NCBI RefSeq assembly: GCF_030013205.1
Contig: NZ_CP122648.1
Reading direction: 5' to 3' (one strand)
DNA length: 64,000 bases
Source of the DNA: Escherichia coli
GTDB taxonomy: Bacteria; Pseudomonadota; Gammaproteobacteria; Enterobacterales; Enterobacteriaceae
In this document: positions 1 to 64,000 of the stretch, one piece after another
Position numbering within the stretch: the stretch's first letter is position 1
How the letters are laid out: every line of letters begins with the position of its first letter
The notes under the pieces: model-generated
What the model saw: only the letters and a program-made list of their open reading frames with translations
Told to the model about the DNA's origin: nothing
Database searches by the model: none
Program-made: the position numbers and the translations under genes

Positions 1-11316: not shown

Positions 11317-11719
11317 AATCTATTCGCCTTATATATGTCTGGAGGTTTTGAGGATGATGATTAATTATTATCGCCAGAACGAAATGTGCACGAAAAATTG
11401 CTATAAGAATTGTGTCACTTTTATCATTGTGACATGACCAGTTCGTCATTAATCTCATGATCGTTTAAATACTACCGCCAAATCATGCAACGAACTTTGC
11501 TGGATTCAGTTTATGCTGCTGTAAATCCGCTCGCAGTAAACCTTTCAGACGCTCCGTGATGTTATCAGTGGTTCTTTAAGCGTTTTGCTGGTGTACTCAC
11601 TACAAACGAATTGCGAATCGAATCAATGTGAAACGGAAAGGTACAATCTCCCTTTTTTTAGTGTTAACATCGCTAAACCGGGTGGAAGGTGAGAGGTTAA
11701 TGTCTTTCATTTGTGTACC

Positions 11720-11838
11720 TGATTGCGAACCAATTTAGCATTTGTTGGCTAGATGGTTTCGCAATGAACTGTTAATAAACAAATTTTTCTTTGTATGTGA
11801 TCTTTCGTGTGGGTCACCACTGCAAATAAGGATATAAA
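11720..11838 (+). promoter_or_regulatory. thrS leader / translational operator region
   Basis: Established ThrRS autoregulation via a tRNA(Thr)-mimicking leader immediately 5' of thrS; boundaries approximate, not folded here. Confidence 0.5.
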
Positions 11839-13767
11839 ATGCCTGTTATAACTCTTCCTGATGGCAGCCAACGCCATTACGACCACGCTGTAAGCCCCAT
11901 GGATGTTGCGCTGGACATTGGTCCAGGTCTGGCGAAAGCCTGTATCGCAGGGCGCGTTAATGGCGAACTGGTTGATGCTTGCGATCTGATTGAAAACGAC
12001 GCACAACTGTCGATCATTACCGCCAAAGACGAAGAAGGTCTGGAGATCATTCGTCACTCCTGTGCGCACCTGTTAGGGCACGCGATTAAACAACTTTGGC
12101 CGCATACCAAAATGGCAATCGGCCCGGTTATTGACAACGGTTTTTATTACGACGTTGATCTTGACCGCACGTTAACCCAGGAAGATGTCGAAGCACTCGA
12201 GAAGCGGATGCATGAGCTTGCTGAGAAAAACTACGACGTCATTAAGAAGAAAGTCAGCTGGCACGAAGCGCGTGAAACTTTCGCCAACCGTGGGGAGAGC
12301 TACAAAGTCTCCATTCTTGACGAAAACATCGCCCATGATGACAAGCCAGGTCTGTACTTCCATGAAGAATATGTCGATATGTGCCGCGGTCCGCACGTAC
12401 CGAACATGCGTTTCTGCCATCATTTCAAACTAATGAAAACGGCAGGGGCTTACTGGCGTGGCGACAGCAACAACAAAATGTTGCAACGTATTTACGGTAC
12501 GGCGTGGGCAGACAAAAAAGCGCTAAACGCTTACCTGCAGCGCCTGGAAGAAGCCGCGAAACGCGACCACCGTAAAATCGGTAAACAGCTCGACCTGTAC
12601 CATATGCAGGAAGAAGCACCGGGTATGGTATTCTGGCACAACGATGGCTGGACCATCTTCCGTGAACTGGAAGTGTTTGTTCGTTCTAAACTGAAAGAGT
12701 ACCAGTATCAGGAAGTTAAAGGTCCGTTCATGATGGACCGTGTCCTGTGGGAAAAAACCGGTCACTGGGACAACTACAAAGATGCAATGTTCACCACGTC
12801 TTCTGAGAACCGTGAATACTGCATTAAGCCGATGAACTGCCCGGGTCACGTACAAATTTTCAACCAGGGGCTGAAGTCGTATCGTGATCTGCCGCTGCGT
12901 ATGGCCGAGTTTGGTAGCTGCCACCGTAACGAGCCGTCAGGTTCGCTGCATGGCCTGATGCGTGTACGTGGTTTTACCCAGGATGACGCGCATATCTTCT
13001 GTACTGAAGAACAAATTCGCGATGAAGTTAACGGATGTATCCGTTTAGTCTATGATATGTACAGCACTTTTGGCTTCGAGAAGATCGTCGTCAAACTCTC
13101 CACTCGTCCTGAAAAACGTATTGGCAGCGACGAAATGTGGGATCGTGCTGAGGCGGACCTGGCAGTTGCGCTGGAAGAAAACAACATCCCGTTTGAATAT
13201 CAACTGGGTGAAGGCGCTTTCTACGGTCCGAAAATTGAATTTACCCTGTATGACTGCCTCGATCGTGCATGGCAGTGCGGTACAGTACAGCTGGACTTCT
13301 CCTTGCCGTCTCGTCTGAGCGCCTCCTATGTGGGCGAAGACAACGAGCGTAAGGTACCGGTAATGATTCACCGCGCAATTCTGGGGTCGATGGAACGTTT
13401 CATCGGTATCCTGACCGAAGAATTCGCTGGTTTCTTCCCGACCTGGCTTGCGCCGGTTCAGGTTGTTATCATGAATATTACCGATTCACAGTCTGAATAC
13501 GTTAACGAATTGACGCAAAAACTATCAAATGCGGGCATTCGTGTTAAAGCAGACTTGAGAAATGAGAAGATTGGCTTTAAAATCCGCGAGCACACTTTGC
13601 GTCGCGTCCCGTATATGCTGGTCTGTGGTGATAAAGAGGTGGAATCAGGCAAAGTTGCCGTTCGCACCCGCCGTGGTAAAGACCTGGGAAGCATGGACGT
13701 AAATGAAGTGATCGAGAAGCTGCAACAAGAGATTCGCAGCCGCAGTCTTAAACAATTGGAGGAATAA
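11839..13767 (+). CDS. thrS: Threonyl-tRNA synthetase
   Basis: 642 aa, [49 protein letters not shown]...; class II aaRS motifs. Confidence 0.97.
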
Positions 13768-14313
<546 letters not shown>

Positions 14314-14385
14314 GGCCTTCAAGTAGCACTGTCTGTGGAGCCTTTGGGCTTCACAGGCATTGTTCGCCTTTGTTTCGTTTATTAA

Positions 14386-14607
<222 letters not shown>

Positions 14608-14633
14608 GCCGTTAACGTTTTTTAACTTTTTAA

Positions 14634-15017
<384 letters not shown>

Positions 15018-15028
15018 GCCAGTTGAAA

Positions 15029-15052
15029 GAGGGAGCTAGTCTCCCTCTTTTC
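15029..15052 (+). terminator. Rho-independent terminator after rplT
   Basis: agagggagctagtctccctctttt: GC stem plus T-run; coordinates approximate. Confidence 0.55.
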
Positions 15053-15139
15053 GTTTCAACGCCATCAAAACATTGACTTTTATCGCCGTAGCCTTTTCAA
15101 TAAAGGTCTTTTGAAAAGTACCAAAAGGTAACGCAAGCA

Positions 15140-15184
15140 ATGAATGCTGCTATTTTCCGCTTCTTTTTTTACTTTAGCACCTGA
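15140..15184 (+). CDS. pheM: pheST attenuator leader peptide (14 aa, 5 Phe)
   Basis: ATGAATGCTGCTATTTTCCGCTTCTTTTTTTACTTTAGCACCTGA = [14 protein letters not shown]. Confidence 0.85.
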
Positions 15185-15230
15185 CTCCAGGAGGCTAGCG
15201 CGTGAGAAGAGAAACGGAAAACAGCGCCTG

Positions 15231-15257
15231 AAAGCCTCCCAGTGGAGGCTTTTTTTG
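15231..15257 (+). terminator. pheST attenuator terminator hairpin
   Basis: aaagcctcccagtggaggcttttttt between pheM and pheS. Confidence 0.7.
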
Positions 15258-15280
15258 TATGCGCGTTTTGAAAAAATTAA

Positions 15281-16306
<1,026 letters not shown>

Positions 16307-16317
16307 GGCAGGAATAG

Positions 16318-18708
<2,391 letters not shown>

Positions 18709-18712
18709 ACCT

Positions 18713-19012
18713 ATGGCGCTTACAAAAGCTGAAATGTCAGAATATCTGTTTGATAAGCTTGGGCTTAGCAAGCGGGATGCCAAAGAACTGGTTGAACTGT
18801 TTTTCGAAGAGATCCGTCGCGCTCTGGAAAACGGCGAACAGGTGAAACTCTCTGGTTTTGGTAACTTCGATCTGCGTGATAAGAATCAACGCCCGGGACG
18901 TAACCCGAAAACGGGCGAGGATATTCCCATTACAGCACGGCGCGTGGTGACCTTCAGACCCGGGCAGAAGTTAAAAAGCCGGGTCGAAAACGCTTCGCCC
19001 AAAGACGAGTAA
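18713..19012 (+). CDS. ihfA: Integration host factor alpha subunit
   Basis: [99 protein letters not shown]. Confidence 0.97.
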
Positions 19013-19025
19013 TCTGATCTAACTA

Positions 19026-19054
19026 AAAAGGCCGCTCTGCGGCCTTTTTTCTTT
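19026..19054 (+). terminator. ihfA terminator hairpin; also the left copy (attL core) of the island-flanking direct repeat
   Basis: aaaaaggccgctctgcggccttttttcttt; the core ggccgctctgcggccttttttcttt recurs near 36016. Confidence 0.75.
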
Positions 19055-19317
19055 CAATAACCGATTGATTTATAATGTTTTATATATCTTCGTTCCACCA
19101 TGTGTCCACATTCAGTGGAGGGAGAGGGGAGTAAGCCCGCTACATTGTGGGCTTTGTCTTATAGTCTGATCACCGTTTCAAGTCAGTAAGGACACCAAAA
19201 AGAAAACCCGCAGTTTTTACGTTGCGGGTTTGTTGTTCATGTCTGTGAGATAGGGTGCCTTATCGACCTTACCCTGGCAACCGATTGACGGGGGATTGCT
19301 CCCCCGTCGCGGTTTCC

Positions 19318-19458
19318 TTACTGCTTACACTGTAAGAACGCCGCAAACTCCGCTCCCCAGAATCTCATCCGTATTTCGCACAGCGAACCGTGCAACATCC
19401 AGATGATGAGGATTGCCGTCACGCAGAACGTGATGGCCGTAAGCGATTTTTGCGACAT
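19318..19458 (-). CDS. Hok/Gef-family type I toxin (46 aa)
   Basis: MSQKSLTAITFCVTAILIIWMLHGSLCEIRMRFWGAEFAAFLQCKQ: single TM helix then SLCEIR..R....E.AAF signature shared by Hok/Gef/HokA; below the ORF-track size cutoff; coordinates hand-derived. Confidence 0.7.
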   Translation of the reverse strand: MSQKSLTAITFCVTAILIIWMLHGSLCEIRMRFWGAEFAAFLQCKQ

Positions 19459-19612
19459 AGCACTTGCTCCTTTTCCGGAGAGGCGCTAACCTTTCACTTG
19501 TCAAGGTAATGCGGTTAGGGCCTCGGTTAAACAGAAACGTTTTCCGGGGCCTTTCCACATCTGGCCTTCGGGTATTCCCTCCGACCATCAGCCGAAAGGC
19601 ACCCGCGCGCAA
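19325..19612 (-). other. mok-like reading frame fully overlapping the hok-like ORF in another frame (probable translational-coupling frame, not an independent protein)
   Basis: 95-aa track ORF ends 7 nt from the hok-like stop and spans it, the architecture of hok/mok loci. Confidence 0.45.
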
Positions 19613-19648
19613 TCTATCTCTTTTTTGTTACTCCGGCAATTCTGCCTG

Positions 19649-19909
19649 TTAATTTTGAGGTAAGGGCAAACTCATCTGATTGTTTCCTTTGTGTGAAGCT
19701 GGCAGTTCATGCCACGGGATACCTTCTGAAGAGTGAGCGCCGGAGGCGTGTTTCGATGTGAATTTATGGAAAGCTTCCAGTGTTGAGAAGCATACACCGC
19801 ATTCTAGGTTGTTACATTGGTAATACTTTTGCCGCACGGTGTTTGAATCATTTTCCGGACGACTGGTGCGGATTCGGGCAGATGCGCCACAAAGCGGACA
19901 ACGGAACAT
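19649..19909 (-). CDS. ogr: Ogr/Delta-family zinc-finger late-gene activator (P2 Ogr-like)
   Basis: MFRCPLCGASARIRTSRPENDSNTVRQKYYQCNNLECGVCFST...: CxxC ... CxxxxC pattern and spacing of P2 Ogr. Confidence 0.8.
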   Translation of the reverse strand: MFRCPLCGASARIRTSRPENDSNTVRQKYYQCNNLECGVCFSTLEAFHKFTSKHASGAHSSEGIPWHELPASHKGNNQMSLPLPQN

Positions 19910-20119
19910 AGCGACCTCCCTTACTGTGGTGCTTCCGCTATTCTAAGTTGTACTGAAACAGATTCCAATTAACAGCTTGTCTTGTGTGAAAAGTGGAAGT
20001 TCACAATTGTGATAGCCATTACTAACGTTGTGATGTATTAGTCAACGGGAAACAAGGCATCTGTAACATATCTATGGATATGTTATATTATTGTTGCCAT
20101 AGGAAAAATCCGCTTTAAA

Positions 20120-20434
20120 GTGGTTGCTGATCATGAATATTTGTATTGGAAGATAATTGCAATGAGCGAAAGAGTGTTTGAGAAAGAACTATATTCTGAA
20201 TGGGTTATACGCAATAGTCTATATTGGATGACTCCGCTTACTCGATGGAAACTCCATGAAGACGTTTCCCACTGGATAATCTCTTTTGAAAACGATAATC
20301 CCAAATTCCTTTATGAATTCGATAGGCTGCTTAATGATTACTCTTTGCGAGAAAAGCTACAGCATAAAACAGGGGCGTTGAGAGACTCTATTGTCCATAA
20401 AGTGCTTCGCAGTGTTGATGAGAGGCTTTCATAA
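20120..20434 (+). CDS. hxsD: His-Xaa-Ser system protein HxsD (LLNDYxLRE-motif protein)
   Basis: 104-aa ORF containing ...FDRLLNDYSLREKLQHK...; stop overlaps hxsB start (TAATG); true start may be the internal ATG near 20162. Confidence 0.7.
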   Translation: MVADHEYLYWKIIAMSERVFEKELYSEWVIRNSLYWMTPLTRWKLHEDVSHWIISFENDNPKFLYEFDRLLNDYSLREKLQHKTGALRDSIVHKVLRSVDERLS

Positions 20435-21822
20435 TGGAATTGATGCCATTTAATTTTGACAGATTGCCTAATGGACAGGTGTTTATAAGCAACCTTGCAG
20501 GTTTTCATCATTTCATTGGTGAGCAAGACCTTATTGATCTTTCTGATGAGCGAATTAGTTCGGAGCAATCAAACGTGCTAGAAAGTAAGCTTTTCATAAC
20601 CAGTGAAAGCTCATCTGCTATAACTCCCTATGCTTTAAGTTCTGCTTTTGCAAAACGATTGATGAATGAACTGGCTGTCAGGCCAATTTTCATGATTGTA
20701 CCCACATTACGTTGTGACCATACATGCAAGTATTGCCAGGTTAGTAGAGCTTCTGTTAATGCCTCAGGTTACGACCTAAATCCTGAGCTCATCCCCGATA
20801 TTATTTCGGCTATTAAAAAACTATCAACGCCACCTTACAAAATAGAGATACAGGGTGGGGAGCCTCTCTTGCGGTTTGATTTAATTCAGAACATCTATGA
20901 TCAATGTGCTGAAACGCTGGGAAGAACCAATTTTGAGATGGTGGTGGCATCAAGTCTGTCTGTCTTGAATGAGGATATGATTGAATGGTCGAGAGACCGG
21001 AACATAACGTTCTCTGTGTCGCTTGATGGTGAGGAAGTTGTTCACAACAGTAATCGAATTCTTGGTCGTGGGCTTGCGTACAGTAGAACAGTGTCAGGGG
21101 TAGAGGCTATCAAACACTCTTTAGGTGCTGGCCGCGTTGCAACGGTTACTACAGTTACTAAAGAGCTTATCAGACGTCCTGAATCGATTGTTCAGGCTCA
21201 CTTGTCTCTTGGGCTCAAGGACATGTTTATCCGACCTGTTAGTCCCTATGGGTTTGCACAAAAAGCTTCTTTCACCTTTTCTATGGACGAATACTTCAGC
21301 TTCTATGCCTCGTTGATAGATGAAATCCTTAAGATTAATAATGAAGGGATAAGGGTTGTGGAACATTCGGCCTCCATTCATCTGAAAAGGATCTTCAATC
21401 CCGGTTTTAGTGGCTATGCGGATTTAAAGTCTCCAAGTGGAGTCGTGCTTAACAGTATTCTTTTCAATTATGACGGTCGAGTATATGGTAGCGATGAGAG
21501 CCGTATGTTGCAGAAGGTGAATCCTGAAACGGAGTTCAGTGCGGGTGAAGTTAAGACGCTATCATTTTCTGATAGTCCTTACTATAACGCAGTATTGACT
21601 TCATCGTTCAATTTTGCTCTGCCAGGTTGTGATACATGTGCATATCAACCATTTTGTGGTTCAGATCCATGCCAGAACATAAGTGTACAGGGTGAGCCTG
21701 TCGGCGATAGGAGTCGTTCAACGTTTTGTCAATATCACAAGGGGATGTTCAGGTATCTGATGAACTGCATCTCAGAGGGTGGTTCGAAGGCTGAGATGCT
21801 AAAAGGATGGGCATATGTCTGA
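20434..21822 (+). CDS. hxsB: Radical SAM / SPASM-type maturase, first of the pair (HxsB-like)
   Basis: 462 aa; CxxxCxxC in ...PTLRCDHTCKYCQVS...; C-terminal Cys cluster ...LPGCDTCAYQPFCGSDPCQNI...; overlaps the neighbouring genes. Confidence 0.8.
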   Translation: MELMPFNFDRLPNGQVFISNLAGFHHFIGEQDLIDLSDERISSEQSNVLESKLFITSESSSAITPYALSSAFAKRLMNELAVRPIFMIVPTLRCDHTCKYCQVSRASVNASGYDLNPELIPDIISAIKKLSTPPYKIEIQGGEPLLRFDLIQNIYDQCAETLGRTNFEMVVASSLSVLNEDMIEWSRDRNITFSVSLDGEEVVHNSNRILGRGLAYSRTVSGVEAIKHSLGAGRVATVTTVTKELIRRPESIVQAHLSLGLKDMFIRPVSPYGFAQKASFTFSMDEYFSFYASLIDEILKINNEGIRVVEHSASIHLKRIFNPGFSGYADLKSPSGVVLNSILFNYDGRVYGSDESRMLQKVNPETEFSAGEVKTLSFSDSPYYNAVLTSSFNFALPGCDTCAYQPFCGSDPCQNISVQGEPVGDRSRSTFCQYHKGMFRYLMNCISEGGSKAEMLKGWAYV

Positions 21823-22927
21823 GGTTATCAGGAACGATATCTTTCATTTTGCTTCTACAGAGAACGTGCCCACGGGGTTCTATCGGTTATGCAAACAAAA
21901 ACCAGTGAACCCTTTATTCTTTTTGCCCAATTTGCTAGTAGTTGCTGAGGGCAATAATGATGCCATTCCACCATGCTTTGATTTCTCTGTTATTAGCACT
22001 GAATTATTTGAGTCAATTGAAGATGGAGATATTGGGATAATCAACAATGGCAATATGATACGCGTTATTCTGTCACGCAAAGCCAACCATAATACTGTCT
22101 TAGTTACGGAACGCTGCAATAACTTGTGTCTGTTTTGTTCGCAGCCACCAAAGAAAATAAATGATGACTGGCTACTTACCCAATCAGCTCTTGCTATAGC
22201 TTCATTTGGCTTGAACGGAGTTGTTGGGGTCAGCGGTGGTGAACCTTTGCTATATGGGGATGACTTCCTTCACTTCATTGATTTTATCATCGAGAATTCA
22301 CCAGATACTGCTTTACATGTTTTAACAAACGGACGCAAATTTGCTGATACCAACTTTACACAGGAAATGGCAAAGCGAAGCAAAAAGATCAAAATCACCT
22401 TTGGTATCCCGCTCTACTCATCAAGACCACTTGTGCATGATCATCTGGTAGGGAGTGATGGCGCATTTAATGAAACGGTTAAAGGGTTAATCAATGCAGG
22501 AAACTTGGGGATTAATATCGAACTTAGAGTTATTCCTACACTGGCTAACTATACCGAATTGGATGATATCGTAGAATTCGCTGGCCGTGTGTTCTCCAAC
22601 ATCAATCAGATTTCCCTTATGGGGTTGGAGCCTATCGGTTGGGCACGAAAAAACTGGTCCACCATCTTCATTGATCACAGTAGTTATAGTGAGAAAATAA
22701 TCTCTGCCATAGACGCTGCATACAGGTCAGGCATACCTCTGACAATTTTTAATTATCCTTTGTGTTATCTTCCTGAAAGGGCTAGGGAGCTTGCTGTTCA
22801 GTCGATCTCTGATTGGAAAAATTACTATCCAAAAGAATGTGATGAATGTACTCAGAAGCCTTCCTGTGCTGGCTATTTCAGTTCCTCAAAAGGCCGTTTT
22901 CATCAATCACCGAGACCAATTTTATGA
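21815..22927 (+). CDS. hxsC: Radical SAM maturase, second of the pair (HxsC-like)
   Basis: 370 aa; CxxxCxxC in ...VTERCNNLCLFCSQP...; C-terminal Cys-rich ...CDECTQKPSCAGYF...; 8-nt overlap with hxsB, ATGA overlap with hxsA. Confidence 0.8.
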   Translation: MSEVIRNDIFHFASTENVPTGFYRLCKQKPVNPLFFLPNLLVVAEGNNDAIPPCFDFSVISTELFESIEDGDIGIINNGNMIRVILSRKANHNTVLVTERCNNLCLFCSQPPKKINDDWLLTQSALAIASFGLNGVVGVSGGEPLLYGDDFLHFIDFIIENSPDTALHVLTNGRKFADTNFTQEMAKRSKKIKITFGIPLYSSRPLVHDHLVGSDGAFNETVKGLINAGNLGINIELRVIPTLANYTELDDIVEFAGRVFSNINQISLMGLEPIGWARKNWSTIFIDHSSYSEKIISAIDAAYRSGIPLTIFNYPLCYLPERARELAVQSISDWKNYYPKECDECTQKPSCAGYFSSSKGRFHQSPRPIL

Positions 22928-23559
22928 AAAAGTTTAATTTTGCTGCTCTACTTCCGGGATTTTTGGCTCTCAACAATTCTGTATGGGCAAGCGATTCATC
23001 TACAGGAGCGAGTGATTTACCTGGTATGACTCTTAATGAGCATGATTTAGTGATAGCTCCACTTAACACGGAAGTCCCATTTTATATCGCAGGGCATCGA
23101 AGCCATAGTTCTCATAGGAGCCATAGCTCTCATAGATCCTCATCAGGTGGTGGATACTATGGTGGAAGTACCCCCTATTATCCAAAAACATACAGCTCAC
23201 CAAGTTCATCTGGTTCTTCAAGTTCAGGTGCAAGTTCCTCATCGTCCTCTTCCTCGGTGCGTGCACTTCGTTCTAACGATAATAATAGAACCACTAACAC
23301 GAGTTCTGTTGGAACTTCAGAGGTTAACCGTACGAGTAATGGGCTTGCTTCTGATGCAGAGAAACGTAAGCGATTGATTATGCGAGTTCAGTTCGCATTG
23401 CTGGACAGGGGATTTTATAACGGAAATATTGACGGCATAATGGGGCCATCCACAAGGCTGTCTGTGAAAAATTACCGCATTGCGAATGGATTACCGATTC
23501 CTGCAACTGAAACACTCGACGCACAATTGTTAAATTCTTTGAATATATTAGCTCGCTAA
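22924..23559 (+). CDS. hxsA: His-Xaa-Ser repeat protein (HxsA-like), secreted, with peptidoglycan-binding-like C-terminal domain
   Basis: From internal ATG of track ORF 22846..23559: MKKFNFAALLPGFLALNNSVWA (signal peptide), HRSHSSHRSHSSHRS (5 HXS repeats), Ser/Gly-rich linker, C-terminal ...RVQFALLDRGFYNGNIDGIMGPSTRLSVKNYRIANGLPIPATETLDAQLL. Confidence 0.8.
   Translation: MKKFNFAALLPGFLALNNSVWASDSSTGASDLPGMTLNEHDLVIAPLNTEVPFYIAGHRSHSSHRSHSSHRSSSGGGYYGGSTPYYPKTYSSPSSSGSSSSGASSSSSSSSVRALRSNDNNRTTNTSSVGTSEVNRTSNGLASDAEKRKRLIMRVQFALLDRGFYNGNIDGIMGPSTRLSVKNYRIANGLPIPATETLDAQLLNSLNILAR
23097..23135 (+). repeat. Short in-frame tandem DNA repeat encoding the His-Xaa-Ser units
   Basis: agccatagttctcatagg / agccatagctctcataga-like 18-nt units; coordinates approximate. 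Confidence 0.6.
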
Positions 23560-23861
23560 ATCTCAGTGAGGTATAAATAAAAAGCAATAAATTATATTAG
23601 TCGCGCGTCCATTATTGGTGGGTAAGTTCAAGGACCGTCTGCTCTGTGTCAGGGGCAGATGGTCAGATAAGACTGTGCCGTTTAGCCCGCTAGTACGTGT
23701 CTGGACTAATACATTTAAGAGTCTCATTCTGCTATCCATTCCGGGATTTTTGCCTCAAGCTCAAGCTGTGTGGTAAAGCCGCTGTTATCAATGGTGTGCT
23801 CGGCTTTTGCAATAATCCAGTCCTGATTATCAATCTCGCTTTTAAATCCTGTTACCGTGCC

Positions 23862-23869
23862 ATGCATTT
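23862..23869. repeat. Target-site duplication (left copy) of the IS66-family element
   Basis: ATGCATTT, repeated at ~26569-26576. Confidence 0.7.
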
Positions 23870-23899
23870 GTAAGCGACTCGTCAGAACCGTATTGATAT

Positions 23900-25471
23900 T
23901 TACTGAGAGCTCAGATCAACTTTCCAGGGCAACAGATCGCGTACCCGGTTTGCCGGCCAGTCCTGGATATGTTCAATGACGTAACGCAGCCACTTTTCTG
24001 GCTCCACATTGTTCAGACGGCATGTGCCGATCAGCGAGTACAACACCGCCGCATGTTCACCACCGCTGTCGGAACCCGCGAACATCCAGTTTTTCCGGCC
24101 TACGGCCACTCCCCGTAAGGCGTTCTCTGCGGTGTTGTTGTCGATTTCCACCCAGCCATTACTGCAGTACACGTTCAGTGCATCCCACTGTTTCAGCAGG
24201 TATGCGAACGCTTTTGCCGTATCTGAGTGACGCGACAGTGTTTTCATCTGTTGCTGTATCCAGTCATACAGTGACTGCATCAGTGGCGCGGCTCTGGCTT
24301 TTCTTGCCGCCAGACGCTGTTCTGCTGAACAGCCCCGGACCTCTGCCTCGATGGCATACAGTTCACCGATACGCTGCAGGGCTTCCGTGGTGATGTAGGT
24401 GGGCGCTCTTGCATGCACATCGTGGATTTTTCTCCGGGCATGAGCCATACACGCGGCTTCCGTTATTCTGCCGGATTCGTATAACGCCCGGTAACCACCG
24501 TAAGCATCGGCCTGAAGCACACCGCTGTAACCGGCCAGGTGATTTTGTGGATGGATACCTTTCCGGTCCGGACTGTACGCGAACCAGACCGCCGGGGGCA
24601 TCTGTGAACCGGCGTTACGGTCATCACGGACGTAGACCCACAGCCGGGCTGTCCGGGTTTTACCGCTGCCCGGCTCCTGGACCGGGACGGGGATATCATC
24701 AGCATGGACTTTACCGGGCATCAGCACATACTGGCGCAGGACGTCATACAGCGGCTCCAGCAGTTCAGCAACAGCACCTGTCCAGCGCCCCAGTGTGGCA
24801 CGGCTCAGCTCCACTCCCTGACGACGGTATATTTCTGACTGGCGGTATAACGGCAGATGGTCTGCATATTTCCCGGTGACAACATGGGCCAGAAGCCCCG
24901 CTCCGGCATAACTGCGTGCAATGGGTTTTGAAGGTACTGGTGCCTGTACGATATGGTCGCACCGGCAACAGGCCTGTTTCGGACGTTGTGTTTCGATAAC
25001 CTTAAAGGCGCTGCTGATAAGCTCCAGTTGCTCTGACACATCACATCCCAGAGAACTGAGTTCACCACCACAGGCAGGACAGCATTCCTCTTCCGGCCGG
25101 ATAACCCGGGTTTCACGGGGAAGTGAGGCCGGTAACGGTTTACGGGCTGAAGACTGGCGCAGGGCGGATGGCAGTACCGGGTCATATTGCTCACCCAGCG
25201 TTTCCGCCATTTCTTCCTGAAGTGCGCTGATTCGCTCCTGTGCTTCCTGTATCTGCCGTTCGGTTTTTGCACGAAGTTTTTCTGAGCTTTTACCGAACTG
25301 CATACGTTGCAGTTTCGCAACCAGCGCCTTCAGCCGGTTGATTTCGGAAGCATAAGCCGCCACCCGCTGTGAGAGCAGGCGGTTGTATTCAGCCATCTGG
25401 CGGATGGTGTCCTGTTGCGTCTGCAACAGTGCCCGCAGGCGGGCGTTCTCATGAGCAAGTGAGGTGTCCAT
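23900..25471 (-). CDS. IS66-family transposase TnpC
   Basis: 523 aa with leucine-zipper-like N-terminus, Cys cluster (CPACGG...CRCDH) and C-terminal ...[23 protein letters not shown]... typical of IS66 TnpC. Confidence 0.85.
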
Positions 25472-25490
25472 ATCCTCACTTTACAACGGG

Positions 25491-25838
25491 TTATATGCGG
25501 ATTCCAGCGCGTTCCGTTCGTTTCGGGTGCTTCCAGTTGATACCTTCAAGAAGCATGGATAACTGAGCCGGAGTAAGGTGCACCTTGCCGTCACGGGTGA
25601 CTGGCCAGACGAAGCGGCCCCGCTCCAGGCGTTTGGTGAAGAGGCACAGTCCGTCACTGTCAGCCCACAACACTTTTATCTGGTCACCCCGGCGTCCGCG
25701 GAAGATGAACAGGTGTCCGGAGAACGGGTCATCCTTCAGGACGTTCTGAACTTTTGATGCCAGGCCGTTAAAGCCATTTCGCATATCGGTGATACCTGCA
25801 ACCAGCCAGATACGCGAACCTGCAGGGAGAGATATCAT
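25491..25838 (-). CDS. IS66-family accessory protein TnpB
   Basis: 115 aa, ...RIWLVAGITDMRNGFNGLASKVQNVL... Confidence 0.8.
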   Translation of the reverse strand: MISLPAGSRIWLVAGITDMRNGFNGLASKVQNVLKDDPFSGHLFIFRGRRGDQIKVLWADSDGLCLFTKRLERGRFVWPVTRDGKVHLTPAQLSMLLEGINWKHPKRTERAGIRI

Positions 25839-26515
25839 CAGTGGCTGCTCCCTTTTATTTCGCGGATAAGTGTCTGTAATAACGCCGGCGTCAGTTTACC
25901 TTTAAGCCTGAGAGTTCCGGCCGGCAGAACCAGCTCACAACACAGACTGTCGGACGGTGTATTTATCTGCTCTGGTTCCTGTGCGGGGGCCGGGATTTTA
26001 TTATCCGGCTCCGGCGTTAACGTCACGGGAAGCAGTGCCGGCATATTTTTTCCGGAAGGCAGCAGGCCACCTTTCCGGTATTGATGGCGCCAGTTGAAGA
26101 GCAGGTTATCGTTGATTCCGTTTTCCCGGGCGATCTGCGCCACACAGGCTCCGGGCTGCAGTGACTGCTCCACTAAGGCGATTTTAAACTCATAAGGGAA
26201 GTTGGGCCGCCGGGGACGTTTTTTTACCACGGGGGCTTCGGATATAACGGTGCTTTCAGGACGTACGACTGGTACCGTGGAAAATTGTCCGTAAAGGCAG
26301 GCATCAAGTTCCTGCTCCGACATGCCTGCGGGCAAAGGCCACGAAAGGCCAGCTCTCCGAAAGCGCACGAACATACTACAAACTGTTGATTTTGGTACAC
26401 CCAGGCGACGCCCGGCCACAACCCGGGGTAAATGTTCTTCAAAGTGAAGACGTAAAGCTTCAGTGATCCAGGTCCGGTGTTTCATACGATAGTGTCCATT
26501 AAAAATGATGGACAT
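25838..26515 (-). CDS. IS66-family accessory protein TnpA (start uncertain; track ORF may be over-extended)
   Basis: ...RPRRPNFPYEFKIALVEQSLQPGACVAQIARENGINDNLLFNWRHQYRKGG... Confidence 0.65.
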   Translation of the reverse strand: MSIIFNGHYRMKHRTWITEALRLHFEEHLPRVVAGRRLGVPKSTVCSMFVRFRRAGLSWPLPAGMSEQELDACLYGQFSTVPVVRPESTVISEAPVVKKRPRRPNFPYEFKIALVEQSLQPGACVAQIARENGINDNLLFNWRHQYRKGGLLPSGKNMPALLPVTLTPEPDNKIPAPAQEPEQINTPSDSLCCELVLPAGTLRLKGKLTPALLQTLIREIKGSSH

Positions 26516-26568
26516 TATTTTTGTAGAGCCGGAGGAAACAGACCAGACGGTTTAAATGAGCCGGTTAC

Positions 26569-26576
26569 ATGCATTT
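26569..26576. repeat. Target-site duplication (right copy) of the IS66-family element
   Basis: ATGCATTT. Confidence 0.7.
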
Positions 26577-27266
26577 CGGGGTAGAGTTCTGCACGCCCAC
26601 GTGCCAGCGTGATGGAAAATGATGCGGCTCCGCGTTGTAGCTGCTGCCACTTTGCCGCCGCTGCGCGTCTTGCTGCCTGCTCGTTCTGATAAGTCTTGCG
26701 TAACACAAACACATTGCCTTCCGCACCTTCCATATAATCACCTTCACGGCTGCTGCTTTTCTCCTTTTTAGGTTTTGGTGGTTTGCGGCGTTTCACACTG
26801 ACTTTTTTCTTTTTCCCGTAATTAAGATCAAGCCAGTAAGCGCGTACCCCCGTATACGCTTCGCGGTCAGCAATGCGGAACTGATGGCGATCGCCGCTGT
26901 TGCGCGTGATGGCGAACGATGGCAACGGCTGGCCCTGTGCGTTCACGCCACCGCCTGGCATGATGAATAACAGATTATCGCTTTTTACCGTGGTGATTGC
27001 GCCCAGCATTTCCGCCATGCGCGTAAGGAAGGACATGTCGCTTTCTTCGGTCTGGTCGGCGTGGTCGATTTCGATATCCATCAGCATTTCGCTGATTTGC
27101 GGTTTCAGGCCGTACCGATGAGCGATGGCGGATACCACACGCTCAACGGTCACATCATGCCAGGACACCTCACGTTTAACGTTAAATTCATCCCGAAAAT
27201 CTGCGCTTCTGGCTGAAACAGTCAGCCTGTCCGGCGGTCCTTCGTGAGCGATTTCATCAACAATTA

Positions 27267-27685
27267 GACTGGCCCCCTGAATCTCCAGACAACCAATATC
27301 ACTTAAATAAGTGATAGTCTTAATACTAGTTTTTAGACTAGTCATTGGAGAGCAGATGATTGATGTCTTAGGACCGGAGAAACGCAGACGGCGTACTACA
27401 CAGGAAAAGATCGCTATTGTTCAGCAGAGTTTTGAACCGGGAATGACGGTCTCCCTTGTTGCCCGGCAACACGGTGTGGCAGCCAGCCAGTTATTTCTCT
27501 GGCGCAAGCAATACCAGGAGGGAAGTCTTACTGCTGTGGCCGCAGGAGAGCAGGTCGTTCCTGCCTCTGAACTTGCTGCTGCCATGAAGCAGATTAAAGA
27601 ACTCCAGCGCCTGCTCGGCAAAAAAACGATGGAAAATGAACTCCTTAAAGAAGCCGTTGAATACGGGCGTGCAAAAAAAGTGGAT
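27267..27685 (+). mobile_element. IS2 left-end fragment (IRL plus 5' part of insC/orfA), truncated near IS2 position ~416
   Basis: TAGACTGGCCCCCTGAATCTCCAGACAACCAATATCACTTAAATAAGTGATAGTCTTAATACTAGTTTTTAGACTAGTCATTGGAG... then Ins[57 protein letters not shown]...[10 protein letters not shown]; homology ends just after the A-run; remainder of IS2 absent. Confidence 0.8.
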
Positions 27686-30247
27686 ACAGTGCTCAGCGAA
27701 AAACAACAAAAGCTGATGCAGCAGTTAAGCACCCGGCTTGAACGCCTGAATGAATCGCGCACACGGGAAATTCAGAAAATGCGGGAGCTTGGCGGAGAGC
27801 TGAAACGCCACGGCATTTCCCTGACAGGCAGCGATAACACCATCCAGCAGGCCATCAGACGCACCGAACAGTACAACAACCAGCTTGAACGCGAACGGCA
27901 GGCGCTTGCGCGTGTAACACGGGCGCGTGAGCGGTATTCGCGCGCGCAGGAAACAGCGGGAAAACTGAAAACAGGTGGTGCGCTGGCAATTGGTGCGGCA
28001 ACGGCGGGCGGCTATGCTGCCGGGCGTTTTTTGCAGCCTGCGATCGGGTTCGGCAAAGAGATGTCCCGCGTTCAGGCACTGACGCGAATCGACAAAAACA
28101 GCCCGCAGTTTAAGGCGCTGCGTGAGCAGGCGTTAAAACTTGGCTCTGAAACACAGTTTACTGCGAGTGATGCCGCCAGTGGGCAGAGCTTTCTGGCAAT
28201 GGCTGGTTTTACTCCGCAGGCCATTCAGGCCGCATTGCCCGGTGTTCTTAATATGGCGCTGGCAGGTGGCGTCGAACTCGGCGAGACGGCTGATATAGGC
28301 TCCAATATCCTCACACAGTTCAACCTGACAGCCGATCAAATGGACCGTGTTGGCGATACGCTGACAGCAGCATTCACCCGGACCAATACTGATTTACGCG
28401 CGCTGGGCGAAACCATGAAGTATACCGGTCCGGTTGCCGCAAAACTTGGTATCAGTCTTGAAGAAGCGGCGGCCATGGCCGGGATGCTTGCCAATAATGG
28501 TCTTCGCGGAAGCGATGCTGGTACGGCCATGCGCGCAAGTCTGTCCCGCCTTGCATCACCGCCAAAAGCTGCGGCTGATGCACTGAAAGAGCTGGGGGTG
28601 TCAGTTGCTGACGCCAGAGGCAAAATGCGCCCGATGGAGGATGTGCTGCTTGATCTCTATAAGGCGACACAAAAATACGGACAGGTGGACCAGGTTTCCT
28701 TCTTCAAGGACATCGCCGGAGAAGAGGCGTTCGTTGGTTTGCAGACGCTTGTTGCGGCGGCTGGTTCAGGAGAGCTGCAAAAACTGACCAGAGAATTGCA
28801 GGGGGCAAGGGGAGAGGCCGATCGCGTCGCAAAAGTAATGGCCGATAATCTTGATGGGGACCTGAAAAATCTCGACAGCGCATGGGAAGGTCTTCGTATT
28901 CGCATCAGTGATCTGGTTGACGGTCCGCTGCGTTCTGTCACGCAGTGGCTCACGCGGGTGCTTGAAAAAATCACCTCGCTGGCGCAGGCCCATCCGGTAC
29001 TGACGCGCCAGCTACTGATAGCAGGCGGTGCGTTGCTGGCAATGACTGCAACGATTGGCTCGTTGTCGCTGGTTATTGGGGTGCTTTACGGGAAGCTGGC
29101 CACCCTGCGTCTTGGTTTTGACATTCTTACCCGGTCAATGAATGTCGTCAGGGTGTTGCCTGCGCTGTGGGGAATGGTGACGGGTTCCGTTTCTTTACTG
29201 GGAGGCGCCATCGGGGCGTTGTTCAGTCCGGTTGGTCTTATCGTGGCTGCGCTTGCCGGAGCTGCCGTTCTTATCTGGAAATACTGGGATCCCATCAGGG
29301 CATTTTTTGCCGGGGTGTTCAGCGGGATTATGGAAAGGCTGACCCCGTTGCGCGAAACCTTTGAACGGTTTGGTCCTGTTTTTGACACAATCGGAAGCGG
29401 GATCAGCCAGGTGTTTAACTGGTTTAAATCGCTGCTGTCACCGATGGAGTCCAGCAAGGAAACGCTGGATAAATGTACCAGTGCTGGCGAGATATTCGGT
29501 AACGTTCTTGGCGGTGCGTTACAGCTTGTTCTGACACCTGCAAAAATGCTACTGGATACGCTGGCGTGGATACTTGAAAAACTTGGCGTCCTTCCGGATG
29601 AAGCGGAAAGGGCGCGCAAGAAAATCGAAGACGCACAGCGTGCGGCCATTCTTCAGGACAAGGTTGCCTTGCTTCAGGGTGACCTGGCGAAAATCAATCC
29701 GCCGAAGCCTGTGGAAAATGGCAATGGCACCGGAGGTAATAAACCCAAAGACAACAAACCGCTCACAGACAGCAATACCGGGACGCTACGCAGACTCAGC
29801 AAAATTGCTGATAACACAGGTAAGCTGGTTGATGAGACGAAAAAACGCATTGGCCCCGGCGATATTGTCTTTAAGAACCTGCCCCGCGCACTTGCTGTTC
29901 GTGGAGAGTGGCAGGAGCGGAAGATTGCGCAGGTCAGTAAGCCTGCCCCCGCAATTAATATCACACCCGTGGTCCCGGCTCCGCTGCCTCCGGCGCTGGT
30001 CCCTGTTGTTGCGGCCAGCTCCCGCCCGGTGGCGGAGGCCATACGATCTCCAGTGGCATCAGTTCCTGTAACTTCCCGTAACCGGGAGCCTGTTGCCTCC
30101 GGATTTGGTGGTGAAATTCATGTTCATCTGCATAACGTTGTTACGCAGAATCCCCGCGAACTGGCGAAACTGGTCGGTGAAATGGTCAGGGCAGAAATGG
30201 AACGGCGCGCCCGTGCCGGGCGTGGCAGTTTTTACGATAAAGATTGA
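27356..30247 (+). CDS. Chimeric ORF: IS2 InsC N-terminal ~110 codons fused in frame to a P2 gpT-like tail tape measure protein
   Basis: Track ORF 27311..30247 (978 aa); after ...EYGRAKK the sequence continues as tape-measure-like (..[71 protein letters not shown]..). Confidence 0.75.
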
Positions 30248-30253
30248 GGAGTC

Positions 30254-30748
30254 ATGGCCATGATGATGATCTACGGCATGTTTGTTTTTGAGCTGCGCAC
30301 GCTGCCGCATCAGCAGTTACAGCAAAACAAAAGCTGGCGGCATGTGAAAAATGAACGCGTTAACCGTTCAGCAAGCTGGCAGTATATCGGTGCAGGTGAT
30401 GATCGCATCGTTCTTTCTGGTATGCTTTATCCTGAAATTACAGGTGGCGAAGTGTCGCTGTCGCTGCTGACCACGCAGGCGTATACAGGACGCCCCTGGC
30501 CTCTTATTGATGGCGTCGGGCAGATTTACGGCATGTATGTCCTGACCGAAACGAATACGACCCGTTCCGAGTTTGATCGCTACGGTAAGGCGAAAAAGAT
30601 AGAATTTTCACTGACCCTTGAACGCTGTGATGAGGATTTGCGGGAGCGCCTGCAATCCTCATCGTTCAGCGATATGCTGTCCGGCTTCAAAGATAAAGTG
30701 ACATCATCCCTTAACAGCGCGGCCAGTTCAGTTAAAGGGCTGTTCTGA
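30254..30748 (+). CDS. P2 gpU-like tail protein
   Basis: MMMIYGMFVFELRTLPHQQLQQNKSWRHVKNERVNRSASWQYIGAGDDRIVLSGMLYPEITGGEVSL... resembles P2 gpU (MMVLGMFVFELRT...). Confidence 0.8.
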   Translation: MAMMMIYGMFVFELRTLPHQQLQQNKSWRHVKNERVNRSASWQYIGAGDDRIVLSGMLYPEITGGEVSLSLLTTQAYTGRPWPLIDGVGQIYGMYVLTETNTTRSEFDRYGKAKKIEFSLTLERCDEDLRERLQSSSFSDMLSGFKDKVTSSLNSAASSVKGLF

Positions 30749-30918
30749 TTTAATGCTGGCCACTCATACCCTCATACCTGGTAATAAGTGGCCAGTCTTA
30801 ACACTCACCATTTGATTGCACCAGTGTTAACGATTTGTTACTGGACATCAGACACGCTGGATAGCCAGTAGAAACATACCATAAAAATTATTACAATAAT
30901 TGGTCACATGATTATCTT

Positions 30919-31482
30919 ATGCTGAATAATAGAGATATGAATATTAATGAACTTAAAGATTGTATTCACTATGAAGTAATCGGTAGCGAGCGTCCTTTCT
31001 CCTGGCGAAAGGCAATTGTTCGCGCAATAAAACATAGAAGAGTTCGTTATTTATTTTGGTGGCGCATAGCCAAATACCTTTTTGATAAAGGCGGATACTG
31101 TCGGAAGATTGCGGGGAAAATAGAACGTTTCATTCTTGATAAATATAATGTAACAGTCCCTTTAACTGTAAATATAGGGAAAGGCTTTGATATTTCTTAT
31201 CTCAACAGTGTTGTTATCGGTCACAAAGTAACAATCGGTGAAAATTGTTCAATAAAACCAGGGGTAACTATTGGGCTGCGTGGTGATTTTAATGATATGG
31301 ATATTGTTATAGGACATAATGTGACCATTGGTTGTAATGCCACCATTCTTGGTGGCAAAGTGCGTATAGGAAACAATGTCACAATAGGTGCTCATGCATT
31401 GGTATTGCATGATATTCCAGATGATTCAACATTCATCACTAAATTTCAGTCTGAAGTTATCTGCTCGTCCTCCCGCACATAA
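30919..31482 (+). CDS. Hexapeptide-repeat (left-handed beta-helix) acetyltransferase, AT-rich cargo gene
   Basis: Repeats of [LIV]-G-x-x-x-x-I-G ([22 protein letters not shown]...[33 protein letters not shown]); low GC; 3' end overlaps tfa 3' end. Confidence 0.75.
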
Positions 31483-32063
31483 CCCTGATTCATCAGCTCT
31501 GGCCATACGATATCCGGAGCTGTACTGGTGTCAATTCTACTCACTAATACTCTGTATTTTCTCCAGGAATCCAGTTGTGAATTTTCCTCGTTTGTTGCTA
31601 TTTCAAGATTAACTGCATCCTGCAGAATTGCGATGTTATCTGTTGCTTCCTGGATCAACCTTGCCTTTTTCTCTTCCGCTTCCCGTATCCGAAACAGTTT
31701 TTCTGCTTCCTCATCCTTCACCCAGGATACGCCGTCCCACTTCTGATACTCCCCTGCTGGCGACAACCAGGTGACATTCTCTGGTAGCGGTCCGGGTTCA
31801 GAAATAAACAACGCGTCCCCCGATGCCACGTCATAGACCGTTTTACCACGATGGTCTTCAACAATATTCCACGATTCATTTTCACTGTTAAAAACTGCCA
31901 CAAAGCCAGCAGGAATTTCCGGTGGGGCGATATCTGTAGAATTGGCTGGCAGCCCTGTATGAGGTGGAATATATGCGTCACCTTCACCAATAAACTCATT
32001 AGTTCCGGCCAGCAGGTTATAAATTTTTACAGTACGTGATTGTTCACTCATTCTGAATGCCAT
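31446..32063 (-). CDS. Tail fibre assembly chaperone (Tfa; P2 gpG-like)
   Basis: 205 aa immediately downstream of, and start/stop-overlapping with, the tail fibre gene; Tfa-like sequence. Confidence 0.75.
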
Positions 32064-33724
32064 TATGCAAGCCTCACAATATAATTAAATGCGATGTTTT
32101 TAACGGTGTTTTCCGCGTTACCAGCAGCGTTAACGGTGATGGTGTGTCCATGTGAACCAATCGCAACAGAGTGCGTATGAGCGCCAATACCAACAGTGTG
32201 TGCATGTGCCCCAGCACTTGTAGCGGTACCTGATACTGAGTGGGTATGTGCGCCAGAAGAAGGCACAGTTCCATTCCCCACCACCGTGCCACTTGATGCA
32301 CCATCAAGCCAGTCGAAATTCATACCTCCACTGTTTGGTCTCCTTAATGGAACGGTATGTGTATGTGCGCCAGCACTATTTGCAGTACCAGATACATTGT
32401 GGGTATGTGCACCAGTGTTATTCGTTGATTTAGTACCGTAATCAAACGACGATGTGGTTTTCGTACCCAAATCCGTACTGGATGCGCTGGCACTGTGGGT
32501 GTGCGATTTAATGCCATCCTGTTCCTGAGACAATACGGCCCGACCACTGGCGGGTTTGCCCTTGATTGTCCAGCCGCGCATATCTGGAATAACACCAGAA
32601 GGATAGGCAATAGCCAGTTTCGGATATGCTGCCTTATCAAACGTCTGCCCCTGCATGATTGCATAACCTGCAGGTGGCGTATCTGATGGCCACGGCAGCG
32701 GAACACCTGGCGGAAACGCTTCAATATTTGCCGAGCCGTCAAATTTTACGCCGTTAATTGTCCTTGCCGTTTTCAGCTTTGTTGCTGTAGCAGCATTGCC
32801 GGATAGTTCGCCAGAAAGACCACCGCTGAATGTCTGTTTCGCCGCCCATGTCTGAGCTTCGTCGATAATTGGCACACGTCTTGTCGTAATCGTGCGGCTT
32901 CCCGGATTTCCTGAAATGCGAACCATAAAAAAGCGGTAATTCGCTTTACTTGCAGTGCTGCGCCATACATGCATTGAGCGCCCCGTACCGAAATCATCAC
33001 TCGGACCAACTGCGATGTTTATCAGGTTGCCATCAATGACGCCCCAGTCCATACCGTCGGGAATATTGGTCATGTTATCAAGCCGAACGGTTATCAGACT
33101 GCCCGGCACAAAATCGTAGGTCTGCCAGTCCAGGCTGGTGAGTTTTGCCACTGCGCCACCGATCCCCATATTCAGGGGCAACGAAAAGGAGTTATACACT
33201 TCTCGCCATTCGGTCCATGTGCTCCCGGCGTAGACGCGCTCAAAAGTGCGCCCCTGTGTGGTTTCTGATTTCCCTGTGGTTGTGTAACGCTGCCAGACAG
33301 ATACACCATCAAAACGCCTGATTACTTCCAGTATCCCAAGCAATGTCGCCCCAGCAGCGTCCAGCATCGGACCGTTTGTCGCCTTTCCTGTAACACTGTA
33401 AATACCGGGGTCGGTTAGAACATTCAAATCACCTTCGTAATAACGGCTCTCTGACTGATGACCGACTCTTAACCACGGTTCCCACTGCGGATTTGATGCA
33501 TCCCAGCTTGCCGCAAGGCAGCGAACGTACATATTCCCACGACGAGTGGTATAACGTTGCGTTCTTCCATAATTCCCGCCTTCGAGGATCTCAAGCGTCC
33601 CCTGAGCAAAGCCGCCTTCCTCTGGATAATTGCGTTCATATGAAGCTATAGCCGAGCTACTGTTACGCCATAAACCAAGATGCTCAGCGGCTCCAAGCGT
33701 ATTCAGGTCTATAGTCGTACTCAA
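32063..33724 (-). CDS. Phage tail fibre protein
   Basis: 553 aa; ...[41 protein letters not shown]... and C-terminal His-rich repeats [38 protein letters not shown]. Confidence 0.8.
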
Positions 33725-34000
33725 AGGGCGGGTAGTTCAAGAAGCTGTTCCGGAGCGTTTGTTGATGATCCCGATCTGCATAAAAATATTCTTATTTGCT
33801 ATCCGTATGGTAACTATGAATATGACAATATTATCTATGTTGAAAAGAAAACTAATGCATTGGGCGTTGTTGTGACGTATGCACAGACTGCACGAGACGA
33901 TGCTGAATAAGATACTACAGAGATAGTCCACTTTTTTGTTTATTTGTCGGGATAAAAACAAATTACCCCGACTCACCATGTATTAATCTTCCGCTTTAAG

Positions 34001-34384
34001 TTAGTCTTGTAGCTGCGCTGTCCTGCTATGCAGCAAAGCGGCGTACTTTAATGCGTCCTGTGCTTTCTGGAATTTAAGTGCATAGTCAGTGGCGATTTTT
34101 TCCAGTTCAGCGATTCGGTTGTCTTTGGTTTCCAGCCAATCAAGTAGCGCCAATACTTCAGGATCCCCGACATCCAACACTGTTACGCGTGATTTTTCAT
34201 AATGTTCGTCGGCAAGAGTTCGACCAATTTTGAAATCTCCATCATCACCATAACCGGAGCAGCCATAAACAACCTGTGCTCCAGATATTCGCTGAATTGA
34301 CATTTCTTCGCCGCAAATAGGGCATTTTGGTACTGGTGCAGGTGAATAACGTTCACGTAATGCCTGATAGTTGATTTTGCTCAT
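34001..34384 (-). CDS. Hypothetical phage protein with CxxC zinc-ribbon-like motif
   Basis: 127 aa, ...PVPKCPICGEEMSIQRISGAQVVYGCSGYG...; no family recognised. Confidence 0.4.
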   Translation of the reverse strand: MSKINYQALRERYSPAPVPKCPICGEEMSIQRISGAQVVYGCSGYGDDGDFKIGRTLADEHYEKSRVTVLDVGDPEVLALLDWLETKDNRIAELEKIATDYALKFQKAQDALKYAALLHSRTAQLQD

Positions 34385-34642
34385 TAAGTCGCTCTTCTTG
34401 TTTATGTTCTGAGATGGAGATCAGGGCGAACTCGCCCTGACGTTGTGTTATTCAGGAAATAACGCCCTGATATTTCCGGCCATCTGACTGGTTATCTGTG
34501 CGGTTGGTACTGGCTGTGACAGGGGGCGTTCTGTCCTGGTTTGTGTCACTGATAACGCCTCATCGTCAGCCCATGCAGCCAGTCGGTAAGCCTCTGCCGG
34601 ATTCATTTTCAGAAGTGCCAGCCCGGCCAGAAAAGCCACGCG

Positions 34643-35221
34643 TTGGCCGCTTTTGCGGGCTTCCGGTGTAAGGCTGTCCAGCCAGGCGCATGCTTCGCTT
34701 TCGTTCTTGACGGCCGCAGGCTTCAGATAGAAACTTATCTGAGTAAGTCTGAATGTGTTCAGTTGCTGGATGCACTGGCTGAAAATCCCGATGAACGGCT
34801 GGCTGTCGAAATCCTTCTGTCGACCGGGGCGCGATGGGGCGAGGTAGCGGTACTGGAGCAGCGCCGTGTTCTTCATTGTCGAATCACTTTTTCAAAAACG
34901 AAGAACAGCAAAAACCGTACCGTTCCTATTTCTGAAAGCCTGTTTGAAAAGATCAAAAAACGGGGCGGGAAACTGGTGTTTCCGACGCTGGATTATCCAT
35001 TGGTTCGCGATGTCATCAAAACGGTCGCATCTGATGTTCCTGACGGCCAGGCTGTTCATGCGCTGCGCCACACCTTCGCCAGTCATTTCATGATGAACGG
35101 CGGCAATATTCTGACGCTCCAGAAAATTCTGGGGCACGCAAAGATTCAGACAACGATGATTTATGCCCATCTTGCGCCGGATTACTTGCAGGATGCGGTG
35201 AGATTTAATCCAATAGCTTGA
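34643..35221 (+). pseudogene. int: Tyrosine recombinase (phage integrase) C-terminal catalytic-domain fragment
   Basis: ...LSTGARWGEVA...NRTVPIS...HALRHTFASHFMMNGGNILTLQKILGHAKIQTTMIYAHLAPDYL (R, HxxR, catalytic Y); ~190 codons versus ~330 for full length; N-terminal domain not found in frame. Confidence 0.7.
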
Positions 35222-35231
35222 AGGTAGGAAA

Positions 35232-35615
35232 ATGAAAGATATTGAACATTCAGGGGAAATGGAAAAGAAAAAACGGGAGTTTATTAAAAAACTGGAATCG
35301 ATAACGCCAAGAGAATTCTTCCGTTTTTTAAATGAAAAAAACGTCACTGTGGTTTGCCTTGGGTGCGGACTGAAAGATACCCAGATAACTGCCACTACAG
35401 GTAAGTTAAATCTCCAACAACTCCTGGATGGTGAAAAAGGGGAAGAGTTTATGACGTACTTCAGGCTTGAACCAGGTCACCCAGGTGATAGTGATGCGAA
35501 TTATTACTACAAATCTTTTTGTGAGAACTGCGGTTATATAACTATGCATGCAGTGACTCCGGTATTGAACTGGTTGGGATCGCAAAAAAACCAGGAAGGG
35601 TCAGGTGATGAATGA
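35232..35615 (+). CDS. Hypothetical protein with two CxxC pairs (putative zinc ribbon)
   Basis: 127 aa; ...VVCLGCGLKD... and ...FCENCGYITMH...; start preceded by aggtaggaaaATG. Confidence 0.45.
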   Translation: MKDIEHSGEMEKKKREFIKKLESITPREFFRFLNEKNVTVVCLGCGLKDTQITATTGKLNLQQLLDGEKGEEFMTYFRLEPGHPGDSDANYYYKSFCENCGYITMHAVTPVLNWLGSQKNQEGSGDE

Positions 35616-35907
35616 GTATACTTATATCACGGGTTTTTCCATTCCGTATCCAGGAGGAATTCAGGTGAGCAATCGCAGAAGTCAGGCAAGTCGTGATGAG
35701 TTCGCTCTTGATAGCCGTGTTGCACGAATGGAGTCTGATATCTCATACATCAAGAGAGATATTGAAGAGCTGAAGAGCGATCTCAAGGATGTGAGAGGCG
35801 ATATTGATAAGATACGCACAACAGATTTCAGGCTCATGTTTGGTGCGTTGATTACTACAGCCTTGGGGTTAGCTGGCTTAATGGCGAGAGGTTTTCACTG
35901 GATTTAA
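35605..35907 (+). CDS. Hypothetical coiled-coil protein with C-terminal transmembrane helix
   Basis: 100 aa; ...ESDISYIKRDIEELKSDLKDVRGDIDKIRTTDFRLMFGALITTALGLAGLMARGF; overlaps previous ORF by 11 nt. Confidence 0.45.
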   Translation: MMNEYTYITGFSIPYPGGIQVSNRRSQASRDEFALDSRVARMESDISYIKRDIEELKSDLKDVRGDIDKIRTTDFRLMFGALITTALGLAGLMARGFHWI

Positions 35908-36015
35908 GATCCACAAAGTGACCACATCTCTGTTATTTGTTGTGGTTGGCTGTGTTTTTGTGTGTCTGTAAGTCTTTGATAATTATCTAACTTATTGATT
36001 TTTGTTTGTGTTTAT

Positions 36016-36040
36016 GGCCGCTCTGCGGCCTTTTTTCTTT
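36016..36040 (+). repeat. Right copy (attR core) of the island-flanking direct repeat; doubles as the terminator-like hairpin upstream of btuC
   Basis: ggccgctctgcggccttttttcttt, identical to ~19030-19054. Confidence 0.75.
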
Positions 36041-36098
36041 TCACTGTCGAAGAGTCACCGTAAAATCAACGCCATGACACTTCAGCAGAACGGATACC

Positions 36099-37079
36099 AT
36101 GCTGACACTTGCCCGCCAACAACAGCGACAAAATATTCGCTGGTTATTATGCCTGTCAGTTTTGATGCTGCTGGCGCTTCTCTTAAGCCTTTGCGCCGGT
36201 GAACAATGGATCTCGCCAGGTGACTGGTTTTCTCCTCGAGGCGAACTGTTCGTCTGGCAGATTCGCCTGCCACGTACGCTGGCTGTATTGCTGGTTGGTG
36301 CGGCGTTGGCTATATCCGGCGCTGTAATGCAGGCGTTATTTGAAAATCCTCTGGCAGAACCTGGACTACTTGGCGTCTCTAATGGCGCAGGCGTGGGGCT
36401 TATCGCCGCGGTATTGCTTGGGCAAGGGCAACTCCCCAACTGGGCGCTGGGGCTGTGTGCGATTGCTGGCGCGCTTATCATCACTTTAATACTCTTACGT
36501 TTCGCCCGTCGTCATCTTTCGACCAGTCGGTTATTGCTGGCTGGCGTTGCATTAGGGATTATCTGTAGCGCACTAATGACGTGGGCTATCTACTTTTCCA
36601 CCTCTGTTGATTTACGTCAGCTGATGTACTGGATGATGGGCGGTTTTGGCGGCGTAGACTGGCGGCAAAGCTGGCTGATGCTGGCATTGATCCCCGTGTT
36701 GTTGTGGATCTGTTGTCAGTCCAGACCGATGAATATGTTAGCACTTGGCGAGATCTCGGCGCGGCAACTGGGTTTACCCCTGTGGTTCTGGCGCAATGTG
36801 CTGGTGGCAGCGACCGGCTGGATGGTTGGCGTCAGTGTGGCGTTGGCGGGTGCTATCGGCTTTATTGGTCTGGTGATCCCACATATTCTCCGGTTATGTG
36901 GTTTGACCGATCATCGCGTATTACTTCCCGGCTGCGCGCTGGCAGGGGCGAGCGCATTGCTGCTGGCCGATGTTGTAGCGCGCCTGGCATTAGCTGCTGC
37001 AGAGCTGCCTATTGGCGTGGTCACCGCAACGTTGGGTGCGCCGGTGTTTATCTGGTTATTGTTAAAAGCAGGACGTTAG
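36099..37079 (+). CDS. btuC: Vitamin B12 ABC transporter permease
   Basis: 326 aa, [44 protein letters not shown]... Confidence 0.95.
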
Positions 37080-37141
37080 CCGCAAAAAGACGGTCTATGA
37101 TTAAAAGCTAAGATTTTTACTGACCACACCCAGGAGAAACG

Positions 37142-37693
37142 ATGCAAGATTCCATTCTGACGACCGTAGTGAAAGATATCGACGGTGAAGTGACCACGCT
37201 GGAGAAGTACGCCGGTAATGTGCTGTTGATTGTCAATGTCGCCTCAAAGTGTGGCTTAACGCCGCAATATGAGCAGTTGGAGAATATTCAGAAAGCCTGG
37301 GCCGATCGTGGTTTTGTGGTGCTGGGATTCCCGTGCAACCAGTTTCTGGAGCAAGAACCGGGCAGCGATGAAGAGATTAAAACTTACTGCACCACTACAT
37401 GGGGGGTGACGTTCCCGATGTTCAGTAAGATTGAAGTTAATGGTGAAGGACGCCATCCGCTGTATCAAAAATTGATTGCCGCAGCGCCGACCGCAGTCGC
37501 GCCGGAAGAGAGCGGATTCTATGCCCGTATGGTCAGCAAAGGTCGTGCACCGCTGTACCCTGATGATATCTTATGGAATTTTGAGAAATTTTTAGTTGGC
37601 AGGGACGGATTGGTCATCCAGCGTTTTTCCCCGGATATGACGCCGGAAGATCCCATTGTGATGGAAAGCATTAAACTGGCGTTGGCAAAATAA
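37142..37693 (+). CDS. btuE: Glutathione peroxidase-family protein BtuE
   Basis: 183 aa, ...[20 protein letters not shown]...GFPCNQF... Confidence 0.95.
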
Positions 37694-38442
37694 TGTCTAT
37701 TGTGATGCAGTTACAGGATGTTGCGGAGTCTACCCGCCTGGGGCCGCTTTCTGGCGAGGTTCGGGCTGGGGAGATCCTGCACCTGGTGGGGCCGAATGGC
37801 GCGGGTAAGAGTACCTTACTGGCGCGAATGGCCGGAATGACCAGCGGTAAGGGAAGCATTCAGTTCGCGGGGCAACCACTGGAAGCATGGTCCGCAACAA
37901 AACTCGCGCTGCATCGCGCCTATCTTTCACAACAACAGACGCCACCGTTTGCAATGCCGGTCTGGCACTACCTGACACTGCATCAGCACGATAAAACGCG
38001 TACCGAACTACTGAATGATGTCGCAGGGGCGCTGGCTCTTGATGACAAACTCGGACGTAGCACCAAGCAACTTTCCGGCGGCGAATGGCAACGCGTACGT
38101 CTTGCTGCGGTGGTGCTGCAAATCACACCACAAGCCAATCCCGCAGGCCAATTGCTGCTTCTTGATGAGCCGATGAACAGTCTTGATGTTGCGCAACAAA
38201 GTGCATTAGACAAAATTCTGAGCGCGCTGTGTCAGCAAGGACTGGCGATTGTGATGAGCAGTCACGATCTCAACCATACATTGCGTCATGCGCATCGGGC
38301 GTGGTTGCTAAAAGGTGGAAAAATGCTGGCCAGTGGACGCAGGGAAGAGGTGCTCACGCCGCCAAATCTGGCGCAGGCCTATGGGATGAATTTTCGCCGT
38401 CTGGATATCGAAGGTCACAGAATGCTGATTTCGACCATCTGA
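37693..38442 (+). CDS. btuD: Vitamin B12 ABC transporter ATP-binding protein
   Basis: 249 aa; Walker [10 protein letters not shown]; signature LSGGEWQR. Confidence 0.95.
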
Positions 38443-38519
38443 TTTCATTAGTATCTTGAAAATCGGGTAATTACGACGCTAAATTAATGCAAGAATAAAA
38501 AACAGAGGAACCGTACGGA

Positions 38520-38984
38520 ATGCGTTTCTGCCTTATTTTGATCACAGCACTGTTTCTGGCCGGGTGTAGCCACCATAAAGCACCGCCGCCAAATGCCAGA
38601 CTTTCTGATTCGATTACCGTTATTGCCGGTTTGAACGACCAGCTACAGAGCTGGCATGGCACGCCGTATCGTTATGGTGGCATGACGCGGCGCGGTGTGG
38701 ACTGTTCGGGGTTTGTGGTTGTGACGATGCGCGATCGTTTCGATTTGCAGCTGCCCCGAGAAACTAAAGAACAAGCCTCTATCGGCACGCAAATTGATAA
38801 AGACGAGTTGCTGCCAGGTGACCTGGTCTTTTTCAAAACGGGCTCCGGACAAAATGGTTTGCATGTAGGTATTTACGATACCAACAACCAATTTATCCAC
38901 GCCTCTACCAGCAAGGGAGTGATGCGTTCCTCACTTGATAATGTCTATTGGCAGAAAAATTTCTGGCAGGCGAGACGAATCTAG
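38520..38984 (+). CDS. nlpC: NlpC/P60-family lipoprotein
   Basis: 154 aa; lipobox LAGCS; ...DCSGFVV... catalytic Cys context. Confidence 0.9.
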   Translation: MRFCLILITALFLAGCSHHKAPPPNARLSDSITVIAGLNDQLQSWHGTPYRYGGMTRRGVDCSGFVVVTMRDRFDLQLPRETKEQASIGTQIDKDELLPGDLVFFKTGSGQNGLHVGIYDTNNQFIHASTSKGVMRSSLDNVYWQKNFWQARRI

Positions 38985-39230
38985 TATGTCGAAAAATTGA
39001 CGGCGATGATACATCGCCGTCAATTTACTCCAGAATACGGTAGTATTTTGCAGACAAAAATTCCGTAAATGGATTATTCGTTTATAATCAGGATAATCTA
39101 AAAAAAGGACCCCTGAAAAAGTGGTTAACATGGAACAAATGAAAGTTACTCCTTCTGTAATTGTTATGTCTTATGGCCTCATCCCTTTTAGCCGGATACT
39201 GAAAAACATCCTTCGAGAGGGACGGTTACC

Positions 39231-39944
39231 ATGAAGATTTTTTTGGAGAATCTTTATCATTCTGATTGCTATTTCCTGCCGATAAGAGATAACCAGCAAG
39301 ACCTTGTCGGCGTTGAGTTAATTACCCATTTCTCCAGTGAAGATGGTACGGTTCGTATCCCGACGAGTCGGGTTATAGCGCAACTTACCGAGGAGCAACA
39401 TTGGCAATTATTTTCAGAGCAGTTGGAATTACTAAAATCATGCCAACACTTTTTTATTCAACATAAACTCTTTGCCTGGCTTAATTTAACGCCACAAGTG
39501 GCTACTTTATTATTAGACAGGGATAATTACGCAGGCGAACTATTAAAATATCCGTTTATTGAACTGTTGATTAATGAGAATTACCCGCATCTCGATGAAG
39601 GAAAAGATAATCGCGATCTTTTTTCCTTATCGCAAATGTATCCCCTTGTGTTAGGTAATTTGGGCGCAGGCAATAGCACAATGAAAGCGGTTTTTGATGG
39701 TCTTTTCACCCGCGTCATGCTGGATAAAAGTTTTATTCAGCAACAAATCACGCATCGCTCCTTCGAACCGTTTATTCGTGCGATCCAGGCGCAAATTTCC
39801 CCATGTTGCAATTGCATCATCGCGGGGGGCATTGATACGCCAGAAATAATGGCACAGATTACCCCCTTTGATTTCCATGCTCTCCAGGGATGCCTGTGGC
39901 CTGCCGTTCCCATAAATCAGATAACGACGTTGGTTCAGCGATAA
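39231..39944 (+). CDS. ydiV: EAL-like anti-FlhD4C2 factor YdiV
   Basis: 237 aa; synteny between nlpC and selO. Confidence 0.85.
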   Translation: MKIFLENLYHSDCYFLPIRDNQQDLVGVELITHFSSEDGTVRIPTSRVIAQLTEEQHWQLFSEQLELLKSCQHFFIQHKLFAWLNLTPQVATLLLDRDNYAGELLKYPFIELLINENYPHLDEGKDNRDLFSLSQMYPLVLGNLGAGNSTMKAVFDGLFTRVMLDKSFIQQQITHRSFEPFIRAIQAQISPCCNCIIAGGIDTPEIMAQITPFDFHALQGCLWPAVPINQITTLVQR

Positions 39945-39967
39945 CCCTCCTGTTTGCTGGTGTTTAA

Positions 39968-41443
<1,476 letters not shown>

Positions 41444-41446
41444 AGG

Positions 41447-41638
41447 CTACTTGGTCAACAGCAGCTTGCCAGCCTGAGTTTTACGGAGCAGATATTCTTG
41501 CCCGTCATGATCGATAATCAGTTTGCCATCCGGACCTAACAGTGTCTGGCTGGTAATTCGCCGAATGGGCTGTGGGGAAGCGGTCTTGTGATTGGCATCC
41601 GTTTCAGGCGTGAGTTTTCTGCTATCCGTATAACGCAT
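41447..41638 (-). CDS. ydiE: HemP-family small protein YdiE (63 aa)
   Basis: [63 protein letters not shown]. Confidence 0.8.
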
Positions 41639-41769
41639 AAAGATTAATAATAATTGATATAACAATGATTCTTATTATCAATATTATGGCGGGCCAGAGC
41701 AAGCAGTAATTTGTTGAGAAGACAACAAGTTGCGCAGAAATGCCCATTCCGTCAGGAATGGGCACGCAT

Positions 41770-42816
41770 TCAGAAACGGGTATCAACTGCAGAGGCGAGT
41801 TTTTCGACCAGGCGTTCGGTATCTTCCCAGCCCAGACACGGGTCGGTAATCGATTGACCGTAAGTGAGCGGCTGACCGCCGGCGATTTTTTGCGTTCCTT
41901 CGCGCAGGAAACTTTCCGCCATAATTCCAGCAATCGCCGTAGAGCCATTGCGGATTTGCTGACAAATATCCTCACAAACTTCTAACTGGCGACGGTGCTG
42001 CTTCTGGCAGTTACCGTGGCTGAAATCCACCACCAGATGTTCAGGTAAATCAAACTCGTGCAGCGTATCGCAGGCTGCGGCGATATCATCGGCATGATAA
42101 TTCGGTTTTTTGCCGCCACGCATAATAATGTGGCCATACGGGTTGCCGCTGGTCTGATAGATGGTCATCTGACCATTTTTGTCTGGCGAGAGGAACATAT
42201 GGCTGGCGCGGGCTGCGCGGATAGCATCCACGGCAATCCGCGTGTTGCCATCGGTACCATTTTTAAAACCTACCGGACAGGAGAGTGCCGAAGCCATTTC
42301 ACGGTGGATCTGACTTTCGGTAGTACGTGCGCCAATCGCACCCCAACTGATTAAATCAGCAATAAACTGACCGGTCACCATATCGAGGAACTCAGTCGCG
42401 GTAGGGACGCCCAGCTCATTTACCTGTAAAAGTAATTTGCGCGCCAGCTCCAGACCGTGATTTACCCGATAGCTGCCGTTTAAATCTGGATCGGAGATTA
42501 GCCCTTTCCAGCCGACAACAGTTCGTGGTTTTTCAAAATAGGTGCGCATTACGATTTCCAGCCGTGACTGGTACTGGTTGCGCAGCGACTGCAGACGGGT
42601 GGCGTACTCCATTGCAGCGGTGAGATCGTGGATCGAGCAGGGGCCAATAATGACCAACAGTCGCTTATCTTCACCATTCAGTATTTTTTCAATTCTGCGG
42701 CGGGAGTCGGTGACATGGGTGGCGACGCCAGGCGTTACGGGATACCGTAGCGCGAGTTCGGCGGGCGTTACCAGGCTCTCAATACGCGCAGTACGGAGTT
42801 CGTCAGTTCTGTTCAT
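41770..42816 (-). CDS. aroH: DAHP synthase, Trp-sensitive
   Basis: 348 aa, MNRTDELRTARIESLVTPAELALRYPVTPGVATHVTDSRRRIEKILNGEDKRLLVIIGPCSIHD... Confidence 0.95.
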   Translation of the reverse strand: MNRTDELRTARIESLVTPAELALRYPVTPGVATHVTDSRRRIEKILNGEDKRLLVIIGPCSIHDLTAAMEYATRLQSLRNQYQSRLEIVMRTYFEKPRTVVGWKGLISDPDLNGSYRVNHGLELARKLLLQVNELGVPTATEFLDMVTGQFIADLISWGAIGARTTESQIHREMASALSCPVGFKNGTDGNTRIAVDAIRAARASHMFLSPDKNGQMTIYQTSGNPYGHIIMRGGKKPNYHADDIAAACDTLHEFDLPEHLVVDFSHGNCQKQHRRQLEVCEDICQQIRNGSTAIAGIMAESFLREGTQKIAGGQPLTYGQSITDPCLGWEDTERLVEKLASAVDTRF

Positions 42817-42961
42817 TACAAGTCTCAGAAATTTGTTGCTTCTACGGCAGGACTACCGGGAAGTGATGCGCATCACGATAAACCAATCGCAGCTGATTTC
42901 AAGTGCGAGGTGTGTCACACCTCGCCGGGTGGTTAGCATGATAACAAAAAAACAAGCTAAT

Positions 42962-42979
42962 GCACTAGTTCTCTAGTAC
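42962..42979. promoter_or_regulatory. TrpR operator of the aroH promoter
   Basis: gcactagttctctagtac: near-perfect palindrome matching the trp-repressor box (CTAG half-sites); coordinates approximate. Confidence 0.6.
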
Positions 42980-43806
42980 ATTCGACGGCTAAGGCCCATG
43001 ATATCGAGGATCTTGGTGGCAATCTCTTCTACCGAATAATTGGTACTGTTAATCCACGGGATCTGATTTTTACGGTACAAGGCTTCTACTTCCGCGACTT
43101 CCATCCTGCACTGACGAAGCGAGGCATAGCGACTGTTCTCCCGACGTTCTTCGCGAATCGCCGCCAGACGTTCCGGGTCGATAGTCAGGCCGAACAATTT
43201 ATGCTGAAGCGGTTTGAGCGACGCGGGTAGCACAAGATTATCCATATCGTCGGCAATAAAGGGGTAGTTTGCCGCGCGGATACCAAATTGCATTGCCAGA
43301 TACAGACTGGTGGGGGTTTTACCACAGCGAGAAACGCCGAGCAGGATCACCTGAGCCTGGTCCAGATTGCGTAACGAAATGCCATCATCGTGGGCGAGGG
43401 TGTAATCAATCGCAGCAATGCGCGCATCATATTTATTGAGATTATTAGGGTTAAGGCCATGGGTACGATGAGCAATCGGCGTTGGATCCAGTTTCATCTC
43501 TTGTTGTAGCGGGGCAACCAGCGCCTGAACGATATCCTGGCAAAAGCCTTCACTTTGCAAGATGATGGCGCGAATCTCCGGCAACACGATGGAGTAGAAG
43601 ACCAGCGGGCGCACACCTGTCTGGTGATAAATTGCGTCAATCTGATCCTTCACTGCCCGTGCACGGCTCTCATTTTCGACAAACGGCAGCGTAATGCTGC
43701 TGATAGTGACGGGAAATTGTGACATTACTGCGTGTCCTAATACCTCCGCAGTTATTGCCGTACCATCAGAAATATAAAAAACGTGGCGATCAACAGCATT
43801 ATCCAT
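42973..43806 (-). CDS. ppsR: PEP synthetase regulatory protein (kinase/pyrophosphorylase)
   Basis: 277 aa, [33 protein letters not shown]...; divergent from ppsA. Confidence 0.9.
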
Positions 43807-44138
43807 TTTGTTCTTCCCGTGATGCAGACATAATTCTATGAAAGCATAAATTAAAAACGCACAGAAGCGTAGAACGTTATGTCTGGTTTATAAAATGAAC
43901 CTTCAATTTTATTTTTTATGAAAACAGTATTTCATTTTTACGGTTTCGTTTATACCGATGGTTTATGTGGAAATTGTCGAAGAGAGCAGATTTGCGCAAC
44001 GCTGGGATCAGTCTTAAAAAGTAAAAAAATATATTTGCTTGAACGATTCACCGTTTTTTTCATCCGGTTAAATATGCAAAGATAAATGCGCAGAAATGTG
44101 TTTCTCAAACCGTTCATTTATCACAAAAGGATTGTTCG

Positions 44139-46517
44139 ATGTCCAACAATGGCTCGTCACCGCTGGTGCTTTGGTATAACCAACTCGGCATGAATGATGT
44201 AGACAGGGTTGGGGGCAAAAATGCCTCCCTGGGTGAAATGATTACTAACCTTTCCGGAATGGGTGTTTCCGTTCCGAATGGTTTCGCCACAACCGCCGAC
44301 GCGTTTAACCAGTTTCTGGACCAAAGCGGCGTAAACCAGCGCATTTATGAACTGCTGGATAAAACGGATATTGACGATGTTACCCAGCTTGCGAAAGCGG
44401 GCGCGCAAATCCGCCAGTGGATTATCGACACTCCCTTCCAGCCTGAGCTGGAAAACGCCATCCGCGAAGCCTATGCACAGCTTTCCGCCGATGACGAAAA
44501 CGCCTCGTTTGCGGTGCGTTCCTCCGCTACTGCAGAAGATATGCCGGACGCTTCTTTTGCCGGTCAGCAGGAAACTTTCCTCAACGTTCAGGGTTTTGAC
44601 GCCGTTCTCGTGGCAGTGAAACATGTATTTGCTTCTCTGTTTAACGATCGCGCCATCTCTTATCGTATGCACCAGGGTTACGATCACCGTGGCGTGGCGC
44701 TCTCCGCCGGTGTTCAGCGGATGGTGCGCTCCGACCTCGCATCTTCTGGCGTGATGTTCTCCATTGATACCGAATCCGGCTTTGACCAGGTGGTGTTTAT
44801 CACTTCCGCATGGGGCCTTGGTGAAATGGTCGTGCAGGGCGCGGTTAACCCGGATGAGTTTTACGTGCATAAACCGACACTGGCGGCGAATCGCCCGGCT
44901 ATCGTGCGCCGCACCATGGGGTCGAAAAAAATCCGCATGGTTTACGCGCCGACCCAGGAGCACGGCAAGCAGGTTAAAATCGAAGACGTACCGCAGGAAC
45001 AGCGTGACATCTTCTCGCTGACCAACGAAGAAGTGCAGGAACTGGCAAAACAGGCCGTACAAATTGAGAAACACTACGGTCGCCCAATGGATATTGAGTG
45101 GGCGAAAGATGGCCACACCGGCAAACTGTTCATTGTGCAGGCGCGTCCGGAAACCGTGCGCTCACGCGGTCAGGTCATGGAGCGTTATACGCTGCATTCA
45201 CAGGGTAAGATTATCGCCGAAGGCCGTGCTATCGGTCATCGCATCGGCGCGGGTCCGGTGAAAGTCATCCATGACATCAGCGAAATGAACCGCATCGAAC
45301 CTGGCGACGTGCTGGTTACTGACATGACCGACCCGGACTGGGAACCGATCATGAAGAAAGCATCTGCCATCGTCACCAACCGTGGGGGGCGTACCTGTCA
45401 CGCGGCGATCATCGCTCGTGAACTCGGCATTCCGGCGGTAGTGGGCTGTGGTGATGCAACAGAACGGATGAAAGACGGTGAGAACGTCACTGTTTCTTGT
45501 GCCGAAGGTGATACCGGTTATGTCTATGCGGAGTTGCTGGAATTTAGCGTGAAAAGCTCCAGCGTAGAAACGATGCCGGATCTGCCGTTGAAAGTAATGA
45601 TGAACGTCGGTAACCCGGACCGTGCTTTCGACTTCGCCTGCCTGCCGAACGAAGGCGTGGGCCTTGCACGTCTGGAATTTATCATCAACCGTATGATTGG
45701 CGTCCACCCACGCGCACTGCTTGAGTTTGACGATCAGGAACCGCAGTTGCAAAACGAAATCCGCGAGATGATGAAAGGTTTTGATTCTCCGCGTGAATTT
45801 TACGTTGGTCGTCTGACTGAAGGGATCGCGACGCTGGGTGCCGCGTTTTATCCGAAGCGCGTCATTGTCCGTCTCTCTGATTTTAAATCGAACGAATATG
45901 CCAACCTGGTCGGTGGTGAGCGTTACGAGCCAGATGAAGAGAACCCGATGCTCGGCTTCCGTGGCGCGGGCCGCTATGTTTCCGACAGCTTCCGCGACTG
46001 CTTCGCGCTGGAGTGTGAAGCAGTGAAACGTGTGCGCAACGATATGGGGCTGACCAACGTTGAGATCATGATCCCGTTCGTGCGTACCGTAGATCAGGCG
46101 AAAGCGGTGGTTGACGAATTGGCGCGTCAGGGGCTGAAACGTGGTGAGAACGGGCTGAAAATCATCATGATGTGTGAAATTCCGTCCAACGCCTTGCTGG
46201 CAGAGCAGTTCCTCGAATATTTCGACGGCTTCTCAATTGGCTCAAACGACATGACACAGCTGGCGCTCGGTCTGGACCGTGACTCTGGCGTGGTGTCTGA
46301 ACTGTTCGATGAGCGCAACGATGCGGTGAAAGCACTGCTGTCGATGGCGATTCGTGCCGCGAAGAAACAGGGCAAATATGTCGGGATTTGCGGTCAGGGT
46401 CCATCCGACCACGAAGACTTTGCTGCATGGTTGATGGAAGAGGGGATCGATAGCCTGTCTCTGAACCCGGACACCGTGGTGCAAACCTGGTTAAGCCTAG
46501 CTGAACTGAAGAAATAA
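44139..46517 (+). CDS. ppsA: Phosphoenolpyruvate synthase
   Basis: 792 aa, [35 protein letters not shown]... Confidence 0.97.
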
Positions 46518-46573
46518 AATAAATACCCGGCGGCGTTTTGTCGCCGGGTTTATGTGATCCCCGAAGATGAAAC

Positions 46574-48274
46574 TTATTCAATCTCTTCACAGACATCCTG
46601 AGTTAATCGCAGCATAATATCTTTCCTTAACAAAAACTTTTGTATTTTACCTGAGGCAGTGCGAGGTAGTTTTTCGATTACCACGATATGTTCAGGATAT
46701 TTATATTTCGCGACCCGTTTACGGCTAAAAAAAGTCACCACGTCTTCCAGCGATAATGAATGATGCGGGGCTTTCAGCACGACATAAGCGCATGAGCGTT
46801 CACCTAAACGTTCATCGGGCATCGCAACCACACAGGCATCGTGAATTTTAGGATGCTGCAATAAAATATCTTCTACTTCACGGCTGCTAATATTTTCGCC
46901 ACCGCGGACAATAATATCTTTCTTGCGCCCGGTTATTTTTATATAGCCAGCTTCATCCATGCGGCAGAGATCGCCGCTGTAATACCAGCCTTCTTCATCC
47001 AGCGCACGGGCGGTTAATTCAGGTTCATCAAAATACCCCATAAACACATTGGGGCCACGCGAGGCTTCTTCACCTTCGCAACCTGGCGGTAAGGTCTTGC
47101 GTGCGTCATCGACCACTTTAATCTCAACACCTGCGGCAGCGTAACCATCGGTGTGCATAAAGCGCGACAAAGGATCGTCGAGATTCACCACTGCGTGCGG
47201 CGAACTTTCTGTGGAACCATAAACACTTAATAATTTAATGCCGCGCTGCTGGCATTCACGCGCCACTTTTTTGGGGATTGTGGTCCCGCCGCAAAGAAAG
47301 AAGCGCAGCGCTGAAAGGTCAGCGGGTTGTTTCTCCAGTAAATTCAAAAGATCATAGACAAACGGCGTTGCGCCGAGCATACAGGTGCAACGCTGCTGCT
47401 CAAGCAACGCGAGACACGCATCAGGAGTGAAAATATCTAACAACACGCTGCGAGCGCCAATTAAGAATGGTGCCGTTACGCCATGCAGAAAGCCCGTTGC
47501 ATGACCAAGTGGCGCAGGCATCATAAAGACATCCTGCCAGGTCAGATTCAACCGCGCGCAATAAGCCCGCTCACTGGCGAGAATATTGTTATGCGTTAGC
47601 ATCACGCCCTTTGGCAGACCCTCGGTTCCGGAGGTAAACAGCACCGCGGCTAATTCATCGCCGTGGACCGTTATCGCCGTGGTCAGAGGAGTATTGTCGG
47701 CGATAATCTGACTTAATGAGAGGGAAGAGGTGGCGGGAGCCAGTTTGTCCACGCCGACAATTTGTTGTAGTTGTAGAAGCTGATTTTGCAGCGGCAGGAT
47801 TAAATCTACCGGACGCGTTTGTTTAAACAACGTCGGTGCAAAGAACATTTTTGCCTGACACTTATTGAGTACCCATACCAGTTCTGCTTCCCGCCAGGAA
47901 GGCAACAGCGGTACGGAAACCGCACCGATTTTCAGGCAGGCAAGATAGATAACGGTAAATTCACACCAGCCAGGCAGTTGAAATGCGATGCGATCGCCTG
48001 ATTCAATACCCTTCGTCAACATCCAGTTTGCCAGACAGCTCGCGGCGTGATCGAGCGCGCTATAGGTGTACGATGCTCCATGATTATCGACCACGGCAAT
48101 TTTGTCTGGCATCGCACGAGCGGTCTGCTGCCAGTAATCGGCCAGCGAAGCATCGCCCCATAGCCCTTGCTGACGATACGCCGCACGACGTTGTTCGTTA
48201 AACGTTAATGTCACTTTCATTTTGAACTCTCGAGACAGAACATCAGGCCCGAGATGCGGGCCTGTGGGATGCAT
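46574..48274 (-). CDS. fadK: Short-chain acyl-CoA synthetase
   Basis: 566 aa AMP-binding enzyme (...TSGTEGLPKGV...); alternative internal start MKVTLTF possible. Confidence 0.85.
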   Translation of the reverse strand: MHPTGPHLGPDVLSREFKMKVTLTFNEQRRAAYRQQGLWGDASLADYWQQTARAMPDKIAVVDNHGASYTYSALDHAASCLANWMLTKGIESGDRIAFQLPGWCEFTVIYLACLKIGAVSVPLLPSWREAELVWVLNKCQAKMFFAPTLFKQTRPVDLILPLQNQLLQLQQIVGVDKLAPATSSLSLSQIIADNTPLTTAITVHGDELAAVLFTSGTEGLPKGVMLTHNNILASERAYCARLNLTWQDVFMMPAPLGHATGFLHGVTAPFLIGARSVLLDIFTPDACLALLEQQRCTCMLGATPFVYDLLNLLEKQPADLSALRFFLCGGTTIPKKVARECQQRGIKLLSVYGSTESSPHAVVNLDDPLSRFMHTDGYAAAGVEIKVVDDARKTLPPGCEGEEASRGPNVFMGYFDEPELTARALDEEGWYYSGDLCRMDEAGYIKITGRKKDIIVRGGENISSREVEDILLQHPKIHDACVVAMPDERLGERSCAYVVLKAPHHSLSLEDVVTFFSRKRVAKYKYPEHIVVIEKLPRTASGKIQKFLLRKDIMLRLTQDVCEEIE

Positions 48275-48276
48275 GA

Positions 48277-48570
48277 TTAGCCGTAGCGAAAATCAATACC
48301 GAAGGTGCCTGCGGGATATTGCCACTGTTCGAGAATAGTGTTGCCGCACAGCACCCGACAGGTGCCGCATTCCAGACAACCGGCGGGATCGAAATGAATG
48401 TTTCCTGCGTCATCCTGCTTATAAAGTCCGGCAGGGCAGGCTTTCATTAATTTACGGAATTCATTGATATCGGGATTTGCCGCCAAAATGATATGCGGGT
48501 GGCCCTCATCAACATGGAATTTATTGACGCCTAATTTGATGTCGACGTTAACCGTAGCGTTCTGGCTCAT
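48277..48570 (-). CDS. ydiT: Ferredoxin-like protein
   Basis: 97 aa with Cys cluster (CPAGLY...CLECGTCRVLC). Confidence 0.85.
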   Translation of the reverse strand: MSQNATVNVDIKLGVNKFHVDEGHPHIILAANPDINEFRKLMKACPAGLYKQDDAGNIHFDPAGCLECGTCRVLCGNTILEQWQYPAGTFGIDFRYG

Positions 48571-49856
48571 AGCGCGGTTGCTCCCTTAATGCCATCTTTC
48601 AGCAAGTTGATCAGCCCAATTTTCTTCGCGTGTCCCATGATCATTTTGCGTACCGGCTGGTTTGGTTTGCCGTCAATGGTGAACATCTCGTTCATGATGT
48701 CGGCTACCATTCGTGGATATTGGCTAAACAGGCGCGGGTTTTCCATGAGCGCCGGGATCTTGCGAAAATGCTGCATATCACGCATGACGCAGCTTTGTTC
48801 CAGCTCACGTTTGTATTGCGCAAGACTGCTGGCGGAGAAATCCGCGCGTTCTTTGGCGGCGATCACCGTTGTGGCGGCAGCCTGAGCCGATGCAATGGCT
48901 AAATCCATGCCGCGAACTGTAAAACCCAAATTCAGGCAGAAGCCTGCGGCGTCACCAACGATCATCACGCCATCGTTAACCAGCTGCGGCACCATTGCCA
49001 GACCGCCTTCCGGCACCATATGCGCGGAATATTCAAGCAGTTTGCCGCCGCTAATCAGCGGGCGAATGGCGGGGTGTTGTTTAAAATCTTCCAGCATTTG
49101 CGGCACGCTTTTTTGCGCATGGGCGATATCACCCAATCCACAAACCAGCCCCAACGATATGGAATCCTTATTGGTATAGAGAAATCCGCCGCCCATCAGG
49201 CCGTCAGAAGGGGAACCGGCAAACAGCCAGGCGGCACCTTCCTCGCCCGTAATATTAAAGCGATCGTTGATCTGTTCTGGTGTGAGGCCAATAACCTCTT
49301 TAACACCAACAGCGTAATGATGCGGATCGGAAGCGGGAACCATTCCCAGCGAGCGGCCAAGCATCGAGTTAACGCCATCAGCCAGAATCACCACATTCGC
49401 TTCGAGAATATCATCCCCGGCCTGGACGCCAGTGACCTTGTTTCCTTCACGAACCAGCGCATCGACGCGAACGCCCGGGATAAACTGTGCGCCCGCCTGC
49501 TCGGCTTGTTCCATCAACCACGGGTCCAGACGATTACGCAATACGGTATAAGATGCGTGTTGCGGAACATCTGGTTGCTCGCGGTGAAAATCGAGGGTAA
49601 CGGCGCTCTCTTCGGTTAAGAAAGAGATTTTCTCGCGTGTGACCTTGCGTTCTACCGGCGCTGATGCTGCAAAGCCTGGAATAATCGCTTCAAGTGTGTG
49701 GGCATAAAGACGCCCGCCGGTCATGTTTTTACATCCGGCACTGTCGCCGCGTTCTATCACCAGGACATCCAGCCCGGCTCGCGCCATGACCTGTGCGGCA
49801 ACGCTACCGGCAACGCCCGCACCGACCACAATGGCATCAAATTTGTCATCCGACAT
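48567..49856 (-). CDS. ydiS: FAD-dependent oxidoreductase (ETF-QO-like)
   Basis: 429 aa, N-terminal dinucleotide-binding motif DAIVVGAGVAG. Confidence 0.85.
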   Translation of the reverse strand: MSDDKFDAIVVGAGVAGSVAAQVMARAGLDVLVIERGDSAGCKNMTGGRLYAHTLEAIIPGFAASAPVERKVTREKISFLTEESAVTLDFHREQPDVPQHASYTVLRNRLDPWLMEQAEQAGAQFIPGVRVDALVREGNKVTGVQAGDDILEANVVILADGVNSMLGRSLGMVPASDPHHYAVGVKEVIGLTPEQINDRFNITGEEGAAWLFAGSPSDGLMGGGFLYTNKDSISLGLVCGLGDIAHAQKSVPQMLEDFKQHPAIRPLISGGKLLEYSAHMVPEGGLAMVPQLVNDGVMIVGDAAGFCLNLGFTVRGMDLAIASAQAAATTVIAAKERADFSASSLAQYKRELEQSCVMRDMQHFRKIPALMENPRLFSQYPRMVADIMNEMFTIDGKPNQPVRKMIMGHAKKIGLINLLKDGIKGATAL

Positions 49857-49911
49857 GCGTTATGCTCCCTTCCCGCTGCGTTTACAGCGGGAGATGTGGT
49901 TGAAAGGGGAA

Positions 49912-50850
49912 TTAGCTGCTCAACTGGCTAATCAGGGCAGGGACGACTTTGTAGATATCGCCCACCAGACCGTAGTCGGCATAGTTGAAGATTGGCGCAT
50001 TTTTATCTTTATTGATGGCGACAATCACTTTTGCGCCGTTGCCGCCAACCATATGCTGGATCTGCCCGGAAATCCCCAGCGTCAGGTAGAGATCGGATTT
50101 CAGCAACACGCCGGAGACACCGATATAACGTTCACGCTCCATCCAGTTCTCGCCTTCGGCAATTGGACGTGAACAGCCGACTTCAGCATTCAGCACCGCC
50201 GCCAGTTCGTGGACCATTTTCAGGTCATCCTGCGCCGCCAGACCACGACCGACGCCAACCACACGTTTTGCTTTGCTCAGGTCCACGCTGCTTGCGGCTT
50301 TCGCACGGCGTTCGCGACAGAGAATTTCATGACGCGGAGCAACATAAGGTACCGTTTCTGTCGGGCACTGATGAGCGGTATCACTGGTGCACGGTTCCTG
50401 AACACCGGGTGCAAGGGTAATGATCGCCAGCGGGCTGTTGATCTTTTCCTGTGCGAACGCTAACCCGCCATACATCCGGTGTTCGGCGCAAATGTGACCA
50501 TCGACAATATCCACCGCAGTGGCATCGTTCACCAGCGCCGCATTCAGTTGCACACTTAACCGTGCTGCCAGAGCTTTACCACGTTTCGTCGCGGCCAGCA
50601 GCAACATAGAAGGGTGTTTATCTTTCAGCAGGGCAGCAATGCTTTCGGCGTAATTTTCAGTACGTTGCAGCGCATCATTTTGCTCAAGAACATAAATACA
50701 TTTTGGACCATAAGGCATAACTGCCTGCGCCTGGTCGGTATTTTGTACAATGGCATACACCTGTTGGCCCCATTGCTGCGCGCCGCCAAACAGTTCAGCA
50801 TAACGTTCAGGATTATCGCTAAAGACCCAGACGCTGTTTAATTGACTCAT
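49912..50850 (-). CDS. ydiR: Electron transfer flavoprotein alpha subunit
   Basis: 312 aa; ETF alpha signature region; synteny. Confidence 0.85.
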   Translation of the reverse strand: MSQLNSVWVFSDNPERYAELFGGAQQWGQQVYAIVQNTDQAQAVMPYGPKCIYVLEQNDALQRTENYAESIAALLKDKHPSMLLLAATKRGKALAARLSVQLNAALVNDATAVDIVDGHICAEHRMYGGLAFAQEKINSPLAIITLAPGVQEPCTSDTAHQCPTETVPYVAPRHEILCRERRAKAASSVDLSKAKRVVGVGRGLAAQDDLKMVHELAAVLNAEVGCSRPIAEGENWMERERYIGVSGVLLKSDLYLTLGISGQIQHMVGGNGAKVIVAINKDKNAPIFNYADYGLVGDIYKVVPALISQLSS

Positions 50851-50869
50851 CGTTTCTTCTCCGTAGGCT

Positions 50870-51634
50870 TCAGTTCAGGGCTTTCTTCAGATGTTCCGCC
50901 AGCTCGGCAATGGCCTCCGGCGAATCGTTATCGAGAATGATGTGCTTACGTTCTGTTTGCGGCGGTACGCGAATGCCGGTCAGTTCAGCAAGCGGCGCGC
51001 TCTGGCTCCAGCCAATGTCACTTGCCTGCCACTGATTTACCGGTTTTTTACCCGCGCCGAGAATGGCTTTCATCGAAGGAATGCGTGGCATGTTAATATC
51101 GGAGGTGACGCAGAGCACGGCTGGAACAGAGAGCTCAATAACTTCAACATCATCTTCAAGCGTGCGTTCAATCACCAGTGTATTGCCCTGACGCTGAATA
51201 GCACTCACTGCATTAATCACCGGAAGTTGCAGAATTTCTCCGACCAGCAAGCCAACCTGCTGGGCATAAAGGTCGCCGGAACCTTCACCAAAGATCAGTA
51301 AATCGAAGCCGATTTTTTCAACTGCTGCCGCCAGCGCCTTTGCGGTATCGAGAGGCAGTGCATGTTCAAGTTGCGCATCCTGCACCAAATACAGGCTATG
51401 CGGCCCGCGGGATAGCACGTCTTTACGCACTTTCGAGTTCTGCAACAATGAGCCGCCAATGGTCAGCGCGGCTATCTCATCGTCATCTGTTGCAATCTGG
51501 CTTGCAGCTTCAATGGCATTGAGATCGAACTGGCTGATTTTGGCGTCGGCATTGTCGAAATTCAGGGTATATTCTGGAGTGACAACAATGTCCTGTTCTT
51601 CAGGCACCAGCTTAAAGCAGGTTATTATTTTCAT
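50870..51634 (-). CDS. ydiQ: Electron transfer flavoprotein beta subunit (254 aa from internal MKIITCF)
   Basis: Track ORF 50870..51733 over-extended at 5' end. Confidence 0.85.
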   Translation of the reverse strand: MKIITCFKLVPEEQDIVVTPEYTLNFDNADAKISQFDLNAIEAASQIATDDDEIAALTIGGSLLQNSKVRKDVLSRGPHSLYLVQDAQLEHALPLDTAKALAAAVEKIGFDLLIFGEGSGDLYAQQVGLLVGEILQLPVINAVSAIQRQGNTLVIERTLEDDVEVIELSVPAVLCVTSDINMPRIPSMKAILGAGKKPVNQWQASDIGWSQSAPLAELTGIRVPPQTERKHIILDNDSPEAIAELAEHLKKALN

Positions 51635-51948
51635 GATTTCTCCTGTGAGTCGCATACGGAACCATCTCCGATGGAAGGTAAAAATGGCCTGAAAATAGTG
51701 TGCGATAGCAGGGCGGGGGGTTCGACGGAGCAAGCTGTTTTCCTTGCCAACAATCTTGCAAAAAAATGCGATCGCTAAAACAAAAGTGCAATTTGCGGCA
51801 ATATAGTTATTCCATGACCGTACAATCTTGCATTCAGTGTAAATAATCTTGTTTAGCTCTCGCTAAACGCGGTTGTATAACCGCAATACACGCCGTATTT
51901 TATCCGGCATATATTGTTTTTGCTTGCTCATGGAATAGGGAGGTTGTC

Positions 51949-52860
51949 ATGTATCAACGCTGTTTTGATAACGCCAGCGAAACGCTGTTTGTTGCCGGTA
52001 AAACGCCACGGCTTTCACGTTTTGCATTTAGCGATGATCCAAAATGGGAGTCCGGACATCACGTTCATGACAATGAAACCGAGTTGATTTACGTCAAGAA
52101 AGGGGTAGCAAGGTTTACCATCGATTCTTCGTTATATGTCGCGCACGCCGATGACATTGTGGTGATAGAACGTGGCAGGCTGCATGCGGTGGCCTCTGAC
52201 GTTAACGATCCGGCAACGACGTGTACCTGTGCGCTGTACGGCTTTCAGTTTCAGGGGGCTGAGGAAAATCAGCTACTGCAACCGCATTCTTGCCCGGTAA
52301 TTGCCGCAGGGCAGGGAAAAGAAGTCATTAAAACCTTATTTAATGAGCTAAGTGTGATTTTGCCGCAAAGTAAAAATAGCCAAACATCTTCGTTATGGGA
52401 CGCCTTTGCCTATACGTTAGCAATTCTTTACTATGAAAACTTTAAAAATGCTTATCGTTCGGAGCAGGGATATATTAAAAAAGATGTTCTGATAAAAGAT
52501 ATTCTTTTCTATCTGAATAATAACTATCGCGAAAAAATCACTTTAGAGCAGTTATCGAAAAAGTTTCGTGCCAGCGTCAGTTATATTTGCCATGAATTTA
52601 CCAAAGAGTATCGTATTTCCCCTATTAACTATGTTATTCAACGGCGTATGACGGAAGCGAAATGGTCACTCACTAATACTGAATTATCACAGGCAGAGAT
52701 CTCCTGGCGTGTGGGTTATGAAAATGTCGATCACTTTGCCAAACTGTTTTTGCGCCATGTCGGCTGTTCGCCCAGCGATTACCGCAGGCAATTTAAAAAC
52801 TGTTTTGCGGAACAAGAAATCTTATCTGAATTTCCTCAACCGGTAAGTCTTGCCGGATAA
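51949..52860 (+). CDS. ydiP: AraC-family transcriptional regulator
   Basis: 303 aa, C-terminal AraC-type HTH region. Confidence 0.85.
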   Translation: MYQRCFDNASETLFVAGKTPRLSRFAFSDDPKWESGHHVHDNETELIYVKKGVARFTIDSSLYVAHADDIVVIERGRLHAVASDVNDPATTCTCALYGFQFQGAEENQLLQPHSCPVIAAGQGKEVIKTLFNELSVILPQSKNSQTSSLWDAFAYTLAILYYENFKNAYRSEQGYIKKDVLIKDILFYLNNNYREKITLEQLSKKFRASVSYICHEFTKEYRISPINYVIQRRMTEAKWSLTNTELSQAEISWRVGYENVDHFAKLFLRHVGCSPSDYRRQFKNCFAEQEILSEFPQPVSLAG

Positions 52861-52902
52861 ATCTGGCGGCGCAGTTTGTTAAGAAGCTGCGCCGCCTGCA
52901 GA

Positions 52903-54054
52903 TTATTTGTTCTGATAATCTTTCAGGATCTGCCGACCCGCTACGTAAATCATAATTTCGTCTGTACCGCCGCCGATACGTTCACAACGGACATCACGCC
53001 AGAAGCGAGAGACGCGCGCCTCATCGGTATAGCCCAGACCGCCCATGATTTGAATCGCATCATCAATAACTTCCATTGCGGTACGTGCGCAGTACAGTTT
53101 TGCCAGCGCCGCGCTGGTGCGCAGTGACTGATGCTGATCGGCTTGCCATGCCACTTTCAACACCATGTTGCGCATGTTGTCGATCTTAATCGCCATCAGC
53201 GCCAGTTTTTCCTGGATCATCTGGTTATGACCAATGGGCTTACCAAAAGCGATACGTTGGTTGGCATAGCGGGCGGCATCTTCAAAGGCACACTCGGCAA
53301 AGCCGGTGCTGCGCGCGGCGTTGATCAGGCGCTCCATCTCAAAGTTGTACATCACATTGAGGAAACCCATTCCTTCTTCGCCCACCATGTCGCTCTCTTC
53401 AACTTCCACGTTGTCGAGATAGACTTCGCAGGTGCTGAGCATATGCCAGCCGATTTTATGCAGCGGGTTAATCTTAATGCCGGGCTTACTGGAGTCGACC
53501 CACCACAGGGTGAAGGCTTTTTGGGGATCTTTCGGTTCTGGATCGCGCGCCAGCACCAGCATATACGGGTACTCTTTCGCGCCGGTAATAAAGGTTTTCT
53601 GGCCGTTGATGTAAACCTTGCCGTTTTTACGCGTGTAAGTGGTGGTGGCGCTGTTGTTATCTGAGCCTGCGCCTGGTTCCGTCAATGCCAGGGCATAGGC
53701 GGGATCACCCGTTTCCAGGGTGCTCTCTGCCGTTTTACGTAGCTGCTCTGCAGAACCGAAACGGCGCATACTGTGAATACATTGACCGTTGGTGATCAAA
53801 AATGCCGGGGCACCGCATTTTGACACTTCCATCAGCGCCAGCATTTGGGTGACGTAATCCGCAGGGATACCACCAAATTCTTCCGGCACGCCAAGCATGG
53901 AAATACCGTTATCCGCCAGTGCCCGCATAAATTCACGCGGGTATGTCCCGTTTTGATCGCAGGTGCGGAAATACTCTTCCGGAAAGTTAGTCGTAATCAG
54001 TTCGCGAATACTGGCCAGCAGCAGTTCTTGTTCTTCAGTTAAAGAAAAATCCAT
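52903..54054 (-). CDS. ydiO: Acyl-CoA dehydrogenase family protein (383 aa from internal MDFSLTEEQ)
   Basis: ACAD-family sequence; track ORF 52903..54108 over-extended into ydiF. Confidence 0.85.
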   Translation of the reverse strand: MDFSLTEEQELLLASIRELITTNFPEEYFRTCDQNGTYPREFMRALADNGISMLGVPEEFGGIPADYVTQMLALMEVSKCGAPAFLITNGQCIHSMRRFGSAEQLRKTAESTLETGDPAYALALTEPGAGSDNNSATTTYTRKNGKVYINGQKTFITGAKEYPYMLVLARDPEPKDPQKAFTLWWVDSSKPGIKINPLHKIGWHMLSTCEVYLDNVEVEESDMVGEEGMGFLNVMYNFEMERLINAARSTGFAECAFEDAARYANQRIAFGKPIGHNQMIQEKLALMAIKIDNMRNMVLKVAWQADQHQSLRTSAALAKLYCARTAMEVIDDAIQIMGGLGYTDEARVSRFWRDVRCERIGGGTDEIMIYVAGRQILKDYQNK

Positions 54055-54067
54055 CGTGATACTCCTG

Positions 54068-55663
54068 TTAATGAGCCGCTTCAGGCAGGACAAAACCCAT
54101 CGCCGCATCGATAAATAATCTTTCGTCCATCAGTTTGAGTTCTGGCGAAATCACTGGGGTGAAATCCATTTTGTCGAGAATATCTTTTTGTAAATCGACG
54201 CCAGGGGCGATTTCGATTAAATGCAGGCCGTCTTCTTTCAGCGTGAATACTGCGCGCTCAGTGATATAACGAACATCCAGCCCTCGCTCGAGAGCGATTT
54301 TTCCGCTGAAAGTAATTTCCGGTAGTTCCCGAATAAATTTCTTCACCCGTCCTTCCTGGACGATATTTAATTTGCCGTCGGTAATTTCTGTTTTTAAACT
54401 GCCCGCAGTTAATGTGCCGCAGAAAACGATTTTCTTCGAAGTGGCACTGATATCAATAAATCCACCGGTGCCCATGATTTTACCATTGAATTTATGCACG
54501 CCGACGTTACCGTGCTGGTCGACTTCAGCAAAACTCAAATAACAAACATCCAGACCGCCACCGTGATAAAAATCAAACTGGGACGTCATATCCAGAATGG
54601 CACGGGTATTCACGTTCGCGCCAAAGGCGATCCCCTGTGAAGTAATTCCGCCAATCGGACCTGTTTCTACCGTCAGAATAAAGTCATCAGCACAACCTTC
54701 TTCTCGGGCGACCAGGCCAATGCCGTCAGCAATACCGACGCCGACATTCCCCACCGCGCCTTTACGCATTTCGAATAATGCGCGCCGCGCAACTAATTTA
54801 CGTTGGTTTAGGGGCAGGCTAAGTTTGGTACTGTCATCAAGGGTGAAGTCACCAGAAATAAAGCGGTTAACCGGTGCACCGCCATACAGTTGGGTTTGAT
54901 CCGGATCGACCACCACAATATCCACCAGATAACCCGGAATACGGACAGATTTAGGATGCAGCGTGGCTTTCTTAACCATTTTCTGCACCTGCATCATCAC
55001 AATACCGCCGTTATTGTGCACCGCCTGGGCAATAACCAATGCGTCGAGATACATCACCTCATCTTCAAAAGTGGCGTAGCCTTCGCTGTCGCAGGTGGTA
55101 GCGCGAATGAAGGCGATATCTGGCGCAATCGCTTTGTAATAGAGATATTCTTTGTTATCAAACTCGACCAGTTTAATCAGGTCTTCTTTAGTGACTTCAT
55201 TCAGTTTGCCGCCATGCTGGCGTGGATCGACAAATGTCCCGATGCCAATATCACTAATAATACCAGGCTGGTGGGCTGCGGCGGCGCGTAAGGTTTGTGT
55301 AAGTACACCTTGTGGATAGTTATAAGCAATAATTTTATTTTGTTCTGCGAGATCAGAAATACGCGGCGATTGTCCCCAGTGACCGCATAATGCCCATTTC
55401 ACCAGACCTTCTTGCGCCAGCGGACTAATACCACGGTCGGCGCGATCGCCAAGCCCTGTCGGACTAATAATCGATAAATTACGTGGCGTTTGAGTCTGTT
55501 TATATTTATCAGCAAGAGCAGTAATTAACGTGGTGGCTTCCAGAATACCGCCGCCAGCGCCTAACACACAAAGTGTTGCTTCGTCGGGAATATAATTCAC
55601 CGCTTCCTGTGCCGACAGGACCGGCACTCGTCCATTAATACGAGGTGGTTTTATAGGTTTCAT
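54068..55663 (-). CDS. ydiF: Acetate/short-chain acyl-CoA transferase (fused alpha/beta)
   Basis: 531 aa CoA-transferase family. Confidence 0.85.
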   Translation of the reverse strand: MKPIKPPRINGRVPVLSAQEAVNYIPDEATLCVLGAGGGILEATTLITALADKYKQTQTPRNLSIISPTGLGDRADRGISPLAQEGLVKWALCGHWGQSPRISDLAEQNKIIAYNYPQGVLTQTLRAAAAHQPGIISDIGIGTFVDPRQHGGKLNEVTKEDLIKLVEFDNKEYLYYKAIAPDIAFIRATTCDSEGYATFEDEVMYLDALVIAQAVHNNGGIVMMQVQKMVKKATLHPKSVRIPGYLVDIVVVDPDQTQLYGGAPVNRFISGDFTLDDSTKLSLPLNQRKLVARRALFEMRKGAVGNVGVGIADGIGLVAREEGCADDFILTVETGPIGGITSQGIAFGANVNTRAILDMTSQFDFYHGGGLDVCYLSFAEVDQHGNVGVHKFNGKIMGTGGFIDISATSKKIVFCGTLTAGSLKTEITDGKLNIVQEGRVKKFIRELPEITFSGKIALERGLDVRYITERAVFTLKEDGLHLIEIAPGVDLQKDILDKMDFTPVISPELKLMDERLFIDAAMGFVLPEAAH

Positions 55664-55807
55664 TGTTAATTCCTGATTCAGGTGTGATTTTCCCTACGCC
55701 AGATGGAGAATTAGCGCACAGAGACTCACGAAATATTTTTATTAAATACGGTTAAATATATTTTTTTAGTTCGGCGGGGGAGGATATTCCCGCCGAAATA
55801 TTATTGC

Positions 55808-56566
55808 TTATGCCTGATGTAAAATAGTTAACACTGTGCGCAAATCATTTACCGAGATTTGCCCTGGTGCAGAGGCTTTTTTTACCGCACCAAAAGTTGC
55901 CGCCGAGCCAAATACTTCACCAGCCAGACGAGAAATTACGCCAGTTTTTGCCATTGACATCGTGATGATTGGACGATCGGCATACTGCTCCTGCATCTCC
56001 AGGGTCGCGGCAAGCAACGTCAGCACATCGCTGGTACTTTGCGGCATCAGCGCAATCTTAGGAATATCGGCGTCGAAGGATTGCATTTTGCGCAGACGGG
56101 CAATGATTTCTTCGGCTTCCGGCGTTTTATGGAAGTCATGGTTGGACATGACAACTTTCACATCATGCGCGTGGGCGTAGGCGACGGTTTCTTTAACCTG
56201 ATCATCGCCGGTAAATAACTCCAGATCGATCATATCAACCAGGCCACTATCGATGGCTGCACGATTGAGTGCAATATATGCCTCGGTGGAAATCGCCTGC
56301 TCGCCGCCTTCTTTGGCACTGCGGAAGGTAAACAGCAGCGGTTTTTCTGGCATGGTTTCACGGAGAATTTTTGCTGCCGCCATGACAGACTCCACATTGG
56401 AGAGATCGGCATAGTGGTCCACACGCCATTCCAGAATATCAAAGTCCGCTTCACGATAGGCGAGAGCTTCGGATTTCACGCTGGCGATATCTTTCGCCAT
56501 CAGCGAGACGATGATTTTAGGTGCGCCCGTACCAATGACGAGATCTTTTACAGTTACGGTTTTCAT
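55808..56566 (-). CDS. aroD: 3-dehydroquinate dehydratase type I
   Basis: 252 aa, [52 protein letters not shown]... Confidence 0.95.
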
Positions 56567-56596
56567 TTTTTACCCTTTCTGCACGCGGTCAGCCTG

Positions 56597-57463
56597 TCAG
56601 GCACCGAACCCCATGACCTGTTTAACATATTCCAGAGGGAAATCTTTGCCAGTCCATAACGTGAACTGTTCAGCCCCTTGCCACAACAACATGCCGTATC
56701 CATCAATCGTTTTGCAACCAGCTTGTTGCGCCTGCTGCAATAACTTCGTCATATGCGGGTTATACACGCATTCAGTGACCAGAAGTCCCGGATGTAACAG
56801 ACTGATATCATTAACCAATGATTCATTCTCAAGGGGTTTCATGCCCACTTTTGTGCCATTGGTTAAAATGTCGGCGGAAGCCAGGGCTTCAGCAAAGGCT
56901 TGCTGATCGGCGAGATCGGTAACCGTGACGACACAATCGGTGTTTTCGTTAACCCGCTGCGCGAAGGCGAGGGCTTTATCGAAGAACTCATCCCGACGGT
57001 TAAAGAGTTTAATTTCTTTTAAACCTTCAATTGCCCCCTGCGCGCCAATCGCCGTTGAGGCACCTCCGGCCCCTAACAGCACCATCGTTTTGCCTTTGAT
57101 ATCAAAACCGCTCTCTTTAATGGCGCGAATATGGCCCGTGCCGTCGGTGTTATAGCCACGCAGATAGCCATCATCATTAACGATGGTGTTGATGGCCCCC
57201 ACCAGTTTGGCCGCTGGCGTTAATTCATCAACATATTCACACGCCAGTTGTTTGTTCGGCATTGATACACCAGTTCCGCGCATTTTGAGGGCTTTTAATC
57301 CTTCAATTGCTCCGGGAAAACTATCGTTATCCACTTCAAAGGCCATATAGGTAAATGGCAATCCCGCTTTTTCTAAGGCTTTATTCTGCATTTCAGGCGA
57401 TAAACTGTGGCGGATAGGATAAGCCATCAGCCCAATCAATTCGTATTTTGCGGTAACATCCAT
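56597..57463 (-). CDS. ydiB: Quinate/shikimate dehydrogenase
   Basis: 288 aa, [27 protein letters not shown]...; Rossmann GAGGAS. Confidence 0.9.
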
Positions 57464-57474
57464 AATTAACTCCT

Positions 57475-64000: not shown

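Follow-up and report, generated by a model that had tools for sequence, protein, structure and literature searches.

Prophage-encoded acetyltransferases can alter surface antigens, phage sensitivity and immune recognition, as is the case for NeuO and for the O-antigen acetylases of Shigella and Salmonella. NeuO, the polysialic acid O-acetyltransferase of prophage CUS-3, is a capsule-modifying enzyme with a left-handed beta-helix (LbH) fold (PMC3046976), and in PMC13001214 capsule O-acetylation by NeuO is described as enhancing resistance to phage and to neutrophil killing; PMC13123978 links prophage acetyltransferases of Klebsiella to K-loci. The gene considered here, which we call acT, resembles neuO in being a prophage-borne accessory gene for a protein of the LbH acetyltransferase type, but there are several differences. 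The acT product belongs to another LbH subfamily (its match to 2wlc is a local one over 49 residues, E = 0.0024), and it has a tyrosine at the histidine position, whereas NeuO has a catalytic His147 together with Trp171. In addition, neuO carries a 5' heptanucleotide VNTR for phase variation, while a TRF search found no such repeats in the coding region of acT, the sole repeat detected being a duplication in a nearby hairpin loop.

A second comparison is with genes that block phage receptors: llp adjoins pb5 in T5, and cor adjoins the tail fibre genes in phages of the phi80/N15 type. They are expressed in the lysogen or early in infection, as acT is predicted to be in the lysogen, and like acT they are linked to the receptor-binding module and move with it. 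However, FhuA is blocked in their case by a small lipoprotein or membrane protein, whereas the acT product would be a cytoplasmic LbH protein for which receptor masking is hypothetical.

As regards its position, acT lies directly downstream of gene G and is transcribed against it, in a slot that we take to be the Z/fun position of P2, a known site of variable accessory genes; it is, however, a different gene from those of the Z/fun locus, and its slot sits where two late operons converge. The slot between G and FI has been described as "moron position 2" of P2 (PMC3573123), in agreement with the proposal in the first-pass annotation that a variable accessory-gene slot lies downstream of G. The gene neaT shares with acT this slot, an orientation opposite to that of the tail genes, a strongly AT-rich composition and, by annotation, an acyltransferase function (PMC3573123), but its product is a membrane protein of the acyltransferase_3 type (PF01757), unrelated to that of acT in sequence and in fold, and it is U, not FI, that borders the acT slot. 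This last difference arises because this phage lineage has the FI-U operon in the opposite orientation to that in P2 (as seen in the complete prophage L017), and it is for this reason too that the FI-U and V-G operons converge on the slot. That the junction of U with acT might be a rearrangement artefact of a dead prophage was considered and rejected, as this gene order recurs in a complete prophage whose gpD is full-length.

The gene and its surroundings

The window, i.e. the whole stretch of 64,000 nucleotides of E. coli DNA that was analysed, comes from the chromosome of a porcine ETEC strain and contains at this locus no live phage but what is left of a decayed prophage. Of its genes, U, acT and tfa have remained intact, whereas T, D and H are either truncated or pseudogenes. 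The gene acT occupies 30937..31482 on the + strand, and its product, 181 aa long (WP_001447286.1 in PGAP), is an LbH acyltransferase-like protein that resembles CysE and WcaB. A longer reading frame of 187 aa, at 30919..31482 (+), is also intact; the second ATG, at 30937, is favoured over that at 30919 both by PGAP and by the N-termini of homologues in the family alignment. Two earlier suggestions, that the 187-aa frame encodes a hexapeptide (LbH) acetyltransferase-like protein and that it is AT-rich and horizontally acquired, have both stood up: the unbroken frame contains Hexapep twice and matches phrog_2154 over its full length, and acT has a GC content of 0.376 (GC3 0.293), with values of 0.36-0.40 across 30650-31400 compared with about 0.52 in the flanks. 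Given the Pfam Hexapep matches, the match to phrog_2154 and the AF2 model, acT is a real gene. The copy in the window is 100% identical to copies in other prophages (e.g. that of O6:H16, L001), and the family is present in 183 of 5426 complete E. coli genomes (~3%), on chromosomes and on phage-plasmids.

Upstream lies the gene for a gpU-like tail protein (30254..30748, +; phrog_76 "tail protein", 2e-74; "phage tail protein" in PGAP), which ends the FI-U tail operon and of which the last 91 nt (30658-30748) survive in front of acT in the 47-kb phage-plasmids (blastn, and alignment with L005 and L002). The hairpin previously noticed after gpU proved to be a strong one, occupying 30755..30796 (+) just beyond the gpU stop, with a 10-bp stem in which 30755-30764 pairs with 30787-30796 (dG -21.7 kcal/mol, z = -4.97, an equally good fold being obtained in 0 of 200 shuffles). 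The duplication in its loop is an 8-bp tandem one, CTCATACC twice (30763-30778; TRF), which is absent from the 47-kb plasmid copies of the hairpin, where there is also one stem mismatch. There is no T-run 3' of the hairpin; the stem-loop may mark the 3' end of the tail operon or serve as its terminator. Further downstream, a stretch at 30849..30918 (+) forms the left end of the minimal conserved cassette, homology to the P1-like phage-plasmid L004 starting at 30849, and includes a putative sigma-70-like promoter made up of TAGAAA (30869-30874), a 17-nt spacer and TACAAT (30892-30897). This promoter-like site is conserved on three backbones, the -10 element being a perfect TATAAT in L004, and acT would be expressed from it.

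At its 3' end acT converges on tfa, the gene for a tail fibre assembly chaperone of 205 aa (31446..32063, -; phrog_105, 7e-94), with the 3' overlap of about 37 nt that had been reported; counted between the stop-inclusive reading frames it runs from 31446 to 31482, i.e. 37 nt. The overlap is conserved in the P2-like, 47-kb and P1-like copies, and in a variant of acT with 91% identity the partner tfa ends 14 nt beyond acT, with no overlap. The Tfa C-terminus here has a 13-aa extension, read antisense through the last acT codons, while other Tfa proteins terminate 4 aa past the WP motif. No terminator was found between acT and tfa. Beyond tfa, what remains of the tail fibre gene H is its C-terminal, receptor-binding portion (32063..33735, -; phrog_295, 5e-144), which is 5'-truncated and is a pseudogene in PGAP. 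A search of 30200-32200 against Rfam gave a sub-threshold match to IS009 inside tfa only, the intergenic region being empty; no invertase crossover sites (cix/gix core AAACCNNGGTTT) were found near the locus, their count being at chance level, and 30200-34000 contains no inverted repeats.

Linkage to tfa and the fibre tip

A block comprising the promoter-like site, acT, tfa and the fibre tip is shared, at 93-95% identity, by P2-like prophages, 47-kb phage-plasmids and P1-like phage-plasmids. The 47-kb plasmids are homologous to the window over 30658-33735 (95.4%) and the P1-like plasmid L004 over 30849-32695 (93.6%), so that on the right the homology ends at 33735 with L001, L002 and L005 and at 32695 with L004. 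As judged from these alignments, the block is exchanged as one unit between three backbones. The earlier description of acT as inserted next to tfa was thus correct as to position but understated the association, since acT is a fixed part of an exchange module that also includes tfa and the fibre tip. Every match of at least 90% to this tfa allele in the 5426 E. coli genomes also includes acT, and in a survey of 80 viral contigs from IMG/VR a convergent tfa lies directly downstream in 56 of the 77 assessable acT homologues, a convergent tail fibre gene being present at 4 further loci. Some homologues of acT adjoin an integrase or sit outside phages altogether.

The divergences of acT and tfa are correlated (Mantel r = 0.36, a value reached in 0 of 2000 permutations), and discordant pairs occur, such as that formed by the window and JL22 (acT 37%, tfa 78%). 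As the correlation is moderate and sometimes discordant, the linkage may reflect a permissive slot together with physical linkage, rather than function. Physical linkage alone would yield a correlation between acT and tfa. The stronger proposition that acT type tightly tracks fibre-tip type was not retained, a coefficient of this size with discordant pairs giving it moderate support only.

Fold, family and the catalytic position

Membership of the hexapeptide-repeat (LbH) acyltransferase superfamily is found by three routes: Pfam, in which Hexapep is matched twice (4.4e-6 and 1.8e-5); an AF2 model (pLDDT 89), which has four N-terminal helices followed by a left-handed beta-helix with short, regularly spaced beta-strands; and Foldseek against the PDB, where the top 50 matches are all serine acetyltransferases (TMq ~0.7, best 7.5e-9). 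The protein, which is probably soluble and trimeric, also matches PHROG 2154, a phage protein family of unknown function, with E = 4e-79 (residues 5-186 on profile positions 2-184 of 185). The best NCBIfam profiles are EpsC, CysE and WcaB, and the score lies below every curated family cut-off: for EpsC (NF041874) it is 80.7 bits against 150 (E 9.5e-23), for WcaB 62.2 against 196 (NF007564) and 59.8 against 194.65 (TIGR04016), over residues 82-173 only (E 3.8e-17), and for CysE 70.5 bits against 210.65 (TIGR01172) and 44.2 against 397 (NF008349), with no Pfam match to SATase_N. The grouping with WbbJ and WcaF that had been envisaged was not obtained (WbbJ 39.8 against 243, over residues 127-171; WcaF 26.1 against 192). 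Nor are maltose/galactoside or antibiotic acetyltransferases, the outcome that would have spoken against a surface role, the best homologues; these are CysE/WcaB/EpsC-like instead, and all four of the nearest non-enterobacterial relatives lie in polysaccharide clusters. On profile and sequence comparisons, then, this is an LbH protein of the CysE/WcaB type and not of the WbbJ/WcaF type.

With the short LbH O-acetyltransferases of the WcaB/EpsC type it shares a length of ~180 aa and an N-terminal helical bundle that precedes the left-handed beta-helix, but the conserved "xxH" catalytic histidine of these enzymes is a tyrosine in the acT protein, and acT is phage-borne and linked to tfa, not to glycosyltransferases. 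The closest solved structures are those of CysE (phmmer 6e-12; Foldseek), with which it has in common the LbH core and the last helices of the N-domain; it differs in having no SATase_N and no equivalents of His158 and Asp143, and in having Met and Asp in place of Arg192 and His193.

The tyrosine is Tyr94 (Tyr88 in 181-aa numbering), encoded by TAT at 31198..31200 (+), and it occupies the position of E. coli CysE His158. It aligns with the catalytic His of PDB entries 6wye and 4n69 in phmmer alignments, and MAFFT alignments of the family agree; the equivalence is based on the PDB alignments together with database homologues. The PDB alignments pair CysE His158 with Tyr, Asp143 with Thr, Arg192 with Met and His193 with Asp. 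In E. coli CysE, Arg192 and His193 are serine-binding. The catalytic position is His in 95 of 113 homologues, Tyr in 14 and Asn in 4, with Tyr confined to the acT clade; five copies use TAT for this tyrosine and one uses TAC. Values of dN/dS across backbones are 0.02-0.08, the tyrosine being kept through synonymous saturation, from which it follows that the Tyr form is under purifying selection. The Tyr clade does not correspond specifically to the tfa-linked clade, as the His-type genes of phiNP, JL22 and 22 IMG/VR loci likewise converge on tfa. Since the catalytic histidine is described as conserved in LbH acyltransferases (PMC8786284, PMC3046976), its absence implies that activity may have been lost or changed; acetyltransferase activity is therefore not to be assumed, and the database label "serine acetyltransferase" is probably wrong for acT.

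One might go further and suppose that the Tyr clade has lost acetyl transfer altogether and works by binding, either sequestering acetyl-CoA, a nucleotide sugar, a lipid-linked intermediate or a host protein, or poisoning a host LbH enzyme through mixed trimers. We regard this as unlikely, though credible. It would fit the replacement of the general-base His by Tyr in the acT clade only (14 Tyr against 95 His), the loss in addition of the Asp143, Arg192 and His193 equivalents, and the lack of any other clade-conserved histidine (yong2, P0014 and P0013 have Leu or Arg in place of His101), while the strong purifying selection shows that the Tyr form is functional. However, the hexapeptide coils and the C-terminal region, which is CoA-binding in relatives, are fully conserved, and the Tyr hydroxyl could still join in catalysis; moreover, some LbH N-acetyltransferases work without a catalytic base.

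It is less probable again that the acT product acetylates a small molecule (serine, another metabolite, or an antibiotic or toxin), giving the lysogen a metabolic or resistance benefit rather than a change at its surface. The database name and the CysE enzymes as closest solved structures would be explained in this way, as would weak local matches to Vat, CatB, LacA and Maa, but both CysE models fall short of their cut-offs to the extent given above, the serine-binding and catalytic residues are replaced and SATase_N is missing; the matches to Vat, CatB and Maa consist of ~40 residues of generic hexapeptide coil (22-31 bits against 300-475), and relatives are found in polysaccharide clusters, not in cysteine operons.

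Possible roles of acT

The reading that we favour, albeit tentatively, is that acT is a moron expressed by the lysogen and acting on an envelope sugar or glycan, with catalysis that is non-canonical or lost. Marks of a moron are found in its foreign composition, its promoter-like site, its place between the FI-U and V-G operons and its dispensability; in strain 1190 acT is frameshifted in an otherwise near-complete prophage (gpD being annotated as truncated), which implies that the phage does not need it. On this model a soluble, probably trimeric LbH acyltransferase-like protein of the CysE/WcaB type would be made in the lysogen, acT being read from its own sigma-70-like promoter towards the end of the tail-fibre operon; the gene itself is physically joined to tfa and the receptor-binding fibre tip and moves with them between backbones. 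The most likely job of the protein would be to modify, on the cytoplasmic side, a sugar or a lipid-linked glycan intermediate of the envelope, its role being lysogenic conversion or receptor masking rather than O-acetylserine synthesis, and, with a conserved tyrosine in place of the general-base histidine, its chemistry would have to depart from the textbook mechanism.

A glycan substrate is something that we infer, and the same holds for any change at the cell surface or in phage adsorption. The closest relatives from outside the enterobacteria (P0025, P0038, P0028 and P0037) are all surrounded by genes for flippases, glycosyltransferases, NeuB and polymerases, and one viral homologue adjoins an HtrL_YibB gene. 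The strains that carry acT are of diverse serotypes, so that its product would need a substrate common to them; neither such a structure nor an E. coli glycan pathway linked to acT was found. In the literature no characterised function, expression or phenotype was found, and two papers list homologues only as "serine acetyltransferase", without experiments. The JL22 homologue is 37% identical, the JL22 paper calling the reason for the gene "still unknown", and that of phiNP, ~40% identical, is listed as "fitness" cargo in the phiNP paper.

A doubtful proposal, which in probability falls between the binding protein and the small-molecule enzyme considered above, is that acT encodes a new kind of receptor-coupled LbH factor. 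This would be either an enzyme that, by non-canonical chemistry, masks the receptor of the linked fibre, in which case superinfection exclusion would travel together with host-range specificity, or a non-catalytic protein that disturbs an envelope pathway of the host. Ranking below the small-molecule enzyme, and improbable in our view, is an anti-phage defence or counter-defence gene with an intracellular target, either an invading phage or a component of host immunity: acT is a single gene without a partner, PADLOC-DB 2.0 gave no match (0 families at E up to 1), and no defence system based on an LbH protein is known to us. A location at a P2-type hotspot, i.e. the accessory slot downstream of G (PMC3573123), along with a promoter-like site of its own and foreign composition, would nonetheless suit such a gene.

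The tight and wide linkage to tfa and the fibre tip across backbones could be taken to mean that the acT product is directed at the virion, acetylating or helping to assemble the trimeric tail fibre or Tfa. LbH proteins and tail fibres are both trimeric, which would favour such a role; it is nevertheless very improbable, since acT runs against the late operon from a sigma-70-like promoter, is frameshifted in the near-complete prophage of strain 1190 and has some homologues next to integrases or outside phages, while the same kind of fibre tip occurs without acT in thousands of genomes. Finally, that acT is a decaying relic, functionless in this strain, is scarcely believable, for although the prophage is a dead remnant with T, D and H truncated and the strain 1190 copy is frameshifted, the frame here is intact and identical to other prophage copies (L001), dN/dS is low across backbones and the promoter-like site is intact.

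If acT encodes an ordinary sugar O-acetyltransferase, it would be a routine moron whose annotation has been corrected. The acT family is in any event one that is routinely mislabelled "serine acetyltransferase" and that moves with a phage host-range determinant, and its fixed His-to-Tyr change bears on whether the canonical base is indispensable to LbH acyltransferases. If a receptor or envelope glycan is indeed modified, host-range switching and lysogenic conversion would be coupled in one recombination event, which would be relevant to phage therapy, to serotyping and to vaccine antigens.

The gene and its prophage

The hexapeptide-repeat acetyltransferase-like gene considered here, acT, lies between the phage gene gpU (30254..30748, +; phrog_76) and the convergent tail fibre assembly chaperone gene tfa (31446..32063, -; phrog_105). 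Its long open reading frame spans 30919..31482 (+; 187 aa), and PGAP starts it at a second in-frame ATG at 30937 (181 aa; WP_001447286.1, 'transferase'), with which the N-termini of homologues coincide in alignments (motif M-x-x-x-x-L-K-E/D-C). GC content is 0.36-0.40 across the gene, as against about 0.52 on either side (acT itself: GC 0.376, GC3 0.293). The gpU stop is followed by a stem-loop with a 10-bp stem (30755-30764 paired with 30787-30796; dG -21.7 kcal/mol, z -4.97, with 0 of 200 shuffles folding equally well) and no T-run after it; in its loop there is an 8-bp tandem duplication (CTCATACC x2, 30763-30778) that is missing in the 47-kb phage-plasmid copies. The reading frame, the preceding gpU, the hairpin, the AT-richness and the 37-nt convergent overlap with tfa (31446-31482, both strands) are all present as the first-pass annotation described them.

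Other Tfa proteins stop four residues past a conserved WP motif, closing in WPTPPQ, WPELVE or WPVAPQ, and the Tfa of the window has a 13-aa C-terminal extension coded antisense to the final acT codons; where acT is a 91% identical variant (loci L046-L053), the partner tfa ends 14 nt beyond it, with no overlap. On this evidence the overlap looks like the product of a small deletion that joined the ends of a convergent gene pair in one sub-lineage, which has since spread over three backbones. No terminator was found between acT and tfa, so that antisense transcription across their junction is possible.

The window is 100% identical to porcine ETEC chromosomes (e.g. ETEC1748), and the acT locus in it is a decayed P2-like prophage lying between hxsABC/ISCro1 and btuC, in which gpU, acT and tfa are intact and the fibre gene H has lost its 5' part. 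A 978-aa tape-measure ORF (27311-30247, +; PGAP pieces 27356-27688 and 27674-30247, both pseudogenes) is a chimera: an IS-type transposase OrfA fragment runs in frame into a P2-like tape-measure gene that has lost its 5' end, and homology to an intact prophage begins in it only at 27682. The gene gpD (26515-27345, -) is 5'-truncated and abutted by ISCro1 (IS66-family: tnpA, tnpB, transposase; 23900-27345 with the gpD region), which is a further sign that the prophage is dead, though U, acT and tfa survive. Directly to the left of the remnant are hxsB, hxsC and hxsA (20434-23559, +), a His-Xaa-Ser radical-SAM maturase system; at its right end (34001-35221), just before btuC, are an Ead/Ea22-like fragment, a plasmid partition/stability-like gene (phrog_2515) and a truncated tyrosine integrase, which resemble the remains of another element, lambdoid or plasmid-like, and not of the P2-like phage. 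Of 5426 complete E. coli genomes, 183 have DNA of the acT locus, with 59 of the places on plasmids.

The native gene order is given by the complete prophage L017 (strain RIVM_C040348, NZ_CP134716.1 1604805-1633538), namely ogr(-), D(-), FI FII E E' T U (+), acT (+), G H I J W V … O (-), P Q (+). In this lineage of complete P2-like E. coli prophages, to which the prophages L001 and L016 also belong (gpD is annotated as truncated in both, and is full length, at 369 aa, in L017), the FI-FII-E-E'-T-U operon is inverted with respect to P2, being divergent from D and convergent on G, and acT therefore sits at the convergence of two late operons. That it is an accessory gene in the expected slot is borne out, although its proposed equivalence to the P2 Z/fun locus holds only in part: acT is on the same side of G as in Z/fun and in 'moron position 2' (PMC3573123), but its far neighbour is U and not FI. 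In L016 (E. coli strain 1190) acT is frameshifted (14189-14733) within a prophage that otherwise looks near-complete, showing that the prophage can do without acT.

Protein family and active site

Pfam gives two Hexapep matches in the acT protein, and PHROG 2154 (function unknown) aligns with it end to end (4e-79). It passes no curated threshold among the NCBIfam profiles, of which the best are EpsC (80.7 bits, cut-off 150), CysE (70.5, cut-off 210.65) and WcaB (62.2, cut-off 196). The AF2 model (pLDDT 89) comprises four helices at the N-terminus and a left-handed beta-helix (LbH), and the 50 PDB structures nearest to it are serine acetyltransferases without exception, in agreement with the sequence search. 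Taken together, the profile, fold and structure-neighbour results establish acT as a short CysE/WcaB-type LbH protein. The WbbJ/WcaF grouping suggested at first pass has to be abandoned in favour of this different subfamily, as both of those models, like those for LacA, Maa, Vat and CatB, align only over a brief segment of generic coil.

Active-site residues were read from phmmer alignments to the N. gonorrhoeae and soybean serine acetyltransferases, and are given in E. coli CysE numbering. The catalytic base, His158, is Tyr in acT ('DISYLNS') and its partner Asp143 is Thr, while Arg192 and His193, which we take to be the serine-binding positions, are Met and Asp. His158 is the general base and is conserved across LbH enzymes (PMC8786284), and a catalytic histidine is common to all crystallised LbH members (PMC3046976). 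It is this Tyr that makes a binding protein without transfer activity the main rival to a glycan-modifying enzyme; a true serine acetyltransferase, with all four of these positions replaced, is less likely.

In 113 homologues with a length of 140 aa or more, the catalytic column holds His in 95, Tyr in 14 and Asn in 4, and the 14 Tyr homologues are exactly the clade nearest the query (53-100% identity), within which the alignments contain no conserved substitute histidine. Judged by its sequence, acT lacks the canonical catalytic base. Synonymous sites have reached saturation between deeper members of the Tyr clade, Tyr is encoded by TAT as well as by TAC, and dN/dS is 0.02-0.08 wherever measurable; the Tyr form is thus kept by selection rather than being an allele in decay. 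On the chromosome of Enterobacteriaceae bacterium BIT-l23 (L012, 6001-7697), outside any phage context, three Hexapep genes (181, 193 and 195 aa) stand in tandem, led by a His-type homologue (P0015, 49% identical).

A mobile tail-fibre module

By blastn, 30658-33735 is shared at 95.4% with 47-kb phage-plasmids and the induced phage vB_EcoM-613R2 (a 91-nt gpU 3'-end remnant, acT, tfa and the C-terminal fibre part), and 30849-32695 at 93.6% with the P1-like phage-plasmid L004 (promoter region, acT, tfa and fibre tip). The left neighbours of acT in phage-plasmids are repA or holin genes, not gpU. Even the minimal shared left end, 30849, retains a predicted sigma-70-like promoter (30869-30897; TAGAAA, 17 nt, TACAAT), the -10 of which is TATAAT in the P1-like copy. 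The N-terminal part of tfa is found at 80-90% identity in 2824 of 5426 E. coli genomes; tfa matches of at least 90% come from 183 records, all of them within the 211 that cover at least 80% of an acT + tfa query, and hence all include acT.

Homologues of only 37-53% identity are arranged alike. The acT homologue is convergent with tfa in Hafnia phage yong2 and Citrobacter phiNP, while in the P1-like JL22 (ON018986.2) it lies (5022-5498) between two alternative tfa genes in the middle of the Cin-invertible C segment (2327-7790; 602-nt inverted repeats, 99% complementary), so that it is flipped with the host-range switch. In the fibre gene of the window, direct repeats 33-65 nt long and spaced at 42 and 159 nt (32192-32432, -) correspond to repeated G-A-H-T-H-x-V (His-x-His) motifs of the tip. 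There is also a sub-threshold, full-model-length match to Rfam IS009 (RF02111; 31522-31720, -; 80.8 bits against a gathering cut-off of 117, E = 3.7e-18) wholly inside tfa, which suggests that this family was built on tfa-derived prophage sequence.

An IMG/VR scan yielded 80 loci, in which a convergent tfa, called by a marker panel, was scored within -33 to +57 nt; it lies directly downstream in 56 of the 77 assessable loci. These comprise 33 of 35 Tyr-type loci (1 not assessable, 1 other), 22 of 44 His-type loci (4 by an integrase, 16 without a panel-recognised tfa, 2 not assessable) and the one locus with a gap at the catalytic column; in four of the 16 the gene directly downstream is a convergent tail fibre gene. 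A single P2-like backbone (gpU 93-99% identical) hosts three acT alleles that differ greatly and come with three different tfa alleles. They are the window type, a His-type 49-52% identical to it with a phiNP-like tfa (L057/L058), and one 96% identical to JL22 acT with a JL22-type tfa (L094). acT and tfa are thus co-transferred. Across 24 dereplicated modules their divergences correlate (Mantel Spearman r = 0.36, reached by 0 of 2000 permutations), with discordant pairs such as window and JL22 (acT 37%, tfa 78%); this is the size expected from physical linkage with occasional recombination, and so does not prove a functional receptor tie.

Likely function

The four nearest non-enterobacterial relatives examined all lie within polysaccharide biosynthesis clusters, with neighbours that include flippases, GT2 and GT4 glycosyltransferases, NeuB, EpsG and a polysialyltransferase. 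On one IMG/VR contig a convergent HtrL_YibB gene (L098, 3753-4610, -; PF09612, 1.1e-78) comes after the acT homologue, with tfa and fibre next, making a two-gene accessory region; in K-12, htrL adjoins the LPS core cluster. The surface-polysaccharide interpretation offered at first pass is accordingly sustained as regards an accessory gene in the right slot with polysaccharide-linked relatives, but not as regards its subfamily or a canonical catalytic base. The best-supported reading is that acT would be expressed in the lysogen and would modify a sugar or a lipid-linked glycan intermediate. An antibiotic acetyltransferase, a virion-directed role and a defence gene (PADLOC gives no match for acT) are less likely.

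The two mentions of acT homologues found in the literature searched report no experiments on them: the reason for the serine acetyltransferase gene of JL22 is 'still unknown' (PMC9603915), and the phiNP homologue is listed as 'fitness' cargo (PMC6456863). Neither a fixed His-to-Tyr change under purifying selection nor the obligate movement of acT together with a cassette of tail-fibre tip and chaperone between phage backbones has previously been described in that literature. The prophage LbH acetyltransferase moron (a phage accessory gene expressed in the lysogen) is nevertheless a known kind, to which acT belongs, and precedents that fit its glycan-modifying reading are the prophage LbH enzyme NeuO (PMC3046976, PMC13001214), the AT-rich acyltransferase neaT of the same P2 slot (PMC3573123) and the K-locus-associated acetyltransferases of Klebsiella prophages (PMC13123978).

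Follow-up and report, generated by a model that had tools for sequence, protein, structure and literature searches.

What does a histidine-rich repeat in the distal part of a phage tail fibre gene stand for, a recent event at the DNA level or a property of the encoded protein? The question is raised by an open reading frame of 553 codons with a TTG start (32063-33724, minus strand), located in the window, i.e., the whole stretch of 64,000 nucleotides that was analysed. It was originally predicted to be an apparently intact tail fibre gene, followed by its chaperone gene, with internally duplicated His-rich repeats that act as hot spots for recombination changing receptor specificity.

A direct repeat on both sides of the fibre tip

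A self-comparison of the gene locates the two copies at 32351-32415 (copy 1, residues 437-458) and 32192-32256 (copy 2, residues 490-511), both on the minus strand. They constitute a direct repeat of 65 nt with 52 matching positions (80%), one copy being shifted against the other by 159 nt (53 codons), in agreement with the predicted duplication of about 60 nt at a distance of about 160 nt. Codon shuffles of the fibre gene (n = 200) gave a mean of 34.0 matches on the best 65-nt diagonal (sd 1.2; maximum 37) compared to the 52 observed, which bears out the expected similarity of the gene to itself. Tandem Repeats Finder detects no array in the fibre gene, hence the copies are dispersed rather than tandem. 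A repeated peptide had also been pointed out in the antisense open reading frame 32196..32441; it is indeed seen there and is the mere reverse-strand reading of both copies. At the protein level, the His-rich C-terminal units correspond to seven HxH motifs, all within the last 27% of the reading frame. The respective hexapeptides start at residues 406, 438, 452, 491, 505, 514 and 523 and read, in that order, KSHTHS, GAHTHN, GAHTHT, GAHTHS, GAHAHT, GAHTHS and GSHGHT. Copy 1 comprises the second and third motif, copy 2 the fourth and fifth. The 64-kb window contains five occurrences of the coding pattern for G-A-H-[T/A]-H, against an expectation of 0.09, and all five are in the fibre gene.

A phmmer search against all PDB sequences matched residues 321-553 to the T4 gp37 tip (2XGF; E = 1.6e-83, full length), with chain residues 16-242 as the aligned range. 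In this alignment, all seven HxH motifs of the fibre (14 histidines) coincide with the HxH motifs that form the iron sites of T4 gp37, at positions 883, 915, 929, 966, 980, 989 and 998. This numbering, obtained from the alignment, agrees with PMC6957217, where H929 and H931 are iron ligands and seven iron atoms are placed along the needle. The same paper names G921 and G964 as structural glycines; when the alignment is read by eye, these correspond to G446 and G491 of the fibre. More generally, HxH motifs forming octahedral iron sites on the trimer axis are presented in PMC6116203 as a common motif of fibres and spikes, found in T4 gp37, R-pyocin fibres and P2 gpV.

Domain limits could be transferred from T4 gp37, for which PMC6957217 gives the collar as 811-881 and 1010-1026, the stem as 882-931 and 960-1009, and the tip as 932-959 (limits and iron sites are taken from PMC6957217, PMC6116203 and PMC11705849). 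The first part of the collar domain (T4 811-881, D10) comprises residues 336-406 (32507-32719) and includes a Pfam Collar match (PF07484; residues 340-387, 1.4e-10). It is followed by an ascending stem with the first three HxH motifs (residues 407-456, 32357-32506; T4 882-931), a hypervariable, presumably receptor-binding tip subdomain that also stands out in the tip comparison (residues 457-486, 32267-32356; T4 932-959) and a descending stem with the last four motifs (residues 487-536, 32117-32266; T4 960-1009). A C-terminal strand (residues 537-553, 32066-32116; T4 1010-1026) closes the collar that the stem interrupts; the C-terminal end of the fibre (14 letters) is identical to that of T4. 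All these parts are encoded on the minus strand. The spacing of the seven motifs is 32-14-39-14-9-9, in which the tip gap of 39 residues compares to 37 in T4. In addition, the Phage_fiber profile (PF03335), which describes a 14-residue unit, matches with 29.8 bits versus a gathering cut-off of 20, best at residues 435-448, and its length equals the HxH-to-HxH spacing of 14 residues. The similarity spans the whole solved domain, with an identity of 62.5% to T4 and 64% to lambda.

Directly 3' of the fibre gene lies an intact gene for a Tfa tail fibre assembly chaperone (31446-32063, minus strand; Caudo_TAP, PF02413, 1.6e-39), whose ATG overlaps the stop codon of the fibre gene (TAATG). The product is 81% identical to lambda Tfa and is homologous to T4 gp38 (28% identity, E = 3e-19), and its function as a Tfa/gp38-type chaperone is predicted on this basis. 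The Collar, Phage_fiber and Caudo_TAP matches together support the original reading of a tail fibre gene followed by an assembly chaperone. A hexapeptide-repeat acetyltransferase, recognised as an open reading frame with a profile match (30919-31482, plus strand), faces tfa in convergent orientation, such that the 3' ends of the two genes overlap by 37 nt.

The last 233 residues thus very probably represent a receptor-binding needle of the T4 gp37/lambda Stf type within a truncated P2-like prophage fibre. As in the solved homologue, each chain would exit the collar domain, reach the fibre tip and then return, and three chains together would make up a thin stem. At each of the seven levels, the HxH motif of every chain of the predicted homotrimer would contribute two histidines to an octahedral Fe(II) site. 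The 65-nt copies would then encode the outgoing arm (arm 1) and the returning arm (arm 2), both directly bordering the variable tip, which is likely the part that contacts the receptor. The Tfa chaperone encoded downstream would be needed for folding. An AlphaFold2 monomer of the 233-residue C-terminal part, based on a 32-sequence alignment, scored poorly (mean pLDDT 44, pTM 0.19), as may be anticipated for a trimer that is obligate and interwoven. Papers retrieved under ‘His box/GXHXH’ were all unrelated; the ‘His box’ wording is said to go back to Tetart in 1996.

A truncated gene in a decayed P2-like prophage

The view that fibre and chaperone are the apparently intact structural genes holds for Tfa, but not for the fibre. 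Compared to the intact allele of strain 1190, which has 885 codons, the sequence is 99.9% identical up to position 33735 and unrelated beyond. What is present in the window (32063-33735, minus strand) comprises codons 329-885, the distal two-thirds, of a fibre gene at the P2 gpH position with a lambda Stf/T4 gp37-type distal part, and RefSeq likewise lists it as an N-terminally incomplete pseudogene. The strain 1190 allele carries an N-terminal Phage_tail_fib domain (PF12571, residues 1-151) and a Phage_fiber_2 repeat. Both the former, which provides baseplate attachment, and the latter are among the first 328 codons that are missing here, so the copy in the window is not a complete P2 gpH-type fibre. 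Similarly, the fibre gene of strain 1190 follows the baseplate genes J and I and precedes the assembly gene, whereas the upstream genes of this V-W-J-I-H-G late operon are gone in the window.

At the deletion junction (33735/33736), fibre codon 329 is joined to DNA that is found just beyond the portal gene in the intact P2-like prophage of the O121 strain RM8352. Based on that context, a single internal deletion took the 5' part of the fibre gene along with I, J, W, V, S and R, the genes for lysis and those for the head up to and including Q. An integrase fragment around 1 kb past the junction is the recombinase nearest to fibre and tfa. The island between ihfA and btuC (around 19.1-36.0 kb of the window) is one heavily decayed P2-like prophage, in which IS66 and IS3-family insertions are found as well, next to a tape-measure gene that is truncated. 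Chromosomes of porcine ETEC, e.g., K_EC180, match the window at 100% identity. A lambdoid origin of the sequence that adjoins the junction on its right, considered in view of its ead/Ea22-like gene and the integrase fragment, was dropped as O121 RM8352 places this DNA in a P2-like prophage. The possibility that a 20-codon reading frame behind gpU (30753-30815) is the severed start of gpD was abandoned likewise, as tblastn found no gpD match. Finally, nothing connects a nearby His-Xaa-Ser (Hxs) system to the HxH motifs of the fibre, as the motifs differ (H-x-S versus H-x-H).

Since the internal deletion would have removed the promoter region of the operon together with all baseplate and head genes, the fibre gene would be a dead remnant that is unable to build a fibre on its own and could at most serve as a donor in recombination. 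Past the junction, the earliest start codon is the TTG at 33724, only eleven bases away, and no sigma-70-like promoter was found upstream on the minus strand. The truncated fibre is therefore probably not expressed, although a fortuitous promoter may drive the remaining reading frame. One could argue instead that the truncated gene and tfa remain functional, either as a free receptor-binding protein with a decoy or exclusion role or as a supplier of tip cassettes to co-resident prophages. Indeed, neither the 553-codon frame nor tfa shows any damage, their identity to intact alleles being 99.9-100%, the truncated arrangement recurs unchanged in at least 12 complete genomes, the chromosome itself has two further places that match fibre and tfa (three in the record), and the module occurs in 3904 out of 5426 E. 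coli genomes, which offers many partners for recombination. Nonetheless, the position of the start codon so close to the junction, the lack of a promoter-like site upstream and the deletion of the upstream genes of the operon, with which the native late promoter was presumably lost, speak against a functional remnant, and the identity among strains may just reflect the clonal descent of porcine ETEC. We consider such retained function unlikely.

Age of the repeat and proposed exchange of the tip

Conservation was assessed in a set of 122 sequences, made up of T4, the query and 120 homologues from databases. The HxH motifs follow the spacing 32-14-X-14-9-9 in 118 of these, the sole variable being the tip gap X (35-56 residues), and none of the 14 histidines varies in a 32-sequence alignment with T4 and lambda among its members. 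Between the near-constant arms, the 122 sequences display 44 distinct tips, which fall into about a dozen unrelated classes when grouped by eye; the nucleotide identity of the tip to other cassette types is 37-47%. Lambda Stf deviates with a spacing of 42-14-48-14-9-9-9, having an extra 10-residue unit on the ascending side and an extra 9-residue HxH unit on the descending side. Such paired additions are to be expected if a hairpin can only be extended on its two strands at once. Because the stem is hairpin-shaped, with one arm on either side of the tip, the sequence repeat would be a structural requirement, and the same architecture and spacing in T4, lambda and 118 out of 122 sequences imply that the duplication itself is ancient. 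Judged from these comparisons, the 65-nt repeat is an old structural repeat, formed by the antiparallel arms of the stem and common to T4 and lambda, and not a recent duplication. The description of the gene as internally duplicated, with its hint of a recent DNA event, hence has to be given up: the copies correspond to the two antiparallel arms of a T4 gp37-type needle.

Three other explanations of the repeat were weighed against this structural one. The region is rich in Gly, Ala, His, Thr and Ser and thus biased in composition, so that the similarity might be a chance or low-complexity effect. However, the codon shuffles preserve composition and still fall far below the observed match, and the HxH motifs can be aligned with a solved structure at every residue and do not vary among homologues; on these two grounds, chance is excluded for all practical purposes. 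Another view holds that the repeats are the crossover sites of an inversion or shufflon system that switches tips, as known for Mu G, P1 C and e14 P. The related fibre genes of Rac and Qin do have a pinR or pinQ invertase just downstream of tfa, but in the window this position is taken by the acetyltransferase and no recombinase is annotated next to fibre and tfa. Moreover, the copies are direct instead of inverted and encode, in frame, conserved structural motifs. The AAACCnnGGTTT crossover core is absent within 5 kb of the locus, and its matches with one mismatch (two in the whole window versus 2.6 expected) are both far off. In contrast to Gin, Cin and Pin segments, the locus therefore has neither an adjacent serine invertase nor inverted AAACCnnGGTTT-like sites, and an invertible segment is ruled out with virtually no residual doubt. 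Annotation and the scan for the Hin/Gin-type core bear out the original remark that neither an invertase nor a crossover site is seen nearby.

The third alternative assumes a recent DNA duplication or ongoing gene conversion that keeps the arms alike, such that unequal crossing-over could lead to duplication or loss of the tip. The DNA identity between the copies is for the most part a consequence of the peptide repeat. Given both peptides and the codon usage of the gene, a match of 44.6 ± 2.7 out of 66 nt is expected, compared to 52 observed (P = 0.006), and 11 out of 18 codons are identical between the arms where 5.9 are expected (P = 0.012). The observed match also exceeds that of five other cassette types (34-47 out of 66 nt) and of T4 (35 out of 66 nt). 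T4 host-range mutants reportedly arose through the duplication of a small gp37 segment, as Tetart and coworkers are said to have described in 1996. Yet, the shared architecture and spacing in T4, lambda and 118 of the 122 sequences oppose a recent origin, and extra arm-tip units occur in none of the 120 homologues. The excess at synonymous sites is modest and, with this cassette ranking first among about a dozen classes (grouped by eye), does not survive a correction for selection. It can be taken as no more than a weak hint of homogenisation between the arms, as this cassette was flagged for looking repetitive and is the extreme among many types. We regard recent duplication or conversion as quite unlikely, and the joint reading that intragenic gene conversion homogenises the arms and that the fibre/Tfa/acetyltransferase block persists as a donor of host-range cassettes as improbable. 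If it were true, the direct-repeat homology of around 65 nt would be a built-in device to duplicate, delete or swap the receptor-binding tip. The distal fibre/Tfa/acetyltransferase block of a dead prophage would then be a donor for the other fibre genes of the cell, and would add a possible receptor-modifying exclusion enzyme.

The structural reading of the repeat leaves room for exchange of the tip between phages. The C-terminal module that occurs in 3904 of the 5426 complete E. coli genomes includes stfR and stfQ of K-12-type strains, and this particular tip cassette is present in 171 of the 5426. The latter is found on diverse backbones, namely P2-like prophages, a P1-like plasmid of 94 kb, phage-plasmids of 47.5 kb and the isolated phage vB_EcoM-613R2, and in every case examined it is accompanied by the same tfa and convergent acetyltransferase. 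The block common to these backbones extends from around fibre codons 172-224 to past the acetyltransferase. Its upstream boundary lies at or just after the Phage_fiber_2 repeat, which occupies codons 170-210 of the intact protein. Pairwise comparisons with the gene in the window reveal mosaics. For a lambdoid Stf (L003), the nucleotide identity is 97% before arm 1, 58% in arm 1, 46% in the tip, 78% in arm 2 and 95% thereafter, such that the diverged block sets in at arm 1 and fades within arm 2. For a P2-like allele (L004), it is 80% before arm 1 (in the collar), 97% in arm 1 and 100% in the tip, in arm 2 and thereafter. The evidence on exchange boundaries consists of about ten such comparisons, made informally. 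The pattern of L003 and L004 fits two published statements, both given in PMC3157838: exchange takes place within or beside the most conserved motifs (citing Tetart et al. 1996 and 1998), and the distal parts of T4 g37 and g38 derive from a lambda-like phage. As the arms and the outer stem are conserved and the tip is not, homology frames the tip, and this homology on both sides of the specificity determinant would let otherwise unrelated phages swap tips. The claim that the repeats are recombination hot spots affecting specificity is supported in its general form, which is the one already published (PMC3157838) and visible in the pairwise mosaics.

Comparison with known systems

Two annotation corrections follow for this locus. 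The reading frame is a 5'-truncated pseudogene of a decayed P2-like prophage and not an intact fibre gene, and its His-rich repeats are the predicted iron-binding HxH rungs of a gp37/Stf-type needle. The locus can further serve as a textbook example of how a hairpin-shaped trimeric stem would force a repeat on either side of the tip, and of how a specificity cassette can be swapped once it is bordered by this conserved repeat. The presence of one cassette on P2-like, P1-like, phage-plasmid and phage backbones is useful background for the engineering of fibre chimeras, yet poses no new question.

The closest known system is the tip of T4 gp37 (2XGF, with the D10 collar and the D11 stem and tip) with gp38, to which the identity of 62.5% extends over 233 residues. 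Both have the collar, seven equally spaced HxH motifs, the C-terminal strand and a variable tip between the third and fourth motif, with a homologous chaperone gene immediately downstream. In contrast, the tip in the window is unrelated in sequence to that of T4 (37% nucleotide identity) and two residues longer, so that it probably recognises a different receptor. The two arms also resemble each other far more closely here (18 out of 22 residues versus 10 out of 22 in T4), and the module sits on a truncated P2-type fibre. The comparison with Stf/Tfa pairs that had been suggested for E. coli prophages was carried out as well: the C-terminal module shares 64% of its residues with lambda Stf and about 80% of its nucleotides with stfR of the StfR/TfaR pair of Rac in E. 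coli K-12, next to the 81% for lambda Tfa; the StfQ/TfaQ pair of Qin belongs to the same group. Unlike the fibre in the window, lambda Stf has eight HxH motifs and one extra ascending unit, the N-terminal part of lambdoid fibres differs, and Rac and Qin have a Pin invertase where the window has the acetyltransferase. With P2 gpH/gpG, the intact strain 1190 allele shares the P2-type Phage_tail_fib domain and the position after J and I and ahead of the assembly gene. The copy in the window differs in that its first 328 codons are lost along with every baseplate gene upstream, and its distal part is of the gp37/Stf type common to P1-like and 47-kb phage-plasmids.

More distant parallels exist for the iron sites and for the mode of exchange. 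In R-type pyocin fibres and the P2 gpV and phi92 spikes, three symmetry-related HxH motifs bind an octahedral iron buried on the trimer axis, as is predicted here, and their supposed role is to keep the fibre in register or to make it stiffer (PMC6116203). The folds of those proteins differ, however, and hold one site or a few, compared to the seven that would be stacked here in a hairpin stem. In T2/T6-type gp38 adhesins, conserved structural motifs, there rich in glycine, similarly flank hypervariable receptor-binding segments and act as exchange points (PMC3157838). However, these adhesins are unrelated in protein and fold and form a separate protein on the fibre tip. The His-rich repeat feature is thus of an already known kind, namely the stem of a gp37/Stf-type tip with its series of HxH motifs, encoded by a prophage gene that is truncated.

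Orientation of the tail genes

In P2, the tail genes, the V-W-J-I-H-G block and gpD/ogr are all co-directional. In the P2-like prophages compared here, the tail genes lie on the strand opposite to both the V-W-J-I-H-G block and gpD/ogr (26516-30748 in the window, 4498-11350 in L002 and 1-1686 in the P2-like allele L004). In E. coli strain 1190, which carries the intact fibre allele, this set runs from FI to U; the window retains T' and U alone. Of gpD, only a C-terminal part is left (GPD profile positions 81-304). The arrangement is common to prophages at different chromosomal sites, namely serS in strain 1190 and ihfA/btuC in the window. Long inverted repeats were sought at the ends of the opposite-strand segment, and none were found. 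Next to the acetyltransferase gene, the 47.5-kb phage-plasmid has a fragment of 93 nt that corresponds to gpU at its 3' end. This match suggests that the block present there was copied from a prophage with opposite-strand tail genes.

Insertions, deletions and cargo in the prophage remnant

An IS66-family element (ISCro1; approximately 23901-26516) abuts the gpD fragment (26516-27226) just upstream of a long ORF on the plus strand (27311-30247). In this ORF, the helix-turn-helix N-terminus of an IS3-family transposase OrfA (profile match PF01527) is joined to the C-terminal ~860 amino acids of a P2-type tape-measure protein; RefSeq divides it into two pseudogenes. Past the deletion junction at 33735/33736, the same prophage continues in pieces over 33736-35221. 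Here a hypothetical gene is partial and an ead/Ea22-like gene (34001-34384) is truncated; a partition/stability gene is also present, and a tyrosine integrase is represented by a C-terminal piece (34643-35221). The next gene is btuC at 36099. A second deletion must have taken out ParM, the replication endonuclease and the immunity region.

Between ogr and gpD, the remnant carries as cargo a complete His-Xaa-Ser system, annotated as hxsD, hxsB, hxsC and hxsA with two radical-SAM maturases (20163-23560, plus strand); strain 1190 has one hypothetical gene at this position. Elsewhere in the window, the type III secretion effector gene espL1 (9419-11317, minus strand) lies between yniD and thrS in surroundings that are otherwise K-12-like core genome.

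The acetyltransferase gene linked to the fibre tip

A hexapeptide-repeat acetyltransferase gene (30919-31482, plus strand) converges on the fibre chaperone gene tfa (31446-32063, minus strand) with a 37-nt overlap. It accompanies the block of fibre tip and tfa in P2-like prophages, a P1-like 94-kb plasmid, 47.5-kb phage-plasmids and phage vB_EcoM-613R2. The closest solved structures are serine, maltose and galactoside acetyltransferases, and the enzyme could have a putative role in modifying the receptor of the linked tip. The slot that it holds in the window is occupied by a SAM methyltransferase in a lambdoid relative, and by a Pin invertase in the K-12 prophages Rac and Qin.

Follow-up and report, generated by a model that had tools for sequence, protein, structure and literature searches.

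We analysed a 64,000-nucleotide stretch of Escherichia coli DNA (assembly GCF_030013205.1, contig NZ_CP122648.1; hereafter the window), which matches both E. coli strain K_EC180 and porcine ETEC at 100%. A 17-kb P88/P2-like prophage remnant lies between ihfA and btuC, and positions 34001-35907 are the right end of this heavily decayed, Xuanwuvirus-type prophage at the ihfA terminator. From left to right, this end holds a truncated Ead/Ea22-like pseudogene and a ParR-like gene on the minus strand, followed on the plus strand by a C-terminal integrase fragment and by two overlapping small genes, which encode a four-cysteine zinc-ribbon protein (ZnR) and an XhlA-like membrane protein. We hold the anatomy of this end, as reconstructed here, with high confidence.

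The boundaries of the remnant are marked by a 25-bp direct repeat, GGCCGCTCTGCGGCCTTTTTTCTTT, with exact copies at 19030-19054 and 36016-36040. The left copy (attL core) is the rho-independent terminator of ihfA, which ends at 19013, and the first prophage genes, hok and ogr, follow from 19319. The right copy (attR core, plus strand) is a duplicate of the ihfA terminator, with btuC starting beyond it at 36099. The attR site proposed by an earlier, sequence-only reading of this DNA is thus real. It contains a terminator-like hairpin, GGCCGCTCTGCGGCC, followed by a T-run, and is the sole strong terminator 3' of the ZnR/XhlA-like pair, from which it is separated by 108 bp; TUM9803 has the same terminator feature 3' of its pair. 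The remainder of the prophage shows many deletions and an IS66 insertion. The opposite end of the same remnant carries hok/gef.

All open reading frames described in the sequence-only reading were confirmed at their coordinates. Its two overlapping small frames between int and attR, one of 127 aa with two CxxC pairs and one of 100 aa with a coiled coil and a C-terminal transmembrane (TM) helix, are present as described. Its gene inventory was incomplete, in that the ParR-like gene between the minus-strand frame and the integrase had been missed.

A 4.6-kb internal deletion and its debris

Based on a blastn comparison with the corresponding locus of W13-16 (L002), window positions 33347-34739 align with L002 1-1393 and positions 34736-36500 with L002 6001-7765. 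The junction at 34736-34739 is a 4-bp microhomology (TATC), and 4,607 bp have been lost internally. The intact order in W13-16 is ead-parR-parM-rep-hyp followed by int-ZnR-XhlA-btuC, and the rep-parM-parR-ead arrangement is likewise intact in P88_4B11. This single deletion took out the parM and replication genes as well as the 5' half of int, and it fused a ParR-like gene fragment to integrase codon 150. Both the truncation of the integrase and the presence of the minus-strand frame beside int are accounted for by this one event.

Three of the genes at this end are debris. The minus-strand frame at 34001-34384 encodes 127 aa, with native homology over 34013-34384, and matches Pfam Ead_Ea22 (PF13935) at E=3.3e-29 (102.7 bits against a cut-off of 27). 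Over residues 1-124 it shares 97% identity with the same residues of gp56 (196 aa) from Xuanwuvirus P88_4B11, the C-terminal third is absent, and PGAP annotates it as 'missing C-terminus'. It contains a single CxxC (CPICGEE) and a later GCSG. By homology, it is a member of the Ead/Ea22-like family, but a truncated pseudogene rather than a whole gene. This CxxC protein of the sequence-only reading belongs to no exclusion-type module: it is an early-region gene cut short, and its homology to an ordinary phage family is the outcome that would, on that reading's own terms, refute such a role for it. Its combination with the ZnR/XhlA-like pair as one system was rejected: the two come from opposite ends of the phage map and were brought together only by the deletion.

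The ParR-like (Plasmid_stab_B) partition gene at 34448-34762, minus strand, scores strongly against the ParR/StbB family (PF10784; E=2e-23) and against phrog_2515 'partition protein' (E=1.4e-52). It has lost its first ~7 native codons, its annotated start is chimeric in that it lies within integrase-derived sequence, and it is without its partner, parM having been deleted. On the plus strand, the integrase fragment occupies an open reading frame at 34643-35221, of which the integrase-derived portion (34736-35221) corresponds to codons 150-310 of 310 and matches Pfam Phage_integrase (PF00589) at E=2.2e-19. It is 99% identical to residues 159-310 of the 310-aa W13-16 integrase. As the earlier reading had recognized, the catalytic R, HxxR and Y are retained (TGAR...HALRH...LGH...IYAH, within residues 150-310) and the N-terminal half is missing. 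Residues 1-149, comprising the N-terminal domain, and the promoter are absent, so that the fragment does not amount to a working integrase. In this part of the window, the 'uncharacterised small genes' are for the most part fragments left by one mapped deletion in a decaying prophage.

The ZnR/XhlA-like pair

The upstream gene of the pair (35232-35615, plus strand) encodes ZnR, a 127-aa protein with two CxxC pairs, whose four cysteines (C42, C45, C97 and C100) are invariant among 81 homologues. No defence, structural or regulatory family matched it in Pfam, PADLOC or NCBIfam. The downstream gene (35605/35608-35907, plus strand; 100/99 aa, with an ATG at 35608) encodes the XhlA-like protein, which also had no NCBIfam match. 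Its layout comprises a variable N terminus, a five-heptad coiled coil (residues ~35-70) and a single predicted C-terminal TM anchor, the hydrophobic stretch spanning residues 74-92 of 99 (Kyte-Doolittle 19-residue mean 1.64); there is no signal peptide. A coiled coil followed by one C-terminal TM helix is a trait of Pfam XhlA (PF10779). Against this family the window protein scores E=2.4e-3 and 18.4 bits, below the gathering cut-off of 34.7; 29 of 65 relatives match at E<=1e-3 (best 7.9e-7), and several are named 'hemolysin XhlA family protein' by NCBI. On these profile scores, the relationship to XhlA is remote or peripheral. The verdict of the sequence-only reading that no family could be recognized thus holds for ZnR, but not for the membrane protein or for the minus-strand frame.

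Weak PHROG matches of the XhlA-like protein were to 'hemolysin', spanin and holin families. Sequence-profile searches of both proteins against the PDB returned only zinc-ribbon or coiled-coil noise. In an AlphaFold2 (AF2) model of a ZnR-(GGGGS)6-XhlA fusion, based on a paired alignment of 22 rows, the XhlA half came out as one long helix and then another, but at low confidence (pLDDT below 50), which lends no support to a complex.

Neither open reading frame is damaged, and the Shine-Dalgarno sequences of both and the terminator beyond them are likewise preserved. The genes overlap by 8-11 nt in the window, and similar overlaps (4-11 nt) are found in relatives. Compared with homologues from other genera, dN/dS is 0.09-0.23 for the pair and 0.12-0.23 for the XhlA-like gene, which identifies them as real coding genes; judged from this sequence comparison, both are under purifying selection. 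At 45 distinct ZnR loci for which downstream DNA was available, ZnR and XhlA-like genes were, with few exceptions, adjacent or overlapping, the XhlA-like gene being downstream. The pair in the window represents a mobile cassette of two genes that has been conserved. It is rare in the species, occurring in 16 of 5,426 complete E. coli genomes. In ETEC4068 and ETEC4075, which represent a sibling lineage, int and the pair have gone through another deletion, so that the pair is dispensable there. P88 and P88_4B11 are without the pair and have different genes in the hok-int interval.

Genomic contexts of the pair

In all contexts examined, the pair occupies positions linked to cI, to C/int, or to an antirepressor in a tail-moron slot. 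The order C(HTH)-int-pair-attR is found in Serratia, in Raoultella and in TUM9803, an apparently intact P2-like prophage as far as its lysogeny/early end, the part examined, is concerned. In Aeromonas, Pectobacterium and metagenomic P2-like elements, the pair instead lies between C and int, with overlapping starts into int; in the Aeromonas C-int interval an additional Flk_N-like protein is encoded between C and the pair. The Pectobacterium operon also holds an Abi_alpha gene (PADLOC candidate PDC-S47, E=1.9e-60) and a PIN_12 gene. In Enterobacter lambdoid phages, including ENT1, the pair follows an S24-type cI after a 30-bp gap, as rexA follows cI. This RexAB-type placement, directly after cI and co-oriented with it, was seen at loci L005, L029-L034 and L106; the window copy follows int. 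In SPN3UB-like phages, the pair is located between an antirepressor of the Ant/KilA-N type and, further downstream, the tape measure gene. Co-transcription of this tail-region pair with the antirepressor would mean expression in early infection and not in lysogens. A function as recombination directionality factor was rejected, since no integrase gene is near the pair in the lambdoid phages or in the SPN3UB-like ones.

The XhlA-like gene also follows cI together with either of two unrelated upstream partners (141 aa and 134 aa) or alone, the last in Caballeronia, a pattern that points to a fixed membrane component whose partners can be exchanged. An XhlA-domain gene has likewise been described adjoining cI in λ-like phages of Mannheimia (PMC4553209).

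Taken together, these contexts indicate that the pair is very probably a lysogeny-linked accessory cassette. A regulatory role would be just as compatible with its steady attachment to immunity regions.

The window pair, between the int fragment and attR, lies at a hotspot position of the P2 family, where gene content varies among relatives and includes defence candidates. The cI-int interval of K139/ΦO18P-like relatives of P2 is a defence hotspot (PMC9122126), and the P2 int-att interval harbours 3% of P2 defence systems (10.64898/2026.02.27.708500). The pair occurs in exactly those intervals, between C and int in Aeromonas and Pectobacterium and between int and att in E. coli, Serratia and Raoultella. 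The published intervals hold known defence systems, whereas the pair, which is not in PADLOC, is a candidate only. The main texts of both papers make no mention of XhlA or zinc proteins, and we found no mention of the protein accessions or PHROG identifiers of the pair in the literature.

With PADLOC (v2.0.0, 2023), all five window proteins described here, and relatives, gave no significant match; only coiled-coil noise at E~4e-3 was obtained ('CorA-like', LmuB and DruC).

Discussion

Cargo genes of repressor operons are a rich source of exclusion and abortive-infection functions (rexAB, sieB, glo and stk), and P22 SieA, HK97 gp15 and K139 Glo are small membrane superinfection-exclusion morons expressed from the prophage. 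Fc02 shows that phages can be excluded by small overlapping genes sharing a transcript with the repressor (PMC9936078). SieA (in P22 immI), HK97 gp15, K139 Glo and Fc02 olg1 resemble the cassette described here in being short, membrane-associated and placed beside immunity regions or tail genes. They differ from it in lacking homology, and they are mostly single blockers of DNA entry, whereas the cassette is an obligate-looking pair with a cytoplasmic zinc-binding partner.

It is quite possible, though somewhat short of an even chance, that the ZnR/XhlA-like pair is an exclusion or abortive-infection module. The sequence-only reading had guessed at an exclusion, abortive-infection or toxin-antitoxin type of module. 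This guess fits in that the pair is a tightly linked, mobile cassette, which unrelated temperate phages carry only in their lysogeny or immunity operons and in moron slots; it found no backing in a PADLOC match. Points against an exclusion or abortive-infection role are the rarity of the pair in E. coli, its loss from the sibling ETEC lineage, the early expression that the tail-region context might bring and the equally good fit of a regulatory role. The cassette would be expressed in lysogens alongside the immunity repressor. The XhlA-like protein would be the membrane effector, with oligomerization through its coiled coil and perturbation or gating of the inner membrane, and ZnR would be the cytoplasmic partner that either keeps it inactive or senses an incoming phage. 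A similar division of labor may apply to λ RexA/RexB, likewise a two-gene cassette directly downstream of cI and co-oriented with it (compare ENT1 and Enterobacter prophages), with one cytoplasmic and one membrane protein and a proposed sensor/effector logic. By contrast, RexB is built of four membrane helices and RexA is ~279 aa long, as opposed to a single tail anchor and a 127-aa ZnR. We detected no sequence or fold similarity between the pair and RexA/RexB, and no match to them in PADLOC, Pfam or NCBIfam.

More broadly, XhlA-like tail-anchored proteins could be the shared membrane effector of a widespread, unrecognized family of prophage immunity-operon modules, an extension that we consider rather doubtful at present. 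Such modules would share a transcript with the cI or C repressor in phages of Proteobacteria, both lambdoid and P2/186-like, and interchangeable partners (ZnR, two unrelated proteins of ~135-140 aa, or none) would set which phage or signal triggers membrane disruption. If true, this would be a new type of anti-phage system in the rexAB niche. The candidate is compact and easily cloned, at about 680 bp, and it recurs in three unrelated immunity contexts and in two published P2-family defence hotspots, while PADLOC (v2.0.0, 2023), the only defence catalogue checked, is without it.

Whether the pair acts in this strain at all is a separate matter. That it is idle here, a promoterless relic in the course of being lost and intact only because the deletion is recent, is a proposition that we would credit about as readily as its opposite. 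Together with C and the 5' half of int, the deletion removed the native promoter Pc, so that the window copy is probably silent or only weakly transcribed. A consensus scan found no sigma-70-like promoter on the plus strand from 34300 to 35232, which includes the interval from the junction to the pair; weak or non-sigma-70 promoters, or read-through, would escape such a scan, and consensus scans of the window, SPN3UB and TUM9803 were uninformative. The protein accessions of the pair are the same as in W13-16 with its full-length int, leaving no time for decay, and the loss of int and pair in ETEC4068 and ETEC4075, as well as the deletions and the IS66 insertion elsewhere in the prophage, are in keeping with a relic. 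The intact frames, Shine-Dalgarno sequences and terminator argue in the opposite direction. This proposition is compatible with an exclusion or abortive-infection function across the family, because it concerns present activity only.

A toxin-antitoxin or addiction module that stabilizes the prophage, with the XhlA-like protein as a holin-like or Hok-like toxin and ZnR as antitoxin, appears unlikely. The arrangement, with two small genes that share 4-11 nt where the first ends and the second begins, recalls type II systems, a resemblance in layout only, and exchangeable partners upstream of a constant membrane protein would suit such a module, as would the location at a prophage end with hok/gef at the other end of the remnant. 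However, no similarity to toxin-antitoxin families was found in Pfam or NCBIfam, and a position inside a C-int operon is atypical for autoregulated pairs. The partnerless XhlA-like gene after cI in Caballeronia would be a lone toxin, which is hard to tolerate, and post-segregational killing is of little benefit to an integrated prophage.

We also think it improbable that the pair tunes the lysis-lysogeny switch, induction or immunity of its own phage, for example by membrane tethering or titration of a repressor or antirepressor. [quoted passage not shown] On the other hand, the cassette moves among unrelated immunity systems (S24 cI, P2 C and Arc/Mnt-Ant), which speaks against a repressor-specific interaction, and its absence from most related phages of each type (for example, P88 and P88_4B11) marks it as accessory, not part of core regulation.

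The remote similarity to XhlA and the weak PHROG matches to 'hemolysin', spanin and holin families raise the question of a lysis accessory, with ZnR as its regulator. In PBSX, a defective prophage of Bacillus subtilis, the membrane protein XhlA works with the holin XhlB, and lysis needs the two together (PMC5589764). PBSX XhlA and the XhlA-like protein are both small phage proteins in which a cytoplasmic coiled coil at the N terminus precedes one membrane anchor at the C terminus. The setting differs: xhlA belongs to a late lysis cassette with the holin gene xhlB and the amidase gene xlyA, whereas the XhlA-like gene is partnered with ZnR in lysogeny/immunity operons of phages of Gram-negative bacteria. 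A lysis role is very improbable in view of these loci, since the pair lies beside a holin, endolysin or spanin gene in none of those examined, the P88-type lysis cassette is elsewhere in the genome, and repressor and integrase genes run in the same direction as the pair and are linked to it in translation. Should the pair be active as an exclusion or abortive-infection module, the role of XhlA-type proteins would extend from lysis cassettes of Gram-positive phages to defence by Gram-negative prophages.

A function as haemolysin or virulence factor, after the database name 'Haemolysin XhlA', is hardly credible: the Pfam description takes its function from the large secreted XhlA of Xenorhabdus, an unrelated two-partner-secretion haemolysin, whereas the protein here is a 99-aa tail-anchored protein without a signal peptide, and the distribution tracks phage immunity regions and not pathogens. 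In its favor are the family name and speculation on the Mannheimia phages (PMC4553209), and the misleading label, already the source of that virulence speculation, is corrected here.

A linked zinc-ribbon and XhlA-like gene pair

Downstream of the integrase fragment, the window carries two plus-strand genes, one encoding a 127-aa zinc-ribbon protein with four cysteines (ZnR, 35232-35615) and the other a 99- or 100-aa membrane protein (35605/35608-35907). They overlap by 8 nt (ATG 35608) or 11 nt (GTG 35605), and a Shine-Dalgarno-like sequence precedes each. When the ORF sets of 112 loci were searched with an HMM for each family, nearly all of the 45 distinct ZnR loci having downstream sequence showed an XhlA-like ORF immediately 3' of ZnR; the exceptions are contig ends and two loci (L044 and L045) in which the HMM missed a downstream tail-anchored ORF. 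Pairwise dN/dS of 0.09-0.21 for ZnR and 0.12-0.23 for the XhlA-like gene establishes both as genuine, constrained genes.

The CxxC pairs described for ZnR in a sequence-only reading of the window are CLGC and CENC, and C42, C45, C97, C100 and W114 are invariant in an alignment of 81 sequences. A confident AlphaFold model (pLDDT 88) comprises two N-terminal helices, a small β-sheet with both cysteine knuckles and a C-terminal helix. ZnR has no signal peptide and no hydrophobic segment and is thus presumably cytoplasmic. Its sole PHROGs match is phrog_4293, of unknown function. Among 1.84 billion representative proteins, a profile search returned 195 clusters, nearly all of 95-170 aa. The 90% cluster of ZnR covers 532 contigs, E. 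albertii among them, and more distant homologues are present in Salmonella, Serratia, Raoultella, Klebsiella, Enterobacter, Citrobacter, Pectobacterium and Aeromonas.

The coiled coil and C-terminal transmembrane helix attributed to the second protein are borne out by five clean heptads (DSRVARM/ESDISYI/KRDIEEL/KSDLKDV/RGDIDKI), the hydrophobic segment FRLMFGALITTALGLAGLM and then just seven residues. A word-indexed search identified 541 relatives at E<=1e-3, several of them under the NCBI name "hemolysin XhlA family protein" or with precomputed PF10779 matches. This protein is best described as XhlA-like, not as a certified family member, because it scores 18.4 bits against PF10779, below the cut-off of 34.7, yet 29 of 65 relatives match that family at E<=1e-3. 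In an AlphaFold prediction of a linker-fused ZnR-XhlA construct, pLDDT was <50 for the XhlA half. XhlA-like proteins without ZnR reach Yersinia, Hafnia, Providencia, Photorhabdus, Caballeronia, Nitrosomonas and Azonexus.

Genomic contexts of the cassette

The pair is present in 16 of 5,426 complete E. coli genomes, every time at btuC. At this site in E. coli TUM9803, whose prophage appears intact at the lysogeny/early end examined, the P2/186-like order is C(HTH)→int→ZnR→XhlA→attR, as it is in Serratia and Raoultella. An alternative P2/186-like order, C→(Flk_N-like)→ZnR→XhlA→int, is found in Aeromonas, Pectobacterium and metagenomic elements, and in one locus (L028) start/stop overlaps continue from the pair straight into int. 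In P2, the repressor gene C and int form the lysogenic operon transcribed from Pc, so the pair is embedded in or appended to this operon. When window 34763-35907 is compared with TUM9803 (L016 8466-10124), synonymous divergence falls from 0.67 for the integrase fragment to only 0.12-0.18 for the two downstream genes, a drop that may mark a recombination breakpoint 3' of int and ahead of the pair.

In the lambdoid Enterobacter phage ENT1 and related contigs, the order is cI(S24)→ZnR→XhlA with a 30-bp gap 3' of cI, the same slot that rexAB occupies in λ. One lambdoid contig has a gene for a DUF3024 protein (L106 3560-3901; E=1.2e-28) inserted between those for cI and ZnR. In SPN3UB-like siphoviruses from Salmonella, Klebsiella and Enterobacter, the pair is part of an immI-like moron cluster with the order major tail→(Arc/Mnt)→antirepressor→ZnR→XhlA→small lipoproteins→tape measure.

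The XhlA-like gene also follows cI in other arrangements. In Enterobacter lambdoid prophages, the place of ZnR between the two can be taken by a different protein, of 141 or 134 aa (L019-L021 4574-4999; L035 3478-3882); neither has BLASTP similarity to ZnR or to the other, or a match in Pfam, NCBIfam or PADLOC. In a Caballeronia prophage, the XhlA-like gene follows cI without any partner. A protein of ~200-270 aa is found repeatedly beside the pair in P2/186-like lysogenic operons (L007 5188-5991; L044 3030-3659; L045; L048; L114 4347-4949) and may be a third component in the phages carrying it. Members have precomputed Flk_N matches, although our own Pfam scan of two of them yielded no such match at E<=0.01; a hydrophobic stretch is present at the C terminus of the Aeromonas protein. 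In a 186-like prophage of Pectobacterium (L114 3181-8043), the lysogenic operon is packed with accessory genes in the order CI-ZnR-XhlA-Flk_N-Abi_alpha-int-PIN_12; Abi_alpha is PADLOC candidate PDC-S47 (E=1.9e-60), and the PIN_12 protein is encoded 3' of int.

Possible function of the cassette

The two genes clearly form a real, if uncharacterised, accessory cassette: they are linked and under selection, one encodes a tail-anchored coiled-coil protein, and the cassette is placed systematically in immunity operons or in moron slots. This genomic behaviour is consistent with a module of the prophage that acts at the membrane to bring about exclusion or abortive infection; PADLOC, the defence catalogue searched, does not contain it. 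We propose that the two genes would be expressed together with the repressor in lysogens, that the XhlA-like protein may oligomerise and act on the inner membrane under the control of, or triggered by, ZnR or an alternative partner, and that the result would be exclusion or abortive infection of incoming phages. Exclusion by small genes co-transcribed with a repressor has been described for Pseudomonas phage Fc02 (PMC9936078). In a 2026 preprint, the int-att interval accounts for 3% of P2 defence systems (10.64898/2026.02.27.708500); its text mentions neither XhlA nor zinc proteins.

The pair could instead modulate the switch of its own phage, a role proposed for RexAB (10.1101/2021.04.19.439022). 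The same linked genes could also constitute a toxin-antitoxin or addiction module. A role as lysis accessory is a further alternative; XhlA of PBSX is a membrane protein required along with the holin XhlB (PMC5589764). An XhlA-domain gene next to cI in Mannheimia λ-like phages was interpreted as a haemolysin by Niu et al. (PMC4553209), a reading that we regard as an annotation artefact.

Deletion and status of the copy in the window

All ORFs reported in the sequence-only reading were recovered at their coordinates, and the integrase fragment on the plus strand (Pfam Phage_integrase, E=2.2e-19) retains its catalytic residues in TGAR, HALRH, LGH and IYAH. That reading had treated the small genes here as uncharacterised, which holds for the pair; the remainder are deletion debris and belong to ordinary families, Pfam and PHROGs agreeing on the assignments. 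The minus-strand 127-aa CxxC ORF (34001-34384) is Ead/Ea22-like (E=3.3e-29), and between it and the integrase lies a third small gene that had been overlooked, a ParR/StbB-like gene (34448-34762, minus strand; Plasmid_stab_B, E=2e-23).

The minus-strand ORF does lie upstream of the truncated integrase, but this is no native arrangement: it is an accident of a single deletion, mapped against strain W13-16 (O139:H1). At the same btuC site, W13-16 has ead(trunc)-parR-parM-replication endonuclease-72-aa ORF, then int (310 aa)-127 aa-99 aa-btuC. By direct comparison, 4,607 bp are missing from the window, with 4-bp microhomology at the junction (34736-34739). The loss covers ~7 parR codons and integrase codons 1-149, together with the three complete ORFs in between (parM, the replication gene and the 72-aa ORF); the remaining integrase is 99% identical to residues 159-310 of the W13-16 protein. 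Left of 34739, the DNA is 94-96% identical to the Xuanwuvirus phages P88 and P88_4B11, in which the order is replication protein-ParM-ParR-Ead-like-cos. The Ead-like ORF corresponds to residues 1-124 of P88_4B11 gp56 (196 aa; 97% identity), ends there and is, on this comparison, a truncated pseudogene, with which the PGAP annotation concurs. P88-like phages carry this plasmid-type ParM/ParR partition pair just ahead of the Ead-like gene at the cos end (L015 35087-36362; L002 1102-2377) although they are integrating P2-like phages; the window retains a ParR fragment only.

The locus is under erosion by several routes. The sibling porcine strains ETEC4068 and ETEC4075 have a different deletion, which kept parM-parR, removed int and the ZnR gene and reduced the XhlA-like gene to its last 41 bp; in ETEC4068 (L116 3401-4007), this independent event has joined those 41 bp to the 3' portion of the gene for the replication endonuclease.

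Neither C nor Pc is left in the window, int lacks its 5' half, and a consensus scan identified no plus-strand promoter-like site ahead of the pair, so this copy is likely silent. Both proteins of the pair nevertheless have the same sequence as in W13-16 (same accessions), which implies that the 4,607-bp deletion is recent.

The surrounding island

According to the annotated record, the island extends from the end of ihfA (19013) to the start of btuC (36099) and contains hok/gef, ogr, an hxsDBCA operon, an IS66-family element and tail-gene fragments in addition to the genes studied here. A 25-bp exact direct repeat, GGCCGCTCTGCGGCCTTTTTTCTTT, at 19030-19054 and 36016-36040 confirms the proposed attR. 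The repeat is the ihfA rho-independent terminator, duplicated upon integration, and a terminator-like site was found there. The island is thus a ~17-kb P2-like prophage remnant. Over positions 33900-36100, the window matches the E. coli K_EC180 chromosome and several porcine ETEC strains at 100% identity.

The hxsDBCA operon (20163-23560) is complete, encoding a His-Xaa-Ser repeat peptide and two radical-SAM maturases, and lies beside ogr (19650-19910) and hok/gef (19319-19459) in the ogr-side cargo position of a P2-like phage. At 23901-27226, the IS66-family element (ISCro1: tnpA, tnpB, transposase) directly adjoins a gpD-like "VgrG/Pvc8 family" tail gene reduced to 236 aa, next to a tape-measure gene without its N terminus, which is more evidence for stepwise prophage decay. 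A 187-aa hexapeptide-repeat "transferase" ORF (30919-31482), among the tail genes on the strand opposite the tail-fibre assembly gene, is probably another moron, perhaps an acetyltransferase. Beyond the island, the feature table lists ghoS (type V antitoxin, 6727-7017) without a ghoT beside it, and the type III effector gene espL1 (9419-11317) lies between yniD and thrS.
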